This document shows positions 1 to 64,000 of a DNA stretch of 64,000 nucleotides, in pieces (the stretch's first letter is position 1; each line of letters opens with the position of its first letter). The stretch is from Candidatus Nomurabacteria bacterium (GTDB lineage: Bacteria; Patescibacteriota; Minisyncoccia; Phycocordibacterales; Phycocordibacteraceae). The notes under the pieces are model-generated. The model did no database searches, was not told the DNA's origin, and worked only from the letters and a program-made list of their open reading frames with translations. The stretch spans positions 17,497 to 81,496 of the forward strand of contig CALRBA010000001.1 in NCBI GenBank assembly GCA_943353835.1. Direction: 5' to 3'. The translations under genes and the position numbers were made by a program.

Positions 1-1
1 G

Positions 2-1609
2 ATACGTTTGGACGCGCCAATCGCCTTCACGCTCCCCGAGCGCGTGTGGAGGGAGAATGTGGATATACGAAAAATATTATCCATGTGTGACGGGTTCGGC
101 TTTAGAACGCTAAAAGAAAGAATCAAAATAGTTTTTAATAGCAAATCAGCCCCGACGTCAGAAGTCGGGGCTCCGACCGAAAGCGTCGGAGAAGAAAAAG
201 TAGATATTGTCCGACTCGCCGAGGCGAAGGCGATGCTCTGGCTCATCTCATCAGAATTCACGAATCCGTCGCTTGACGACATTCTCGCTTTCACTAAAGA
301 AAGGACTTTTGACGCCGCTTTCACGACTCTAGAGAAACAATTAAATGGACTCGGCAGAGTGAGAGACGTGTATGAGCAGATAGAGAAGCCACTTATACCG
401 GTTATAGAGAAAATGGGAGAGAGGGGAGTTCTCATAGACACAAAAATTCTATCAGGTCTCGCGAAGAAGTATCGTGCCGAGCTAAAGGATATTGAAAAGA
501 GTATTTATAAAAAGGTTGGACATGAATTTAATGTGAGCTCGCCAAAACAACTCGGCGAAGTGCTTTTTGACGAGCTGAAGATTGTTCCTGATAGAATGAA
601 GAAAACTGCTGGTGGACAACGCTCTACTCGCGAGAGTGAACTGGAGAAAATGCGTGATATGCATCCGATTATTGCCGATATTCTTGAATACCGAGAATTG
701 AAAAAATTACTCTCCACTTATATTGATAATCTACCCGTTATGCTTGATGTCGAGAATCGTCTCCATGCCGAATTTATTCAGACAGGCACTGTGACCGGCC
801 GTATGTCTTCACAGAATCCCAATCTTCAAAACATTCCACTGCGTAGCGAGCGCGGACGCGCGATACGCCACGCCTTCGTAGCATCAAATGGGTTCACACT
901 CGTCGGGCTGGACTATTCTCAAATAGAGCTTCGTCTCGCGGCAATACTCTCTGGCGACAAGAAGCTCTGTGACATATTTAAAAATGGGAGAGATGTACAC
1001 ACCGAGGTCGCGGCACAAGTCTTTGGGGTTGCTCCTGAAAAAGTTGATGCGGAGATGCGGCGCAGAGCAAAGATAATTAATTTTGGAATTCTGTATGGAA
1101 TGGGCGTCAATGCGCTCCGCGCACAGCTCGGAAGCACAACCGCCGAAGCCTACCAGTTCTTAGAAGAATATTTTTCTACGTTTAAAACACTTTCAGAATA
1201 TCTGGAGAGTACCAGAGGATTTGCAAGAAAAAATGGATATACAGAAACTTTGTTCGGGAGACGCAGACAATTCCCCGATATGAAATCGTCGCTCCCGTAT
1301 GTACGAGCACAAGCCGAGCGCATGGCGATTAATGCACCGATACAGGGCACGCAGGCGGACATCATCAAGCTCGCGATGGTGCGCGTGGACGAAATGCTGG
1401 CGAAAGAAAATGCCAATACAGATGCATATTTGCTACTGCAAGTACACGATGAATTGGTATATGAGATTTGCACCGAGCGTGTTGGCGAACTCGCGCCGAA
1501 AATACGCGCGATTATGGAGTCTGTTCTGGCGAACGATGACACGCGCGGCGTTCCCATCGTCGCGACGATGAAACAGGGTAACGATTGGGGCGCCATGGTT
1601 CCATTATGA
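2..1609 (+). CDS. polA: DNA polymerase I, C-terminal polymerase domain (5'-partial; gene continues upstream of the window)
   Basis: Family A polymerase motifs in the translation (RRxAKxxNFGxxYG, LLQVHDELVYE motif C). The frame is open from the window edge. The product carries the in-frame palindromic insert at nt 149-200. Confidence 0.85.
   Translation: MRLDAPIAFTLPERVWRENVDIRKILSMCDGFGFRTLKERIKIVFNSKSAPTSEVGAPTESVGEEKVDIVRLAEAKAMLWLISSEFTNPSLDDILAFTKERTFDAAFTTLEKQLNGLGRVRDVYEQIEKPLIPVIEKMGERGVLIDTKILSGLAKKYRAELKDIEKSIYKKVGHEFNVSSPKQLGEVLFDELKIVPDRMKKTAGGQRSTRESELEKMRDMHPIIADILEYRELKKLLSTYIDNLPVMLDVENRLHAEFIQTGTVTGRMSSQNPNLQNIPLRSERGRAIRHAFVASNGFTLVGLDYSQIELRLAAILSGDKKLCDIFKNGRDVHTEVAAQVFGVAPEKVDAEMRRRAKIINFGILYGMGVNALRAQLGSTTAEAYQFLEEYFSTFKTLSEYLESTRGFARKNGYTETLFGRRRQFPDMKSSLPYVRAQAERMAINAPIQGTQADIIKLAMVRVDEMLAKENANTDAYLLLQVHDELVYEICTERVGELAPKIRAIMESVLANDDTRGVPIVATMKQGNDWGAMVPL
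149..200 (+). repeat. Copy 1 of a ~52-nt double-hairpin palindromic element, in-frame within polA (translates SAPTSEVGAPTESVGEEK)
   Basis: ccccgacgtcagaagtcgggg + ctccgaccgaaagcgtcggag + gaagaaaaag; near-identical to 11487-11540. Confidence 0.7.
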
Positions 1610-2259
1610 TTTATCTCTTCCATGGTTCTGATGTGGAGAAAACGCGAACAAAAGCGTTTGAATGGGTCGCAAAAGCTAGAGCGAAAGAGCCGAACCTCGC
1701 CTATGTGCGCCTCGCGAGTGAGGAGCTCACGAGCGCGGCGCTAGAGGACGCTGCGCTTTCTGGCGGGTTGTTTGTAAAACGACTTTTGATACTTATTGAC
1801 GATCCATTTCAGGAGGAAATTTCCGGAGACCTTCTTGAAGAACATCTGTCTGCACTCGCAGACTCTGATAACGCCATTATTATTCTCACTCCGAAACTCA
1901 CGGCAGTAAAAGTAAAAAAGATTTCGGTGAAAGCGAAGATGGTGTACACCTATGACAAACCACCAGCGCTTGAGGACAAGCGAGGGTTTAATAGAAATTT
2001 AGTGGATGCACTCGGCGCACGCAATCGCGAGAAACTCTGGCTAGAGATTAATCGCGCACTTCGTGACGGCGACGCGACGGAGATGCTTCACGGCCTCCTT
2101 CACTGGAAAGCTCGTGATATGATGTCCAACGGAAGTCGTGTATGGACGCCACAAGAATCCCGCGCGCTCTCGCTCTCACTTATATCTCTCCTCCAATCCT
2201 CCCGCCGCGGCGGTATGAATTTGTCCCTTTCGTTAGAGAAGTTTGCACTCTCAATATAA
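1606..2259 (+). CDS. holA: DNA polymerase III delta subunit-like protein (short)
   Basis: The N-terminus (IYLFHGSD...LFVKRLLIL...IILTPKL) follows the HolA N-terminal domain pattern. The ATG overlaps the polA stop (ATGA). It is shorter than canonical delta subunits. Confidence 0.45.
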   Translation: MIYLFHGSDVEKTRTKAFEWVAKARAKEPNLAYVRLASEELTSAALEDAALSGGLFVKRLLILIDDPFQEEISGDLLEEHLSALADSDNAIIILTPKLTAVKVKKISVKAKMVYTYDKPPALEDKRGFNRNLVDALGARNREKLWLEINRALRDGDATEMLHGLLHWKARDMMSNGSRVWTPQESRALSLSLISLLQSSRRGGMNLSLSLEKFALSI

Positions 2260-2264
2260 ATTTG

Positions 2265-2337
2265 TGCGCCCGGTTGGAATCGGACCAACGACCTTGTCCT
2301 TAAAAGGGACCTGCTCTACCAACTGAGCTACGGGCGC
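2265..2337 (-). tRNA. tRNA-Lys (anticodon TTT)
   Basis: Hand-folded cloverleaf: acceptor stem GCGCCCG/CGGGCGC, anticodon loop CTTTTAA, T-arm GTTGG/CCAAC. Confidence 0.75.
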
Positions 2338-2464
2338 GAGCGAGGATGAGAAAATAGAGTTTACTCATATTTTCTCACTCCGAGCGAGCGCACAGTATGG
2401 TACCCCATACGGGCGCGAAGGGCTCTCCTCGTTTTTATAATCTACTCTTTTTTGCTCTTTTTTT

Positions 2465-3424
2465 CTAGTAGCTAAACGCATCTACCGTTTTACCGCTTGA
2501 ATCCAACAACTTCACGATTTCATATTTGGTGCGCCACAAGGGAGTTGTCCTTCCGAGATATATGCGCCACACATCGCCCTTGAAGTTGGAATCATTTTTG
2601 TGCGCCGTGACGCACCCGTTGTAGTTAAGATATTGAATCATGAAATTCTGGCACGCATTAGAAGCGGTGACGGGAGGAGATAATGCCACCTGACAACGTG
2701 ATATCTTATTCACATATTCAATGCACGAAGAATCGCGAATGTATCCGACACCGTAATAATTGGAAAGTTCATCAGACGGCACCGGACAGTTCTGCGGTAG
2801 AGGCGGATAAAATTGTTGGAATGTGCTGAAATAACCTATACATTTATTTTCCCTAAATGAGGCGCCGATAGGCGAACTTCCTGATACAAGAATCGCGCGC
2901 TTACCGGGAGTGATTACGATATCTTGAGACGCATTAACGATTCCAGATATCGGCACTTCCGTTCCTTTGGGTATCGTTATGGCACTTCCTGTTACATCGC
3001 TCGCTAGAGTCCAGCCTGATACGTTGACCGGAGCGCCGGCGTCCTGCGCCACATAGAGTTCTATGTATTCGTTCTTCGGGTCTGATGAACCGGCACCTGA
3101 AACGTAGCGATTCATTCTGACTATTCCACGGTATACAGAAGGCTGTCCGAATACACCACCGGTAATAATTGGAGTCGGCTGATTATTTGCATTGTTGCCA
3201 GTAACGTTGGAACCGTTTGATGAACCCGACAGAACGACGACTGAATCGCCGACGCTGAATGGCGCTCTTGGAAGTTGGAGGTATGTCCCTCCTCCGAGTA
3301 CTCCTGGCAGTGCGAGCCTCGGGCCGGTAAACGCGACAGGATGAAGAGGACCGCCTGTAGATATCCAGATAAGAAATATGAATACGAAAACACCTATAAA
3401 AAACCATGCATCGTGCATTTCCAT
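2465..3424 (-). CDS. Membrane-anchored extracytoplasmic protein with a lamin-tail-like domain and a Cys-rich C-terminal region
   Basis: N-terminal TM helix. LTD-like segment NEYIELYVAQDAGAPVNVSGWTL. Multiple Cys in the C-terminal third. Confidence 0.4.
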   Translation of the reverse strand: MEMHDAWFFIGVFVFIFLIWISTGGPLHPVAFTGPRLALPGVLGGGTYLQLPRAPFSVGDSVVVLSGSSNGSNVTGNNANNQPTPIITGGVFGQPSVYRGIVRMNRYVSGAGSSDPKNEYIELYVAQDAGAPVNVSGWTLASDVTGSAITIPKGTEVPISGIVNASQDIVITPGKRAILVSGSSPIGASFRENKCIGYFSTFQQFYPPLPQNCPVPSDELSNYYGVGYIRDSSCIEYVNKISRCQVALSPPVTASNACQNFMIQYLNYNGCVTAHKNDSNFKGDVWRIYLGRTTPLWRTKYEIVKLLDSSGKTVDAFSY

Positions 3425-3442
3425 AGAGATATAGTAACAAAC

Positions 3443-3988
3443 TTAGTGGCCGGACGAGAGAGCAGCTTTGAGTCTTGCCTCTTTTCCGACTGCACTGTCA
3501 GGGATAGCCTGCAGAGCCTTTCTCGCCTCGCGTTCTGTATAACCGAGCGCGACGAGTGTGTCAAACACTTCACCGTCTTCTCTCGAGTGTGAATGAGGAC
3601 CAATCTTGTCTGCGAGCTCCACGAGCATCTTCTCGGCGCTCTTCTTACCAAGCCCGACAACCTTGGTTAGATACGCCAGGTCGCGCGTTCCGATAGCTCC
3701 TTCGAGCGCCTCGCGAGGCGCTCGGCGCAATACTGAAAGAGCCGTCTTCGGGCCGACTCCAGACACAGACAGTATAAGCTCAAAGAAATCACGGTCGGCT
3801 GGATCGGAGAATCCATACAGTTCAAGACCATCCTGCTTCAGCGCCAGATGCGTCGCGAGGCTCGCCTCGCTCCCGACGGCGAGCATCTGAGGAGAACTCA
3901 TCCGCACCTCAATACCGAAGCCGGCGACCTCTATAACGGCGCTTACCAGCCCTATATTAAGCACCTTCCCGCGTATCTGCCGAATCAT
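3443..3988 (-). CDS. ruvA: Holliday junction branch-migration protein RuvA
   Basis: MIRQIRGKV...GFGIEV...LELILSVSGVGPKTAL...GYTEREARKAL is the canonical RuvA OB/HhH/domain III layout. The internal ATG at 3988 is chosen as the start. Confidence 0.85.
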   Translation of the reverse strand: MIRQIRGKVLNIGLVSAVIEVAGFGIEVRMSSPQMLAVGSEASLATHLALKQDGLELYGFSDPADRDFFELILSVSGVGPKTALSVLRRAPREALEGAIGTRDLAYLTKVVGLGKKSAEKMLVELADKIGPHSHSREDGEVFDTLVALGYTEREARKALQAIPDSAVGKEARLKAALSSGH

Positions 3989-4055
3989 GCTTACATAATA
4001 CATCCATTTGCATTTATTACTTAAACCTTGTAACTTACTGCTACAACCTAATTTT

Positions 4056-4325
4056 ATGGCTATCACCAGCTCGGCAAAGAAAGCGATTCGCTCATCGGCG
4101 AAGAAACATATCTTTAACATTCGCCGTAAAGAGGCTTTGACTAACGCGACTAAGTCGCTTCTAAAAGCTCTCTCCAAAAAAGATGTTTCAGGAGCCGAGA
4201 AACTTCTACCGACAGCCTACAAGGCGATAGACAAGGCGATGAAGCGCGGTGTTATTAAGAAAAACACGGCAGCCAACAAGAAGTCCCGCCTCGCTCTCGC
4301 CATCAAACGCGCGAAAGCGAAGTAG
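4056..4325 (+). CDS. rpsT: 30S ribosomal protein S20
   Basis: MAITSSAKKAIRSSAKKH...KAIDKAMKRGVIKKNTAANKKSRLA matches S20 throughout. It is divergent from ruvA. Confidence 0.85.
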   Translation: MAITSSAKKAIRSSAKKHIFNIRRKEALTNATKSLLKALSKKDVSGAEKLLPTAYKAIDKAMKRGVIKKNTAANKKSRLALAIKRAKAK

Positions 4326-4357
4326 CTTGCACCGAGCAAGTCTGCGAGTCGAAGTGT

Positions 4358-4429
4358 GCCCCCGGCCAGAATCGAACTGACATCGTCTCCTCCGCAAGGA
4401 GATGTCCTATCCATTGAACGACGGGGGCA
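4358..4429 (-). tRNA. tRNA, anticodon read as GCG (Arg)
   Basis: Acceptor GCCCCCG/CGGGGGC, D-stem GTTC/GGAC, anticodon stem TCTCC/GGAGA with loop TTGCGGA, T-arm GTCAG-TTCGATT-CTGGC. The GCG anticodon is unusual; confirm with tRNAscan-SE. Confidence 0.6.
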
Positions 4430-4443
4430 GTAGTGAATGTATA

Positions 4444-4917
4444 TCAGAACCCGAGCCACGCCGCCACCAGATCGTTGAAGGTATGGTGATGTTCATCCTC
4501 TTTCACGTAGTATAGGAAGTAATCGTACACTACGTCAACATCAACTCCGTTAAGAGGGATGATTAGATGCGGAGAGAACCAGCTCTCGGTCTTAATAGAG
4601 AGCATGGGAGATAATTCTCCTTTCACATCTTCCAGAACGGAGAAAGATATCATTCGTTCAAACGGATGCATATCGTCTCCTATCATTATGCCTTGTTCCA
4701 CGAGACGGAAGCGATGTACGGGAGGATGTTTAGATGCGTGAAGAGCGAATGCAGTTGTCGCAATAATAATAAGAACGGCGAGAAGATAATTGCCGAAGAG
4801 CACGGACGCGACCGTACCGGACACCGCGATGATACCAAGCGCCCAGTACCAGTCGGTACTCTTCGGATTATGGTCGTACTCTCTCCCTTCCCATTCTAAA
4901 ATAGAAGTGTTGAACAT
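4444..4917 (-). CDS. Hypothetical membrane protein
   Basis: Two predicted TM helices near the N-terminus; no recognisable motif. Confidence 0.4.
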   Translation of the reverse strand: MFNTSILEWEGREYDHNPKSTDWYWALGIIAVSGTVASVLFGNYLLAVLIIIATTAFALHASKHPPVHRFRLVEQGIMIGDDMHPFERMISFSVLEDVKGELSPMLSIKTESWFSPHLIIPLNGVDVDVVYDYFLYYVKEDEHHHTFNDLVAAWLGF

Positions 4918-4936
4918 AGGAAAATGATAACACGGG

Positions 4937-5023
4937 CGGAAGGGGTGAGATTCGAACTCACGGTCCCCGTAAGGAGACTCCGGTTTTCAAGACCGGTGCA
5001 TTAGACCGCTCTGCCACCCTTCC
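4937..5023 (-). tRNA. tRNA-Ser (anticodon TGA)
   Basis: Acceptor GGAAGGG/CCCTTCC, anticodon stem CCGGT/ACCGG with loop CTTGAAA, long variable arm, T-arm GTGAG-TTCGAAT-CTCAC. Confidence 0.75.
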
Positions 5024-5027
5024 ATAA

Positions 5028-5303
5028 CTACTGCGCCGGTGATGAGACGTTCACAGGCGTTTCAGAAACGATGTTTCCGACGTTTTTCGGGCGGAACCAG
5101 ATAAGATACACGATTTCCAGAATGCCGAACGTGTTTATGACCAGAAGCGCTATGAACCAATTCTTCTGGCCGGCACGTGCGGCGGCCCAGAGAGAGTATC
5201 CTTTCAAAACTATTGTCCAAAGTACTAAGACTAGAATAATCGGGACAAAAATACTCATAAATCCCGGCGTGAACGGAGAATAGAATGGAGTGTATGCTTG
5301 CAT
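5028..5303 (-). CDS. Small integral membrane protein (2 TM)
   Basis: Hydrophobic helices only. Confidence 0.35.
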   Translation of the reverse strand: MQAYTPFYSPFTPGFMSIFVPIILVLVLWTIVLKGYSLWAAARAGQKNWFIALLVINTFGILEIVYLIWFRPKNVGNIVSETPVNVSSPAQ

Positions 5304-5333
5304 ATGTGCGAATCATACCACACACTTCTTATT

Positions 5334-5747
5334 ATGCGATATCTAGGCATTGATTATGGGAGTAAAAAAGTCGGCCTCGCCTTATCTGACGAAGCGGGAG
5401 TTATGGGATTCCCGCACGGAATAATAGCGAACACTCCTCGTCTCGCCGATGAGCTCTATGCGCTTATCGCTAAAGAAAATATCGGGGCGGTCGTTATTGG
5501 GGAATCACGCACTCTTAGTGGAGAAGAGAATGCGATAGCCAAGTATGCGAAGGCGCTCGGCTCTCTGATTACTGAACACACGGGAACGCCAGTTTTCTAC
5601 GAATCAGAGGTGTATACGAGTGCGGAGGCGCGCAGGGCTCCAGAAAAAGAAATAAAATCACGCGCCGCGAAGCGGCGCGTGGATGTTGATGCTTCTGCTG
5701 CCGCACTCATCCTTACCAGCTACCTCTCACACGCCAATCATGGATAA
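5334..5747 (+). CDS. ruvX: Putative pre-16S rRNA nuclease / Holliday junction resolvase YqgF (RuvX)
   Basis: MRYLGIDYGSKKVGLALSD signature N-terminus; ~138 aa. Confidence 0.8.
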   Translation: MRYLGIDYGSKKVGLALSDEAGVMGFPHGIIANTPRLADELYALIAKENIGAVVIGESRTLSGEENAIAKYAKALGSLITEHTGTPVFYESEVYTSAEARRAPEKEIKSRAAKRRVDVDASAAALILTSYLSHANHG

Positions 5748-6081
5748 ATCGCGCATAACAATTGACGAGTTTAGTAAAATAGAAGTGAAGGTCGGCACAG
5801 TACGCCTTGCCGAACGCGTACCAGAGACCGACAAACTCTTTCGGCTTCTGGTCGATTTTAGTGAAGAAAGTGGCCCTCGTCAGATTGTTTCCGGTATCGC
5901 AATGTACGTATCTGAACCGGAATCATTGGTGGGTCGACAATTTGCATTTGTGACGAATCTTGAACCACGCACAATACGCGGACTTGAAAGCAATGGAATG
6001 CTTTTTGCTGTTGGGTCCGGAGACACCTTCGCGTTTCTTACTCCCGATAGAGACGTCCCGTCTGGTACTAGTGCACACTAG
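5740..6081 (+). CDS. Stand-alone tRNA-binding protein (CsaA/Trbp111-like; homologous to the MetRS C-terminal domain)
   Basis: IDEFSKIEVKVGTVRLAERVPETDKLFRLLVDFSEE...GIAMYV has the OB-fold Myf/EMAP pattern. The start overlaps the ruvX stop. Confidence 0.7.
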   Translation: MDKSRITIDEFSKIEVKVGTVRLAERVPETDKLFRLLVDFSEESGPRQIVSGIAMYVSEPESLVGRQFAFVTNLEPRTIRGLESNGMLFAVGSGDTFAFLTPDRDVPSGTSAH

Positions 6082-6119
6082 CGCGCGCGAACGCTCCGCG
6101 CCCGCGCTATAATTGATCT

Positions 6120-7217
6120 ATGACCTTCGTTCTTCGCGAACACATTCGTGCGGCCTTCGCTCCACCGAAATATCTTGCTCCCACTTTCGCTGGTATTGAC
6201 CTCTCAACAAGCGGAGTCAAGGCTGTGCATCTTATAGAAGGTACCCACGGTCTTACTCTCGCCGGATATTCTGAGATGCGTCTGCCTTCTGGAGCATTTG
6301 CCGATGGTGAAGTAGTTGACCATTCGGCGGTTATGGAGACACTTTCAAATGCTGCTAAATCTGCAGGCATTTCATCCGCTAATGTTGCTCTACCGGAATC
6401 AAAGTCCTATTTATTTGAGACAGTGGTTCCAGGAAAAAAGAAAGACGAATGGCGTATAGCGGTTGAACAGCATCTGGACGAGTTCGTTCCATTGCCTCCG
6501 CCTGACACAGTGTTTGATGTTATAAAAGTAGGTCAAGAAGAGAATGGTGGGGCTCTCGTTACAGGTGTCGGCTTCGCTCGTAGAATCGTTGATGAAACAC
6601 TTTCGGTTTTTGACGATGCCGGAATTAGGGTTCAATCTTTAGAAAGTGAAACATTCGCGTCGTCACGGGCTCTTCTTCCTTATGGAGATGAATCCACTTC
6701 TCTAATTATTGACGTCGGTAGGGCTACAACGAAGATATCAATAGTCTCAAAATGTGTTCCGCGATTTGCTACGACGATTGGTTTCGGCGGGCATTCTCTT
6801 ACTCTCGCCGTGCAGAAACATTTCGGTGTGACCGAAGCCGAGGCGCGTAAGATAAAGTACGAGCGCGGTATTGTACTCGGACCCGGAAACGAAGATTATC
6901 TGTCAGCGATGCTTTCAACAGTGTCCGCTATTCGTGACGAGATTTCCACAAGGCTTGAATATTGGCAGGAGAAGGCTAGAACCTCCAAAATGCATGTACC
7001 AGTGACGCACGCTATTCTTGTCGGTGGGAATGCATCTGTGCGTGGATTTACGGAATATCTGGAGGGGGTTCTTAAAATACCGGTTGTTTCTGGAGACGTG
7101 TTCACTAATCTCGCTTCACGCGATGATTGGATTCCAACGCTTGATTACACCGAGTCTCTCGCATATGCGACCGCAATCGGTCTCGCTTTACGCGATGATA
7201 TACAGCCTTATGAATAA
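6120..7217 (+). CDS. pilM: Type IV pilus assembly ATPase-like protein PilM
   Basis: GIDLSTSGVKAVHL N-terminus, actin-like fold, ~365 aa. Confidence 0.8.
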   Translation: MTFVLREHIRAAFAPPKYLAPTFAGIDLSTSGVKAVHLIEGTHGLTLAGYSEMRLPSGAFADGEVVDHSAVMETLSNAAKSAGISSANVALPESKSYLFETVVPGKKKDEWRIAVEQHLDEFVPLPPPDTVFDVIKVGQEENGGALVTGVGFARRIVDETLSVFDDAGIRVQSLESETFASSRALLPYGDESTSLIIDVGRATTKISIVSKCVPRFATTIGFGGHSLTLAVQKHFGVTEAEARKIKYERGIVLGPGNEDYLSAMLSTVSAIRDEISTRLEYWQEKARTSKMHVPVTHAILVGGNASVRGFTEYLEGVLKIPVVSGDVFTNLASRDDWIPTLDYTESLAYATAIGLALRDDIQPYE

Positions 7218-7764
7218 CGAACCTACAAATCTTCTTCCGCCGGAAAGACAAAGAACTCTATCCATAGATTATATTCTTCGCGTAGGAGTCATAATTGCCG
7301 TACTCGCGACCGCCTTGACTCTTTCATCATCGGTTCTATTAATTCCCACATACGTTTTTTTAAGCGGGAATGTAAGTGCAAAGAAAGTAAATCTCGCCAG
7401 CATAGAATCCTCTCTTTCTTCTGCAGATGAGATAGCTCTTTCAAATCGCCTGACTGCGCTTTCAGAAAATGCGGCGTCTCTCTCGGCTCTTTCAAACGTT
7501 CAGTCGGTTAGCGCAACGGTTCGTGAAATACTCTCCGTATCGCGCCCGGGGATTACTATCTCGGGAATTTCGTACACACCACATACGGAAAATAAGCCTG
7601 GAACGGTGATTATTTCCGGCTCGTCCGCAACGCGCGACTCACTGCGCGGTTATCAACTCGCATTGCAGGAGGTTCAATTTATACGTTCCGTCGTTTTACC
7701 GGTGTCTGCATATGCAAAGGACAGCGATATTGCATTCACAATTACAGTAACACTCGCGCCATGA
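7210..7764 (+). CDS. pilN: Type IV pilus assembly protein PilN-like
   Basis: Short cytoplasmic N-terminus (LLPPERQ), one TM helix and a coiled region. The start overlaps the pilM stop. Confidence 0.6.
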   Translation: MNNEPTNLLPPERQRTLSIDYILRVGVIIAVLATALTLSSSVLLIPTYVFLSGNVSAKKVNLASIESSLSSADEIALSNRLTALSENAASLSALSNVQSVSATVREILSVSRPGITISGISYTPHTENKPGTVIISGSSATRDSLRGYQLALQEVQFIRSVVLPVSAYAKDSDIAFTITVTLAP

Positions 7765-8327
7765 AATCCTCCGTCATTCATATGAGTATATGGGTTTCTA
7801 TATGTGTCGCGACTATCGTCGGACATGGATTTTGGTATGCCGTTATTTCAGAGAAGAGCGCTGAAGTGGCTAGTCTGCAGAATCAAATTGATACTAAGAC
7901 GGAAACGGCAGGTAGAGTCGCTGCCGCGCGGACGGCATTGAGTGAAATTGAGGGTAATGAATCGGAGATTCGAAATTATTTCGTACCGGAAACAGAGGTC
8001 GTATCGTTCATAGACGATATTGAAGGTCGCGCACTTACTCAGAAGACAACTATGAAGGTTCTTTCCGTGTCCGTGAATAATTCTTCAAAACAAACGTCTC
8101 TTGTCCTATCTCTCGTTGTTGGAGGAACATTTGACGCAGTTATGCGTACGGTCGGAGCAATTGAATTCGCTCCATACGATTTATCAATATCAAAACTTTC
8201 CATCAGGAATGAAGAAAAGAATGTATGGAAAGCACATTTTGAAATTGTCGTCGGTTCGATACCTGCAAGTACGGAACCAAGTACAAAGGCCGTTGAACAG
8301 AAAACGGTTTCTTTTATCTTTCCATGA
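7761..8327 (+). CDS. pilO: Type IV pilus assembly protein PilO-like
   Basis: N-terminal TM helix, coiled-coil and C-terminal beta region; operon position after pilMN. Confidence 0.5.
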   Translation: MKSSVIHMSIWVSICVATIVGHGFWYAVISEKSAEVASLQNQIDTKTETAGRVAAARTALSEIEGNESEIRNYFVPETEVVSFIDDIEGRALTQKTTMKVLSVSVNNSSKQTSLVLSLVVGGTFDAVMRTVGAIEFAPYDLSISKLSIRNEEKNVWKAHFEIVVGSIPASTEPSTKAVEQKTVSFIFP

Positions 8328-8632
8328 ATACCAATAACTCAATTCGTGCATTCTTGAACCGCATACATTCCGCGATGCATATAGATCCGGTACGCGACTG
8401 GCTGATACTACTCACTCTCTCTATACTCGCGTTTATCAGCATAGTCGTATGGAATGTGTTGGCATTTGATACCGTCGCGCGCGGAGGAGTCATCGGCACG
8501 GCCGTAACAAGTACAGAACCCGTATTTAACAGCTCATCTCTTGACGTGATTCATTCGGTATTCTCAAAGCGCGTTACCGAAGAGTCTAAGTATGTGACCG
8601 GTGTATACCGTTACGCCGACCCTTCGCAATAA
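8324..8632 (+). CDS. Hypothetical membrane-anchored protein, translationally coupled to pilO (ATGA overlap)
   Basis: Single TM helix; fourth gene of the pilMNO cluster. Confidence 0.35.
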   Translation: MNTNNSIRAFLNRIHSAMHIDPVRDWLILLTLSILAFISIVVWNVLAFDTVARGGVIGTAVTSTEPVFNSSSLDVIHSVFSKRVTEESKYVTGVYRYADPSQ

Positions 8633-8664
8633 GCAATATATAAGATAATGTAAAAGAGTGTTTC

Positions 8665-8737
8665 GCCCCCATAGCTTAATGGATAAAGTAGCGGACTTCT
8701 AAGCCGTTGATGTTGGTTCGATTCCAGCTGGGGGCAC
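8665..8737 (+). tRNA. tRNA-Arg (anticodon TCT)
   Basis: Acceptor GCCCCCA/TGGGGGC, anticodon loop CTTCTAA, T-arm GTTGG-TTCGATT-CCAGC. Confidence 0.7.
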
Positions 8738-8785
8738 ACTTCGACTCGCAGACTCGCTCAGTGTAAACTGAAAAGCGAGTGGGGA

Positions 8786-8866
8786 GGGCACGTGGCGGAA
8801 CGGTATACGCGTACGACTCAGAATCGTATGGGGCAACCCTTGAGAGTTCAAATCTCTCCGTGCCCA
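8786..8866 (+). tRNA. tRNA-Leu (anticodon CAG)
   Basis: Acceptor GGGCACG/CGTGCCC, anticodon stem TACGA/TCGTA with loop CTCAGAA, long variable arm. Confidence 0.75.
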
Positions 8867-9199
8867 CTAGTGCGTTAGTGTTAAAAATAATCCTTTCAGG
8901 ATTTCTCGCAGCTCTTCTCCAGAAATACGTCCAATATTTTTCGTGAGTCGCTTTTTGGACAAAGCGCGAATTTGAAATGGTATCGCTTCCGAATTTTTTG
9001 TTAGTCCGTTTGTTTTATTTGCAAGCAACATAACGCAGGTTGGATACGATTTTACTTTAGAAGTGACGGGGACAACGACGACAATTGGTAGCGTGTCATT
9101 AAGAGTATCGCCGGAAACAATCACAACTGGTCTTTTACCAGACTGCTCGGACCCTTTAGTAGGATTAAGATTAGCAAACCATATTTCGCCTTGGCGCAT
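8867..9199 (-). CDS. mazF: Type II toxin, MazF/PemK family mRNA interferase
   Basis: MRQGEIWFANLNPTKGSEQSGKRPVVIVS is the hallmark PemK/MazF N-terminus; 110 aa. Confidence 0.8.
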   Translation of the reverse strand: MRQGEIWFANLNPTKGSEQSGKRPVVIVSGDTLNDTLPIVVVVPVTSKVKSYPTCVMLLANKTNGLTKNSEAIPFQIRALSKKRLTKNIGRISGEELREILKGLFLTLTH

Positions 9200-9204
9200 C
9201 TTTA

Positions 9205-9447
9205 TTAGCGACTGACGAGCCGTTGATAATCATCCATACCCCATTCAACCATCTCAAGTATATCCGCATCGCGCGCCGCTCGCGCGAACCCTTCCTTAAG
9301 GATATTTTTCATAGTGTCACGCTGGTATCTTTTTAAAGCTTCTTCTAGGACTGAGCGGCGCGTTCGTTTCTGGGTTCGTGCGCTTCTGTCAACCCAAGCG
9401 ATAAGCTCTGGTGAAATGGTGCTGGTAAATGAAGCGGTGGTTTTCAT
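9205..9447 (-). CDS. mazE: Antitoxin (ribbon-helix-helix-like), partner of mazF
   Basis: 80-aa basic protein immediately upstream of mazF with a 5-nt gap; RHH-like SPELIAWVDRSA segment. Confidence 0.6.
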   Translation of the reverse strand: MKTTASFTSTISPELIAWVDRSARTQKRTRRSVLEEALKRYQRDTMKNILKEGFARAARDADILEMVEWGMDDYQRLVSR

Positions 9448-9516
9448 ATGTCTGATTATACGTATAATAGCATCATAGGGACATAGTGCAAGAGTTTCTG
9501 CTACTATGACAGCAAT

Positions 9517-9589
9517 GCACCCTTAGCTCAGTTGGTAGAGCAACGCATTTACACTGCGAAGGTCGTAGGTTCGAGTCCTACAGGGTGCA
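9517..9589 (+). tRNA. tRNA-Val (anticodon TAC)
   Basis: Acceptor GCACCCT/AGGGTGC, anticodon loop TTTACAC, T-arm GTAGG-TTCGAGT-CCTAC. Confidence 0.75.
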
Positions 9590-9628
9590 CTTGAAACCGA
9601 AAAGCATGTTATACAGGTTGATACATAT

Positions 9629-10300
9629 ATGAACGTTGAATGCGTTGGGATTATTCTGGACGGTAATCGCCGATGGGCGAAGGAAAACGGCGTATCAAAA
9701 CTGGAAGGGCATCGTGCGGGAATGGAGACATTGAAGAAGACCGTGCGATTTGTGCGTGATAATAGTATCAAACATCTCATAGTCTATGCGTTTTCAACGG
9801 AGAACTGGAATCGCGATACAGATGAAGTGTCATATCTTATGGACCTATTCCGCGAAGCGATACAGAAGGAGATGAGTGAATTGGGAAAAGAAAACGTTCG
9901 CGTACGCTTCATTGGTCAGCGTGAACGTTTCTCAGAAGATTTGCAAAAATCAATGAATATTACTGAAAAAGAAACAGTAAAGAACGAAGCGATAACATTG
10001 TGGATATGTCTCTCGTATGGCGGGAGAGCAGAGATAGTCGCGGCGGCGAATGCCGCCGCCGAGAAAAGTGTTTTGATAACTGAAGAATTATTGGCGAAAA
10101 ATTTGTGGACTTCGGAAATGCCAGACCCTGACATCATAATCCGCACCGGCGGAGAAAAAAGACTTTCCAATTTTCTACTCTGGCAATCTGCCTACAGCGA
10201 ACTCTTTTTTACCGATACGCTTTGTCCTGACTTCAACAAAGAAGAGTTTAATTCCATTCTCGCAGAATTCGCGTCTCGCGAGCGCCGTAACGGTAAATAA
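9629..10300 (+). CDS. uppS: Undecaprenyl diphosphate synthase
   Basis: GIILDGNRRWAKENG and RFIGQRE motifs of cis-prenyltransferases. Confidence 0.85.
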   Translation: MNVECVGIILDGNRRWAKENGVSKLEGHRAGMETLKKTVRFVRDNSIKHLIVYAFSTENWNRDTDEVSYLMDLFREAIQKEMSELGKENVRVRFIGQRERFSEDLQKSMNITEKETVKNEAITLWICLSYGGRAEIVAAANAAAEKSVLITEELLAKNLWTSEMPDPDIIIRTGGEKRLSNFLLWQSAYSELFFTDTLCPDFNKEEFNSILAEFASRERRNGK

Positions 10301-10302
10301 TA

Positions 10303-11040
10303 ATGGAACTCCAGATACTTTACGAAGATGCAGATGTGGTAGCAGTAGCGAAGCCAGCCGGACTGATTACGCATTCTGACGGGAGGACGAAAGAAGAAAC
10401 AGCAGAGGATTGGTTCAAAGAGAAATATGAGGGAGGGCTTGCCTCGCCGAAGCCATGCGGAGGCGGGTATGTGCATAGATTGGACCGTGATACCTCCGGC
10501 GTTCTAGTCTTCGCCAAGAACGCGTCGGCGTATGAATTCTTGCGCAAAGCATTTCACAATAGAGACATACAGAAAACTTATATAGCAATTGTCTATGGCG
10601 TTCCAAAAGCGAAAAAAGGCGTTATAGATTTTGACATTGGTCGCTCGCGCCAAGACTTCAGGCTCCGGAGCGCCCAACCGAAGGCGAAGGGCCGTCTTCG
10701 CGACGCGCTTACGCGTTATGAAGTAATAGGAGAAGTGGAAGGTTACGCGCTTATGAGGTTGAATCCGGAGACTGGCAGAACGCATCAGATTCGCGTGCAT
10801 CTGAAGGCCATTCATCACCCAATTGTTTGTGATTCTCTGTATGCTCCCGGTTTGTCCAAGAGCAAAGCGATTGGAAACAAACCGCAGTCCCTTGGGACGC
10901 CGAATCTAGGTCTCTCACGCCTCGCATTACATGCGAGTACGCTCAACATTCCACTCCCGAGTGGAGGTAGGACCACAATCGAGGCGCCAATACCAGAAGA
11001 TCTGTCGGTAGCACTCGCACATTTCCCTACAGCGTGTTAG
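10303..11040 (+). CDS. RluA-family pseudouridine synthase
   Basis: HRLDRDTSGVLVFAKN catalytic-Asp motif. Confidence 0.8.
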   Translation: MELQILYEDADVVAVAKPAGLITHSDGRTKEETAEDWFKEKYEGGLASPKPCGGGYVHRLDRDTSGVLVFAKNASAYEFLRKAFHNRDIQKTYIAIVYGVPKAKKGVIDFDIGRSRQDFRLRSAQPKAKGRLRDALTRYEVIGEVEGYALMRLNPETGRTHQIRVHLKAIHHPIVCDSLYAPGLSKSKAIGNKPQSLGTPNLGLSRLALHASTLNIPLPSGGRTTIEAPIPEDLSVALAHFPTAC

Positions 11041-11055
11041 AGTGTCGCGACACAT

Positions 11056-11559
11056 ATGAGAGTCATAACTACTGTCAATATAGAAGGGCGCGCGAAGCTC
11101 GGGATACGCCCTGGCGATACTGTGCGCGTCATTCAGAATATTGTTGAACTTAAGAAAGATCGCGGTACCGATAAGAAGGAAAAAACGATTAAGAATGCCC
11201 GTAAGCAGGCATTTGAAGGTCTCGTTCTTGCGGTCAAACACGGCGCCGAAGCAGGGGCGACTTTTACCGTCCGCGCGACTCTCTCTGGAGTCGGAGTGGA
11301 GAAGACATTTCCGCTCTATTCCCCGGTTATTGATTCAATTGAAATAGTAAAGCGCTCCAAAGTCCGTCGCGCGAAGCTCTACTTCATCCGTGAGAAGGCG
11401 GCCAAGGCGGTCCGCCGTCAGCTACGTAACGCACGCATGATGCATTTGAAGAGCGATGAAGCTGTCGCTGTTCCCGAGGAAATTGCAGCTCCGACGTCTG
11501 AAGTCGGAGCCCCGACCGAAAGCGTCGGGGAAGAGAAAAAAGAAGAAGCTGTAGTATAG
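11056..11559 (+). CDS. rplS: 50S ribosomal protein L19 with a ~50-aa C-terminal extension
   Basis: RPGDTVRV...AFEGLVLAVKHG...TFTVR...GVEKTFPLYSPVIDSIEIVKRSKVRRAKLYFIRE matches L19. The C-terminal tail contains the palindromic repeat at 11487-11540. Confidence 0.8.
   Translation: MRVITTVNIEGRAKLGIRPGDTVRVIQNIVELKKDRGTDKKEKTIKNARKQAFEGLVLAVKHGAEAGATFTVRATLSGVGVEKTFPLYSPVIDSIEIVKRSKVRRAKLYFIREKAAKAVRRQLRNARMMHLKSDEAVAVPEEIAAPTSEVGAPTESVGEEKKEEAVV
11487..11540 (+). repeat. Copy 2 of the ~52-nt double-hairpin palindromic element, in-frame in the rplS 3' extension (translates AAPTSEVGAPTESVGEEKK)
   Basis: ctccgacgtctgaagtcggag + ccccgaccgaaagcgtcgggg + aagagaaaaaag; the stems carry compensatory swaps relative to copy 1. 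Confidence 0.7.
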
Positions 11560-11580
11560 TGTTCCAACCTGCCCGGGTGG

Positions 11581-11662
11581 CGTAATTGGTAAACGCGTAA
11601 GATTGAGGTTCTTATGTCGCAAGACGTGGAGGTTCAAGTCCTCTCCCGGGCACAAAATATCA
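11581..11662 (+). tRNA. tRNA-Leu (anticodon GAG)
   Basis: Acceptor GCCCGGG/CCCGGGC, anticodon stem TAAGA/TCTTA with loop TTGAGGT, long variable arm. Confidence 0.75.
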
Positions 11663-11814
11663 AGAAAATACGGACTAACAAGGGGTAATGGGGACAGCCA
11701 CCATTGTTTCGTAAATAGTGTGGTATAATTTAATACATGCTACGGAGTGAAAGGTACCCTTTTTAATTTTCATGAAAAGTTTTGAAATTGATAAAAGAAG
11801 TCTTGAAATAGTAT

Positions 11815-11852
11815 AAAAAAACTCCCTTGACTGCACATGCAGTCAAGGGAGA
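11815..11852 (-). terminator. Intrinsic terminator for the minus-strand CDF gene
   Basis: Near-perfect palindrome cccttgactgca..tgcagtcaaggg followed on the minus strand by a T-run. Confidence 0.5.
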
Positions 11853-11900
11853 AGGCCTCGCTCCGAGAGGGGAGGAGAGCGAGAGAAGGGACTAAAACAA

Positions 11901-12536
11901 TCAGTCATCCAGTATTTCAAGGAACAAGACAACGGCGATGCTAATCATAGCAGGAGCTGCGATTAACGAAAGCACGGCATCTGCCCGTACCCACCCGAAG
12001 AGCCATCCGGTCAATCCCGAGATGACAACGATTCCGGAAAGTCCCATATCGCATAAGACATGCAGATTGGCTACTTTGTGAGAATGGCTTTGTTCGTGGC
12101 GAGGGATTTTTGAGAGGACTTTGTAGGCCCAAAAGTTTCCCAACCCGCCGATAAAGCCCACAACCATAAGCCACTCGTTTTTAATGGAGACGGGATTATC
12201 CAACCGTTCAAGCGCTTCGGAAAAGACAGATATCGCTCCGAGGATAAGGATGCCGATACCCGCATACGCGAACCACTTTTTTGCGGTACGGCCATTACTC
12301 CCGCTTGCTCTAATCGCGTAAGTGGCAACCAAGGTGGCTCCGAAGAGTATCAAGAAATCCGAAATACTATGAATAGTGTCGGACTTCAAGGTCGTGCTCG
12401 GCAGAATTTCCAAAACAAGAAAGAGCTGAGCAAAGAATATCGTAAGCGTGATCATGGCGGCTTGCCAAGTGAGCAACGCTTCTTTTTCAAGAACCCCCGG
12501 ATGATGTCCGAGACGGATTATTTTGTAGAGTGGCAT
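11901..12536 (-). CDS. Cation diffusion facilitator family transporter (membrane domain only, no cytoplasmic C-terminal domain)
   Basis: TM2 motif SDTIHSISD and TM5 motif HVLCDMGLS (HxxxD pairs); six TM helices. Confidence 0.65.
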   Translation of the reverse strand: MPLYKIIRLGHHPGVLEKEALLTWQAAMITLTIFFAQLFLVLEILPSTTLKSDTIHSISDFLILFGATLVATYAIRASGSNGRTAKKWFAYAGIGILILGAISVFSEALERLDNPVSIKNEWLMVVGFIGGLGNFWAYKVLSKIPRHEQSHSHKVANLHVLCDMGLSGIVVISGLTGWLFGWVRADAVLSLIAAPAMISIAVVLFLEILDD

Positions 12537-12664
12537 GGCACCCTCCTAGACAAGTCAAAGAAAAGAAATAACTGCTAACTGCGGAGCAGTATAACAAAAA
12601 ATAAGAGGAGAGGGAAGGGAGTTTTTGACTATATAATATACTGCTATACTACAATCACGCCGTT

Positions 12665-12922
12665 ATGACTATTCTGAAGTATTTGACACGAGTCTCTTTT
12701 ATTGGGATTTTTGTTATAGTCGTGCTTTTTTCAAATATCGTCGGCTTTGTGACCGATTGGTGGTGGTTTTCTTCAGTAGGCCATACACAAATCTTCATTA
12801 CCGCTCTGGTCGCTAAACTTGCATTGTTTTCTGGAGTGGGAATTTTTGCGGCAGTTTTTCGGTTGCGCGGTCATATATTTTTTGCGGGGCAGTCTGTATA
12901 TCGCGAGCTTGCAATTGCTTAA
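12665..12922 (+). CDS. Small hypothetical membrane protein
   Basis: Two hydrophobic helices; no other support. Confidence 0.3.
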   Translation: MTILKYLTRVSFIGIFVIVVLFSNIVGFVTDWWWFSSVGHTQIFITALVAKLALFSGVGIFAAVFRLRGHIFFAGQSVYRELAIA

Positions 12923-13154
12923 GCAAATGCGAATAGGGGCTGGTCAGCCCAAATGATTTCCAATCACAGAATACAGGGCTGTTGCCCCCAAACAGAATGC
13001 TATCCAATACGCAGTAGTTTCTAATCCATTACTCCTTTATAATCTTGACTGTAATGGGGTAGGTATTTTGCCGTCTATATACGGTGGCAAAAGAATTACC
13101 GAATTCTTGCTAGGTTCGCGCAACTGATAGAATTCTAGGGTAGTATTGATTGAA

Positions 13155-15866
13155 ATGCCGCCGCAACAAATTTCCTGGCACACAAAGACAGTCCTTCAGA
13201 TTTTCGACACGCTCCGTTCGCGTGAGCACGGCTTGACGAAAGAAGAAGCGATTGAACGTTTCCAAGAATACGGCTCTAATAAACTCCCTGAAGGGAAGGT
13301 GGATAATCTGTTCCTAATTTTCTTACGGCAATTCCAAAGTCCGTTGATTTATATTCTCTTTGTAGCGGCGGGTATTGTTCTTCTGATGGGAGAAACTGTT
13401 GACGCCCTGATCATCTTCGCCGTGCTTCTTTTCAATGCGGTCGTAGGGACCATTCAGGAAGGTAAAGCGCAAAACGCGCTCCTCGCGTTAAAAAAATTCT
13501 CCGAAACCTCGGCTACCGTACTACGAGACGGAAAAGAAATTATCGTCCTTGATACCGAGGTAATGCCAGGGGATATTATTATGTTGCAAGAAGGAGAAAA
13601 AGTTCCAGCAGACGCTCGAATTATTTTTGCCAATACACTGAAAGTTGATGAGGCGAGCCTCACTGGAGAGTCAGAGCCTATAATGAAGACCGATGCAGTA
13701 GTTCCAGCTCGCCTCGTCCCCGACTCGTCGGAGCGGGCTGATACATTGCCGGTAACAGAGCAGAAAAATATGATATTCAAGGGCACGCATGTGTTAAGCG
13801 GGAACGGCACCGCGATTGTTGTCGCCATTGGGTTCGCAACCGAGATTGGTAAGATTGCGCAGGAAATCTCCTCCATTGATACCGAAATTCCTCTGAAAAC
13901 AAATATTCGTTATCTCTCGCGCCTTATTATCGTCGTGGTAGCCGTTATCAATGTCGCGCTGATTGTTATCGGCGTTCTTTCAGGCAAATCGCTTAAAGAG
14001 ATGTTTACCACCGCAGTGGCGCTTTCGGTCTCCATCATCCCCGAAGGGCTCCCTATCGTTATGACGCTTGTTCTGGCAACTGGCGTATGGAGAATGTCAA
14101 AGCGCAACGTATTGGTAAAGCGGCTACAAGCAGTGGAAGCGTTGGGGCAGACGAAAATAATCGCGGTAGATAAGACCGGGACATTGACCAGAAACGAAAT
14201 GTTGCTCCAGCGCGTATACATTGACGGCAAAAATTTTGAAATCACAGGCAACGGGTACGAGCCGAAAGGAGAAGCAATTTTTGACGGTGAAGTCATTAAC
14301 CCCTTGAACCACCCGGAACTGCTTTTCAGCGGGAGGATCGCGGCGTTCTGTGCGAGCGCTCGGCTCTCTTTTTTTGAAGAAACGGGTATGTGGAAGATCG
14401 CGGGAGACCCAACCGAAGCGGCGATACTAGTGTTCTCTGAAAAAATTGGATTCCGCCACGACATGTTAGAAAAGGAAACACCGAAAATCTTTGAACTGCC
14501 GTTCGATTATCGGAGAAAATATCATGCCGTCATTCGCTCCGTTGACGAGAAAAATTTCCTTACTGTCGTCGGCGCACCGGAGAACGTGCTTAGGCTTTGC
14601 AAAAAATCCTGGCACAAGGAAGGAACAAAGACGCTTACCGAGGAAAAGAAAAAAGAGCTAGAGGCGGTATTCCACAGATTCGCGCGCAGCGGCTTCAGAG
14701 TAGTCGCGTACGCCGTCAATCTTGATACCGAACGGGTCGTAGACAAAGAAGCGCTACCTCCGCTCGCGTTCGTCGGGTTCTTCGGCATAAAGGATGCTCT
14801 CCGTGGTGAAGTGAAAGAAGCGATGCAGAGAGTAAGAGAGGCGGGTATGCGTGTGGTGATGATCACGGGCGATCATCGCCTCACTGCGCAGGCAATCGCG
14901 AAAGAGGCGGACATTTGGCGAGAAGGCGATTACATCCTCACCGGAGAAGACATTGATATTATGTCCGACGAGGAACTCGCAGAAAAACTCGCCCGCACCA
15001 CCGTCTTTGCGCGTGTTACTCCGGACCACAAGCTCCGCATCATTCAGGCATATCGCAAACGAGGAGAAATTGTGGCCATGACCGGAGACGGCGTGAATGA
15101 CGCCCCGTCGCTTGTCGCCGCCGACCTTGGCGTGGCAATGGGAAAAATTGGCACCGAGGTGGCGAAGGAGGCCGCTGATATCGTCCTTCTGGACGACAAT
15201 TTCGCCAGCATCGTCTCGGCCGCCGAGGAAGGTCGGAGTATTTATAAGACGGTTAAGAAGGTTCTTACATTCCTTTTCTCTACCAGTATAGGAGAGGTGA
15301 TTAATATCATGGGCGCACTCTTTTTACGTTGGCCGATCCCGCTCCTGCCGTCGCAGATTATCTGGCTCAATTTTGTCACCGGCGGATTCCTGACGGCAGC
15401 CCTTGCTATGGAGCCAAAGGAGCAAGGTCTTCTGCACGGAGCATTTGAAAAACAGAAGAAATGGATTATAGACGGCTTTATGACGCGGCGTATGTTGCTC
15501 TTGGCTCCTGTGATGGGGCTTGGAACGCTCTATCTCTTCAGCCTATATTTTGAAACTGACCTTACCAAAGCCTGGACTATGGCGCTCACGACTATGGCCG
15601 TCTTCCAGTGGTTTAATGCGTGGAATTGCAGGTCGGAGAGTAAATCTATTTTTCAGATGAATCCGTTTTCTAACAGATACCTCGTCGGCGCGACCACTCT
15701 CGTCGTTTTCCTGCAGTTGTTCGCAGTCTATAATCCGTTTATGCAGAAAGTCCTGCACACCACACCACTTTCGTTCTCAGAATGGAGCATACTTGTTTCA
15801 GTCGCCGCGTTAGTCATTTTGGTTGAGGAGATACGTAAATTCTTTTACCGAAGACAGTTAATTTAA
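13155..15866 (+). CDS. Cation-transporting P-type ATPase (P2-type, Ca2+/cation pump-like)
   Basis: DKTGTLT phosphorylation motif, TGDGVNDAPSL hinge, PEGLP motif, and an N-terminal Cation_ATPase_N-like segment. Confidence 0.9.
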   Translation: MPPQQISWHTKTVLQIFDTLRSREHGLTKEEAIERFQEYGSNKLPEGKVDNLFLIFLRQFQSPLIYILFVAAGIVLLMGETVDALIIFAVLLFNAVVGTIQEGKAQNALLALKKFSETSATVLRDGKEIIVLDTEVMPGDIIMLQEGEKVPADARIIFANTLKVDEASLTGESEPIMKTDAVVPARLVPDSSERADTLPVTEQKNMIFKGTHVLSGNGTAIVVAIGFATEIGKIAQEISSIDTEIPLKTNIRYLSRLIIVVVAVINVALIVIGVLSGKSLKEMFTTAVALSVSIIPEGLPIVMTLVLATGVWRMSKRNVLVKRLQAVEALGQTKIIAVDKTGTLTRNEMLLQRVYIDGKNFEITGNGYEPKGEAIFDGEVINPLNHPELLFSGRIAAFCASARLSFFEETGMWKIAGDPTEAAILVFSEKIGFRHDMLEKETPKIFELPFDYRRKYHAVIRSVDEKNFLTVVGAPENVLRLCKKSWHKEGTKTLTEEKKKELEAVFHRFARSGFRVVAYAVNLDTERVVDKEALPPLAFVGFFGIKDALRGEVKEAMQRVREAGMRVVMITGDHRLTAQAIAKEADIWREGDYILTGEDIDIMSDEELAEKLARTTVFARVTPDHKLRIIQAYRKRGEIVAMTGDGVNDAPSLVAADLGVAMGKIGTEVAKEAADIVLLDDNFASIVSAAEEGRSIYKTVKKVLTFLFSTSIGEVINIMGALFLRWPIPLLPSQIIWLNFVTGGFLTAALAMEPKEQGLLHGAFEKQKKWIIDGFMTRRMLLLAPVMGLGTLYLFSLYFETDLTKAWTMALTTMAVFQWFNAWNCRSESKSIFQMNPFSNRYLVGATTLVVFLQLFAVYNPFMQKVLHTTPLSFSEWSILVSVAALVILVEEIRKFFYRRQLI

Positions 15867-15918
15867 AAAGTTCCCTACATAGGCGCGCAAAGTGTATAAT
15901 TATGGCACAAAAGATAAG

Positions 15919-15946
15919 GGCTCGAACAACATGTTGTTCGAGCCCT
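15919..15946. terminator. Bidirectional intrinsic terminator
   Basis: Perfect palindrome ggctcgaacaacatgttgttcgagcc between the convergent ATPase gene and a small minus-strand ORF. Confidence 0.5.
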
Positions 15947-15963
15947 GTTTGGATCAGTGGAGC

Positions 15964-16137
15964 TCAGCGAGCCCCGAAGACCCAGTCCCAGTTAATCGGA
16001 AACATCAGACAGATTACGGCGAATACGAATCCTACCGCAAACCACATCAAATCATTGCGAGTTAAATTGCCTGCAAGCGGAACTCGCTCGCCCCACCAGT
16101 CCCGACGGAACTGGTTAATTCGGTAGTCCTTACTCAT
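15964..16137 (-). CDS. Small membrane peptide (57 aa) not present in the ORF track
   Basis: ATG preceded by GGAGA, hydrophobic core FAVGFVFAVICLMFP, and it ends at the palindrome. Confidence 0.35.
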   Translation of the reverse strand: MSKDYRINQFRRDWWGERVPLAGNLTRNDLMWFAVGFVFAVICLMFPINWDWVFGAR

Positions 16138-16227
16138 TTTTTTCTCCGGTTATGAACCTGTTAGTTAGTATAGCACCATTGCTCTAAAAAGTCAATAGAC
16201 GCTAAAAGTGATGTATAATAAGCCCAT

Positions 16228-16761
16228 ATGCTCTACACCGGCAAAGGGGATAAAGGAACAACGACGACATTTGGCTGTAATCAACAGCGAATATCAAAGT
16301 CGTCTGAATTACCCGAGGCGCTCGGCACGCTGGACGAACTAAATACTTTTATAGGGTTCGTGAAGATGCGCGCGATAGATTCTCCGCGCATTGCGATTAC
16401 GCTACGAAAAGTACAGGAGAATCTTTTCATTATTCAAGCGGAGACGGCAGGGGCAGATAAAAGATTGAAAGATGGTTCAGTAGAAGAGATTGGGAAAATA
16501 GTGAATGATATAGAAAAAGAAATTCCACCGATAAAGGGGTTCTCTATTGCCGGCGGGACGGAACTTTCTGCTCTCTTGGACGTCGCGCGGACGCTCTCGC
16601 GCCGAGCCGAGCGGCGCGTTATTGCGGTGAAAGAGCTTGGCTTGCGTGAACTCACTCCAGAGACGATGGCGTATATGAATCGTCTCTCCTCGCTCCTCTT
16701 CGCGCTCGCGCGCCTCGCCAATCACCTCGCTGGTGTGAAAGAAGAAAATCCGAAGTATTAG
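16228..16761 (+). CDS. PduO-type ATP:cob(I)alamin adenosyltransferase-like protein
   Basis: N-terminal YTGKGDKGTTTTFG signature of the PduO/MMAB family; ~177 aa. Confidence 0.75.
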   Translation: MLYTGKGDKGTTTTFGCNQQRISKSSELPEALGTLDELNTFIGFVKMRAIDSPRIAITLRKVQENLFIIQAETAGADKRLKDGSVEEIGKIVNDIEKEIPPIKGFSIAGGTELSALLDVARTLSRRAERRVIAVKELGLRELTPETMAYMNRLSSLLFALARLANHLAGVKEENPKY

Positions 16762-16800
16762 CGCGCGTCCCGCCAAGGCGGGACGCGCGTATTTCGTGTT
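16762..16800 (+). terminator. Intrinsic terminator (hairpin cgcgtcccgccaaggcgggacgcg + T-rich tail)
   Basis: GC-rich hairpin followed by tatttcgtgttttcg. Confidence 0.55.
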
Positions 16801-16856
16801 TTCGTGTTATAAAAAATATGTGCCCGCCTACGTTAAAACTACGGCGAGGCAAGCGT

Positions 16857-16933
16857 GGTGGTCGTAGCTCAATTGGTAGAGCATCTGCCTGTGGCGCAGA
16901 AGGTTGTGGGATCGTGACCCATCGACCACCCCA
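16857..16933 (+). tRNA. tRNA-His (anticodon GTG) with genomically encoded G-1 and 3' CCA
   Basis: Acceptor GTGGTCG/CGACCAC, extra 5' G opposite C73, anticodon loop CTGTGGC, and CCA present in the DNA. Confidence 0.8.
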
Positions 16934-16966
16934 GCAATTTTTATCGGCGAGTGATATCATTTACGA

Positions 16967-17608
16967 ATGAAAAGCTTATTTTTGGGCATACTATTCATCC
17001 TGTTCGTAGGCATAGGCGGATTTATGTATCGGAACGCCGTTGAATATCCGACACGTCCGATAGCGTGTCAGCTTGACGCGAAGGTGTGCCCAGACGGTAC
17101 AAGCGTTGCGCGCACAGGAAGCGACTGCTCGTTCCCAGTGTGTTCGTCTCCGAATGTTTCTCTCTCTGATATAGGTGTCGCATACGCTGTGCCTGACGGC
17201 TTCGTTCCCGCAGAATTGCCAGACTCTACGAGCGTTGTCGCATACGAGAAGCCGTCAGACGGTTTGAGCTCGGCTAGTATTATCGTCCGACGTTATTCAA
17301 TTGACGCATCTTCAACACCTCTCTCCGTCATTAAACAGACTGCAATCGGCGGAGCCTCCGGAGCTCCTGTGCCGACAACGGCATTTTCATCAACCGTTAT
17401 CGGGGGACATCGCTTCACGATTGTTTCTATAGAACGTTTTGAAGCTGTGATTAACACCGCGTATTATCTGGCGCGCGGTTCTGATGTACTGCGTTTTGAC
17501 GCGATTGACAGAGAGGTTATAAATTGGACGGAGCCGAATCTAGACGTATCAAAGCTCACTGCGCACTCTGCGCTAATGGGTCTTCTCACAACCCTGCAAG
17601 GGGGGTAA
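16967..17608 (+). CDS. Hypothetical secreted/membrane-anchored protein
   Basis: N-terminal hydrophobic helix; Cys-containing N-terminal region. Confidence 0.4.
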   Translation: MKSLFLGILFILFVGIGGFMYRNAVEYPTRPIACQLDAKVCPDGTSVARTGSDCSFPVCSSPNVSLSDIGVAYAVPDGFVPAELPDSTSVVAYEKPSDGLSSASIIVRRYSIDASSTPLSVIKQTAIGGASGAPVPTTAFSSTVIGGHRFTIVSIERFEAVINTAYYLARGSDVLRFDAIDREVINWTEPNLDVSKLTAHSALMGLLTTLQGG

Positions 17609-17619
17609 TATATACACAT

Positions 17620-18420
17620 ATGAACAACAATTCACTTTATGAAATATTTGACAATGGAGGCGTGCGCATAGCGATTATCGGTGCACTCTCTATCCTCGCT
17701 CTCTTTCTACTCGCAGAGACGATAAATATAGCAGCGAACTTCGGTCGGTCGGGAGTACCGGCGACAGACACGGTTACCGTTCAGGGCGACGGACAGGCGA
17801 CTCTACCGCCGGATGTCGCGAAAATCTCATTCACCGTGGATAATACTTCTGCGACGGTTGCACAGGCACAAGACGCGACTACGAAGCAGGCGAACGCTGT
17901 GATTGAGTTCGTTAAGAAACAGGGAGTTGACGATAAAGATGTGAAAACGCTCTCATATAACATCTCTCCGCAGTATTCGTACCCGAACCCGTGTCAACAG
18001 GGGATGATGTGTCCGGAGTATTATCGTGCACCGAAGATTACCGGATATCAAGTGTCAGAGACAATTCAGATAACTATACGCGATCTCTCAAAAGTCGGAG
18101 AGATGCTCGGCGGGCTGGGTTCGCTTGAAGTGCAGAATGTAAACGGTCCCGCATTCGCCCTAAATGATTCAACTGCCGGCTACAGTGCCGCACGCGCCGA
18201 TGCAATTAATAAAGCTAAGTCGCAGGCGAAAACGCTCGCCGACCAGCTCGGTGTTAAGCTTGGGAAAATCGTGAACTTCAACGAATCCTCTGGCGGCTAT
18301 CAATATCCGATGATGTACGGCCTCGGCGGAGACGCGTCTGAAAAGTCGGCTGTTCCTGACGTGCCGGCGGGCGAGAATACCTACAGCGCCTCCGTCTCTA
18401 TCACCTACGAGATCCGGTAG
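17620..18420 (+). CDS. SIMPL-domain (DUF541/BP26-like) periplasmic protein
   Basis: ISFTVDNTSATVAQAQDATTKQANAVIEFVKKQGV pattern; signal anchor; good SD (aaggggggt) before the ATG at 17620. Confidence 0.65.
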   Translation: MNNNSLYEIFDNGGVRIAIIGALSILALFLLAETINIAANFGRSGVPATDTVTVQGDGQATLPPDVAKISFTVDNTSATVAQAQDATTKQANAVIEFVKKQGVDDKDVKTLSYNISPQYSYPNPCQQGMMCPEYYRAPKITGYQVSETIQITIRDLSKVGEMLGGLGSLEVQNVNGPAFALNDSTAGYSAARADAINKAKSQAKTLADQLGVKLGKIVNFNESSGGYQYPMMYGLGGDASEKSAVPDVPAGENTYSASVSITYEIR

Positions 18421-18498
18421 TTGACTCCGGTACGGCGTCATAGTATGCTCTCTGTATTAGAGAGCCCGCAGGGCTTTTTTATTTAGTAACGCCCTTTT

Positions 18499-18681
18499 AT
18501 GACCTCACTATTCACCTATCTGAAGCATGTTCGCGAAGAGTTCACGCACATAGTCTGGCCGACGAATCGGACGGCGCTCGCACACACACTAGTTGTTATC
18601 GTTATCGGTATCGCGATTGCTCTCGTAGTAGCATTCTTTGATTACATCTTCGGTTCTGTAGTGAAGAGCATTGTCGGCTAA
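18499..18681 (+). CDS. secE: Preprotein translocase subunit SecE
   Basis: 60-aa single-TM protein directly upstream of nusG-rplK (conserved synteny). Confidence 0.75.
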   Translation: MTSLFTYLKHVREEFTHIVWPTNRTALAHTLVVIVIGIAIALVVAFFDYIFGSVVKSIVG

Positions 18682-18693
18682 TTCTCTCTATTT

Positions 18694-19320
18694 ATGGATA
18701 AAAACGAAACTCAGTATGAAAATGAAGTTCAACAGATGGCCGATATCGCGCCGATAGTGCGCAGTGAGATTCACGACGAGGTCACTCCGCGCGAAGAGGA
18801 TGCGCGCTGGTACACCATCCACACATATGCCGGCTATGAGAACGCAGTGGAACGCAACTTGAAACAGCGCATAGAATCGCTCGGAATGGATGGGAAAATA
18901 TTTAAGGTAATGGTGCCAACAGAAAAGAAAATAAGAGTGAAAAGTGGAAAAAGAATAGTAGAAGAAGAGAAGATTTATCCCGGCTATATTCTAGTTCGGA
19001 TGATAGTAGACGACGATTCATGGTTCGTGGTTCGCAACACCCCAAGGGTGACCGGCTTTGTCGGCTCTGGTAACACCCCCGTTCCGATGGAGGAGTCAGA
19101 AGTCGCCACACTGATGAAGCGTATGACGGCGGAGGCGCCGAAGCATCGCATAGACCTAGTGAAGGACGATCCTGTCGTCATCAGTGACGGCCCGTTCAAG
19201 GATTTGGAAGGGAAGGTGGGCGAGATAGACGAAGACCGCGGCAAGGTTAAAGTGATGGTCTCTATGTTCGGGCGCGAGACACCGGTAGAACTGGATTTCT
19301 TGCAGATACGCAAACTCTAG
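18694..19320 (+). CDS. nusG: Transcription termination/antitermination factor NusG (N-terminally extended)
   Basis: WYTIHTYAGYENAV NGN domain and a C-terminal KOW segment (PFKDLEGKVGEID...VKVMVSMFGRETPVELD). Confidence 0.85.
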   Translation: MDKNETQYENEVQQMADIAPIVRSEIHDEVTPREEDARWYTIHTYAGYENAVERNLKQRIESLGMDGKIFKVMVPTEKKIRVKSGKRIVEEEKIYPGYILVRMIVDDDSWFVVRNTPRVTGFVGSGNTPVPMEESEVATLMKRMTAEAPKHRIDLVKDDPVVISDGPFKDLEGKVGEIDEDRGKVKVMVSMFGRETPVELDFLQIRKL

Positions 19321-19338
19321 CGTAAAGTCACATTCACC

Positions 19339-19758
19339 ATGGCTACCGTTGTAAAAAAGATTAAATTACAAATCCCCGGCGGGGCGGCGACGCCCGCGCC
19401 TCCTGTCGGTACCGCGCTTGGCCCCGCTGGAGTAAATATCGGTCAATTCGTGACCCAGTTCAATGCCGCCACGCAGGACAAGAAGGGGACTATCATCCCG
19501 ATAGAACTTTCGGTCTATGACGACCGTACGTTCACGTTCATAATGAAGAATCCGCCAGCCTCGCGCCTGATCCTCAAGGCGCTCGGGCTGGAGAAGGGTT
19601 CTAGTAAGGCGAAGGAGGAGAAAGTGGGCACACTTACTTCAGCACAGATAGATAAAATTGTGGAAGAAAAAATGCCTGACTTGCGAGCGAATAGTAAAGA
19701 GGCCGCCGCGCGTGTCATCGCTGGAACTGCGCGCTCAATGGGCGTGGAAGTGAAGTAA
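19339..19758 (+). CDS. rplK: 50S ribosomal protein L11
   Basis: [29 protein letters not shown] canonical L11 N-terminal domain. Confidence 0.9.
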
Positions 19759-19970
19759 GAAAGGTCGATGGACCTTGTGACCCAATAGGTCAATGTATTC
19801 ATTGAGATAGTTTTAGAGTGAAGCGAATAACCTATCTCTCTATAACTTGACGGTCGGCACAAAATAAGAAATCGGTACGATAAAATCTTGTGCTTGCTTT
19901 TCAGTTTCCATGCGCGTACAGTGCGTCCTGGTAATTTGTTCCAAACAATTCAACCAAGAAGGAGAGAGTG

Positions 19971-20186
19971 ATGAACAAAAAAATAGTGGTAGGCAAATGG
20001 GGTAATAACCCCAACGAAGCAGAATATCTCAATGCACTATGCGACACTCTCGCGCGTGGCGACGTGAGAAAGACGCGGAATGGGTATACGCGGGCTATAT
20101 TCGCTCGGCAAGTGCATTTCAAGATGTCGGACGGTTTCCCCGCGCCTTCTACGAAACAACTTGCTTTCAAATCAATCCAGAAATAA
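19971..20186 (+). CDS. Hypothetical small protein; possibly the N-terminal part of a frameshifted gene continuing in ORF 20039..20269
   Basis: Strong SD (aaggagagagtg) 5 nt before the ATG at 19971. The ORF overlaps a second ORF in the -1 frame that runs to the terminator at 20293. Confidence 0.3.
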   Translation: MNKKIVVGKWGNNPNEAEYLNALCDTLARGDVRKTRNGYTRAIFARQVHFKMSDGFPAPSTKQLAFKSIQK

Positions 20187-20289
20187 AGAACATCGACGAC
20201 TTCGGCATGGATGATGTCAAATTGGTCAGCTACAAACATCAGGGACGTATCAAGGCAACACTGCTATGAGTCCAGTAGTAGGCAACAAA

Positions 20290-20320
20290 TTCGGCAGCAA
20301 CTTCGGTTGCTGTTTTTTAT
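20290..20320. terminator. Intrinsic terminator (gcagcaacttcggttgctg + T-run), usable by the convergent genes
   Basis: Hairpin followed by tttttatttctttttc. Confidence 0.5.
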
Positions 20321-20997
20321 TTCTTTTTCTTAATGTCGCGGTCGAGATAGAGGCGTGGGAGCATCATTTCTGGTTTCCATGCTTTCTTGAGCTGGCTGAC
20401 ATTTTTTGACGATTGATACTTGCCGCTCTTCGTATAATCAGAGCCGATGATTGGCCCAGTTTCAAAAAAAACTATCTGTGCGATGCGCCGCCCGACGACG
20501 AGCGGAATGATGTAGTTCTTTGAGTTGTTCGTTATCTCCATGGTCCAGCGATTCACATACCCCACGTCGCCCCAACCGGCACATTTGCATACTTCAATAA
20601 AATTACGTCCCATAGATGAGCGCGCTTTCATCATCGTCGTAACCGTGTCGCGCCCGCCTATAAATTCATTTGTGTGAGAGAGAATCGTCTCGCCAGGACG
20701 AAGCAGAATAACTTTGTCGTTCTGACTTATGCCGTCCCATTCAAATTGGTATTTCTTAAAAGCATCTTTTGCCCGTGTTGCACGCTCAACTTTGTTCGCG
20801 CCCCACACGTGCTTCATATGCTTCTCGCTCCAAATGTTGTACAGGCTATGATTGTACTTCGTTGGCTGTTCTCGGAAGAACCATTCGCCGAGCGTAACGT
20901 CGTAGCTTGATGTCGCGAGATTCTCCCGTTTGAACGGCTCAATAACAACCATACCTTTTTTCATCTGTTCCAGGATCTTTTTATCCGATAACGCCAT
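20317..20997 (-). CDS. dcd: dCTP deaminase (dUTPase superfamily)
   Basis: SYDVTLG and VGRRIAQIVF motifs of the Dcd family. Confidence 0.7.
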   Translation of the reverse strand: MALSDKKILEQMKKGMVVIEPFKRENLATSSYDVTLGEWFFREQPTKYNHSLYNIWSEKHMKHVWGANKVERATRAKDAFKKYQFEWDGISQNDKVILLRPGETILSHTNEFIGGRDTVTTMMKARSSMGRNFIEVCKCAGWGDVGYVNRWTMEITNNSKNYIIPLVVGRRIAQIVFFETGPIIGSDYTKSGKYQSSKNVSQLKKAWKPEMMLPRLYLDRDIKKKK

Positions 20998-21020
20998 GGC
21001 GAGGATTATACTCTCATTAA

Positions 21021-22634
21021 GTGCTCGGGTATACTAACTGGATGGAAGATAGGATACGAAAGGCGCTGGGAGAGAATGTAGTTATTCGGCGACCACCGAA
21101 TCCGGACTTCGGCGACTACGCCGTTTTTGTAGGGCCGGAAAAGGCGGAGTCGGCTGTGCAGGCGATTCGTAGCGAGCTTGGTGAGAAAGCATCAAAAATT
21201 GAAGTTGCCGGGAAGGGATTCGTGAATATCACTCTCACGCGGAGCGCAGTGACCTTCGCCGTTGCCGAGGCCGATGCGAAGGGCAATGATTGGGGGAAGG
21301 GAGTGGGTGAGGACGGGAAGCGTATTATTGTTGAATACTCAAACCCGAATGCATTTAAGGAAATGCACATCGGCCACTTGGTCGGTACGGTGGTCGGCGA
21401 ATCTTTGTCGCGACTAATAGAAAATTCCGGTGCAAAAGTTGCTCGTGATACATTCGGTGGCGACATAGGACCGAATGTGGCGAAGGCGCTCTGGGGATTA
21501 CAGAAGAGTGGCATCACTGAGCCGACGACCGCCGTGGAAGTGGGGGAGGCTTACAGCTCTGGATCAAATGCCTATGACAGTGACACGCTGGCGAAGACAG
21601 AGATAGACGCGCTGAATCAGGCGATATATGCCGGCACTGATAGAGCTCTTATGGAGCTCTGGCGCAAAGGGCGTGATGTTTCCATGGAGGAATTTCGCCG
21701 TATCTGGAAATTACTCGGCACGCATTTTGATTTTGAATTTTTTGACAGTGACACAACTGAAATTGGTCTGCGTGTCGTAAATGATGGACTCAACAAGAAT
21801 ATATTCCAAAAGAGCGACGGTGCGGTTATCTACAATGGCGAGAGAAAGGGCGTGCACACGCTCGTATTCATCACCTCGCATAACACCCCAACCTACGAAG
21901 CGAAGGATATCGGTCTCGCTTTCTTGAAGGAGGAACGGTGGCCGTCTGATAGGGTCATCATTGTTACGGGGAACGAGCAGGCAGGGCGTTTTAAGACTAT
22001 TCTAGCCGCACTCGGAGAGCTCGCGCCTCTGCTTGCGGAAAAAATAACACATGTAGCGACAGGCTTCTTGAAGCTCGCTTTTGGGAAGATGTCTTCGCGA
22101 GATGGGAATGTCATAACCGCTTCCGATTTCATTAAAGAAGTTATTGAGAAAGCGAGTGAGAAAAATGAGGACCCGCTCGTCGCCGAACAAGTCGCAGTCG
22201 GAGCGATTAAATATATGATCCTGCGCCAATCTCCGGGCTCGGACATTATTTTTGACGAAAAGAAATCACTCTCGCTTGAAGGCGACTCGGGTCCGTATCT
22301 GCAATACGCACTCGTTCGCGCCAAATCTATTGTCGCGAAAGCACCAAACACCAAACATCAAGCACCAAACAAAATGCCAGAAATTCTATATTCAATAGAG
22401 CGCATCATTTTGCATTTCCCAGAAGTGACTTCGCGCACAGCGCGCGAGCTCGCGCCCAATCTACTAGTGAACTATCTCACTGAGCTCGCGAGCGAGTGGA
22501 ATTCTTTTTATGCGCAAGAACGCATTATTGGTGGAGACGACGAAACGCACAAACTCCTCGTCGCCCGCGCATTTGTGAACACAATGACAAACGGTCTCAC
22601 CCTACTCGGCATCCCTGCGCCCGAAAAGATGTAA
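21021..22634 (+). CDS. argS: Arginyl-tRNA synthetase
   Basis: YSNPNAFKEMHIGHL HIGH motif, C-terminal anticodon-binding (DALR-type) region, and KMSSR. Confidence 0.9.
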   Translation: MLGYTNWMEDRIRKALGENVVIRRPPNPDFGDYAVFVGPEKAESAVQAIRSELGEKASKIEVAGKGFVNITLTRSAVTFAVAEADAKGNDWGKGVGEDGKRIIVEYSNPNAFKEMHIGHLVGTVVGESLSRLIENSGAKVARDTFGGDIGPNVAKALWGLQKSGITEPTTAVEVGEAYSSGSNAYDSDTLAKTEIDALNQAIYAGTDRALMELWRKGRDVSMEEFRRIWKLLGTHFDFEFFDSDTTEIGLRVVNDGLNKNIFQKSDGAVIYNGERKGVHTLVFITSHNTPTYEAKDIGLAFLKEERWPSDRVIIVTGNEQAGRFKTILAALGELAPLLAEKITHVATGFLKLAFGKMSSRDGNVITASDFIKEVIEKASEKNEDPLVAEQVAVGAIKYMILRQSPGSDIIFDEKKSLSLEGDSGPYLQYALVRAKSIVAKAPNTKHQAPNKMPEILYSIERIILHFPEVTSRTARELAPNLLVNYLTELASEWNSFYAQERIIGGDDETHKLLVARAFVNTMTNGLTLLGIPAPEKM

Positions 22635-22651
22635 TGTTAGGATAGCTAGAT

Positions 22652-25600
22652 ATGGCAGACGGAGAGAAATCAGAAGTGTCCAAGAGAGAGGAGGCGATAC
22701 TTGCCTTTTGGGAGCGCGAGCACATCTTTAAAAAATCACTCGCGAAGAAGTCTCCGAAGGGCGAATTCGTTTTCTACGAAGGTCCGCCGACAGCGAATGC
22801 AGCTCCTGCGCTCCACCACCTCGAGGCACGCGCTTTTAAAGATGCGATTCCGCGATATAAAACAATGCGCGGGTATCGAGTGAATCGTCGAGCGGGATGG
22901 GACACTCACGGTCTCCCAGTGGAATTACAGGTGGAAAAAGAATTGGGGTTTTCTGGGAAAAAAGACATTGAGAAATACGGAGTTGCGGAATTTAATAAAA
23001 AGTGTCGGGAGAGTGTGTTCACTTATATAGATGCATGGGAAAAATTCACTAAGCGCATCGGATACTGGGTAGACGAGAAGAAAGCGTATTTCACTTTTGA
23101 TAGTTCTTATATGGAAGTGCTCTGGCATCTCTTCGCGCAGACAGCGAAGGACGGACGTCTATATAAAGATTATAAAGTTTTACCATGGTGTCCCCGATGC
23201 GGGACCGCACTTTCATCGCACGAGCTCGCACAAGGGTATCAAGACGTCAAAGACCTCACGGTCACGGCGAAATTTGAGCTTCTTGATGAGCCTGGCACGT
23301 TCCTACTCGCGTGGACGACAACTCCGTGGACTCTGCCCGGCAATGTCGCTCTCGCTGTGGGGGCAGATATTGAATACGGGGTGTATGAGGTTGGTGAAGA
23401 GAAAATAATCCTCGCCACAAAGATCGCTACAGAAAAGTCCTCGGGTATCCTCGCTTCGCTCGGCCAGACTATTTCTTCGCGACATTCGCGGCTCATAAAA
23501 GGTAGCGAATTGGTAGGTAAAAAATATAAACCACTCTACGACTTCGCCAAGAATCTTGTGACGGAAAGCGAGAAAGCAAAATTTGATAAGGCGTTTCAGG
23601 TATACTCCGCAGACTTCGTCACGACTGAAGACGGCACCGGCATAGTGCACACGGCTGTGATGTACGGACAGGAAGACTTTGAATTAGGAAATAAAATCGG
23701 ATTGCCGAGGGTACCTCTCGTGAACCCAGAAGGTAAGTTCGTTGAGGGCGTTGGATTCCTCTCTGGACTCTCGGTGGTCGAAGAATCAACATCGGTGGAG
23801 ATCTTAAAAGATCTCCAGACCCGCGGTCTACTTTTCAAAAAGGAGTCGTATACGCATACGTATCCCTTCTGCTGGCGCTGTAAAACTAGACTTATCTACT
23901 ACGCGCGCGATTCGTGGTATATCCGCATGCATGATTTGCGCGGCAAGCTTGTTACGGAGAATAAAAAAATTCACTGGGAACCGGCCTATATCCGTGAGGG
24001 ACGCATGGGGGAATGGCTTGCCAATGCAAAAGATTGGGCGATAAGCCGCGAGCGCTACTGGGGTACTCCGTTGCCGATCTGGAGAAGCTCAGATGGAAGC
24101 GAGCAACTGATAATCGGCTCAATAGACGAACTTAAAAAACACACGAAGAAATCCGGCAACACGTATTTCGTCATGCGTCATGGTATGGCAGAAAGTAATG
24201 CTAATAATTTTTGTAGTACTGACCCAATTAAGCAAAAAGACAATCATTTAACCAAAGAGGGTAAAGAACAAGTATTGAGAAAAATACATGAGTTTAAGCG
24301 CAGTGGCGGAATAGATATTATTGTCGCGTCACCATTTGAGCGGACGACAGAGACGGCTCGCATTGTTTCAGACGTACTTGGGTATGATCCCGGTCAAATT
24401 ATTTTTGATGACAGATTACGTGAGATATCCACTGGTGTGCTTGATGGTCATCCGATAAGCGAATATCGCGCTTTTTATTCAAACCTGCAGGAAAGATTCT
24501 TTAAAGAACCATCTGGTGGGGAAAATCTCACTGAAGTTAGAAGACGTGTTGGTGAGCTACTCTATGATCTAGAGTCTAAACATAAAAATAAAAGAATACT
24601 AATCGTGTCACATGGAGATGCTCTATGGATGTTACAACTCGCTGCATCAGGGAAGCCGTCTACTTCAACAACAGAATTTTCAGAAATGTTATTGGCCGAA
24701 ATTTGTGAACTTGATTTCATATCACTTCCACACAACGAGGACTACGAACTGGATTTGCACAGGCCGTACATTGATGAGGTTGTTCTCGTTTCAAACAAAG
24801 GAACGGAATTGCGGAGAGTGAAGGAAGTTATGGATGTATGGTTTGATTCCGGAGCAATGCCCTTCGCACAGGCGGCGAAAGAACGCGGGCACGAATCACT
24901 TGAAGATTTCTTAAAAAAAGTTGCGTATCCGGCTGATTTCATTTCTGAAGCCATCGACCAGACACGAGGCTGGTTCTATACTCTGCTTGCGGTCGGCACG
25001 CTCGCGGGGCGCGGTGCCGCTTTCAAGAACGCCATCTCACTCGGGCATCTCCTTGATGCCGAAGGCCAGAAAATGAGTAAATCAAAAGGGAATGTCGTTG
25101 ACCCGTGGGTAGAAATTGAAAAGTGGGGCGTTGACGCCCTACGTTTCTGGATGTACAGCGTGACTGGCGCCGGTGATTCAAAGAATTATGACGAGAAAAC
25201 TGTAAAAGAATCCGCAAAAGTTCTGGCATGGCTAGATAACAGCACAAAATTCTACAAAATATTTAATCACGGCGAACTAAAAATAGGAAAGAAGACAGTA
25301 CTTGATAAATGGATATACGCGCGTGTAGAAGAAACAGTCTTGAGCGTTACCGATGCGATGGACAACTACAGTCCGTTTGAAGCGATACGCGCAATCTCCG
25401 TTTTGTGCGAAGATTTGTCGCAATGGTATGTACGACGCGCGAGAGACCGTATGCGCGACGGTGACACCTCTGCATTGGAAACACTGCGTTACACACTGCA
25501 GAACACTGCGCTCCTACTCGCGCCATTTGCGCCTTTTATTGCGGAGGATATATATTGGAAGGTGAGGAGTGAGAACGACCCGGAGAGCGTACATCTCGCA

Positions 25601-26038
25601 GATTGGCCGGAAATTAAAAAACACTGGAGCTTATTTGGCGATTCCGATAAACAACTTGTTGCAGAAATGAAAAAAGTTCGAGTGGTTGCTTCACAGGCAC
25701 TTCAGCTCCGACAAAAGGCGAATATAAAAGTCCGCCAGCCACTCGCGAGCCTAACTGTTCCTGAAAAAATTAGTGCCGAGCTCGCGATTATTCTCGCTGA
25801 AGAGGTGAATGTTAAAAAAATAATTACCGGTAAAGAGCTCTCTCTAGACACGACACTCACACCTGAACTAATCAAAGAAGGCGATGAACGAGAGCTCGCG
25901 CGTGCGGTCGCCGAAGCGAGGAAGACGGAGGGATTTTATCCGAAGGACAAAGTGAACATAGAAATGCATCAGGAAGGTAAGTATTCTGTAACACTTTCAT
26001 CAAGCGTCGTGCGTTTTAATCTTGTCCGTGAGGCATAA
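22652..26038 (+). CDS. ileS: Isoleucyl-tRNA synthetase carrying an inserted histidine-phosphatase (PGAM-superfamily) domain
   Basis: GPPTAN...WDTHGLPVE, editing-domain region, [21 protein letters not shown] and KMSKSKGN all fit IleRS. Residues ~505-700 (nt ~24161-24750) hold MRHGMAESN...RTTETA...SHGDAL, which are histidine phosphatase motifs. Confidence 0.9.
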
Positions 26039-26597
26039 GTACGAGACACGTGCTATCGTACTTTCCCGTTCTCCGGTCGGGGAGGCAAGCACTTTTATTG
26101 TTCTTCTTACCAACGAACTTGGGCTCGTGCGCACTCTCTCGCAAGGAGTTCGTAAGAGTGGCGCGAAGCTTGCTCACGCGCTGACCACTTTCGCCGAGAG
26201 CGACATAGTGCTCGTGCGCGGGAAGGACGGTTGGCGACTCGCCGGCGCCATTCTCTCGGAGAATTGGTTCGCGAGGCTCGGCAGAGCCTCGCCTCGCGAG
26301 AGAGCCGGACGCATTTGCAGTCTCTTATTACGACTTGTCGCAGGCGAAGTTAGTGACCAAAAGCTATTTCCGATTATCAGAGGATTTTTTGATGCGCTGT
26401 CCACGCTTAAAGACGAGATGCACGAAGCCTCTGAAATTCTTACTGCACTTCGCATACTCGCTGTGCTTGGATTTGACGATGGAGGCATCCGTGGAATCCC
26501 GTCTGATTTTACACAGCCATTGCTCGCTGAAATTTTGAAAAATCGTATTAGTTATATTGCTCGTATCAATAACGGCATTAACGCCTCAGGCCTTTGA
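26022..26597 (+). CDS. recO: DNA repair protein RecO-like
   Basis: N-terminal OB-fold pattern ([28 protein letters not shown]). It overlaps the ileS 3' end by 17 nt. Confidence 0.55.
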
Positions 26598-26610
26598 TAT
26601 ACTACATTTG

Positions 26611-28494
26611 ATGCCACCAAGACAAGATGATGATATCGGCTCTTTAGAGAAAGCCCGCAAACGGCTGTATGAGCCGGGAGCAGCTATGGATATACATCGT
26701 CCGCTTGTCGTTTCCGAAGGTCGTTCTATACCGCACGAATGGGAAAAAAATTCTCTTGATAACATACCACCTCAAGGGAAGCGGCATGTACGTTTCGCCG
26801 GCATATTCTTTGTATCGTCATTCATATTTTTCATTGCCGCGCTCGGAGTCGCCGGATACCTTTTCTATTTCGGAGTAAACTCGGTTTCGGTTAATAAAAT
26901 TACCATTGAGATCCTCGGTCCTACTACGATAGCCGGTGGCGACATCGTTCCGCTCTCAATCACGATAACGAACAGGAATCCTATTTCCGTTGAAAACGCA
27001 ACTGTAGAAATTAGTTTCCCTAACGGGACCGTCAGTGCGGACGGCTCTTTGAATGCGTACCCGCGCTATACGGAGAACTTCGGTACGTTAGAGAGCGGAG
27101 CAACCGTTACCAGGTCAATAAAGGCAATCATTTTCGGTGGAGCGGGACAGGCTCTTGTTCTACCTATATCCGTTTCTTTTGAGACTGCAGGCTCAAATTC
27201 TGTTTTTATAAAAAAGGACACATACGCTCTTGCCGTAACTTCAACCCCTCTCTCCGTATCGGTTGATACGATGACAGAAACCGTGTCCGGGAAGCCGATT
27301 ACGTTTACTCTTACTGTTCGTTCAAACGCGACAGTTCCTTTGAACAATGTACTATTGTCCGGTACGTTCCCGTTTGGATTTACCGTAAGCGATTCTTCAT
27401 TGCCTCTTAGTGGTTCAAATTTTATTCTTGGGACTATTCAGCCAGGCGCCATTAGTACAATAACGCTCACAGGAACGCTCTCCGGACAGAACAATGAACA
27501 GCGAGTTTTCCATTTCACCGTAGGCACTTCAAAATCTGCGAGCGACCAGACGCCCGCTGTCAATTATATGACGCAGGATGCAACCGTAACGATTACGGCG
27601 CCGTTTATCACGACGTCCATTTCAATCAACGGTGATACGGGGACGAATGTAGTTGTCTCCTCTGGAAGTTCTCATAATGTTACGGTTTCGTACGTAAACA
27701 CTCTTTCAACGTCAGTTACGAATGCGGAAGTTACAATAACGCTCTCTGGTTCAGCAATAGATTATGACAGCATCCAGACGACAAACGGTTTCTATCGTTC
27801 ACTAGACCGTACTATTGTCTTCAGTAGAGACACGGACCCATCTCTCTCGGCACTCGCTCCAGGCGCTTCCGGTATCGGCTCATTTACTTTTTCAACGCTC
27901 ACGGCTGGTTCTTTGGGCGGTACTCCTTCTATTACATTTACGACTTCCGTATCCGGTACTCGCGTCGGAGAAAGCAATGTACCGGAACAGATTAGCGCAT
28001 CAACCGTAAAGACTGTAAAAATTGCAACATCGGTCGTATTTTTATCATCTTCTCTGTACTCGTCCGGGTCTATAAGCAACAGCGGTCCTATACCTCCGCG
28101 AGTGGACAGAGCGACCACGTATACGATTCAGTGGAGTGCGCGTAACGGCGGTAGTACTATAGCTGACGGCATGGTCTCTGCGACACTACCTAGCTATGTG
28201 TCGTATACGGGCATAACTGCAGGCACCGGAGCGTTCTCGTATGACAAGGCGTCAAGAACCGTTTCGTGGAATATAGGTAATATAGCGCAAGAAGCAAATG
28301 TTGAAGGAGCATTCCAAGTCTCGCTCACTCCGTCAACCTCGCAGAAGGGAAGTGCGCCACAACTCACTGGCGCGGTGTCTTTTTCAGGGTATGACCGCTT
28401 TGCCGGAGTACAGGTTAAAGCATCCGCAGACCCGTCCACCACAGAAACAGTACGTGACCCCGGGTATACCAGTGCGAAGGCGACTGTGCAATAA
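26611..28494 (+). CDS. Large membrane-anchored Thr/Ser-rich surface protein with repeated beta-rich (DUF11/CARDB-like) modules
   Basis: N-terminal TM anchor FAGIFFVSSFIFFIAALGVAGYLFYF; repeated TLTGTLSG / VTITLSGS-type modules. Confidence 0.5.
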   Translation: MPPRQDDDIGSLEKARKRLYEPGAAMDIHRPLVVSEGRSIPHEWEKNSLDNIPPQGKRHVRFAGIFFVSSFIFFIAALGVAGYLFYFGVNSVSVNKITIEILGPTTIAGGDIVPLSITITNRNPISVENATVEISFPNGTVSADGSLNAYPRYTENFGTLESGATVTRSIKAIIFGGAGQALVLPISVSFETAGSNSVFIKKDTYALAVTSTPLSVSVDTMTETVSGKPITFTLTVRSNATVPLNNVLLSGTFPFGFTVSDSSLPLSGSNFILGTIQPGAISTITLTGTLSGQNNEQRVFHFTVGTSKSASDQTPAVNYMTQDATVTITAPFITTSISINGDTGTNVVVSSGSSHNVTVSYVNTLSTSVTNAEVTITLSGSAIDYDSIQTTNGFYRSLDRTIVFSRDTDPSLSALAPGASGIGSFTFSTLTAGSLGGTPSITFTTSVSGTRVGESNVPEQISASTVKTVKIATSVVFLSSSLYSSGSISNSGPIPPRVDRATTYTIQWSARNGGSTIADGMVSATLPSYVSYTGITAGTGAFSYDKASRTVSWNIGNIAQEANVEGAFQVSLTPSTSQKGSAPQLTGAVSFSGYDRFAGVQVKASADPSTTETVRDPGYTSAKATVQ

Positions 28495-28505
28495 TCTAAT
28501 CTTGT

Positions 28506-29744
28506 ATGACTGATATGAACTTAATGGAAAAAATTGTTTCTCTCTGTAAGCGCCGTGGATTCGTCTTCCCGGGCTCTGAGATATACGGCGGACTCGCCGG
28601 CACCTTCGACTACGGTCCGCTCGGCGTCATTCTGAAAGAAAATGTACAGAACCTATGGTTGTCGATGTTTCGCGATTCTCGCGACGATATGTACGGCATT
28701 GACGCGCGAATCTTAATGAATCCGAAGGTGTGGGAGGCTTCGGGTCATGTTTCAACGTTTGCTGATCCGCTCGAAGATGGAAAAATGTTCAATACGATGT
28801 TCAAAACCACCGTTGGCGTTGGTGAAGAAGCGACGAGTATTTATTTACGGCCGGAAACTGCGGGCGGGATATTCACGAACTTCAAGAATGTTGTGGACTC
28901 AATGCATCCGAAACTGCCGTTCGGTATCGCACAGATAGGAACAGCGTTCAGGAACGAGATTGCGCCACGCGATTTCATATTTCGCCTGCGCGAGCTCTCG
29001 CAGATGGAAGTGGAGTATTTCGTGAAGCCCTCCGACTGGGAACAGGCGTTTGAAGAATGGAGAAAGCAGATGCATCTTTTTGCAAAAATGATTGGCCTCC
29101 CACAAGAGATGCTTCACGAGCTTGAAGTAGGGGATGGCGACCGTGCGCATTACTCTAAGCGCACGATAGACTTCGAGTTCGATTATCCGTTCGGTCGCAA
29201 GGAGCTCTGGGGTCTAGCGTATCGTACTGATTTCGACCTCTCTGCTCACGCGAAGGCATCTACGGTTGAGCTGACCTATCTTGATGAAGAAACAAAAGAG
29301 AAATTTATCCCGCACGTTATTGAACCTTCGCTCGGCGTTGATCGCACCATACTTGCCATTTTTGTAAGTGCCTATCGCGAAGACCAAATGGGCGATGAGA
29401 CCCGCACGTATCTTGCGCTCGCACCGAAAGTAGCACCCGTAAAAGCGATGGTCTCGCCACTTCTAAAAAATAAACCTGAACTCGTCCTGAAGGCGCGAGA
29501 AGTACGCAAAGAACTTCAGAAGATTCATCCTGCTATCGCATGGGACGACAACGGCAACATCGGCAAGCGCTACCGTCGCCAAGACGAGATTGGTACGCCG
29601 TTCTGTATTACCATCGACTTTGATACGCTTGGCGAGACGCCCGAGCTGAAGGACACCGTCACCCTCCGTCACCGCGACAGCGGTACCCAAGAGCGCCTCA
29701 GCCTCAACGAAGTCGCCTCCCGCATCAAAACTGCAATAGAGTAA
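28506..29744 (+). CDS. glyQS: Glycyl-tRNA synthetase (dimeric class II type)
   Basis: MEKIVSLCKRRGFVFPGSEIYGGLAGTFDYGPLG N-terminus; class II motifs. Confidence 0.85.
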   Translation: MTDMNLMEKIVSLCKRRGFVFPGSEIYGGLAGTFDYGPLGVILKENVQNLWLSMFRDSRDDMYGIDARILMNPKVWEASGHVSTFADPLEDGKMFNTMFKTTVGVGEEATSIYLRPETAGGIFTNFKNVVDSMHPKLPFGIAQIGTAFRNEIAPRDFIFRLRELSQMEVEYFVKPSDWEQAFEEWRKQMHLFAKMIGLPQEMLHELEVGDGDRAHYSKRTIDFEFDYPFGRKELWGLAYRTDFDLSAHAKASTVELTYLDEETKEKFIPHVIEPSLGVDRTILAIFVSAYREDQMGDETRTYLALAPKVAPVKAMVSPLLKNKPELVLKAREVRKELQKIHPAIAWDDNGNIGKRYRRQDEIGTPFCITIDFDTLGETPELKDTVTLRHRDSGTQERLSLNEVASRIKTAIE

Positions 29745-29790
29745 GAAATACATACTGCACGCACAGCAGACTGTATGCTACGATGCCCGT

Positions 29791-30849
29791 ATGGACAAGG
29801 AGATACGGGTTTCTATCACCTCGGGCACTATCGTTACTGCCTTGGCTATTGTCGTTGGTGCGTATTTGCTCTGGATCCTGCGCGACCTGGCTCTCTTAGT
29901 GCTGACCGCCATCATCATCGCCTCGGCGATAGAGCCCGGGGTCGCCTTTTTCATCCGCTATAACGTTCCCCGATTTGTCTCCGCGCTTTTGGTATACGTG
30001 TTCGTCTTTGGTGGCATCTTTTCAATCCTCTATTTCTTCTTCCCACCTATAATTTCTGACGCGACGAGCTTCTTAACGGCGATGCCCAGATATCTGGATA
30101 CGATAAATATCACCGCGCCTCTTTCAAATATTACCAACACGGTAAGCGTTGTAAGCAGTCAGCCTCAAGCGCAGTCATATATACAAACGCTTCTCTCGCT
30201 TCAGTCCCTTTTCACATCAAGTTCAGGCAGTGTTCTGCAGTTATTAATTACATTTTTCGGCGGTATCTTCTCTCTTATGCTCGTTATTGTTCTTTCGTTC
30301 TATTTCGCGTTGCAGGACACGGGCGTTGACGACTTCATCCGTTTGGTTATGCCGGTTAAATATGAAGAATACTATGTTGACCTCTGGAAGCGCTCACAAA
30401 AGAAGATAGGGCTTTGGATGCAAGGGCAGATACTTCTTTCTGTAATTGTCGGTGTGCTTGTATATCTAGGTCTTCTCATCATAGGCGTACCGTACGCCCT
30501 TCTTCTCGCAGTTTTCACTGCGATGGTTGAGATTATTCCGGTCTTCGGCTCCATAATAGCCGGAGTAGTCGCAGTCATTGTCGGATACTCCGACGGAGGT
30601 GTGGCAATCGCGGCGATAGTTGCAGGTCTCTACATTGTTGTGAACCAGTTTGAGTCCAATCTCATCTACCCTCTAATCGTAAAAAAGATCGTCGGTATCC
30701 CACCGCTCCTGGTCATAGTCGCTCTTATCGCCGGGTATACTCTCGCTGGTTTTCTGGGTGCGATTCTCTCCGTGCCCGTCTCGGCCGTTTTGCTTGAATT
30801 CATCAACGACTTTGACAAGCGCAAGCGCCGTACCGGACACACTTCTTAA
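29791..30849 (+). CDS. AI-2E family (PerM/UPF0118) transporter
   Basis: Eight-TM layout with conserved MVEIIPVFGSIIAGVVAVIVG segment. Confidence 0.8.
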   Translation: MDKEIRVSITSGTIVTALAIVVGAYLLWILRDLALLVLTAIIIASAIEPGVAFFIRYNVPRFVSALLVYVFVFGGIFSILYFFFPPIISDATSFLTAMPRYLDTINITAPLSNITNTVSVVSSQPQAQSYIQTLLSLQSLFTSSSGSVLQLLITFFGGIFSLMLVIVLSFYFALQDTGVDDFIRLVMPVKYEEYYVDLWKRSQKKIGLWMQGQILLSVIVGVLVYLGLLIIGVPYALLLAVFTAMVEIIPVFGSIIAGVVAVIVGYSDGGVAIAAIVAGLYIVVNQFESNLIYPLIVKKIVGIPPLLVIVALIAGYTLAGFLGAILSVPVSAVLLEFINDFDKRKRRTGHTS

Positions 30850-30851
30850 GA

Positions 30852-32285
30852 ATGGCACGTTTCGTATCAACCGCAATTCCGTATGTGAACGCGAAGCCGC
30901 ACATAGGCCACGCACTTGAATATGTGCAGGCAGATGCGTATGTTCGGGCACTGCGCCTAGCCGGCGAGGACATATTTTTCTTGACCGGCACAGATGACAA
31001 CGCTCTAAAGAATGTTCAGGCTGCCGAATCGGCTGGCGTACCAATTCAGGATTATGTCGCCGAGAACGCGAAGCATTTCGTTGAACTGGACAAGAGACTT
31101 AATGTTGTATATGACGATTTTATTCGTACATCAGCTGACCCGAGACATCGCGCTGGCGTAGAGAAGCTTTGGCGCGAGACGAACAAGAAGGATATTTACA
31201 AGAAAAGCTACAGAGGATTTTATTGTATCGGATGCGAAGAATTCAAAACGGAGAAGAATCTGATAAACGACGAATGTCCGGAACACCCAGGTAAACGATT
31301 GGAAGAAATTGAAGAGGAGAATTATTTTTTCCGCCTGTCCGCGTATCAGAATGTCCTACTTGAATTAATAGATTCCGGCAAATTAAAAATTGTTCCGGAA
31401 AGCCGTAAAAATGAAATAACATCTTTTATTCGCGGAGGATTGGAGGATTTCAGCGTATCGCGTACTGCCGGTAGAGCGAAGGGCTGGGGAATACCGGTAC
31501 CGGATGATCCAGACCAATTTCTATACGTTTGGTATGACGCGCTAGCTAATTACATAACTGCGCTCGGGTATGCGAGCGACGATGATACATATAAAAAATA
31601 TTGGGTATCAGCGGAGAATAAAACGCACATAATAGGAAAGGGTATAAATCGCTTTCATACGGTGTACTGGCCTGCCATGTTGCTTTCAGCCGGCGTGCCA
31701 CTTCCAACGGAGGTGTTTGTGCACGGATACGTCACCTCCGGCGGTCAGAAAATGAGCAAGTCAGTCGGTAATGTAATAGATCCGAACGAACTTCTAGACC
31801 GCTACGGCACGGACGCTGTGCGTTACTTCCTACTGCGTCACGGGCACCCGACGGAGGATTTTGATCTTACAGACGAACGTTGTCACGAGTGGTATACAGC
31901 CAACCTGACGAACGGACTCGGCAATCTAGTCGCACGCGTAATGAAGCTTGCAGAAGATCACTTACCAAACCCAGTTGCTATTACAAAAGAAGACCAAAAA
32001 ATATCAGAAGAGTTTTTCAGAAAAATAGAAAAATTTAAATTCAATGAGGCGATGGATTTTATCTTTTCGAAAATCTCGGCCGCCGATTCATTTATGAACA
32101 CTAATGAACCGTATAAAAAAATAAAGACGGACGCTAATATCGCACGCAATGATATTGAACATCTTGTGCGAGAATTAGTGAGCATAGCCTCGCACCTCGT
32201 TACAATGATGCCACGCACAGCGGAAATTATTACGACTGCAGTGCGCACCAACAAAAAGCCAGACAATCTTTTCCCCAGGTTATGA
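30852..32285 (+). CDS. metG: Methionyl-tRNA synthetase (core enzyme without the C-terminal tRNA-binding domain)
   Basis: PYVNAKPHIGHALE HIGH motif, CxxC...CPEH zinc knuckle and KMSKSVGN. It ends right after the anticodon-binding domain. Confidence 0.9.
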   Translation: MARFVSTAIPYVNAKPHIGHALEYVQADAYVRALRLAGEDIFFLTGTDDNALKNVQAAESAGVPIQDYVAENAKHFVELDKRLNVVYDDFIRTSADPRHRAGVEKLWRETNKKDIYKKSYRGFYCIGCEEFKTEKNLINDECPEHPGKRLEEIEEENYFFRLSAYQNVLLELIDSGKLKIVPESRKNEITSFIRGGLEDFSVSRTAGRAKGWGIPVPDDPDQFLYVWYDALANYITALGYASDDDTYKKYWVSAENKTHIIGKGINRFHTVYWPAMLLSAGVPLPTEVFVHGYVTSGGQKMSKSVGNVIDPNELLDRYGTDAVRYFLLRHGHPTEDFDLTDERCHEWYTANLTNGLGNLVARVMKLAEDHLPNPVAITKEDQKISEEFFRKIEKFKFNEAMDFIFSKISAADSFMNTNEPYKKIKTDANIARNDIEHLVRELVSIASHLVTMMPRTAEIITTAVRTNKKPDNLFPRL

Positions 32286-33133
32286 CTGTTAAGTATGTAG
32301 ACGCACACTGCCACATACAGTTTGAGCAATATGCCGAGGACGATGTGGAGCTGATCGGACGTATGAAAGAAGATGGCGTCGCGGGAATTGTTGTCGGTGT
32401 TGACCATGAATCTTCAAAAAAAGCGGTTGTACTCGCGCAGAAACATGAACATTTGTTCGTATCTGTCGGCCTGCATCCAAACCGTGTCACCGAAGAAATT
32501 TTTGATATAGAAGCGTTTCGTGATTTGGCGAAGAATAATAAAGTTGTCGCGATAGGGGAGTGCGGGTTAGATTATTATCGGTTACCTACTAACGAAACAG
32601 CCTACTCCGCTGAAGCTACGAAGGCCAAGCAAAAAGAAATTTTACAAAAACACATAGAGCTTGCAGTAGAAATAGATAAACCGCTCGTAATCCATGCGCG
32701 CCCGAGTAAGGGCACACAGCACCCCGTCGGGTATCCCGCTGCGGGAGATGCGTATCACGACCTGATAGAAATTCTGAAAAAAGCGAAATCAAAATATAAA
32801 AACTTGCGTGGTGACATACACTTTTTCGTCGGTGGAATTACGGAAGCTGAAGCGCTCATAGAGCTTGGGTTCACTATCTCGTTCACAGCCGTCATAACGT
32901 TCGCTCGCGATTATGATGAGGTAATTAGAAATGTGCCACTTGCGAGCATTTTATCAGAGACCGATTCGCCATACATTGCTCCTATCAGTCGTCGCGGTAA
33001 GCGCAATGACCCGCTCGCTGTCGTAGATGTCGTAGGTAAAATCTCAGAGATTAGGAACGAACATTTAGAAACCGTCAGATCCGCTATTTTCTCAAATGCA
33101 AAACGCCTATTTGCTCTACCAGAACTATCGTGA
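32282..33133 (+). CDS. tatD: TatD-family deoxyribonuclease
   Basis: YVDAHCHIQ N-terminus, conserved His/Glu/Asp metal ligands. Confidence 0.85.
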   Translation: MTVKYVDAHCHIQFEQYAEDDVELIGRMKEDGVAGIVVGVDHESSKKAVVLAQKHEHLFVSVGLHPNRVTEEIFDIEAFRDLAKNNKVVAIGECGLDYYRLPTNETAYSAEATKAKQKEILQKHIELAVEIDKPLVIHARPSKGTQHPVGYPAAGDAYHDLIEILKKAKSKYKNLRGDIHFFVGGITEAEALIELGFTISFTAVITFARDYDEVIRNVPLASILSETDSPYIAPISRRGKRNDPLAVVDVVGKISEIRNEHLETVRSAIFSNAKRLFALPELS

Positions 33134-33148
33134 TAGGATTCTGCCATT

Positions 33149-33637
33149 ATGGCGAAGCAGGATATGGATATGATAGTAGACGAAACGTTTGACGGCGACG
33201 GATCTGAACCGCGTGTATACGAGCTTGGCTTTCACTTGGACCCCGAATTACCCACAGAAGAGGTGAAGAGGAAATATAATGAAGTACGTGAATTTATTGC
33301 TGGTAAAGGTACTGTTGTCGCTGAAGGGGAACCGCAGAAGATTCAGCTCGCGTATACCATTTCTCGCCAAGAGACTTCCGGCAGACGCGATTTTGATTCT
33401 GCATATTTCGCGTGGGTTGTGTACGAAGTCGTAGCTTCTGACCACGCAGAAATTCTCACGATGGCATCTGCGAATAAGCGCATCATCCGCTTTATTGATT
33501 TGCTCACGACGAAGGATTCGGCTCGGCATTCTGCAGAGATGCGCGAAATTTCTATGAAAACTCAAGAGCGCATGGAAGATCCGGAAGAGGTCGCCGGCGC
33601 AGAGCTGGATGCCGCGCTTGAAAACGTTGTTGTATAA
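33149..33637 (+). CDS. rpsF: 30S ribosomal protein S6 (with N- and C-terminal extensions)
   Basis: RVYELGFHLDPEL...QKIQLAYTI...RIIRF core plus the conserved rpsF-ssb-rpsR synteny. Confidence 0.7.
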   Translation: MAKQDMDMIVDETFDGDGSEPRVYELGFHLDPELPTEEVKRKYNEVREFIAGKGTVVAEGEPQKIQLAYTISRQETSGRRDFDSAYFAWVVYEVVASDHAEILTMASANKRIIRFIDLLTTKDSARHSAEMREISMKTQERMEDPEEVAGAELDAALENVVV

Positions 33638-33647
33638 TAAAAAATAT

Positions 33648-34103
33648 ATGTACCTAAACAAAGTATTCCTCTACGGTAACTTAACCCGCGACCCGGAGCT
33701 GAAGGCGCTTCCGTCCGGAAGCAACGTTGCGAACTTCGGTCTCGCGACGAACCGCACCTATAAGGATAAGAGCGGAGCGAAGCAGGAGACGACAGAGTTT
33801 CATAACATTGTCGCATTCGGACGTACCGCAGAAGTTATCGCACAGTATTGCAAGAAAGGTCGCCCGATCTTCGTAGAGGGGCGCATCCAGACTCGTTCGT
33901 GGGAGGGGAAGGAGGATGGGAAGAAGCAGTATCGAACTGAGATTGTCGTGGACAATTTCCAGTTCGGTTCGGACGGTAGCAAAGGCGAATCTGGTGCCGG
34001 TGCCTCGCGCGCCGGACAAGAAGAACATCCGTCTCCTAAAGATGACGGCGAGGCGATCAAGTATCCAGACGAAGAAATTAATCCAGAGGACATCCCGTTT
34101 TAG
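33648..34103 (+). CDS. ssb: Single-stranded DNA-binding protein
   Basis: OB fold (NKVFLYGNLTRDPEL...TEFHNIVAFGRTAEV...GRIQTRSWE) and a C-terminal acidic tail ending DIPF. Confidence 0.85.
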   Translation: MYLNKVFLYGNLTRDPELKALPSGSNVANFGLATNRTYKDKSGAKQETTEFHNIVAFGRTAEVIAQYCKKGRPIFVEGRIQTRSWEGKEDGKKQYRTEIVVDNFQFGSDGSKGESGAGASRAGQEEHPSPKDDGEAIKYPDEEINPEDIPF

Positions 34104-34138
34104 TATTTTCTTAAATCTTACAACTTAAACCTGTATTT

Positions 34139-34345
34139 ATGGCATACCAAGCTGAAAGAGAAGAAGTAGAAATCAAGAAGTTTATAGACTACAAGGATGT
34201 TGCGTACTTGAAGCTCTTCACCAATCCGCACGCGAAGATGCTCTCCAAGAAGCGCACAGGCATCCCCGCCGGGAAACAGCGCGACATTATGCAGGCCATC
34301 AAACGCGCCCGTTATATGGCGCTCCTCCCGTACGTCTCCGCATAA
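34139..34345 (+). CDS. rpsR: 30S ribosomal protein S18
   Basis: IDYKDVAYLKLFTNPHAKMLSKKRTGIPAGKQRDIMQAIKRARYMALLPY. Confidence 0.85.
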   Translation: MAYQAEREEVEIKKFIDYKDVAYLKLFTNPHAKMLSKKRTGIPAGKQRDIMQAIKRARYMALLPYVSA

Positions 34346-34351
34346 AAGTCT

Positions 34352-34927
34352 CTAAGCCTTGTTGACACGTTCGGTATAATCGCCCGTGTCGGTGTTGATG
34401 CGGATGATGTCGCCCGTGTTTATGAAGAGAGGGACATTTACTTTTGCGCCCGTAATGAGCTCCACGAGCTTTGTCCCGCCACTGACCGTATTTCCCTTTA
34501 CTGCCGGTGGGGCGTCTTTAACTACGAGCTCAACTTTGATAGGTATCTTTATCGTCATTGGCTTGTCCTCGTAAGTAAGTACTTCAACGATGCTGTTCGG
34601 TGTGAGCCATTGCACTCTGTCGTGAACAACATTGTCAGGGAATGCGAATCGATTCTTTGCATTATCTTCTTCCGCGAACCAGCTCTCGCCCTTGTTTGTG
34701 TAGAGATAGCGCGCGGGCATGTTGCTAATGTCCGCCTCGGTAACGGTTTCGTTCTGATGAAATGATATTTCAATAACCTTACCGGAAACGAGATGACGCA
34801 ATTTCGTCTGATTCACCGGTTTTCTCTGTTGCATACGGAAGACATGCGACGAGAGCACCTCATAGGGCTCGTTGCTGTGATTAATAATGCACTTCGGGAG
34901 GATTTCGTTGTAGGAGAGTACGGCCAT
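34352..34927 (-). CDS. efp: Elongation factor P
   Basis: KOW-like N-terminus and KGNTVSGGTKLVELITGAKVNVPLFINTGDIIRINTDTGDYTERV matching the EF-P C-terminal domains. Confidence 0.85.
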   Translation of the reverse strand: MAVLSYNEILPKCIINHSNEPYEVLSSHVFRMQQRKPVNQTKLRHLVSGKVIEISFHQNETVTEADISNMPARYLYTNKGESWFAEEDNAKNRFAFPDNVVHDRVQWLTPNSIVEVLTYEDKPMTIKIPIKVELVVKDAPPAVKGNTVSGGTKLVELITGAKVNVPLFINTGDIIRINTDTGDYTERVNKA

Positions 34928-34966
34928 GGTTTTGAAACTAAAGACGGATAAAAATCGTTATAAAAA

Positions 34967-35584
34967 GTGCCCGATAGTGGCTATTCGTGTATGCTAGCAG
35001 ACATAATGAGTTTTACAACCACAGACCTCTCTACGCTCACCGATGCCGAGGTTCTCGCGCGTTCACAGAAGGAACCGGAGCTCTTCGCAATTCTGGTACG
35101 CCGATATGAGGCAGCTCTCCTGCGCCGTGCGCGGAAAATACTATTCTCTCCGGAAGATGCCGAAGAGGCGGTGCAGGACGCCTTCACCAAGATGTATCTC
35201 TACGCCGATAAGTATCATGCCCAAGAAGGGGCGAGCTTCTCTTCGTGGATGTACACCATCCTCAATCGTGTCGCGTACACCAAGTATGTCGCGAGGCGCA
35301 AGGAGAGTGGACAAAGAGCAGACCTAGAACCGGAGCACTACGAGTCACTGCCGGACGCTCGGGCAGAATTTATTGAAGACTTATCTATTCGTAATGAAGT
35401 CATCTCGGCACTCGCGAAACTGCCCGAGACAGCGTCAAAGATTCTGCGACTGCAATTTATAGAAGGGAAGACCCAAGAAGAAATCGCTGAGTCAGAACGG
35501 CTTTCCATTCCTGCCGTGAAGACGCGCGTGCATCGTGCGAAAAAACTTTTCAAACAAGCTTATGATGAACAACATTACTCGTAG
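34967..35584 (+). CDS. Sigma-70 family (ECF-like) RNA polymerase sigma factor
   Basis: Region 2 pattern (LVRRYEAALLRRARKIL...DAFTKMY) and a region 4 HTH (EIAESERLSIPAVKTRVHRAKKL). Confidence 0.75.
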   Translation: MPDSGYSCMLADIMSFTTTDLSTLTDAEVLARSQKEPELFAILVRRYEAALLRRARKILFSPEDAEEAVQDAFTKMYLYADKYHAQEGASFSSWMYTILNRVAYTKYVARRKESGQRADLEPEHYESLPDARAEFIEDLSIRNEVISALAKLPETASKILRLQFIEGKTQEEIAESERLSIPAVKTRVHRAKKLFKQAYDEQHYS

Positions 35585-35591
35585 TGACAAT

Positions 35592-35924
35592 ATGGAACCT
35601 ATGGATAACCAATCTTCAATTGAACGTGCGGTGATGCGCCGTATTCACATCATTCGCATATTGGGTCTTGTTATTTCAACGGCAACGTTGGCAATAATTA
35701 CTCTAGTTCTTGCTTTGTGGGGAATAGGGAAGGAGGTATGGGTAGAGCGCGTATTTCAAAATGCTCCGAAAGATTTTGTAAATATTCCGAATTTCCTCGT
35801 CTCCGCGTTCGGCAACACCAGACTCGTTGTTCAAATACTTGCGATTCTCACGTTCACATCCTTCATCTATCTCGCCCGCGCGACCGCTCGCGCAATTTCT
35901 TCAGTTTTCCGCACCCGCGTCTAA
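35592..35924 (+). CDS. Putative anti-sigma factor / small membrane protein downstream of the sigma factor
   Basis: Starts 8 nt after the sigma stop; two TM helices. Assigned by context only. Confidence 0.35.
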
Positions 35925-36970
35925 CTCTCCGCGAGTTTTAGTTTAATCTGTTTGAGAAGCTCTTTGGCGACGTCCTTATTATCGTGTAGGAATGTGCGCG
36001 AGGCATCGTAGCCGACGGCAAGTTTCTCGTCGCCGAATTTATAGGTTGCACCGGCTTTTTCAACAATGCCGAATTTCTCGCCAAGAGCGATAAGCTCACC
36101 CTCGCGACTTATACCCTCATTGTAAAGAAGGTCAAATTCTGTTGTTTTAAATGGTGCGGCTACTTTATTCTTTACCACCTTTACGCGCACTCTGCCTCCA
36201 ACGACCTCTTCACCCTTCTTAATTGAGGCGATACGGCGGATATCCAAGCGCACGGATGTGTAGAACTTCAGTGCCTTGCCTCCCGGTGTTGTCTCCGGAT
36301 TGCCGAACATTACGCCAATCTGCATTCGGATTTGATTAATGAAAACGACTATCGTCTTGCTCCTCGAGACTATTGCCGTGAGCTTACGAAGCGCTTGGCT
36401 CATAAGGCGTGCCTGCTTACCGACATGCTGTTGACCCATCTCTCCTTCAATCTCGTCTTTAGGAGTTAACGCCGCGACGGAGTCTATTACTATGATATCA
36501 ACATTTCCACTTCTAACTAAAGATTCCACAATATCCAGCGCCTGCTCGCCAGTGTCCGGCTGAGAGATGAGAAGCTCTTGTAGCTTTACGCCGATTCTGC
36601 GTGCATACTCTGGGTCTAATGCGTGTTCTGCGTCAACGAACGCCGCGATGCCACCGGCTTTTTGAGCTTCGGCTATGATGTGCAGAGCGAGTGTGGTCTT
36701 ACCGGATGATTCTGGGCCAAATATTTCTATGATTCGCCCGCGCGGGAGGCCTCCGACTCCTAGAGCTGCGTCTAGCCCGATGGATCCAGTTTGTATAACC
36801 GGAATCTTCTGTGGAACACCGACGCCGTAGGTCATAATGGCTTCGTCACCGAACTTGGTTCTGATCTCCTTTAGCGCCTGGTCAATAGACTTCTGCCGTT
36901 CGCTTTTATCAGTGCTAGCCACATTTAGTGTCTTCAATATTTTTTCTTTTTTTGGTTTTCCGAAGGCCAT
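35921..36970 (-). CDS. recA: Recombinase RecA
   Basis: [35 protein letters not shown] Walker A and the full RecA core; ~18-aa N-terminal extension. Confidence 0.9.
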
Positions 36971-37020
36971 ATATAAGTGCAGGGTTAAGTATTAAGTATA
37001 AGGTATAAAGTATAGGAAAA

Positions 37021-37353
37021 TCAGGGAACGAAGATAGAGCGAGCTTCAGTCACAGTTCTGCCGAAGCGGTCGGTGACTGTGAATGTAAGTATAGACCCTC
37101 CGCGAGGGAAGGTAAGAGTTGACGAGAAGTCGCCGTTCTGGTCATGAAGCATGGTCGCTCCGTTAAGCGTAATTGCTGACGCCCGTTCCGCTCTTCCTAT
37201 TATGCTCACTATCCCGCCCGGGAACGGTGCGCCATCAGTCGGAGAAGTAATAGATAGTGTAGGACCGGCTAAAAGTGGCCACGCCTCTACAAGACCGTAA
37301 ACTATTAAAACGAACAGAATCGCACCGATAAGATATTTAGTCATTTTTATCAA
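37021..37353 (-). CDS. Small secreted hypothetical protein
   Basis: N-terminal signal-anchor helix; coupled to ftsK (overlap). Confidence 0.35.
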   Translation of the reverse strand: MIKMTKYLIGAILFVLIVYGLVEAWPLLAGPTLSITSPTDGAPFPGGIVSIIGRAERASAITLNGATMLHDQNGDFSSTLTFPRGGSILTFTVTDRFGRTVTEARSIFVP

Positions 37354-39611
37354 AACATTTTGTCTTCAGCTTCGTTTACGTTTCCGCCAAAGGCGGACCC
37401 GCCTACGGCAGGCGCAGTACGCGTTAGCACCTCGCGCGGTTTAGACCCGTCTGCTTGGCCGATGACACCCCTAGCCTCAAGAACGTCCATAAGTCGCGCG
37501 GCTCGCGAATAACCTATTTTTAATTTGCGTTGGAGATAGGAGGTAGAAGCGCGTCCGGCTGCCTCTACAGTCACACGCGCTTCTTCATACAAATCGTCAT
37601 CTATCTCATCGTCCAGGTCGCCGTTCACGAGCCCGATAACATCGTTCGGTTCGGTACTCGTACCGCCGCCTCCGAAGTCTATGCTGGATAGGTCGCCGGC
37701 ATTATGACTCTTTATATAACTCACCACCTTTCTCACTTCGTTCTCGCTGATAAAGGCTGTTTGTATGCGCACTGGCTTACCCATATCGCTTGATAGGTAG
37801 AGCATATCGCCGGCTCCAAGTAGTGTTTCTGCCCCCGACCCGTCAAGAATGGTGCGAGAATCTATCTGCGAAGCTACCTGAAGCGCCATACGCGTCGGCA
37901 CGTTTGCCTTAATGAGTCCCGTGATGACGTTCACCGAGGGGCGCTGTGTGGAGAGTATCAAATGAATTCCGGTCGCCCGTGACATCTGTGCGAGTCGGAC
38001 TATTGAAGCCTCTAGCTCTCGCGGATAGCTGTGCATGATGTCAGCGAGCTCGTCTATGACTATAACGATGAAGGGGAGCGCCTCGGGCATATCTTCACTC
38101 GACTTCGCTCGTGACAAGCCTGCCGCCTTTTTTGCAGGTTCAAATATAGTTGTGTGATATGAGTCAATATCGCGCACATGCTCTGCTTCAAGAATGTTAT
38201 AACGACGTTCCATCTCCTTGGCGGCCCACTTGAGAGAGAATATGGTTTTCTTCGGGTCGGTGATGACCGGCGTGAGTAGATGCGGAATGCCGTTGTAGGC
38301 AGTTAGCTCTACGCGCTTCGGGTCAATCATTATAAAGCGTAGTTGGTTCGGGCCGTTTCGGTAGAGAAGAGAAGTAATGAGTGCGTGTATTGCCACGCTT
38401 TTCCCGGAACCAGTAGCGCCGGCGACAAGCGCGTGAGGCATCTTCGCGATGTTTACATAGTGAGGGGCGCCGGTGATGTCGCGACCGAGTGCGGCTAAGA
38501 GCGGTTTCGTACTCTGCGACCACTCGGGTGTGGAGAGTAAACCGCCGAGTCCGACCATCGCCTTGGTCGTATTCGGCACCTCAATGCCGACGAGCGATTT
38601 CCCAGGGATTGGCGCTTCAATCCTTACCGGGTGTGCGGCGAGCGCGAGCTCCAGATTATTAGCGAGTGAGACAATCTTTGAGAGGCGCACTCCCTCGGCT
38701 GGCTTCACTGCGTAGCGCGTGACTGTGGGGCCGACAGAGACCTCGTCCATCTCCAAGTGAATGCCGAAGTTCTGGAATGTGCGTTTGATAATATTTGCAT
38801 TCGCCTTAATATCGCCGACACCCGGTTTACCGCGGTCAGCGCCGAGGATGGAGAGAGGAGGCGCTTCGTATTCGGCGTCAAAGTTCACTATGCCGGAGCC
38901 CTGTCTGCTCGCCTCGCTGGAGCTATGGCGAAGCGGGCCCGTTGTGCGATTGAAGACGTTTATGACTGGGTCGCTCTCCTGTGTCTCATATATGTCATCA
39001 TTTTCAGATTCATAATTTTCATCCCCAGACTCCGGTACCCCGACAACATCAGTGAATTCTTCTGACAATTCTTCACCATCTCTGCGCGAGCGGATACGTC
39101 CCCAAACGGAGGAGACATTCTCGCTCATAAGCGCCCACAGCATTTCTATGTCGCTTACGATGGCTATGCCTACAGCGATAGTAGCGACAAGTAACACAAA
39201 TGCTCCCCAGAAGCCGAAGAATCCTGTAAGAGCTCCGCCGAGTAAAGTGCCAGCCTTCCCGCCGAAATCTGCACCATGGAATAGACCGGCGAATGCCAGA
39301 ACAGAAGCGAGAATAATAACAATTCCTGAAGCAGTAAGCGGTTCTAGAATAGTACGACGGAATCCCGCATAAACTCCAACTGCTATTAATGCGAATGGCA
39401 GTAGAAATGCTCCTATACCGACTACCGCATAACTCGCTGTGAAAATGGTTGTGCCTACCGGTCCAGCGGCGCCAAATATCGCAAGAGTAAATAAAACGCC
39501 AACTGCCAACAAAACAATAGCAGAGGCATAACGAATTAATGTGTCGTATCCCCTCACGTCTTCATCGCGTACACGCCCTCTCCGTGTACCGTTATCATTT
39601 CTGCGACTCAT
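37350..39611 (-). CDS. ftsK: DNA translocase FtsK/SpoIIIE
   Basis: N-terminal 4-TM domain, linker, and motor domain with GATGSGKSV Walker A. Confidence 0.85.
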   Translation of the reverse strand: MSRRNDNGTRRGRVRDEDVRGYDTLIRYASAIVLLAVGVLFTLAIFGAAGPVGTTIFTASYAVVGIGAFLLPFALIAVGVYAGFRRTILEPLTASGIVIILASVLAFAGLFHGADFGGKAGTLLGGALTGFFGFWGAFVLLVATIAVGIAIVSDIEMLWALMSENVSSVWGRIRSRRDGEELSEEFTDVVGVPESGDENYESENDDIYETQESDPVINVFNRTTGPLRHSSSEASRQGSGIVNFDAEYEAPPLSILGADRGKPGVGDIKANANIIKRTFQNFGIHLEMDEVSVGPTVTRYAVKPAEGVRLSKIVSLANNLELALAAHPVRIEAPIPGKSLVGIEVPNTTKAMVGLGGLLSTPEWSQSTKPLLAALGRDITGAPHYVNIAKMPHALVAGATGSGKSVAIHALITSLLYRNGPNQLRFIMIDPKRVELTAYNGIPHLLTPVITDPKKTIFSLKWAAKEMERRYNILEAEHVRDIDSYHTTIFEPAKKAAGLSRAKSSEDMPEALPFIVIVIDELADIMHSYPRELEASIVRLAQMSRATGIHLILSTQRPSVNVITGLIKANVPTRMALQVASQIDSRTILDGSGAETLLGAGDMLYLSSDMGKPVRIQTAFISENEVRKVVSYIKSHNAGDLSSIDFGGGGTSTEPNDVIGLVNGDLDDEIDDDLYEEARVTVEAAGRASTSYLQRKLKIGYSRAARLMDVLEARGVIGQADGSKPREVLTRTAPAVGGSAFGGNVNEAEDKMF

Positions 39612-39711
39612 AATATGTATATTGTAGCATCATGCGATACATTCCGAATACGCAACCCACTTAAAACAACTTGCATCCTATTCTATAAGACATATACTTC
39701 TTAAATAGCGT

Positions 39712-40488
39712 ATGCAAAAAAGACAAGATATAGGACAGAATACAGAAATACAACAAATCCAAGCGAAAGGCAGAAGTAGCTATTCAGAAGACTTTGTCCT
39801 AGAAAAAAACATATTTAATAACATATTTGAAAAAGACATACGCAGAGTATTTATCTATAAAAAGGCTGAAAGGCTCGCGAAAGCGATTCATCTTATCACT
39901 CCCGCGTTCGCCGAATCTGTGTCTCTCCGAAACCGTATTGACGCTATTTCTATAGGGCTTGTTGATGCGGCTATACTTCCATCCGGCACGGCCCGTACGG
40001 CTCTCTCACGCGAGCTTCTGGCACTTTCAAGTGTGCTCGGGATCGCGCGAACTGGTGGGCTACTTTCGTCTATGAATGCAGAAATTATCGTTCGTGAAGC
40101 CCGTATTTTACTTCAAGAAGTTGCCGCTTATGAAGAGCCGAGACTTTTTTTAGACGATGCTCCGACACTTTCAGAAATCGCGAAACTTCAAAACTCAAAT
40201 CAAAAGGAACCAAAAAAACAAGCCACTAAACTTATTACACGTGCACATCCCTCCGAAGGCGGAAAAGTGCACATTAAGGACATTAAGGACACAAAGAGTA
40301 TAAAGGACAGAAGTGACGCCGTATTGTCCGTTATAAGGAACAAAGGGGAGGCGAGCATAAAGGACATTTCTACGCTAATTCGCGGAGTATCAGAGAAGAC
40401 TATTCAGCGCGAGCTCTCGGCCCTTATCAGCTCGGGGGTAGTGTTGAAAAGAGGAGAGCGTCGTTGGAGCACTTATTCCCTGCGGTGA
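39712..40488 (+). CDS. Hypothetical protein with a C-terminal winged-helix DNA-binding domain
   Basis: C-terminal IKDISTLIRGVSEKTIQRELSALISSGVVLKRGE resembles a DeoR/ArsR-type wHTH. Confidence 0.4.
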   Translation: MQKRQDIGQNTEIQQIQAKGRSSYSEDFVLEKNIFNNIFEKDIRRVFIYKKAERLAKAIHLITPAFAESVSLRNRIDAISIGLVDAAILPSGTARTALSRELLALSSVLGIARTGGLLSSMNAEIIVREARILLQEVAAYEEPRLFLDDAPTLSEIAKLQNSNQKEPKKQATKLITRAHPSEGGKVHIKDIKDTKSIKDRSDAVLSVIRNKGEASIKDISTLIRGVSEKTIQRELSALISSGVVLKRGERRWSTYSLR

Positions 40489-40723
40489 GCGAAGTCGAAT
40501 CGTTTGACTTCGTAACCTGTATTTGCTAGAGTTATCCACATCCTAGTAATAGGAGCCAATTGTTCTTAGTTATATACTATGCAAGTCCTTATGGGGACTT
40601 TTTCAACCCTTGCCAACTAACCCATGGCTCACTGGTCGATACCGTGCGCTGTGGGATAGTGTGAAATTAAAAGTGCTCAATCACCTTACTTATTATGTGC
40701 TTCTTAAATTCTTAACAATTGTT

Positions 40724-43700
40724 ATGCAAATGATAACTACAAAAGCGAATGTGAAAGTTGCGGTAGTAGCAACAGGACTCGCCCTCGCGATGTCAGTACT
40801 CTCGTTCGCGCCTATGGCGCAGGCGGCTCTGACTAGCACGCAAGTCTCGGCTATCGTCGCACTTCTCACTTCGTTCGGTGCTGACGCATCAACTATCGCA
40901 AACGTTCAGGCATCGCTCACGGGCGGTACGCCTTCGGTTCCTTCAACGCCAGCTTCTACAACCTTTACGAGAGACCTAAAGGTCGGCTCGACGGGTGCAG
41001 ATGTAACGGCGCTTCAGAATGCGCTTAAGGCTGGTGGATATATGTCGTCTAGCGCGACGGGCTACTTCGGTGCCCTCACGAAGGCTGGCGTTATGGCGTG
41101 GCAGACGGCGATGAAAGTCACCCCTGCAACCGGCTACTTCGGCGCGAAGTCTCGTGCAGCATTCGGCGGCGCAGTCGCGACGACTCCGGGAGATCCGATA
41201 ACGGGCAACGGCCTTAAGGTCATGCTCGCGACGGACTCTCCGAACAATGTCGCACTCGTAGCAGGTCAGGCGATTGGTGCTCTCGCGAAGTACACCTTCT
41301 CGAACCCGACCGCGACTGAGATCAAGGTTACGAACCTTGCCTTCAAGCGTATCGGTGTCAGCAATGATTCCACACTTGCAAACGTCTACCTCTACAGCAC
41401 GACAAAGCGTCTCACTGATTCGGCAGGCGTGAGCAATTCGGCGTTCAGCTTCAACGACCCGACAGGACTCTTCACGGTACCGGCAGGAACGACCTACACG
41501 GTCTCCGTTCTTGCTGATATCGCGGGTTCTACGTCCGGTCAGCAAGTTGGCGTCCAGCTCACTGCGGTGACATCAACGGGCACGCTTGATTCTTCTGTAT
41601 CGTTCCCAGTCAATGGGTACACGCAGACAGTCTCTGCCGCGACTCTCGCAACCGCTGACTTCAACACAACGACGAATCCGGCGGTTGCTACAGCGGCCGC
41701 ACAGAACGATTACACGGTCTGGAGCAACTCAACCACCATCGGCACGCGAGCGGTGAAGCTTGAGTCATTACAGCTTCGCAATATCGGTTCTGTCGACCGC
41801 GCCGACATCAAGAACTTCCGTCTCTATGTGAAGGGAGTTATGGTGGGCTCGGCGGTTGCTTCTATTGCCTCCGATGACACAATCACCTTCGATCTCTCGG
41901 CAAGTTCGGCTCGCATTGAGACCGGCACAGCTGAAATAAAGGTCGTCGGCGATATCATCTCCGGCTCGGGCAACACCTTCCAGTTCTCACTGCGAAGGGC
42001 ATCTGACGCACGCATTGTCGACACTGACCTGAACCAGCCAATCCTCGCGACGGCAAACGGTTCTACCTTCAGCGCTCGCTCGGCGACGTCCGCTACTGTT
42101 GATTCGGGTACGGTATCGACGGTCAAGGCGAACAGCTCACAGTCCTCAAACGTCGCGCTCGGCGCAATGGGTGTGAGGTGGGCGACCTTCGAGCTCCGCG
42201 CCGCTGGCGAGGATGTGAAGATTGAAAGCCTCGATGTCCAAGCGAACACCACGCTCGACCGCGGTCTCGATAACGGTAAAGTCTTCCTCAACGGCGTGCA
42301 GGTCGGTTCTACCAAGGACCTTACCGACGCTACGGATGTGAACTTCACCTTCGGTTCGTCTATGATCTTGAAGGCGGGTACGACGGCTATTGTTGAAATC
42401 TACGCTGACGCGAAGTCCACGACCGGTGCGACGTTCGTTACGGGTGAAACCGCGGCGATTACGCTCGGCACTGGCGCCTCAAACGCCCAGGGTCAGAAGT
42501 CGCTCACCAGCATCAACACACCGACGGCTGACGTAACGGCAAACACGGTTACCATCTCGTCTTCTACGCTCACGCTGACGAAGTTCTCGGGCTATGGTAA
42601 TCAGACGATGATTGCCGGTACGAACAACGTAAAACTCGGTTCCTTCACGCTCTCAACCGGCGCTACGGAAGGTGTCAATATAAACACTCTTACCGTCGCG
42701 CTTTCTTCAGACGAGTCCGCGACTATCACGGACCTCATTCTGAAGGACGGCAACGCGCAAATCGGCACCACGAAATCCGCGCCGTCTACCAGCAACGCGT
42801 TCTCGGTGAATGTCACTATGGGTACTTCGGTAACGAAGACCATCGACATCTACGGGAACATTAAGTCCGGTAGCAATGTCGGCTCGTGGATTGCGAACAT
42901 CGACGCAACAGCGACTGGTTCAGTAACCGGAAGCACCGTTGATGCAGACGCAGTTGACCTGCAGACCATCACGCTCAGCACTGCGGTGCTCACCGCGGCG
43001 AACAACACGGGTTCCACACCTGATTCTACGAACGTTATCGCGGGCACTGCAGAAGTGAAGGTCGGCTCGTTCCGCTTCACCGCGCAGTACTCGCCGTACA
43101 CGGTTCAGGAAATCAGGGTAAAAATCCCGGCGAATGCCGCAACGAGCGTTACGGCTGTTACCCTCAAGTGGGCAGGCGGTTCTGCTACGCAGGCCCTTAC
43201 CCTCTCGAGCGGTGCACTACAGACCCACGCAACGTCAACCTTCACAGGTCTCTCGTTCGTGGTACCGGAGAACTCCGATGCTGACCTCGATGTCTTCGTC
43301 GGTATTCCGACGGTAGCTTCGGGTGCAAGCTCGGGCTCGGCGATCTCGGCCATTCTTGACTTCAACGAAGGATTCAAGGCGGTTGACTCGTCTGGCACAT
43401 CTGACACATCGCTTTCAGGTGCCGACCTTACTTCGGCGTCAACTGGCAAGGGTACGATGTTTGTAAGAAAGTCTATCGCGACGCTCTCTGCTGTCGCGCT
43501 TGACACCACGAACCTCGCGGCAGGATCCGATCAGGTCCTTGCTCGTGTGAAACTCACTGCTGGCGCATCAGGCGATATCGGCTGGAAGAAGCTCGCCTTC
43601 ACGGTCAACAAGACCGCGGCGATAACGCTTGGCGCTACGACGACTATTGCTCTCTACAACACCGCGAATACCCAGATAACGGGTACAATCGCGACGACGA

Positions 43701-44068
43701 CGGGCAGTCAAACGACGAAAACACAGGCCTTCGGTTCTGAAACCTCCGGCATCCTCGTATTCGAAGCGACCAGCGAACAGCAGATTTCTGCCGGTTCCTC
43801 GGTCACCTACGAACTTCGCGGTACGGTTGGCGGTATAGCCTCAGGTGCTAACTCTGTGAGCGTCTCTATCGCGGCTCCGAACACTTCGGAGACGACGGTT
43901 GCATACGCGACGATTCACACAGCAGTTGGAGACACCGGCGAGTCGTTCGTCTGGTCTGATAGGTCTTCTATCAGCACCGTGCACAGCGAAGCCACGCTTG
44001 ACTGGACTCATGACTACCTGATTAAGACCCTCCCTCTTACGGTGGGTAGCCGGTCAGTCAACTTCTAA
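40724..44068 (+). CDS. Giant secreted Thr/Ser/Ala/Gly-rich surface protein with an N-terminal peptidoglycan-binding (PG_binding_1-like) domain
   Basis: Signal peptide ending AQA; DLKVGSTGADVTALQNALKAGGY...GYFGALTKAGVMAWQ PG-binding repeat; >1000 aa of low-complexity beta-rich sequence; GC-rich third positions. Confidence 0.55.
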   Translation: MQMITTKANVKVAVVATGLALAMSVLSFAPMAQAALTSTQVSAIVALLTSFGADASTIANVQASLTGGTPSVPSTPASTTFTRDLKVGSTGADVTALQNALKAGGYMSSSATGYFGALTKAGVMAWQTAMKVTPATGYFGAKSRAAFGGAVATTPGDPITGNGLKVMLATDSPNNVALVAGQAIGALAKYTFSNPTATEIKVTNLAFKRIGVSNDSTLANVYLYSTTKRLTDSAGVSNSAFSFNDPTGLFTVPAGTTYTVSVLADIAGSTSGQQVGVQLTAVTSTGTLDSSVSFPVNGYTQTVSAATLATADFNTTTNPAVATAAAQNDYTVWSNSTTIGTRAVKLESLQLRNIGSVDRADIKNFRLYVKGVMVGSAVASIASDDTITFDLSASSARIETGTAEIKVVGDIISGSGNTFQFSLRRASDARIVDTDLNQPILATANGSTFSARSATSATVDSGTVSTVKANSSQSSNVALGAMGVRWATFELRAAGEDVKIESLDVQANTTLDRGLDNGKVFLNGVQVGSTKDLTDATDVNFTFGSSMILKAGTTAIVEIYADAKSTTGATFVTGETAAITLGTGASNAQGQKSLTSINTPTADVTANTVTISSSTLTLTKFSGYGNQTMIAGTNNVKLGSFTLSTGATEGVNINTLTVALSSDESATITDLILKDGNAQIGTTKSAPSTSNAFSVNVTMGTSVTKTIDIYGNIKSGSNVGSWIANIDATATGSVTGSTVDADAVDLQTITLSTAVLTAANNTGSTPDSTNVIAGTAEVKVGSFRFTAQYSPYTVQEIRVKIPANAATSVTAVTLKWAGGSATQALTLSSGALQTHATSTFTGLSFVVPENSDADLDVFVGIPTVASGASSGSAISAILDFNEGFKAVDSSGTSDTSLSGADLTSASTGKGTMFVRKSIATLSAVALDTTNLAAGSDQVLARVKLTAGASGDIGWKKLAFTVNKTAAITLGATTTIALYNTANTQITGTIATTTGSQTTKTQAFGSETSGILVFEATSEQQISAGSSVTYELRGTVGGIASGANSVSVSIAAPNTSETTVAYATIHTAVGDTGESFVWSDRSSISTVHSEATLDWTHDYLIKTLPLTVGSRSVNF

Positions 44069-44169
44069 TCTCGCTTACGGTAGCTCTCTCGCGCTTCTAC
44101 GCGCTAGAAACTCTAGCTAGGACATTGGCACCCCTACGGGTACGATGTAACATCGCCTAGCAAAACAAA

Positions 44170-44200
44170 AAACACCTCAATAAGAGGTGTTTTTTGTTAT
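44170..44200 (+). terminator. Intrinsic terminator (cacctcaataagaggtg + T-run)
   Basis: Hairpin followed by ttttttgtt. Confidence 0.55.
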
Positions 44201-44280
44201 CCACAGGTCTTTGTTTAGGTCTGACCTTCACAACAACCTACTGCTGGGGCGATTTTGTGTTTTCTCATTAATGTTCCGTT

Positions 44281-44997
44281 ATGATATGCTCCAATCATAT
44301 GCGCAAAACACAGATGTTCGTCATTGGCGGTGTCCTGATTATCCTCATCATCGGAGCCGTGCAGTTCTTATACCCGCGTTCTGCCGTTTCTCCAACTACA
44401 TCCACCGCGACATCTACTACTGAACAAAACGTCAGCACCACGACAATTCCTGTTACTTCTGTAACAAATGTGAAAATTACACAGAAAAGTCCGACGGCGT
44501 ATTCTATTTCACTATCAGAAGGAGATACTGTCGTCTCGTGGGACTTCAAAGGCGCGTACACTGGTAATCCGGAGCTCGTGACGAAAGCGCAGGATGAAAT
44601 TAAGCGTTTGTCTGGACTTTTAGCTACCGCTACCTCCTCTAAAATGATTCTCTCGGTTAGTGTAGCGAACCAGTATGAGCTTCTCGGCGACGGGAAAAAT
44701 CAATATGACTATCTAAAGCGCGCGATACAGGCGAATACTGAAAACGGACTGCCGTGGCACAATCTCGGTGTCTTGATGGAGCGACTAGGCGCTTTTAATA
44801 CTGCGCGCGTCGCATATGAAAAATCAACACATCTTCAGCCGCAATTCCAGTTCTATCATTTTGCGTATCTTGAATTCCTCACATCACGAATGAAAGACGA
44901 CACGGCCGTTATTGAAAATGCGTTTGCATTTGCAGAAGAAAACATAGGCAAGACTCCCTATCTCTCCGAGCTTCGCACAGAGTGGATGAAGCCATGA
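44281..44997 (+). CDS. Membrane-anchored hypothetical protein with TPR-like C-terminus
   Basis: TM anchor, Thr-rich linker, and a C-terminal helical-repeat region. Confidence 0.4.
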   Translation: MICSNHMRKTQMFVIGGVLIILIIGAVQFLYPRSAVSPTTSTATSTTEQNVSTTTIPVTSVTNVKITQKSPTAYSISLSEGDTVVSWDFKGAYTGNPELVTKAQDEIKRLSGLLATATSSKMILSVSVANQYELLGDGKNQYDYLKRAIQANTENGLPWHNLGVLMERLGAFNTARVAYEKSTHLQPQFQFYHFAYLEFLTSRMKDDTAVIENAFAFAEENIGKTPYLSELRTEWMKP

Positions 44998-47231
44998 CCG
45001 ACCGGCTCGCCAGAATATTTCCGTATCTTCTTATCGCGTCAGCGATCCTACCACTCGTCTATGTAAGCGGTCTGGTGTATCCGTATGTCGCGCCAAAGAC
45101 GTTTCTTCTTCAGAGTATCGGTATTATCGCGCTCGCAATATTTGCATATTTGGCTCTTTCAGGACGACCATTCTTTTATGGACGTTTGCAAAATTGGTTC
45201 AGTTGGATTCCTCTTGCACTTCTAACAGTTGCGTATGTGTCGTCCGTTTTCGGCGTTGATTTCTATCGCAGTTTCTGGGGCCTTTTTGACCGCGGAGACA
45301 GCCTTCTGACATCCACGGTCATCACCATATTCTTCTACCTCATTCTTATTTCTGCCGACCGTCAATTATTAGAACGTCTCGTGAAAACAATCGCCGTAGT
45401 CGCCGGAATAGTTGCCGGCATTGCCGTTCTCCAATGGTTTACAACAACACTTGGAGGAAAAGCACTTTTCTTGCCACCGGTTACGGGGCGTATCGGCAGT
45501 ACACTCGGCAACGCTGCATTCCTCGCCGGATACCTCAGTATGTCTCTTTTCATAATCCTTCTCGTACTCCGAGATGCTGTAGGTGTATGGCGTAACGTTT
45601 TTAAAATAGCGGCAGTCCTCTCTGTTCTGGCGATACTCTTCGCCGCGACGCGCGGGACAATCCTCGCTCTTATAGTCACCGGTATCGTCGCACTCGCGTA
45701 TGTTGCTCGGAGTGGAGAAGAAAAAGTTAGGCGAGGCGCGCGATACGGGCTTCTGGCGCTCGCCGTGTTCGCAGGCATCTTTTTTGTATTTCGGGCCGAG
45801 CTCGCACAGGTTCAATTTGAGCCCGTTAGCCGTATTGCCTCCATTTCGATTTCTGACGGGACGGTCGCGAGCCGTCTCTTCGTCTGGCAGAATGTAGGTA
45901 CAGAAGCACTTCAACGTCCGTGGCAGGGTTACGGTGCCGAGCATATCGCACATCTTTTTAATAAAATCTACGACCCAAGCAATATCGTGGAGCAGTGGTT
46001 TGACCGTTCGCATAATGCTTTCTTGGATTATTTCGTACAGTACGGAATATTCGGTCTTGGACTGTATCTGGCGCTCATCGGCGCATTTGCAGTTTCTGCT
46101 TGGCGACTATACCGTAACGAGGCGCCAAGCATTCTGAATTACGGATTCCTTTTTCTTCTTTTTATAACGACATATTCTGTTCAGAACTTTTTCGTCTTTG
46201 ATACACCGCATTCACTCTGGCTCTTATATGCAATGTTCGCCTCACTGCTCGTATTACTGGACGATTCTGCTGAATCTGCACTTCAAATACGCACACCGCT
46301 GTTCGTTTCTGTTTCTGCGAGTGTCGTAATACTCCTAGCCGTCATTCCGACTATTGTGTTTCCTCTTTATTCAAATATTCTACTTACGAAAGGATATCTA
46401 CTCCATCTCGTTGATGTAAAAAAAGCGAATGCATATTTTGAACGCGGACTCGCTGTCAACACATATGCAGACTTGGAATACGGGTATCAGGCATACGATA
46501 TGTACACGGCGCATCAGGCTGTACAGCTTAAAGGCGACGACCTCGTTTCTGCATACCAGTATGCATTGTCATTGTTGACTGCGAATTTCAAGAAATATCC
46601 GTATGATGCGCGAACTGCCACCTATCTCGGGCACGTTATGGACACGGCCCCGCCGAAGATTAAAATTGATGACGCGTTTGATAGAGAAGTGCTCGCGCGG
46701 GCGATAGAACTCTCGCCTCTGCGCGCGCAGGCTTGGTATATGACGGCGAACATTTCGCTCCGAAAGGCAGATGTGCTTCCTGTGGGTTCAAAAGAAAGAG
46801 AATCGTACTATCGTGAGGCCGTTAGGGTTCTGGAAACATATTCAGAAAAAGAACCCACACTTCCTGTACCTAAATATATACTCGCGACTCTGTATTACGC
46901 ACTCGGGGATAAAGTGACAGCGAAGAAGTGGGCAGATGAAGCGTTACCGCTATACACGGAAATTGATATCGCGGCCGCGAGACCGGCAGTTAAGTATTAT
47001 ATAGCGATAGGTGACTGGCGCAGTGCGGTGCGTTTCTTAGCGGACTTGGTTGAAGATAATCCGTCTGATTATGATGTATTATATGACTTAGCGAAGGTGA
47101 CATATCTCGCGGGAGACCCGACCGTCGCACTCCGGATTGTGGAGAAACTTCGAAAAGAAAATCCGGCATTGCTCGAGACCGACCAGAATTTCCTTAATGC
47201 CATTACCGCCTATGAACAATCAAAAAAATAA
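44982..47231 (+). CDS. Wzy_C-family (O-antigen ligase / O-oligosaccharyltransferase-like) polytopic membrane protein with C-terminal TPR repeats
   Basis: ~12 TM helices, a large periplasmic loop and a C-terminal TPR array. Confidence 0.6.
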   Translation: MDEAMTDRLARIFPYLLIASAILPLVYVSGLVYPYVAPKTFLLQSIGIIALAIFAYLALSGRPFFYGRLQNWFSWIPLALLTVAYVSSVFGVDFYRSFWGLFDRGDSLLTSTVITIFFYLILISADRQLLERLVKTIAVVAGIVAGIAVLQWFTTTLGGKALFLPPVTGRIGSTLGNAAFLAGYLSMSLFIILLVLRDAVGVWRNVFKIAAVLSVLAILFAATRGTILALIVTGIVALAYVARSGEEKVRRGARYGLLALAVFAGIFFVFRAELAQVQFEPVSRIASISISDGTVASRLFVWQNVGTEALQRPWQGYGAEHIAHLFNKIYDPSNIVEQWFDRSHNAFLDYFVQYGIFGLGLYLALIGAFAVSAWRLYRNEAPSILNYGFLFLLFITTYSVQNFFVFDTPHSLWLLYAMFASLLVLLDDSAESALQIRTPLFVSVSASVVILLAVIPTIVFPLYSNILLTKGYLLHLVDVKKANAYFERGLAVNTYADLEYGYQAYDMYTAHQAVQLKGDDLVSAYQYALSLLTANFKKYPYDARTATYLGHVMDTAPPKIKIDDAFDREVLARAIELSPLRAQAWYMTANISLRKADVLPVGSKERESYYREAVRVLETYSEKEPTLPVPKYILATLYYALGDKVTAKKWADEALPLYTEIDIAAARPAVKYYIAIGDWRSAVRFLADLVEDNPSDYDVLYDLAKVTYLAGDPTVALRIVEKLRKENPALLETDQNFLNAITAYEQSKK

Positions 47232-47399
47232 CAATTCGCGCCTGCCTGACAGTCGGCAGGATACTGAGAGGCGGATACTTCCGTTTTTTATTGAGTTCGT
47301 GAAGTTCACCACCGGCTTCGCCGTTATCGTGGCGGCCGCGCTCCTCATGCTGAACGTCGCCACCGCTACTATGTGATGCCCCATCAAGCTATCGAGTAA

Positions 47400-47545
47400 A
47401 TTGATAATTTTGTGTGATTCTGATAGAGTAGTCACTGTACGAACCGAAGACCGTAGGCGTTTATAAGTCCTACGCAGGGAGACCTCTCGAATTCCTCGAG
47501 GTAAACCAGGTCGACTCTCCTTTATTTCGTTCGTGCAGAAAACAT
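47400..47545 (+). promoter_or_regulatory. Structured 5' leader of rplJ-rplL (candidate L10(L12)4 autoregulatory leader)
   Basis: Two perfect stem-loops (cgtagg...cctacg and cctcga...tcgagg) directly upstream of rplJ. Confidence 0.3.
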
Positions 47546-48040
47546 ATGGCAATATCAAAAGATAAGAAGCGCGCGATAATCGCGAAGCTCACAGACGCTT
47601 TTAAAGAAGCGTCTTCAGTCGCGTTTGTCAGTTTTTCAAAGCTCACTGTGAAGGATGCGTCTAGAGTTCGTAAAGAGCTTGCAGACGCGGGTGTGCGCTA
47701 CTACGTCGCCAAGAAGACACTACTTCTCATTGCTCTAAAGCAGCAAGGCTACGAAGGGCAAGCTCCTGACCTGCCGGGAGAAATTGCAGTCGCGTGGACT
47801 GCTACAGACACAGACACAACTGCACCAGCGCGTGGTGTGTATGACCTCGGTGAGAAACTGAAGGGCGCGATAGCGCTTGTCGGAGGAGTGTTTGAAGGTG
47901 TATTCGCGGACGCGACTAAGATGCTCGGCATCGCGACTATTCCGCCTATGCAAGTTCTTCGCGGAATGTTTGTAAATGTGCTCAACAGCCCGATACAGGG
48001 GTTGGTTATCGCGTTGAATGAAATTAGCAAAAAGAAATAA
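47546..48040 (+). CDS. rplJ: 50S ribosomal protein L10
   Basis: [37 protein letters not shown]. Confidence 0.9.
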
Positions 48041-48048
48041 AATTATTT

Positions 48049-48480
48049 ATGGATGAAAATAAAATTGTAGAAGCAGAAGTTCCAACCAAAAACGAAGTTG
48101 AGATGGAAGTACCGAGCAAGTTCAAAAAACTTGTTGAAGAAGTAGAAACAATGACCGTCATTGAGCTCTCCGAGCTCGTGAAGGTTTTGGAAAAGAAGTT
48201 CGGAGTGAGCGCCTCCGCAGTCGCTGTCGCTGGTCCTGCCTCGGCAGGAGCTGCTGAAGAGGAAGTGAAATCAACAGCCGATGTTGAACTAACCGAAGTC
48301 GGTGCTAGCAAGATTGCCGTTATCAAGGCGGTAAAGGAGGCTCTCGGTCTCGGTCTTAAGGAAGCGAAGGATCTCGTAGATGGAGCCCCATCTATGTTGA
48401 AACAAGGAATGAAGAAAGAAGATGCGGCCGAGCTCGCCAAGAAGCTCACGGACGCCGGTGCGAAAGTCACTTTGAAGTAA
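48049..48480 (+). CDS. rplL: 50S ribosomal protein L7/L12
   Basis: Ala-rich hinge and C-terminal domain [27 protein letters not shown]. Confidence 0.9.
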
Positions 48481-48493
48481 TACGCTCACAGAA

Positions 48494-48530
48494 ACCGCGT
48501 CCCGCCAGAGGTGGGACGCGGTTTTGCGTT
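48494..48530 (+). terminator. Intrinsic terminator (ccgcgtcccgccagaggtgggacgcgg + ttttgcgtttt)
   Basis: Same hairpin family as 16762-16800. Confidence 0.55.
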
Positions 48531-48561
48531 TTATCGCCCGACACATTACACTACCGACATT

Positions 48562-49170
48562 ATGGAACCCGCTTCGACTCGTCGTAATTCGTTTCAGCGA
48601 GGCGAGCCTCTCGCGAAAATCTTCGGCTCTCCAGCCCGTTTGAAAACAATCCGTTTTTTCGTATTCAACAAGAGTCAAACATTTACTCTCACCGAGATTG
48701 CACAGAAGACAAAACTCTCTAACGATGTAGCACACAGGGAACTCTCCGACCTTATTTCATCAGACCTTGTGCGGAAGAAGGGAACAGGTGTTCCTGTCCA
48801 CTATCAGACGAACCATAATTTTGAACATCTGGACGCTCTGGACTTATTCATTCGCGATACGACCAATGTGCGACCGAAGAGCTTGATAACTTCTCTGCGC
48901 CGAGCGGGAGTACTACGATTAGTCGTTTTATCAGGATTCTTCATGGGAGTACTTGAATCGCAGATTGACCTGCTTGTTGTAGGGGACCGTCTTGAAGAAA
49001 AAGTTCTCGCTGCTGTCGTGCGTTCTCTAGAAGCCGAGTTGGGACGTGAGATTCGCTATGCTTCTTTCATAACGGAGGACTTCCGCTATCGTCTGGGCGT
49101 ATACGACCGCCTTTTAAGGGATGTTTTTGACTATCCACACCGTCTTCTTGTGGATAAAATAGGGATTTAA
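48562..49170 (+). CDS. Hypothetical wHTH protein with a C-terminal minimal-nucleotidyltransferase-like segment
   Basis: N-terminal ArsR-like wHTH (FTLTEIAQKTKLSNDVAHRELSDL); C-terminal GS..D.D-like VLSGFFMGVLESQIDLLVVGD. Confidence 0.4.
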   Translation: MEPASTRRNSFQRGEPLAKIFGSPARLKTIRFFVFNKSQTFTLTEIAQKTKLSNDVAHRELSDLISSDLVRKKGTGVPVHYQTNHNFEHLDALDLFIRDTTNVRPKSLITSLRRAGVLRLVVLSGFFMGVLESQIDLLVVGDRLEEKVLAAVVRSLEAELGREIRYASFITEDFRYRLGVYDRLLRDVFDYPHRLLVDKIGI

Positions 49171-49273
49171 AAATGATACACTTATAGGCAGATGCTCCGC
49201 ATGTCCCGCATCGGGACGTCCGAAGGGACGCATGCGAGAGCAAATTAATCACATAAACAAAGCGTTATTCACT

Positions 49274-49957
49274 ATGGTATTCACTACTTGGGCGGATGTG
49301 CTTAGCCAATCTTTTCAGAACTTGTTCTACGGTTTGGTCGCATTCATCCCGAATCTGGTTGTAGCAGTCGTTATATTTATCGTCGGCTGGCTCGTAGGAG
49401 TCGGTCTCGGTCGTGTTGTCAAGCAGGTAGTAGACGCTCTTCGTGTTGACAATGCTCTTCGGTCAACAGGCATCGAGCGACTGCTCTCTCGCTCCGGCTT
49501 TGAGCTCTCATCCGGCAAGTTCCTAGGCTTTCTCGTTGAATGGTTCTTCATTATCGTCTTCTTGAAAGCGTCTCTGGACGTACTCGGCCTGACGAAAGTG
49601 AATCTCTTCATTAGCGAGGTTGTTCTCGGATACCTCCCGCAAGTGATTGTCGCAGTTCTCATCCTGCTCGTCGCGGCAGTTGTCGCAGAGGCGGCAGAAC
49701 GCGTTGTTGTTGGCTCGGCAAAAGCGGCATCTCTGCGCGCAGCCGGATTCATCGGCAAGGTGACACGATATTCAATCTGGATATTCGCGCTTCTCGCGGC
49801 ACTCGCACAGCTAAATGTGGCTACGGCGTTTGTACAGACGCTCTTCACGGGCGTTGTCATCGCTGTGTCGCTCGCGATAGGACTCTCCTTCGGTCTCGGT
49901 GGTCAATCGTCAGCGGCTCGCTATCTGGACAAACTTCAATCAGAAATCAGGGATTAA
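49274..49957 (+). CDS. Polytopic membrane protein with three internally repeated TM-helix modules (MscS N-terminal 'TM helix'-like)
   Basis: Repeats of the type hydrophobic helix + ...GLG/AA...L; start chosen at the internal ATG. Confidence 0.4.
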   Translation: MVFTTWADVLSQSFQNLFYGLVAFIPNLVVAVVIFIVGWLVGVGLGRVVKQVVDALRVDNALRSTGIERLLSRSGFELSSGKFLGFLVEWFFIIVFLKASLDVLGLTKVNLFISEVVLGYLPQVIVAVLILLVAAVVAEAAERVVVGSAKAASLRAAGFIGKVTRYSIWIFALLAALAQLNVATAFVQTLFTGVVIAVSLAIGLSFGLGGQSSAARYLDKLQSEIRD

Positions 49958-49971
49958 TGGAATATTCTCGA

Positions 49972-50008
49972 AAAACCGCCCCGCTCTCGCGGGGCGGTTT
50001 TCGTTTAC
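49972..50008 (+). terminator. Intrinsic terminator (aaaaccgcccc..ggggcggttttcgttt)
   Basis: Arms identical to the hairpin at 51056-51090. Confidence 0.55.
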
Positions 50009-50145
50009 AGGCATTTATCATCTCCTTAAGTATGACCGGTCGGTCAAAGATAAGAATATTTACAGATGACCCATTTTGCTCTGCGCACTACAGGCACTTG
50101 CGTATCTTCTACAGGGGGGTAAAATCGGGGCATTAGAAATTTACT

Positions 50146-50730
50146 TTGAATATGTTCGAAAAATCCACAGCAAAAAATAAAGATTCATTACCAAATTCAA
50201 GTAGCGAAAACACAGGCGAAGCTACATTGGCGATTCTCAAGTCACAAGCAGTGAATGTCGACGGGGTCTATTTTAAAGGAATAGCAAACAGAGAACGAAG
50301 GGATGGGAAGTTAGTTAATGGTTTGTCCGAAGTAAAGTACAACCCCCTTACGTGGAACGAAAATTCTGGAGTTATCATGTTCGCGGATAGTGAGGGAAAA
50401 CAGTTTGCTACACCGAGCAATAACAGGGTCCGAGAAATGCTTTTTAAAGATCAGGCGTTCAAACGTGCTGAGGGGATGGGTGTATTAAACCTGAGCGATG
50501 TAGAAGGAACTTGGGGCGACAAAGAAAATGCAGAAAACAACTCGACTTTTCGAGGATGGAGAGAGATTGCTCTTCAGAATCGAGCTGTTCAGGAACGTGA
50601 GTCGGCAGCAATGCGAGCGGAACAAGATGCAGCAACAGCCGCGTCCACTAAGGAGTTAGCCGACAGGGGAGAAGCGCAGAAACTTGCGGCCGAAATGCAG
50701 ACCAAATATGGCAGGGCTGATAAGCAGTAG
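50146..50730 (+). CDS. Hypothetical protein
   Basis: 194-aa ORF with a coiled/charged C-terminus; no recognisable motif. Confidence 0.35.
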   Translation: MNMFEKSTAKNKDSLPNSSSENTGEATLAILKSQAVNVDGVYFKGIANRERRDGKLVNGLSEVKYNPLTWNENSGVIMFADSEGKQFATPSNNRVREMLFKDQAFKRAEGMGVLNLSDVEGTWGDKENAENNSTFRGWREIALQNRAVQERESAAMRAEQDAATAASTKELADRGEAQKLAAEMQTKYGRADKQ

Positions 50731-50946
50731 CATTTGTTTAATAGTAAGTTTTATAAACTAAAATAGTAAAATAATGCAAATTTATGCCGATCTTGAAGTG
50801 GAAGAAGGGGAAAAGAGTGAGAAAAATAATGATGGGCCAACTCCAAAAGATCCAGAAACGGAACAGCACCAAGGAGATGAACCAGATTCAGAAGAAACGC
50901 AATTAGCGTAAAACCGTTTAAAGAGCAAATGATGGCATACAAGCTT

Positions 50947-50975
50947 GTTGACAGGGATTTGCGCCTACCCTATAC
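50947..50975 (+). promoter_or_regulatory. Near-consensus sigma-70 promoter (TTGACA-17 nt-TATACT) upstream of 23S rRNA
   Basis: ttgacagggatttgcgcctaccctatact. Confidence 0.6.
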
Positions 50976-51055
50976 TCCCTCTACGTGTCTACGAACCGAA
51001 AAACTTACTTTTTAGGAGCGGATAGGCCGTAAGGCCTCGGGTGCACAGAGCACAC

Positions 51056-51090
51056 GAAAACCGCCCCTTGGGGCGGTTTTCGTTTCGGAT
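51056..51090 (+). terminator. Intrinsic-terminator-like hairpin between the promoter and 23S (attenuator or sRNA 3' end)
   Basis: cgaaaaccgcccc tt ggggcggttttcgttt. Confidence 0.45.
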
Positions 51091-51778
51091 GATGACACTG
51101 ATTTTTGACATACGAATATGCATTGGTGAATCGCCCCTGAAAAGGCGATTCATGCCCGCGGCTTGCCGCGGGCGAATTGAAATTAAAGTGTGAATAAAAG
51201 AATGTGCTATGTAGGTCTCCGTACGAGAGACATAAGAGTACACGGTGGATGCCTTGGCCTAGGACGGCTATGAAGGACGCGACTAACCTGCGAAAAGCTT
51301 CGGGGAGGCGGTTTGTAGCCTTTGATCCGGAGATATCCGAATGGGGAAACCCTACAGTTTTGAACTGTAATCTACGAGGTAACTCTTGTATGATGCGAAC
51401 CCTGGGAAGTGAAACATCTCAGTACCAGGAGGAAAAGAGAACAATAGGTGTTGCGTTCCGTCGGCGCGTATGTTCGTGCTGATGGAACGCAACACTCGTG
51501 ATACCCTAAGTAGCGGCGAGCGAAAAGGGAAAAGCCCAAACCGTTTTCTTCGGAAAGCGGGGTTGTAAGATGCGAACGTCCAATTTATTGGAAAAGAGTT
51601 ACAAAATGTCTATATAACAGAAGCTGCTGGGAAGCAGCGCCCCAGAGGGTAATGGCCCCGTATGTGAAATATATGACGACTCTTGTTTGTATTCTTGAGT
51701 AGCTCCAGACACGAATAGCTGGAGTGAATCTGCCGGAACTAACCGGTAAGGCTAAATACGTCCTATGACCGATAGTGA

Positions 51779-51812
<34 letters not shown>

Positions 51813-52382
51813 GAGAGGGGAGTGAAATAGACCTGAAACCGTGTACTTACAAGGGGTCGGAGCGGAATTTATTCCGTGACGGCATGCCTATTGAAGAATG
51901 AGCCGGCGAGTGTATATATCTTGCGTAGCTAAGCCCTTCCGGGGCGGAGCTTAAGGGAAACCGAGCGTGAATAGCGCATTAGTAGGATATATACGACCCG
52001 AAGCCAGATGAGCTTGCCATGAGCAGGGTGAAGTTTGTCGAAAGACAGATGGAGGCCCGAACCCGTAGGTCGTACAACGCCTTGGGATGACTTGTGGTAA
52101 GGAGTGAAAAGCTAATCGAATCTGGGAATAGCTGGTTCTCTCCGAAACAGCTTTTGGGCTGGCGTTGCCATAACGTGCGTGTGGGGGTAGAGCACTGGAA
52201 GGGACCAACAGGGAGAAATCTCGTGGTTCCTATCAAACTCCGAATACCATACGCTCCGGGCAGCAGTTAGAAGGTGGGGGCGAAGCTCCATCGATCGAGA
52301 GGGGAAGAGCCCTGATCGCCAATTAAGGCCCCAAAATCGACGCTCAGTACATCACAAGGAAGTGAGGACTCATTGACAGTGA

Positions 52383-52414
<32 letters not shown>

Positions 52415-53826
52415 GAAAGCGTAACAGCTCACTCATCGAGAGTCCTTGCGCCGAAGATGATCGGGGTTAAGCGTCGTGCCGAAATTGCGGGTGTGCGATT
52501 TTTTAGAAAGTCGTACGCGGTAGGAGAGCGTTGTGTTCGCACTGAAGCTTAAGGGGTAACCCAAGGTGGAGCGTACACAAGTGAGAATGCCGGTACAAGT
52601 AACCACAATGCGGGTGAGAACCCCGCACGTCGAAAGACCAAGGTTTCCTCAGCTATGGTGATCAACTGAGGGTTAGTCGGGCCTAAGGGGATGGCGAGAG
52701 CCGCACCCGATGGACACACGGTTAATATTCCGTGACCGTTTATAAAGGCAATGGAGTGACGAACTGCTGTATGTGTTGCCCATTATTGGATTTGGGTCTG
52801 CGCAGTGAGGGCGTGTATTAGGTAAATCCGGTACACATTACCCCAAGCTGTGACGCAATTTCCTTCTACGGAGGGAGAGAGAGTGCAAAGCGCGGTTTCA
52901 AGAAAATCTTCTACGCATCAACTTTATAGACGACCGTACCGCAAACCGACACAGGTGGTCAGCTCGAGTAGAGTAAGACGAACGAGTAAGATGTCCTCAA
53001 GGAACTCGGCAAACAAGCGGCCGTAAGTTAGCGATAAGGCCTGCCCCTTTCTCGCAAGAGAGAGGGGCCGCAGTGAAAGTTTTCCTGGCAACTGTTTACC
53101 AAAAACACAGCTCCCTGCAAACTCGTAAGAGGAAGTATAGGGGGTGACACCTGACCAATGCCGGAAGGTCAACCATGGTGGGTACACATACTTCGGTGTG
53201 TGTGCTGGACTATGTAAGCCCCGGTGAATGTCGGCGATAACTATAATCGTCCTAAGGTAGCGTAATTCCTTGTCGGGTAAGTTCCGACGTGCACGAATGG
53301 TGTAATGACTGGGAAACTGTCTCGAGGACTCGCTCGGTGAAAATGCACTTCCGGTGAAGATGCCGGATACCTGTAGTTAGACGAAAAGACCCCAGGAGCT
53401 TTACTACAGCTTCGTATTGGCGTTACGTGCTGCATGCGTAGTATAGAGGTCAGACTTTGAAGCATCGGTTTCGGCTGGTGTGGAGTCAACAATGAAATAG
53501 CCTTCTTGCTGTGTGTAACGTCTAACCCCGTTGGGATCCAACGGGGGACCGTGCGTGGCGGGTAGTTTTGGTGGGGCGCTATCCTCCTAAAAAGTAACGG
53601 AGGAGTCTATTAAGGTTCTCTAGGCGCGAATGGAAACCGTGCCGATAGTGTAATGGCATAAGAGAGCTTAACTGCAAGGGGTACATCCCAAGCAGATGCG
53701 AAAGCAGAGCATAGTGAACCGATGGTACGCCTTAGATGCGGCCAGAGATTAACGGATATAAGTTACCCTGGGGATAACAGGCTAGTTCCGCCCAAGCGTC
53801 CTTAGCGACGGCGGAGTTCGGCACCT

Positions 53827-54650
53827 TAACGAATCGGGGTGCCATGCGAGTAATCGCATGAGTCTGGCTGGTACGGTTGGCTCTCGCGCCAACCGCCAGT
53901 GTGCAAAATATGGCTTATAACGGTGAAATCCATTGTAAAATGGACAATACCGTGGGAAGTCTAACGCAATTACAGCGATCAATAATTATCGGAACCATTC
54001 TTGGTGACGGATATTTACGGATCATTTCAGGAAAGAAAAATGCACTTCTCGAAATCAATCACTCTTTCTCACAGAAAGACTATGTTGATTGGAAATACAA
54101 AATGTTAGAAACATTATGTAAGAGTGCGCCAAAGGCTCGCAAAAGTAACGGGACGCGAATAGCGTATCGCTTTACGACGAGACAACATCCTGAAATGACA
54201 AAGCTCTATACACGCTTCTATGGAGAAGGTAAAAAGAGTATTCCAAAGTATTTAGCACTGAATCCGATAATGCTGGCTGTATGGTTCATGGATGATGGAA
54301 GTCGGTGTCGAGCATCTGACGTGTATCTCAATACACAACAGTTTACTCGTACAGATCAAGAGAAGTTGAGAGCGATGCTTTCTTCTCTCGGTATCGAGAG
54401 TAGTCTGAATAAAGATAAAGAATATTCAAGAATTCGAATCAAAAAATCTTCAATATCGAATTTCTTTCAGATAATTTCTCCGTACGTGGTTCCATCAATG
54501 ACATACAAGATTGGGTTATGACCCCGTAGAGACTTGTTCTTAACTGAACAGAGCCGCCAATTGGCGGCTAACACGCCATCTCCTTTTGTGTGATCGAAAG
54601 GATGAAGATATAGTCCGATCCTTCCAGTAATGGAAGAGTAATTTCGACAG
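53827..54650 (+). mobile_element. Group I intron 1 in 23S (inserted between GGCACCT and CGATGTCGGCTC) carrying a LAGLIDADG homing-endonuclease ORF
   Basis: Exon continuity is restored by removing 53827-54650. The intron ends in G, and its P9-like 3' region is similar to that of intron 2. Confidence 0.7.
53877..54521 (+). CDS. LAGLIDADG homing endonuclease (double-motif)
   Basis: [11 protein letters not shown] and [10 protein letters not shown] motifs; start codon uncertain (M at 53877, 53910 or 53940). Confidence 0.8.
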
Positions 54651-54743
54651 CGATGTCGGCTCACCATAGCGCGGGGGTGGAGAAGCTCCCAAGCGTTTGG
54701 CTGTTCGCCAATTAAAATGGTACGCGAGCTGGGTTCAAACCGT

Positions 54744-55082
54744 GCAGAACGTCATAGCAAGGCCTCGCCTTGCTATGGTAGATTGCACGGTTTGAACCCA
54801 CGAGGAATTGTTAGGTGCGTGGAGACGCACTGTGCGAAGACATACTTACGGCGGTCGCGCGCAGGAATGCACGCGAAGAAATCAACTTATATCGGTGAAA
54901 TCCAATCGCGTTGTGTACGCGAGGACAACACCGAGGGAAGAGTGGAGTCAGTGTTCGCTTGGCCGAGATTATTCGGCATAAGTGTTCGCTTCGCTCCCTT
55001 ACCCCTAGAGACTGAATGTTGATCAGCGAGAACCGCTGAAGTTACAGTCCGATCCTCCGAGTAATCGGAGTAAACGTAGATG
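54744..55082 (+). mobile_element. Group I intron 2 in 23S (ORF-less) at the GGGTTCAAACCGT|CGTGAGACAG site (I-CreI-type site region)
   Basis: The internal guide acggtttgaaccc pairs with the 5' exon end. The intron ends in G, and removing it restores the conserved 23S sequence. Confidence 0.6.
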
Positions 55083-55520
55083 CGTGAGACAGGTTGGTCT
55101 CCTATCTACTACAGGCGTTGATTCTTGAGGAGGGTCGTCCCTAGTACGAGAGGACCGGGATGAACTGACCTCTGGTCTACCAGCTGTCCTGCCAAGGGCA
55201 CCGCTGGGTAGCTATGTCGGGTTGCGATAACCGCTGAAAGCATATAAGCGGGAAACGTGCTCCAAGATTAGGAATCGTTATGAGACTCGTGAGAGATTAT
55301 CACGTTGATAGGCTCTAGGTGGAAGTGCCGTAAGGCATGGAGCCGAGGAGTACTAATATGTCCAGTCTCTCGTGCGGAACTCTGTATAGCACTTCATTTT
55401 GTTTTCACTTTGTTTTAAATACCAATGCACGTGCCCTGCGTAGCTTCAGCGAAGCAGGGTATTCGTATACCGACACCGTGCCCTTCGTAGCTTTATGCGA
55501 AGTAGGGCTTCGAGTGTTCG

Positions 55521-55638
55521 GTTCTGGTGGTTTGGCGGGAGGGTCATACCCGTTCTCATTCCGAACACGGCAGTCAAGCCTCCTAGCGGCGATGGTACTC
55601 ATCGTTTCAGATGGGGAGAGTAGCTAACCGCCAGAACC
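55521..55638 (+). rRNA. rrf: 5S ribosomal RNA
   Basis: CCGAACACGGCAGTCAAGCC...GGGAGAGTAGC conserved 5S helices, ~150 nt after 23S. Confidence 0.8.
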
Positions 55639-55697
55639 GAGCATTTGAAGCAAATGCCACGCAGGCATCCTGCGCGGCGTTTTGTTATACTATCGGC

Positions 55698-56462
55698 ATG
55701 AGTTGGGCCGCACGGAGGAGGTTTATTATTCTGCTGATTGTCGGCGCGGTTTTTGTTGCGTTTCTGACGACGGTAGGTATTGCGACTTTTTATAAAGCGC
55801 CGTCGTGTTCTGACGGTAAACAGAATCAGAACGAAACCGGCGTAGATTGCGGGGGAGCGTGCCAATACCTATGTATTGAACAGCAATATCCGCCGACAGT
55901 ATTATTTACAAAAGCGATTAAAAACGGCGAAGGGCGCGTTGACGTAATTGCAAAAGTAGAAAATAAAAACGCAGATGCGGCCGCAAAAAACGTTCGGTAT
56001 AAAATTACACTCTACGGCTCCGACCAGTCTCTTATTCAGGAAATGACCGGAATTCTTGACTTGCCACCAAGTGCGAGCGTTCCTGTATTCGTACCAAACA
56101 TACCGTCTGGTAAACAGACCATAGTAAACGCCTTTCTTGATATAAATCAGTCTTCACTGCAATGGTTTTCTATGTCGTCTAATACCAGCATTGTGCCGAC
56201 TGTCTCTAATGTAAAACAAATTGGAACAACATCGGCACCGCGCATTGAAGCTATTCTCACGAATACAAGCGTTTCTACTCTCACTAACGTGAAGGCGATT
56301 GTTCTGGTGCGTAACGATAAAGGAGACGTTATTGCCACATCATCCACAATTATTCCTACGATACCGGCACAAGGCAGGGCGACCGCCACGTTTACTTGGA
56401 ATAGTGAGTTTCCAGAAGTACCTGCTTCTATAGAAGTTGTGCCGATTGTTCCACTTCTCTAA
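55698..56462 (+). CDS. Membrane-anchored extracytoplasmic hypothetical protein upstream of ftsW/rodA
   Basis: N-terminal TM helix and a CxxxxxxGxDCGGxC motif. Confidence 0.4.
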   Translation: MSWAARRRFIILLIVGAVFVAFLTTVGIATFYKAPSCSDGKQNQNETGVDCGGACQYLCIEQQYPPTVLFTKAIKNGEGRVDVIAKVENKNADAAAKNVRYKITLYGSDQSLIQEMTGILDLPPSASVPVFVPNIPSGKQTIVNAFLDINQSSLQWFSMSSNTSIVPTVSNVKQIGTTSAPRIEAILTNTSVSTLTNVKAIVLVRNDKGDVIATSSTIIPTIPAQGRATATFTWNSEFPEVPASIEVVPIVPLL

Positions 56463-56464
56463 TA

Positions 56465-57598
56465 ATGTTTTCCTTATTGCCGTTGCGTCCGCGTTTATTC
56501 ATTGATTGGACACTGCTTCTTCCTGCACTTACCATCTCACTTTTGGGTATTCTAACCATAAGCACATTCGGAGAGGGTGCGTCGTTCGCTCCGCGTCAGA
56601 TGCTCTGGCTCGCGATTTCATTATGTGTGTATCTTGGAATGTCAAAATTAGACATGAGTTTTATTCGCCGTACTCCAGTGGTGATGGCGATGTATGCACT
56701 CGCACTCGCACTTCTCGCGTCCCTTCTTTTATTTGCCGACCCCGTTCAGGGCGCACGTGCGTGGTTCTCGTTCGGACCAATATCTTTTCAACCGGCGGAT
56801 TTCGCCAAGCTCACTCTCATCGCACTTCTCGCGAAGTATCTGTCGCGACGACATGTAGAGATAGGAGATTTTCGCCACATCATTGTTTCAGGTATATATT
56901 CACTCGCTCTTATCCTTCTTATTCTAGTAGAACCGGACATGGGGAATGCAATTATACTCGGCACTATCTGGCTCGGTATGATGCTTGTCTCCGGTATTTC
57001 AAAAAAGCATCTCATCATACTTGGGCTTATCGGTCTCGTGGTGGCATCTCTCCTATGGTTTGAAGGTCTAAAGCCGTATCAGCGTACACGGATTATTTCT
57101 TTCGTTAATCCGGCAGCCGATATTCAAGGCTCCGGTTATAATGCGTATCAGGCCAAGATTGCGGTAGGTTCAGGAGAATTGTTCGGCAAAGGTATCGGCT
57201 ACGGTACTCAATCCAAACTGCGTTTCCTGCCAGAGTATCAGACCGATTTCATTTTCGCTGCGTTCGCGGAGGAGTGGGGTTTCATAGGTGTTGCACTACT
57301 GCTATCCATGTACGCACTTCTTTTCGCAAGACTCGCGCAGATCGCTAGAGAGTCGGCAACTAACTTTGACGCCTTCTTTACGCTCGGCGTGCTCATTCTC
57401 TTTGCATCACATGTTGCGATACATGCAGGAATCAATATCGGTCTTCTTCCCGTAACGGGAACCACGATACCTTTTATGAGTTCTGGAGGATCGCATCTCG
57501 TACTTGAATTTGCCGCACTCGGTATCGTCACCTCGCTTGCGCGCCACGGCAGAGCGACCGTACGCGATATAAGTGCGAACGAATACTTTGGCGGTTAA
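56465..57598 (+). CDS. FtsW/RodA/SpoVE-family peptidoglycan glycosyltransferase
   Basis: 10-TM SEDS layout with conserved C-terminal GGSHLVLEF-type segment. Confidence 0.85.
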   Translation: MFSLLPLRPRLFIDWTLLLPALTISLLGILTISTFGEGASFAPRQMLWLAISLCVYLGMSKLDMSFIRRTPVVMAMYALALALLASLLLFADPVQGARAWFSFGPISFQPADFAKLTLIALLAKYLSRRHVEIGDFRHIIVSGIYSLALILLILVEPDMGNAIILGTIWLGMMLVSGISKKHLIILGLIGLVVASLLWFEGLKPYQRTRIISFVNPAADIQGSGYNAYQAKIAVGSGELFGKGIGYGTQSKLRFLPEYQTDFIFAAFAEEWGFIGVALLLSMYALLFARLAQIARESATNFDAFFTLGVLILFASHVAIHAGINIGLLPVTGTTIPFMSSGGSHLVLEFAALGIVTSLARHGRATVRDISANEYFGG

Positions 57599-58572
57599 CC
57601 GTACAGATTCACAGTTTTCTTAACCATTTGCTCCAGAGAGAACCCGCTCATATTTTTAGCATCAAGAATCTCACCAACGCCACCAATACGATTAGCGAGG
57701 ATGGGAATACCCGCAAGCTTTGCCTCTAGAAGTACATATGGAAGACCTTCTTTTATGGAAGGTAGTGCGAATACGTCAAAACCCTTTAGAACATCTCTTG
57801 CGGGAATGAATCCAAATAACTTCACGCGGTCCCCAAGACTATATTTTCTTATTTTATCTTCTAGGTTTTGTTTCTTTTCACCCTCGCCAACTATTGCCAC
57901 ATACATGTCGTGATTATTTTTTGCCTCTTCAATAAGCGCTATCTGGTTTTTATTTTTATTCAGCTCGCCGATAGTGCCAGTGATAGTTACGCTATCTGGG
58001 AAAGCGTTGCGAATTTCTTCTCCTGAACCGAATTGCATGTCTAGGTCAATACCGTTGTAGACTCTGACAGTTTTTTGGCCGACAAAAGGCATTCGACTGG
58101 CGACACGCAGGTCATAATCGGAGATGCAAATGGTCGTGTGAGCCAAAAGCACTGTTGCCCATGAAGCAAACCAAATCGCGCTTCGCGCGGATATGTTTCT
58201 CTGTTCCCAAAACGGCCAGCCATGCGCCGTAAAAACTATTCTTTTAACGCCCGCGCATCGCGCCGCCAGCGCCCCGATACCTCCGGCTTTAGAACTGTTT
58301 AGATGTACGATGTCCGGTTTTTCCGAGCGAAACAGTCGTAGCAATTCAAAAAAGCTTTTTATATCTGCAGTTATTGAGACGTCTCGTTGCAGAGCCCGGA
58401 TTGGAAAAGTAGCGATGCCAACTCCATGCAGTTTTTTTGCGAGTAGTCCTTCCTGCCCGAACGCTACACCTACTTCAAACTCATCTTTTGGCAATGCCAT
58501 AGCGAGGTCGTAGACATACCGCTGGGCGCCGCCCCAGTTACTTTTTGTTATTACAAATAAGATTTTTTTCAT
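57595..58572 (-). CDS. Family 1 (GT4) glycosyltransferase
   Basis: MKKILFVITKSNWGGAQRYVYDL N-terminus and C-terminal E-x7-E-type region. Confidence 0.8.
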   Translation of the reverse strand: MKKILFVITKSNWGGAQRYVYDLAMALPKDEFEVGVAFGQEGLLAKKLHGVGIATFPIRALQRDVSITADIKSFFELLRLFRSEKPDIVHLNSSKAGGIGALAARCAGVKRIVFTAHGWPFWEQRNISARSAIWFASWATVLLAHTTICISDYDLRVASRMPFVGQKTVRVYNGIDLDMQFGSGEEIRNAFPDSVTITGTIGELNKNKNQIALIEEAKNNHDMYVAIVGEGEKKQNLEDKIRKYSLGDRVKLFGFIPARDVLKGFDVFALPSIKEGLPYVLLEAKLAGIPILANRIGGVGEILDAKNMSGFSLEQMVKKTVNLYG

Positions 58573-58617
58573 ACATGCAACTGTACAATACATTTTCACG
58601 TTATAGTATCCATACGT

Positions 58618-59856
58618 ATGGCATTCGACCGGCGTGAGACAGCAATTCTTATTATAGGAGATTTCTTCATATTGGTAGCGTCTCTTTGGGTCGCGCTTCT
58701 TCTCCGTAACCTTGCTCTACCTCCTCTCGGTTACTTTGAGGCGAATCTTATCCCGTTCCTCCCGATGTTCTTTGTATCACTCATTGTCTTCTATATCGCA
58801 GGTTTATATGAGAAACAAACCAGACCTATTAGGAGTGTGATGGGTGTACGTATTTTCGGAGCGCAGGTCGCTACTGTTATGATTGCCTCCGTACTTTTCT
58901 TTATACTACCTCTCTCTATAGCCCCGAAGACGATTCTGGTGCTGTATCTGATAGTCTCGGTAGTCGCCGAGAGTGCGTGGCGTTTTTATCGTATGAACAG
59001 TGAGATCGCAGAAGGCAGTCGTACACCGGCAATATTAGTCGGCCACGGTCATGCGGTCAATGAGCTTTACGACGAAGTGAGCGGGAACAACCGGTATCTT
59101 ATTCGGTTTATTAAGCGCGTAGAAACGAACGATTCGCCGGCAGAAGTCGTATTGGTGAACGGTAAGAATACCGTCATGAGTTTTACATCTTTGTATGAAG
59201 AGATTTTTGACCGTGTACCTCTAGAACATTTAGATTCTAAACAACTCCTGCAATCTATGTCTAAGTATCGTGTGTTGTACGACATCAGCAAACGCATTTT
59301 TGACATCGCTCTAGCCACTATGTTATCTATTATTGCGATTCCGTTTATAACAGTTGCGGCCGCCGTTCTTTCAATAGAAAGTGGCGCGCCTTTTATTCAC
59401 CCTGAACGTATTGGGAAAAATGGTCGCATAATCAAACTCCATAAACTCCGTACGATGCTTTTTAATGATAACGGCGACCCGGAACTGCAGAAAAAAAATC
59501 GCGTAACATCATTTGGCCGCGCACTTCGTAAATCGCGCATTGATGAATTACCACAACTCTGGAACGTATTAGCCGGCGACCTGTCTTTCATCGGTCCGCG
59601 ACCTGAATTTCCAAAAATCGCCGAAGTGTATGAACGTGAGATACCACAGTACGTGATGCGTCATCTGATAACTCCTGGCCTCTCAGGCTGGGCGCAAATT
59701 CACGACTATGATGCGCCGCGCGGACCGGCCGATGTCGTCCGGACGCGGCGCAAAGTCTCGTATGACCTGTACTATCTGAAGCACAGGTCGTTCGGGCTGG
59801 ACCTCGCCATTGCCATCAAAACGCTCCGCACATTATTCGCTTTTTCTGGAACATGA
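58618..59856 (+). CDS. Polyprenyl-phosphate hexose-1-phosphate transferase (WbaP/bacterial sugar transferase family)
   Basis: N-terminal TM block and a C-terminal catalytic domain with DELPQLWNVLAGDLSFIGPRPE. Confidence 0.85.
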   Translation: MAFDRRETAILIIGDFFILVASLWVALLLRNLALPPLGYFEANLIPFLPMFFVSLIVFYIAGLYEKQTRPIRSVMGVRIFGAQVATVMIASVLFFILPLSIAPKTILVLYLIVSVVAESAWRFYRMNSEIAEGSRTPAILVGHGHAVNELYDEVSGNNRYLIRFIKRVETNDSPAEVVLVNGKNTVMSFTSLYEEIFDRVPLEHLDSKQLLQSMSKYRVLYDISKRIFDIALATMLSIIAIPFITVAAAVLSIESGAPFIHPERIGKNGRIIKLHKLRTMLFNDNGDPELQKKNRVTSFGRALRKSRIDELPQLWNVLAGDLSFIGPRPEFPKIAEVYEREIPQYVMRHLITPGLSGWAQIHDYDAPRGPADVVRTRRKVSYDLYYLKHRSFGLDLAIAIKTLRTLFAFSGT

Positions 59857-60773
59857 TACAAAACAAAAAAAAGAAGGTAGTCGTTACTGGCGGCGCAGGA
59901 TTCATAGGCTCGCATCTCGCCACCGCATTACTGGCGGGAGGGTATGTCGTAGCGGTAGTCGATAACTTATCGGGCGGAAAGAAAGAGAAAATCCCGAAAG
60001 GGGCGGAATTCTTTGAGCAAGATGTGAACGATACCGCAGCACTTACTAAGGTGATGGCTGGCGCGGAATTCGTCTTCCATCTCGCTGCGCTGCCGCGCGT
60101 GCAGTTTTCTATAGAGCACCCGATAGAAACCAATAGGGCGAATGTTGACGGCACAGTCTCGGTGCTGAAGGCCTCACAGGACGCTAGTGTCAAGCGCGTG
60201 ATCTACTCGGCCTCAAGCTCGGCGTATGGCGACCAAGTAGTCATGCCGCTTACTGAAGATATGCCGGCAAACCCAAAAAGCCCGTACGGCCTCCATAAAT
60301 ATATCGGCGAGTTGTATTGTCGCGTCTTCAGTGAAGTGTATGGTCTTCCGACGGTTTCGCTGCGTTATTTTAATGTGTACGGTCCTGGCGCGGACCCTGA
60401 GGGCGCATATGCGCTGGTCATCGCGAAATTCTTGAAACAGCGTGCACTCGGCGGACCAATGACCATCACCGGAGATGGAAAACAAACGCGAGATTTCACC
60501 CACGTGCGCGATGTGGTGCGGGCGAATATATTGGCGGCGCAGTCGGAACAGGTAGGAAAGGGAGAAGTCATAAATATCGGTGCAGGACAGAATGCGTCAG
60601 TCGTGCGCATTGCAGAACTTATCGGGGGGGCGGTTGAACATATCGCGCCGCGCCTTGAGCCGCACGACACGCTCGCGGATAACTCTCTCGCACAAAAATT
60701 GCTCGGATGGGAGCCCACCGTTTCATTAGAGGAAGGAATTGCGGAGCTGAAGCGCGAATGGAACATCGTATGA
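59853..60773 (+). CDS. NAD-dependent sugar epimerase/dehydratase (UDP-glucose 4-epimerase-like SDR)
   Basis: VTGGAGFIGSHL Rossmann motif and YxxxK. Confidence 0.85.
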   Translation: MIQNKKKKVVVTGGAGFIGSHLATALLAGGYVVAVVDNLSGGKKEKIPKGAEFFEQDVNDTAALTKVMAGAEFVFHLAALPRVQFSIEHPIETNRANVDGTVSVLKASQDASVKRVIYSASSSAYGDQVVMPLTEDMPANPKSPYGLHKYIGELYCRVFSEVYGLPTVSLRYFNVYGPGADPEGAYALVIAKFLKQRALGGPMTITGDGKQTRDFTHVRDVVRANILAAQSEQVGKGEVINIGAGQNASVVRIAELIGGAVEHIAPRLEPHDTLADNSLAQKLLGWEPTVSLEEGIAELKREWNIV

Positions 60774-60825
60774 TTATTGACGGCCGCGCGCTTGCCGAAC
60801 AAAAGAATTCGTCTATACTCTCTGA

Positions 60826-62142
60826 ATGACTCGGTTTAGAGTGTCTGCTGTTGTTGCCCTGCTTATAGGGCTTTTACTTGCCTATTTCGTTTGGTCTACT
60901 CAAGCGAATCCAGATAGCAAATATCGTTTCAAGCTAGGGTTAGACCTAGCCGGAGGCACAGAACTCGTCTATAAGGCCGATATGAGCCAGATACCGTCTG
61001 GTGAGCGCTCTGATGCTTTATCGGCGCTTCATGGCGTCATTGAGCGCAGAGTGAACCTTTTCGGCGTTGCGGAGCCATTAGTCCAGACGGAAAGAGCGAA
61101 CACTCTTTATGGAATTACCGATGATCGTCTAATTGTTGAACTCCCGGGCGTAACCGATATTAAAGCGGCAGTGAAGGCTCTTGGTGAGACACCCACACTC
61201 GACTTCAGGCTTCCAGAGATAGGGATTGTCGGCACGACCACTCAAATCATTGGGTTCGTCTCAACCGGTCTTACTGGACGCTATGTATCAAGTGCGACGC
61301 TCGGGTTCGGCTCTGGGGCGACATCTGGTCTTACAGCGCCCGAAGTAATTCTCAATTTTAACAGTGAGGGCGCGCAGCTCTTTGAAAAAATTACGAGAGA
61401 GAATATAGGCAAACAGCTAGCGATATTCTTAGATGGTCAGCCGATTTCAGCACCGGTTATCCAAGAAGTAATCTCAGGCGGTCAAGCGACTATCACTGGA
61501 CAATTCACTTCGCTTGAGGCGCGCGATCTTGTTCGTAATCTTAATTTCGGCGCGCTCCCGGTGCCCATTGAACTAGAAAGCAGTTCGGCAGTCGGTCCCA
61601 CTCTCGGAGTCGAGGCTATTAGCGCTGGCGTCGTCGCCGGTATCATAGGTTTCGCCATCGTCGCGTTCTTTATGATTGCGTGGTATCGTCTCCCCGGCCT
61701 TGTTGCGGTTATCGCTCTTACCGAATATCTCGTTCTTATGCTCGCAGTTATAAAGGTTATTCCGGTTACGCTCACAGCCTCTGGTATCGCAGCTCTCATT
61801 ATCACACTTGGTATGGCCGTGGACGCGAACGTTCTTATATCTGAACGCATGAAAGAAGAATTGCGTGCTGGTAAGAATCCTCGTGAGGCGGTACATATTG
61901 GTTTCGCGCGCGCATGGACGGCGATCAGAGATGGCCATCTCACGATGATCATCTCAGGTGCTATTCTCTTCTGGCTTGGGACGAGTATCATACAGGGTTT
62001 CGCATTCGTCTTTGTGCTCGGCATACTCGCGTCCTTCATCTCTGCCGTAACGCTCTCTCGCGTCTTTCTACTCGCGATTGTTCCCGAAGAGGAACGTGGC
62101 GCGTTGAAATTCCTGCTCGGTTCAGGATTTCGTAAAAATTAA
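60826..62142 (+). CDS. secD: Protein translocase subunit SecD
   Basis: N-terminal TM helix, a large periplasmic domain and a C-terminal 5-TM block, immediately followed by secF. Confidence 0.85.
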   Translation: MTRFRVSAVVALLIGLLLAYFVWSTQANPDSKYRFKLGLDLAGGTELVYKADMSQIPSGERSDALSALHGVIERRVNLFGVAEPLVQTERANTLYGITDDRLIVELPGVTDIKAAVKALGETPTLDFRLPEIGIVGTTTQIIGFVSTGLTGRYVSSATLGFGSGATSGLTAPEVILNFNSEGAQLFEKITRENIGKQLAIFLDGQPISAPVIQEVISGGQATITGQFTSLEARDLVRNLNFGALPVPIELESSSAVGPTLGVEAISAGVVAGIIGFAIVAFFMIAWYRLPGLVAVIALTEYLVLMLAVIKVIPVTLTASGIAALIITLGMAVDANVLISERMKEELRAGKNPREAVHIGFARAWTAIRDGHLTMIISGAILFWLGTSIIQGFAFVFVLGILASFISAVTLSRVFLLAIVPEEERGALKFLLGSGFRKN

Positions 62143-62144
62143 TT

Positions 62145-63044
62145 ATGTTTATCATAGCTCATCGCAAATTCTTCTTCTGGCTTACTGGTCTCATTTTGGC
62201 GGCGGCTATCGGTGCGATTATGTTCTTCGGCTTGCCGCTCGGCATTGATTTTACCGGTGGTTCTATGATGAAGGTTGATTATCCTGGCGGACGCCCGGCG
62301 ATTGAAGATATCCAAAAACAAGTCGCCATTGTTCCCAATATAGGGAATGTCTCGGTCCGCGCGTTTGGTGAAAACGCAATTTCTATCCGTACACGCGCCA
62401 TGACGTTGGAAGAATATAATGTAATGCTCGGCGCCGTGTCATCTCTAGGAGAGACGGTTGAACTCTCTTACACTTCAGTAGGCTCGGCGCTCGGGAGCCA
62501 ATTCGCCAATAAAGCGCTCTGGGCTATTTTTGCTGTGGCTCTCGCCATAGTGTTTTACATTGCTATCGCATTCCGCAGAGTATCGCGACCGGTGCCTTCG
62601 TGGGGATACGGGCTTGTAGTTGTTGCAATGCTCGCCATAGACATTATCGTTCCTGTCGGGTTCTATGCGGCGTACGCACACTTCACAGGAGCAGAGGTGG
62701 ACTCTCTTTTTATCGTCGCTCTGCTCGCACTTATCGGATACGTCGTAAACGATATTATTGTCGTCTTTGACCGCATACGCGAACACCTTGTTAAAAACGA
62801 AAAGACAGGGTTCAAAGAGTCATTTGAAGACACGATAGGAAAATCGATTGATGAGGTAATGGCGCGTTCCATCAACACCTCTCTCACCACGTCGCTCGTA
62901 CTGCTCGCCCTTATATTCTTCGGCGCCGAGGCGACTCGCAATTTCGCACTCGTGATTCTTGTCGGCGTTATCGTTGGCACATTCTCCTCTATTTGTCGCT
63001 CCGCCCCGCTCCTTATCCCACTCGCGAATTGGTTTAAGAAATAA
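62145..63044 (+). CDS. secF: Protein translocase subunit SecF
   Basis: GIDFTGGSMMKV N-terminal periplasmic segment + 5-TM block. Confidence 0.85.
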   Translation: MFIIAHRKFFFWLTGLILAAAIGAIMFFGLPLGIDFTGGSMMKVDYPGGRPAIEDIQKQVAIVPNIGNVSVRAFGENAISIRTRAMTLEEYNVMLGAVSSLGETVELSYTSVGSALGSQFANKALWAIFAVALAIVFYIAIAFRRVSRPVPSWGYGLVVVAMLAIDIIVPVGFYAAYAHFTGAEVDSLFIVALLALIGYVVNDIIVVFDRIREHLVKNEKTGFKESFEDTIGKSIDEVMARSINTSLTTSLVLLALIFFGAEATRNFALVILVGVIVGTFSSICRSAPLLIPLANWFKK

Positions 63045-63150
63045 AACATCTAACTATAGAAATAGTTTGTATCTGTACTAAAAATACTAAGCAAGGGTGA
63101 CGGCTCACTCCACTATAGCGCTTTGTTCGTCTCGCGCAACTTGTACTCGT

Positions 63151-63591
63151 TTATTTTTGTGCTGCCTTAGCGATAAGCCAAGAAGAAGATTGCACCTTCC
63201 CGCCAGCGCCCACGTTGTAGAGCATTTTTATACCGAGCTCTTTGCAGAGTTCAACCTCGGGAATAGGGTCGCCGTCGGGGTGCCGGTCACCACCGTTCGC
63301 GAAAATGTCGGGCTTAACCGAGCGCAGAGCGCGACACACGCTCCTGTCGGGGTCGCCCGGCGCGTGATCGGTTAGGAAGACGCGGTCAACGCCCTTAATC
63401 GCGCCAACAATCTCCTCGCGCTCTACGCCAGGCATAAAAGGTTTGCCCTTTTTATCGGCGAGCCAGTTGTCGTTATTCAGAATCACGACGAGCTCGTCCC
63501 CCAGCTTCTTCGCTTCTTGGAACATCCTGATGTGCCCGATGTGAAGCGGGTCAAACCCGCCCGATACCGCTACGACAATCGGCTTTTTCAT
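63151..63591 (-). CDS. Cytidylyltransferase-like nucleotidyltransferase (RfaE domain II / glycerol-3-phosphate cytidylyltransferase-like)
   Basis: VSGGFDPLHIGHIRMF (H/T)xGH motif. Confidence 0.6.
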   Translation of the reverse strand: MKKPIVVAVSGGFDPLHIGHIRMFQEAKKLGDELVVILNNDNWLADKKGKPFMPGVEREEIVGAIKGVDRVFLTDHAPGDPDRSVCRALRSVKPDIFANGGDRHPDGDPIPEVELCKELGIKMLYNVGAGGKVQSSSWLIAKAAQK

Positions 63592-63608
63592 GGCACTAGT
63601 ATATCAGC

Positions 63609-63637
63609 TTGACGCCCCTAGGGCAGTCATATAGTAT
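63609..63637 (+). promoter_or_regulatory. Candidate sigma-70 promoter for 16S rRNA (TTGACG-17 nt-TAGTAT)
   Basis: ttgacgcccctagggcagtcatatagtat, ~190 nt upstream of 16S. Confidence 0.35.
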
Positions 63638-63830
63638 GACCATACTGCCACTCGGTTCATGAGTAGGTAGGGGAAGTCTAGAAAATGAACTCGAAGGGGT
63701 TCATTGTGCGTTCTAGCGCTGTTATTTGACAACCCACATACGTGCTAAATGTGAAATGAAAAGCCCCCGCCAACATCTGCGAAGTTGTTGCGGGGGAGTG
63801 TGAATTCTTTTGTTCCGCCTATTCTTAATG

Positions 63831-64000
63831 AGAGTTTGATCCTAGCTCAGGGTGAATGCTGGCGGCGTGGATAAGTCATGCAAGTAGAACGCCCCGCAAG
63901 GGGAGTTGCGAACGAGGTAGTAACACGTAGGTAGATCCCCCGAAGTCGGGCATAGCCAGTCGAAAGACTGGGTAATTCCCGATAGCGTGGAGACACTAAA
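63831..64000 (+). rRNA. rrs: 16S ribosomal RNA, 5' end (3'-partial, continues beyond the window)
   Basis: AGAGTTTGATCCTAGCTCAG...GCGGCGTGGATAAGTCATGCAAGT. Confidence 0.85.

Follow-up and report, generated by a model that had tools for sequence, protein, structure and literature searches.

The 23S rRNA gene lay on the forward strand of the window (the whole stretch of 64,000 nucleotides that was analysed), its start being placed by the Rfam model LSU_rRNA_bacteria with 2007 bits, and it was followed by a 5S rRNA at 55523-55636. The Rfam LSU match ended at 53890, and the spliced 23S could be aligned with E. coli rrl as far as the rrl 3' end. The host is a metagenome-assembled genome (MAG) of the Patescibacteria (CPR). 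An organelle origin was rejected, because the neighbouring genes were bacterial and those downstream of the 23S were syntenic with Patescibacteria MAGs. Very probably, this bacterium has two group I introns within its 23S rRNA gene, and both interrupt domain V in the peptidyl-transferase region (Table 1).

When the two inserts were taken out, exactly at the coordinates originally predicted, no gap against E. coli rrl was left at either junction (MAFFT), and the junctions GGCACCT/CGATGTCGGCTC and GGGTTCAAACCGT/CGTGAGACAG were restored. This alignment to a reference 23S, which the original prediction had proposed, fixed the insertion sites after E. coli U2500 (L2500) and after U2593 (L2593), numbered from the landmarks A2503 and A2602, the rrl copy used being 3 nt off the standard numbering. 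Both 5' exons ended in T and both inserts in G (G54650 and G55082), the latter as foreseen, while the exon between the introns was 93 nt long and not 90 nt. Relatives of the locus were 80 species-level loci recovered through the endonuclease encoded in intron 1, so that the gene was present in 80 of 80, and it was located at L2500 wherever the exon anchors could be placed. The 5' exon GGCACCU was conserved in all loci, and the exon anchors of the window stood 73 nt apart, as they did in nearly all loci in which the two could be located; three loci carried an extra insert between them.

Table 1. Features of the interrupted 23S rRNA gene (positions in the window; paired strands separated by a slash)
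Feature	Positions	Strand	Remarks
23S rRNA gene including both introns	51222-55390	+	3' end approximate
5' exon end of intron 1	53820-53826	+	GGCACCU, 7 nt, ends at U2500; 5' strand of P1
Intron 1, group I (very probable)	53827-54650	+	L2500, 824 nt, terminal G54650; from exon restoration
Intron 1 internal guide	53833-53843	+	AUCG/GGGUGCC; reverse complement of ligated exons GGCACCU/CGAU, with A to G at the wobble
Intron 1 P2	53844-49 / 53854-59	+	
Intron 1 P2.1	53864-53899	+	
Intron 1 P3	53910-14 / 54575-79	+	
Intron 1 P4	53920-25 / 53948-53	+	
Intron 1 P5	53929-33 / 53940-44	+	
Homing-endonuclease gene (predicted)	53940-54521	+	193 aa, two LAGLIDADG motifs, in the P6 loop of intron 1
Intron 1 P6	53954-56 / 54523-25	+	
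Intron 1 P6a	53959-61 / 54520-22	+	
Intron 1 P6b	53963-71 / 54509-17	+	
Intron 1 P7	54529-34 / 54612-16	+	
Intron 1 P7.1	54535-50	+	covaries
Intron 1 P7.2	54552-69	+	covaries
Intron 1 P8	54581-86 / 54597-54602	+	
Intron 1 P9	54621-26 / 54631-36	+	
Inter-intron exon	54651-54743	+	93 nt, E. coli 2501-2593; gapless alignment
Intron 2, group I (very probable), no ORF	54744-55082	+	L2593 (I-CreI site), 339 nt, terminal G55082; from exon restoration
Intron 2 5' hairpin in L1 insertion	54744-54786	+	MFE fold
Second exon-binding strand (putative)	54787-54799	+	13-mer ACGGUUUGAACCC; complements exon 54731-54743 (E. coli 2581-2593)
Its sub-parts	54787-90; 54791-99	+	ACGG; UUUGAACCC
Intron 2 catalytic guide	54847-54855	+	UACG/GCGGU, directly 5' of P2
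Intron 2 P2	54855-62 / 54869-76	+	
Intron 2 P3	54882-86 / 55018-22	+	
Intron 2 P4	54892-97 / 54929-34	+	
Intron 2 P5	54901-03 / 54923-25	+	
Intron 2 P5a	54906-10 / 54918-22	+	
Intron 2 P6	54935-37 / 55002-04	+	
Intron 2 P6 extension hairpin	54938-55001	+	64 nt, with 11-nt direct repeat AGTGTTCGCTT
Intron 2 P7	55008-13 / 55046-50	+	
Intron 2 P8	55023-28 / 55034-39	+	
Intron 2 P9	55055-60 / 55065-70	+	

The P2-P9 structures were drawn by hand and then scored on alignments of homologues. For intron 1 (24 homologues, ORF removed), 93.2% of the cells were paired, against 36-41% when the partners were slid, and 34 pairs had changed on both sides. For intron 2 (14 homologues), the values were 92.8% and 36-43%, with 35 of 49 pairs changed on both sides and P7 invariant. 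None of 500 shuffles reached the covariation observed in either intron. P2, P3, P6, P7.1, P7.2, P8 and P9 covaried, while P4, P5 and P7 were invariant or nearly so; covariation is uninformative on these three and on the P1/P10 pairings, since they do not vary. A covariance model of the L2593 intron family (R1) gave 172.5 bits on intron 2, and its only other matches in the 64 kb were to the two halves of intron 1. Besides, UAGAGACU and GAAGAUAUAGUCC match the classical group I R and S elements. The core expected of group I introns, P3-P9 with the P3/P7 pseudoknot, the bulged A and G-C pair of P7 and A-rich J4/5 and J8/7, was thus present. Intron 1 is subgroup-IA-like, with P7.1 and P7.2 following the 5' strand of P7.

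The internal guide of intron 1 could form both exon helices, P1 between GGGUGCC (53837-53843) and the exon GGCACCU with the wobble pair U53826.G53837, and P10 between AUCG and CGAU of the 3' exon. In the 24 aligned homologues the guide ATCGGGGTGC was invariant except for G12 and T14, which were each kept in at least 90%, and across the loci it was found with few substitutions. The terminal G was present in 56 of 70 L2500 homologues and in nearly all L2593 homologues. The covariation-supported P2-P9, the invariant P7, the guides with a U.G wobble and the terminal G together uphold the view that both inserts are group I introns.

The Rfam model Intron_gpI (RF00028), whose use the original prediction had suggested, divided the two inserts. 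It found intron 1 with 37 bits (E 6e-7; 54378-54637, J8/7-P7-P9), below the gathering score of 50, so that the whole window had no match at the gathering threshold, and it gave no match on intron 2 searched alone at E<=10. The three introns of the relative L060 were not matched either. This silence on intron 2 and on the L060 introns was treated as low sensitivity of the model and not as counter-evidence; only 45% of the CPR 23S insertions were called by the Rfam model in PMC11270868.

We infer that both introns are spliced and that the endonuclease is active, the steps of splicing being taken by analogy from group I biology. Both introns would be transcribed within the pre-23S rRNA, and each would fold to a group I ribozyme core. 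The U at the exon end would pair with the internal guide to give P1 with its U.G wobble, where an external guanosine would cleave; the 5' half of the guide would then align the 3' exon (P10), the terminal intron G would be exchanged, and the exons would be ligated into an uninterrupted 23S rRNA. CPR rRNA insertions are removed from transcripts (PMC11270868). The inserts might instead stay unspliced, either retained as intervening sequences or expansion segments, or excised by RNase III without ligation to leave a fragmented 23S. Bacterial 23S genes are known to contain intervening sequences that fragment the rRNA, and such sequences are suspected at some CPR sites (PMC11270868); in addition, intron 2 has at its 5' border a long perfect duplex that looks like a substrate of RNase III, and neither insert was called by Rfam. 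However, the positions interrupted at both sites are universally conserved single nucleotides of the peptidyl-transferase centre, the published CPR intervening-sequence sites carry short inserts in poorly conserved regions (PMC11270868), and a complete covarying group I core is present in each insert, together with P10, a terminal G and a guide that has the U.G wobble. Hence unspliced inserts are given almost no credence, and splicing as group I introns is preferred.

The gene in intron 1 encoded a protein with the two LAGLIDADG motifs ILGDGYL and WFMDDGS, in agreement with the double-motif protein predicted before. Its ATG was inside the 3' strand of P5, and its first ~10 and last ~7 codons made up P6a/P6b, which covaried. 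It matched Pfam LAGLIDADG_2 (PF03161) with E 1e-41 and 143 bits, the cut-off being 25, over model positions 1-168 of 168, and it matched PDB 6x1j and I-SceI with E 1e-15 to 1e-14, the acidic motif residues in LGDG and MDDG being aligned with the I-SceI motifs. A total of 2909 homologues was found. The gene was intact, and with dN/dS of 0.12-0.14 (against the relatives L002-L004) it is under purifying selection; it was frameshifted in the relative L047. The enzyme is thus of I-SceI type, a two-motif LAGLIDADG_2 protein of monomer size. A comparison with the I-CreI and I-CeuI families had been proposed in advance, and the I-SceI family was found in their place: kinship with I-CreI/I-CeuI (LAGLIDADG_1, single motif, ~160 aa, PF00961) was rejected, since the protein matched only PF03161 and I-SceI-type structures. 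Judged from its sequence, the endonuclease would cut intron-less 23S at GGCACCT/CGATGTCGG and drive homing, with GGCACCTCGATGTCGGCTC as the predicted intron-less target, and it may help splicing too.

No LAGLIDADG-motif ORF was present in intron 2, which lies at the I-CreI site as the original prediction had it. In L2593 relatives the P6 loop is the position of the endonuclease gene: the ORF-bearing ones had single-motif LAGLIDADG genes of 145-166 aa between the P6 5' strand and P7, most of these ORFs ended in the UAG of J6/7, and I-CreI-like proteins (motif AGFLDGDGS) were encoded. The stretch of ~120 nt where an ORF might once have been, as was earlier supposed, came down to the P6 loop of 64 nt, which folds as a hairpin. 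In L047 and L002-L005 this stretch was shorter than in the window by several tens of nucleotides (a 47-49-nt gap in one alignment). Intron 2 belongs to the family of intron 1 as a reduced, ORF-less member, and for its spread it would depend on vertical inheritance or on endonucleases from relatives.

P7.1 and P7.2 were both absent from intron 2 (AGAGACU-GAAU-GUUGA) and both present in the relatives L042, L060 and L072. In related introns these helices stabilise the guanosine pocket. With neither of them, protein-free self-splicing of intron 2 is not assured. One could therefore regard intron 2 as a decaying remnant that is unable to splice by itself and needs a cofactor, for instance the LAGLIDADG protein of intron 1 in the role of maturase, or some factor of the host. 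Its lack of an ORF, the strong competing helix on its 5' splice site described below, and the maturase activity possible for LAGLIDADG proteins (PMC11270868) would fit that reading as well. It is rather unlikely, however, since compensatory changes keep the core helices across many genomes, and splicing must be efficient if no other 23S copy is present, the usual situation in CPR genomes (PMC11270868). A need for a cofactor would still fit the main explanation that intron 2 is a group I intron.

The catalytic guide of intron 2 was directly 5' of P2, where GCGGU could form P1 with the 5' exon ACCGU through the wobble pair U2593.G54851, and UACG could form P10 with CGUG of the 3' exon. L2593 introns with a long L1 insertion carried (C/U/A)ACGGCGG directly 5' of P2, and in the compact relatives UGGCGGC, 5-8 nt from the splice site, was the sole possible guide. 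A second strand of intron 2 was also complementary to the exon. The 13-mer ACGGTTTGAACCC was the exact and unique reverse complement of 54731-54743, with 0.05 chance matches expected per window. Its helix continues past the 5' splice site, where U2593 is paired with A, and it is lengthened across the splice site by GCA (54744-46) pairing with UGC (54784-86). The second strand was present in 22 of 29 L2593 introns, and intron positions +1 to +4 were paired in 19-22 of 22 homologues, the pairs being of several types. Exon A/G2588 was matched by U/C in 21 of the 22 second strands and by one G.U; C2591 was mismatched in 17, while G2592-C was kept in 21 and U2593-A in 19.

The original prediction had taken the 13-mer as the guide of intron 2. 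The complementarity to the exon stood, being exact and covarying, and the catalytic role did not, since this falls to the strand beside P2. If ACGGUUUGAACCC were the true guide, P1 would be the long splice-site hairpin, with U-A instead of U.G. Such a P1 would be free of mismatches over 13-14 nt, would have the topology of a P1 hairpin with the exon and intron positions +1 to +8 on one downstream strand, would covary with the exon, and would be the most stable local fold by far. U.G is found almost always at this P1 position in group I introns, though, and U2593 was paired with A in 19 of 22. Moreover, the strand 5' of the 13-mer was unable to form P10 with CGUG, no P2 followed it, and the C2591 mismatch in 17 of 22 looks as though that end should open. 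The 13-mer was absent from 7 of 29 L2593 introns, nearly all of which retained the GGCGG guide beside P2. It is thus quite unlikely to be the true guide, and we regard it, from these patterns, as a putative second, lineage-specific exon-binding strand.

By nested folding of intron 2, the state in which the guide forms P1 was less stable by ~22 kcal/mol than the helix spanning the splice site, so that formation of P1 would need rearrangement or help. Tentatively, the second strand could be a switch that hides the splice site, or the distal half of a two-part guide. As a switch, it would hide the splice site until the ribozyme core folds, and CCGU would then be passed to the guide GCGG. As part of a two-part guide, it would let ~15 nt of rRNA be recognised, which would also favour the entry of ORF-less introns into intron-less rRNA by reverse splicing. 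In Tetrahymena pre-rRNA, the 5' exon nucleotides for P1 can be held in a competing helix, P(-1), and the choice between P(-1) and P1 could gate splicing. The competitor there is exon with exon, whereas in intron 2 it is exon with an intron strand inserted in L1; unlike P(-1), the helix of intron 2 extends past the splice site and shows covariation with the exon polymorphism.

Both motifs that had been reported as common to the two introns, ttata(a/t)cggtgaaatcca and gtccgatcc...agtaat..., were present, and the common elements presumably coincide in part with the R and S motifs that are universal to group I introns. From this likeness mobility within the rRNA had been proposed; the likeness held, and a recent local movement did not, as the family spans many sites and genomes. 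In CPR genomes it occupied many different sites of the 23S (147 matches in 80 loci), and each intron had same-site counterparts in many other genomes, so any switch of site would be old and not local to this genome. The similarity of intron 1 and intron 2 is thus at family level, and mobility within this rRNA is weakly supported by their relatedness. A recent origin of intron 2 from intron 1 within this genome, whether through ectopic transposition or through gene conversion between cores, would explain a high identity: four core blocks were 90.8% identical between the window introns, above the between-site-family mean of 81.4% and the 84.4% between intron 2 and other L2593 introns, though this comparison covers only 65 highly constrained nt. 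Yet the peripheries were wholly different (L1 insertion, anti-exon strand, P2, P2.1, P7.1 and P7.2), close same-site counterparts of intron 2 existed in L047, L002 and L006, and same-genome pairs (83.5%) were barely more alike than different-genome pairs (81.4%), all of which makes such an origin very improbable. An insert at or beside 2593 was present in 34 of 69 loci, 29 of them exactly at L2593. The L2593 intron varied in presence and absence among the relatives, and this patchiness, with the frameshifted endonuclease of L047, gives signs of gain and loss.

The introns can be compared with the CPR 23S introns known before (Brown et al. 2015 as cited in Tsurumaki et al. 2024, PMC11270868). 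The host group is the same, the introns are likewise clustered around the peptidyl-transferase centre, and in both cases a single site can hold ORF-bearing and ORF-less introns whose RNA is near-identical apart from the ORF. Insertions are given there for 82% of CPR 23S genes, with 2593 explicitly listed and among the frequent sites; site 2500 is unnamed in the text consulted, and L2500 may be one of 23IS9-11. Single-motif LAGLIDADG_1 homodimers are stressed there, whereas the enzyme of the window is of the two-motif LAGLIDADG_2 monomer type. Guide sequences and the L2593 splice-site helix are not mentioned in its introduction, IS-distribution section and supplementary legends, nor was a second exon-binding strand mentioned in the portions of the literature on L2593 and CPR introns that were consulted. 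The Patescibacteria tRNA group I introns are nearly all classed as IA (PMC13011429).

The cyanobacterial and chloroplast L2593 introns (Synechococcus C9 and C1, Thermosynechococcus, and Cr.LSU with I-CreI; PMC1995217) share with intron 2 the site after U2593, a short P5 and a short P2. The cyanobacterial ones have P7.1/P7.2 and a short P2, and the relatives L042, L060 and L072 have P7.1 and P7.2 as they do; the ORF-bearing CPR relatives encode single-motif I-CreI-like proteins, as Cr.LSU does with I-CreI. Intron 2 differs from these introns in lacking an ORF, in its loss of P7.1 and P7.2, and in an L1 insertion of ~100 nt with the anti-exon strand.

With I-SceI (of the yeast mitochondrial 21S omega intron) and 6x1j, the enzyme of the window has in common LAGLIDADG_2 and the monomeric two-motif architecture, and the full-length alignment brought both acidic motif residues together (LGDG/LGDA, WFMDDG). 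Its gene, like that of I-SceI, sits in a group I intron that interrupts domain V of the large-subunit rRNA. The match was distant (E about 1e-14), with 193 aa against 231-237 aa for I-SceI/6x1j, and its site is L2500, whereas the omega site is about 50 nt upstream, so the target specificity must differ from that of I-SceI.

The 23S introns of this bacterium mostly confirm the known pattern, in which group I introns with LAGLIDADG genes abound in the rRNA genes of Patescibacteria, and standard rRNA and Rfam annotation truncates genes with such introns. Base-level structures and guide sequences are now given for the L2500 and L2593 intron families. The compact 193-aa enzyme, of I-SceI type with an apparently new 23S target, may be of interest for meganuclease engineering, and the covarying helix over the L2593 5' splice site could teach a new form of group I splicing control or targeting.

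The two-intron observation in the 23S rRNA gene was confirmed. Intron 1 (53827-54650) and intron 2 (54744-55082) were deleted and the remainder was aligned to E. coli rrl, with A2503 and A2602 as landmarks. The alignment was free of gaps at both junctions. The coordinates and motifs of the original prediction were correct, and comparison with the reference fixed the insertions after U2500 (site L2500) and after U2593 (site L2593) in E. coli numbering. Both 5' exons ended in U and both inserts in G. The order of the rRNA genes was 23S-5S, gap, 16S, and they were unlinked, since the 16S rRNA began only beyond some 8 kb in which several long ORFs lie. One listed ORF (55611-56462) overlapped the final 26 nt of 5S rRNA, which probably places its true start further downstream. 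In domain I (window 51222-51800), the 23S also had two insertions of 51 nt each relative to E. coli, near positions 228 and 277; both are short and lie in variable regions, as do non-intron insertions reported from CPR genomes.

Features of the rRNA region and of intron-nested tRNA sequences in relatives
Feature	Position	Description
Bacterial 23S rRNA	start 51222	Rfam
Homing endonuclease ORF	53940-54521	193 aa; Pfam LAGLIDADG_2, end-to-end match
Exon between introns	54651-54743	93 nt
Intron 2 P6 loop	54938-55001	64-nt hairpin
5S rRNA	55523-55636	Rfam
16S rRNA	start 63824	
tRNA-Gly(GCC)	L006:1273-1348	P6 loop of intron, locus 1022-1524
tRNA-Ile(GAU)	L020:4864-4939	L1 insertion of intron 4809-5334
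tRNA-like sequence	L021:4854-4931	odd anticodon loop

A metagenome contig of 111 kb in ENA carried the endonuclease sequence alongside the bacterial neighbours L10, L7/L12, FtsW, SecD and SecF. The endonuclease had 2909 homologues, and the few named ones among the 120 matches listed were Parcubacteria, Paceibacterota or unclassified bacteria. Scanning one genome per GTDB species gave 80 related 23S loci (L-numbers), mostly with Patescibacteria labels and several with other or placeholder labels. Genes downstream of 5S rRNA were syntenic with L047 and L002-L005 at about 70% nucleotide identity. Neighbours, labels and synteny therefore identified the host as a CPR/Patescibacteria bacterium and ruled out an organelle. 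Elsewhere in the window, an isoleucyl-tRNA-synthetase-like protein (22652-26038, +; tRNA-synt_1 and Anticodon_1) was interrupted mid catalytic domain by a His_Phos_1 histidine-phosphatase domain (residues 506-688), and a tRNA-Arg with anticodon GCG was found at 4356-4428 (-). This codon box is usually decoded by ACG/ICG in bacteria.

In intron 1, AUCG/GGGUGCC (53833-53843) was the reverse complement of the ligated exons GGCACCU/CGAU except for a G opposite the splice-site U, and is a classical P1 and P10 guide with U.G wobble; the motif ATCGGGGTGC was nearly constant among L2500 homologues. Helices P2, P3, P4, P5, P6/6a/6b, P7, P7.1, P7.2, P8 and P9 were drawn by hand and scored on 24 ORF-removed homologues. 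Pairing was found in 93.2% of cells, against 36-41% with partners slid 1-3 columns, and 34 pairs had changes on both sides, values reached by none of 500 shuffles; P4, P5 and P7 were invariant or nearly so. Guide, fold and terminal G bear out a group I intron at L2500. The proposed search with Rfam Intron_gpI gave a partial match (J8/7-P7-P9 only, E 6e-7), which at 37 bits fell below the cut-off of 50. P7.1 and P7.2 mark the intron as IA-like, in agreement with published cyanobacterial L2593 introns (PMC1995217) and, for the class, with Patescibacteria tRNA introns (PMC13011429). A final A instead of G, immediately 5' of CGATGTCGG, was seen in 14 of 70 L2500 introns (L015, L016, L019-L022, L032, L035, L043, L050, L054, L056, L058 and L065). 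Their P7 3' strand AGTCC was unaltered and the exon sequence fixes the border, so they appear to lack the terminal G.

The double-motif LAGLIDADG gene predicted in intron 1 was verified by the full Pfam match and the motifs LGDG and MDDG, both of which aligned in PDB matches to 6x1j and I-SceI (E 1e-15 to 1e-14). The endonuclease is therefore an I-SceI-type monomer, and the suggested comparison with I-CreI and I-CeuI ended in the rejection of that kinship by the same matches. The gene was located in the P6 loop with its ATG within the 3' strand of P5, and about ten codons at its start paired, with covariation, with about seven at its end (P6a/P6b). It was present at L2500 in all 70 loci with placeable exon anchors. 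The protein is maintained, since dN/dS was 0.12-0.14 against three homologues (81-82% identical). A close relative, L047, has a frameshifted copy, which the gain-decay-loss cycle of homing genes would predict.

No meaningful ORF was found in intron 2 by ORF search, and its P2-P9 structure, scored on 14 ORF-less homologues, was paired in 92.8% of cells against 36-43% with partners slid, with both-sided changes in 35 of 49 pairs and an invariant P7, which upholds an ORF-less group I intron. Unlike some L2593 relatives, intron 2 had no P7.1 or P7.2. A covariance model of the L2593 family (R1) scored 172.5 bits on intron 2 and 35.5 and 22.8 bits on the two halves of intron 1, with no matches elsewhere in the 64 kb. 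Over the 80 loci it gave 147 matches, which all had the orientation of the rRNA and were spread over many 23S positions, including at least six in the single 23S gene of L027. ORF-bearing L2593 relatives carried single-motif I-CreI-like proteins of 145-166 aa in the P6 loop, mostly terminating at the UAG of J6/7. The P6 loop of intron 2 exceeded that of L047 by several tens of nt. Its extension (54950-54990) contained an 11-nt direct repeat AGTGTTCGCTT around a small hairpin GGCCGAGATTATTCGGC, wholly missing in L047, and could be a small insertion with duplicated target or a mere helix extension.

The two introns are members of one structural family. Four core blocks (65 nt) were 90.8% identical between them, compared with means of 81.4% for pairs across the L2500 and L2593 families and of 92.6% and 82.3% for pairs inside these families. 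Some of what the two introns share is the general R and S consensus of group I introns, the peripheries were wholly different, each intron had close counterparts at its own site in other genomes, and same-genome pairs were scarcely more similar in the core blocks than other pairs, all of which argue against a recent local event. Of the mobility originally proposed, movement from site to site probably happened in the history of the family, and nothing points to a recent one in this genome.

According to PMC11270868, 82% of CPR 23S genes have insertions, up to 16 per rRNA gene. These are described as group I-like and as concentrated in domain V at recurring sites, 2593 among them; at a given site, versions with and without an ORF are near-identical in RNA. 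With reference to Brown et al. 2015, the paper also states that the insertions are excised from transcripts. Cyanobacteria, too, have L2593 introns with LAGLIDADG genes (PMC1995217). An insert at or adjoining L2593 was present in 34 of 69 relatives with the L2500 intron. The closest relatives had a third intron of this family (L002:2605-2967, L047:3511-4006), missing from the window, ~63 nt downstream of position 2593 and near the sarcin-ricin loop. In other CPR MAGs (L006, L020, L021), tRNA genes were nested in L2593 introns. A different insert class occurred a few nt upstream of L2593 in L007, L023, L033 and L055, between GCGAGCTGGGT[AT] and CGTGAGACAG, starting near TGAGCCCAG. Those of L023 and L033 encoded a 229-aa two-motif LAGLIDADG protein, also starting MD(H/N)(T/I)VGRLQS, and those of L007 and L055 were ORF-less. 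R1 matches lay within or beside the inserts of L007, L023 and L055, and none was found on that of L033.

The guide originally assigned to intron 2, a 13-mer at 54787-54799, was confirmed to complement the 5' exon exactly, but it was rejected as the catalytic guide. The compact relatives L042, L060, L070, L025 and L016 had no guide other than one beside P2, at 5-8 nt from the splice site. This guide was UGGCGGC in compact relatives and (C/U/A)ACGGCGG, immediately 5' of P2, where the P1 loop carries extra sequence (L1 insertion); in the window it is UACG/GCGGU (54847-54855), the reverse complement of CCGU/CGUG with U.G wobble. Moreover, the 13-mer paired U2593 with A, and no P10 partner or P2 came after it. 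The 13-mer is nevertheless a genuine and conserved element. An equivalent strand paired with exon 2581-2590 in 22 of 29 L2593 introns and tracked the exon A/G2588 polymorphism (8 A-U, 13 G-C, 1 G.U), inside at least two intron sub-lineages. Among these 22, C2591 was mismatched in 17, G2592 paired in 21 and U2593 formed U-A in 19, and the helix ran on into intron nucleotides +1 to +4 through a variety of pair types. Nested folding favoured this helix across the splice site over the P1-on-guide state by ~22 kcal/mol in the window; in L003 and L011 its advantage was 15 and 6 kcal/mol. The helix may be read either as a switch masking the splice site or as the distal portion of a bipartite exon-binding site.

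The original interpretation was thus supported, with corrections on the guide, the endonuclease family and the recency of relatedness. The intron phenomenon is well documented and the window is a further case of a known type; the only possibly new point is the helix that spans the 5' splice site of intron 2.
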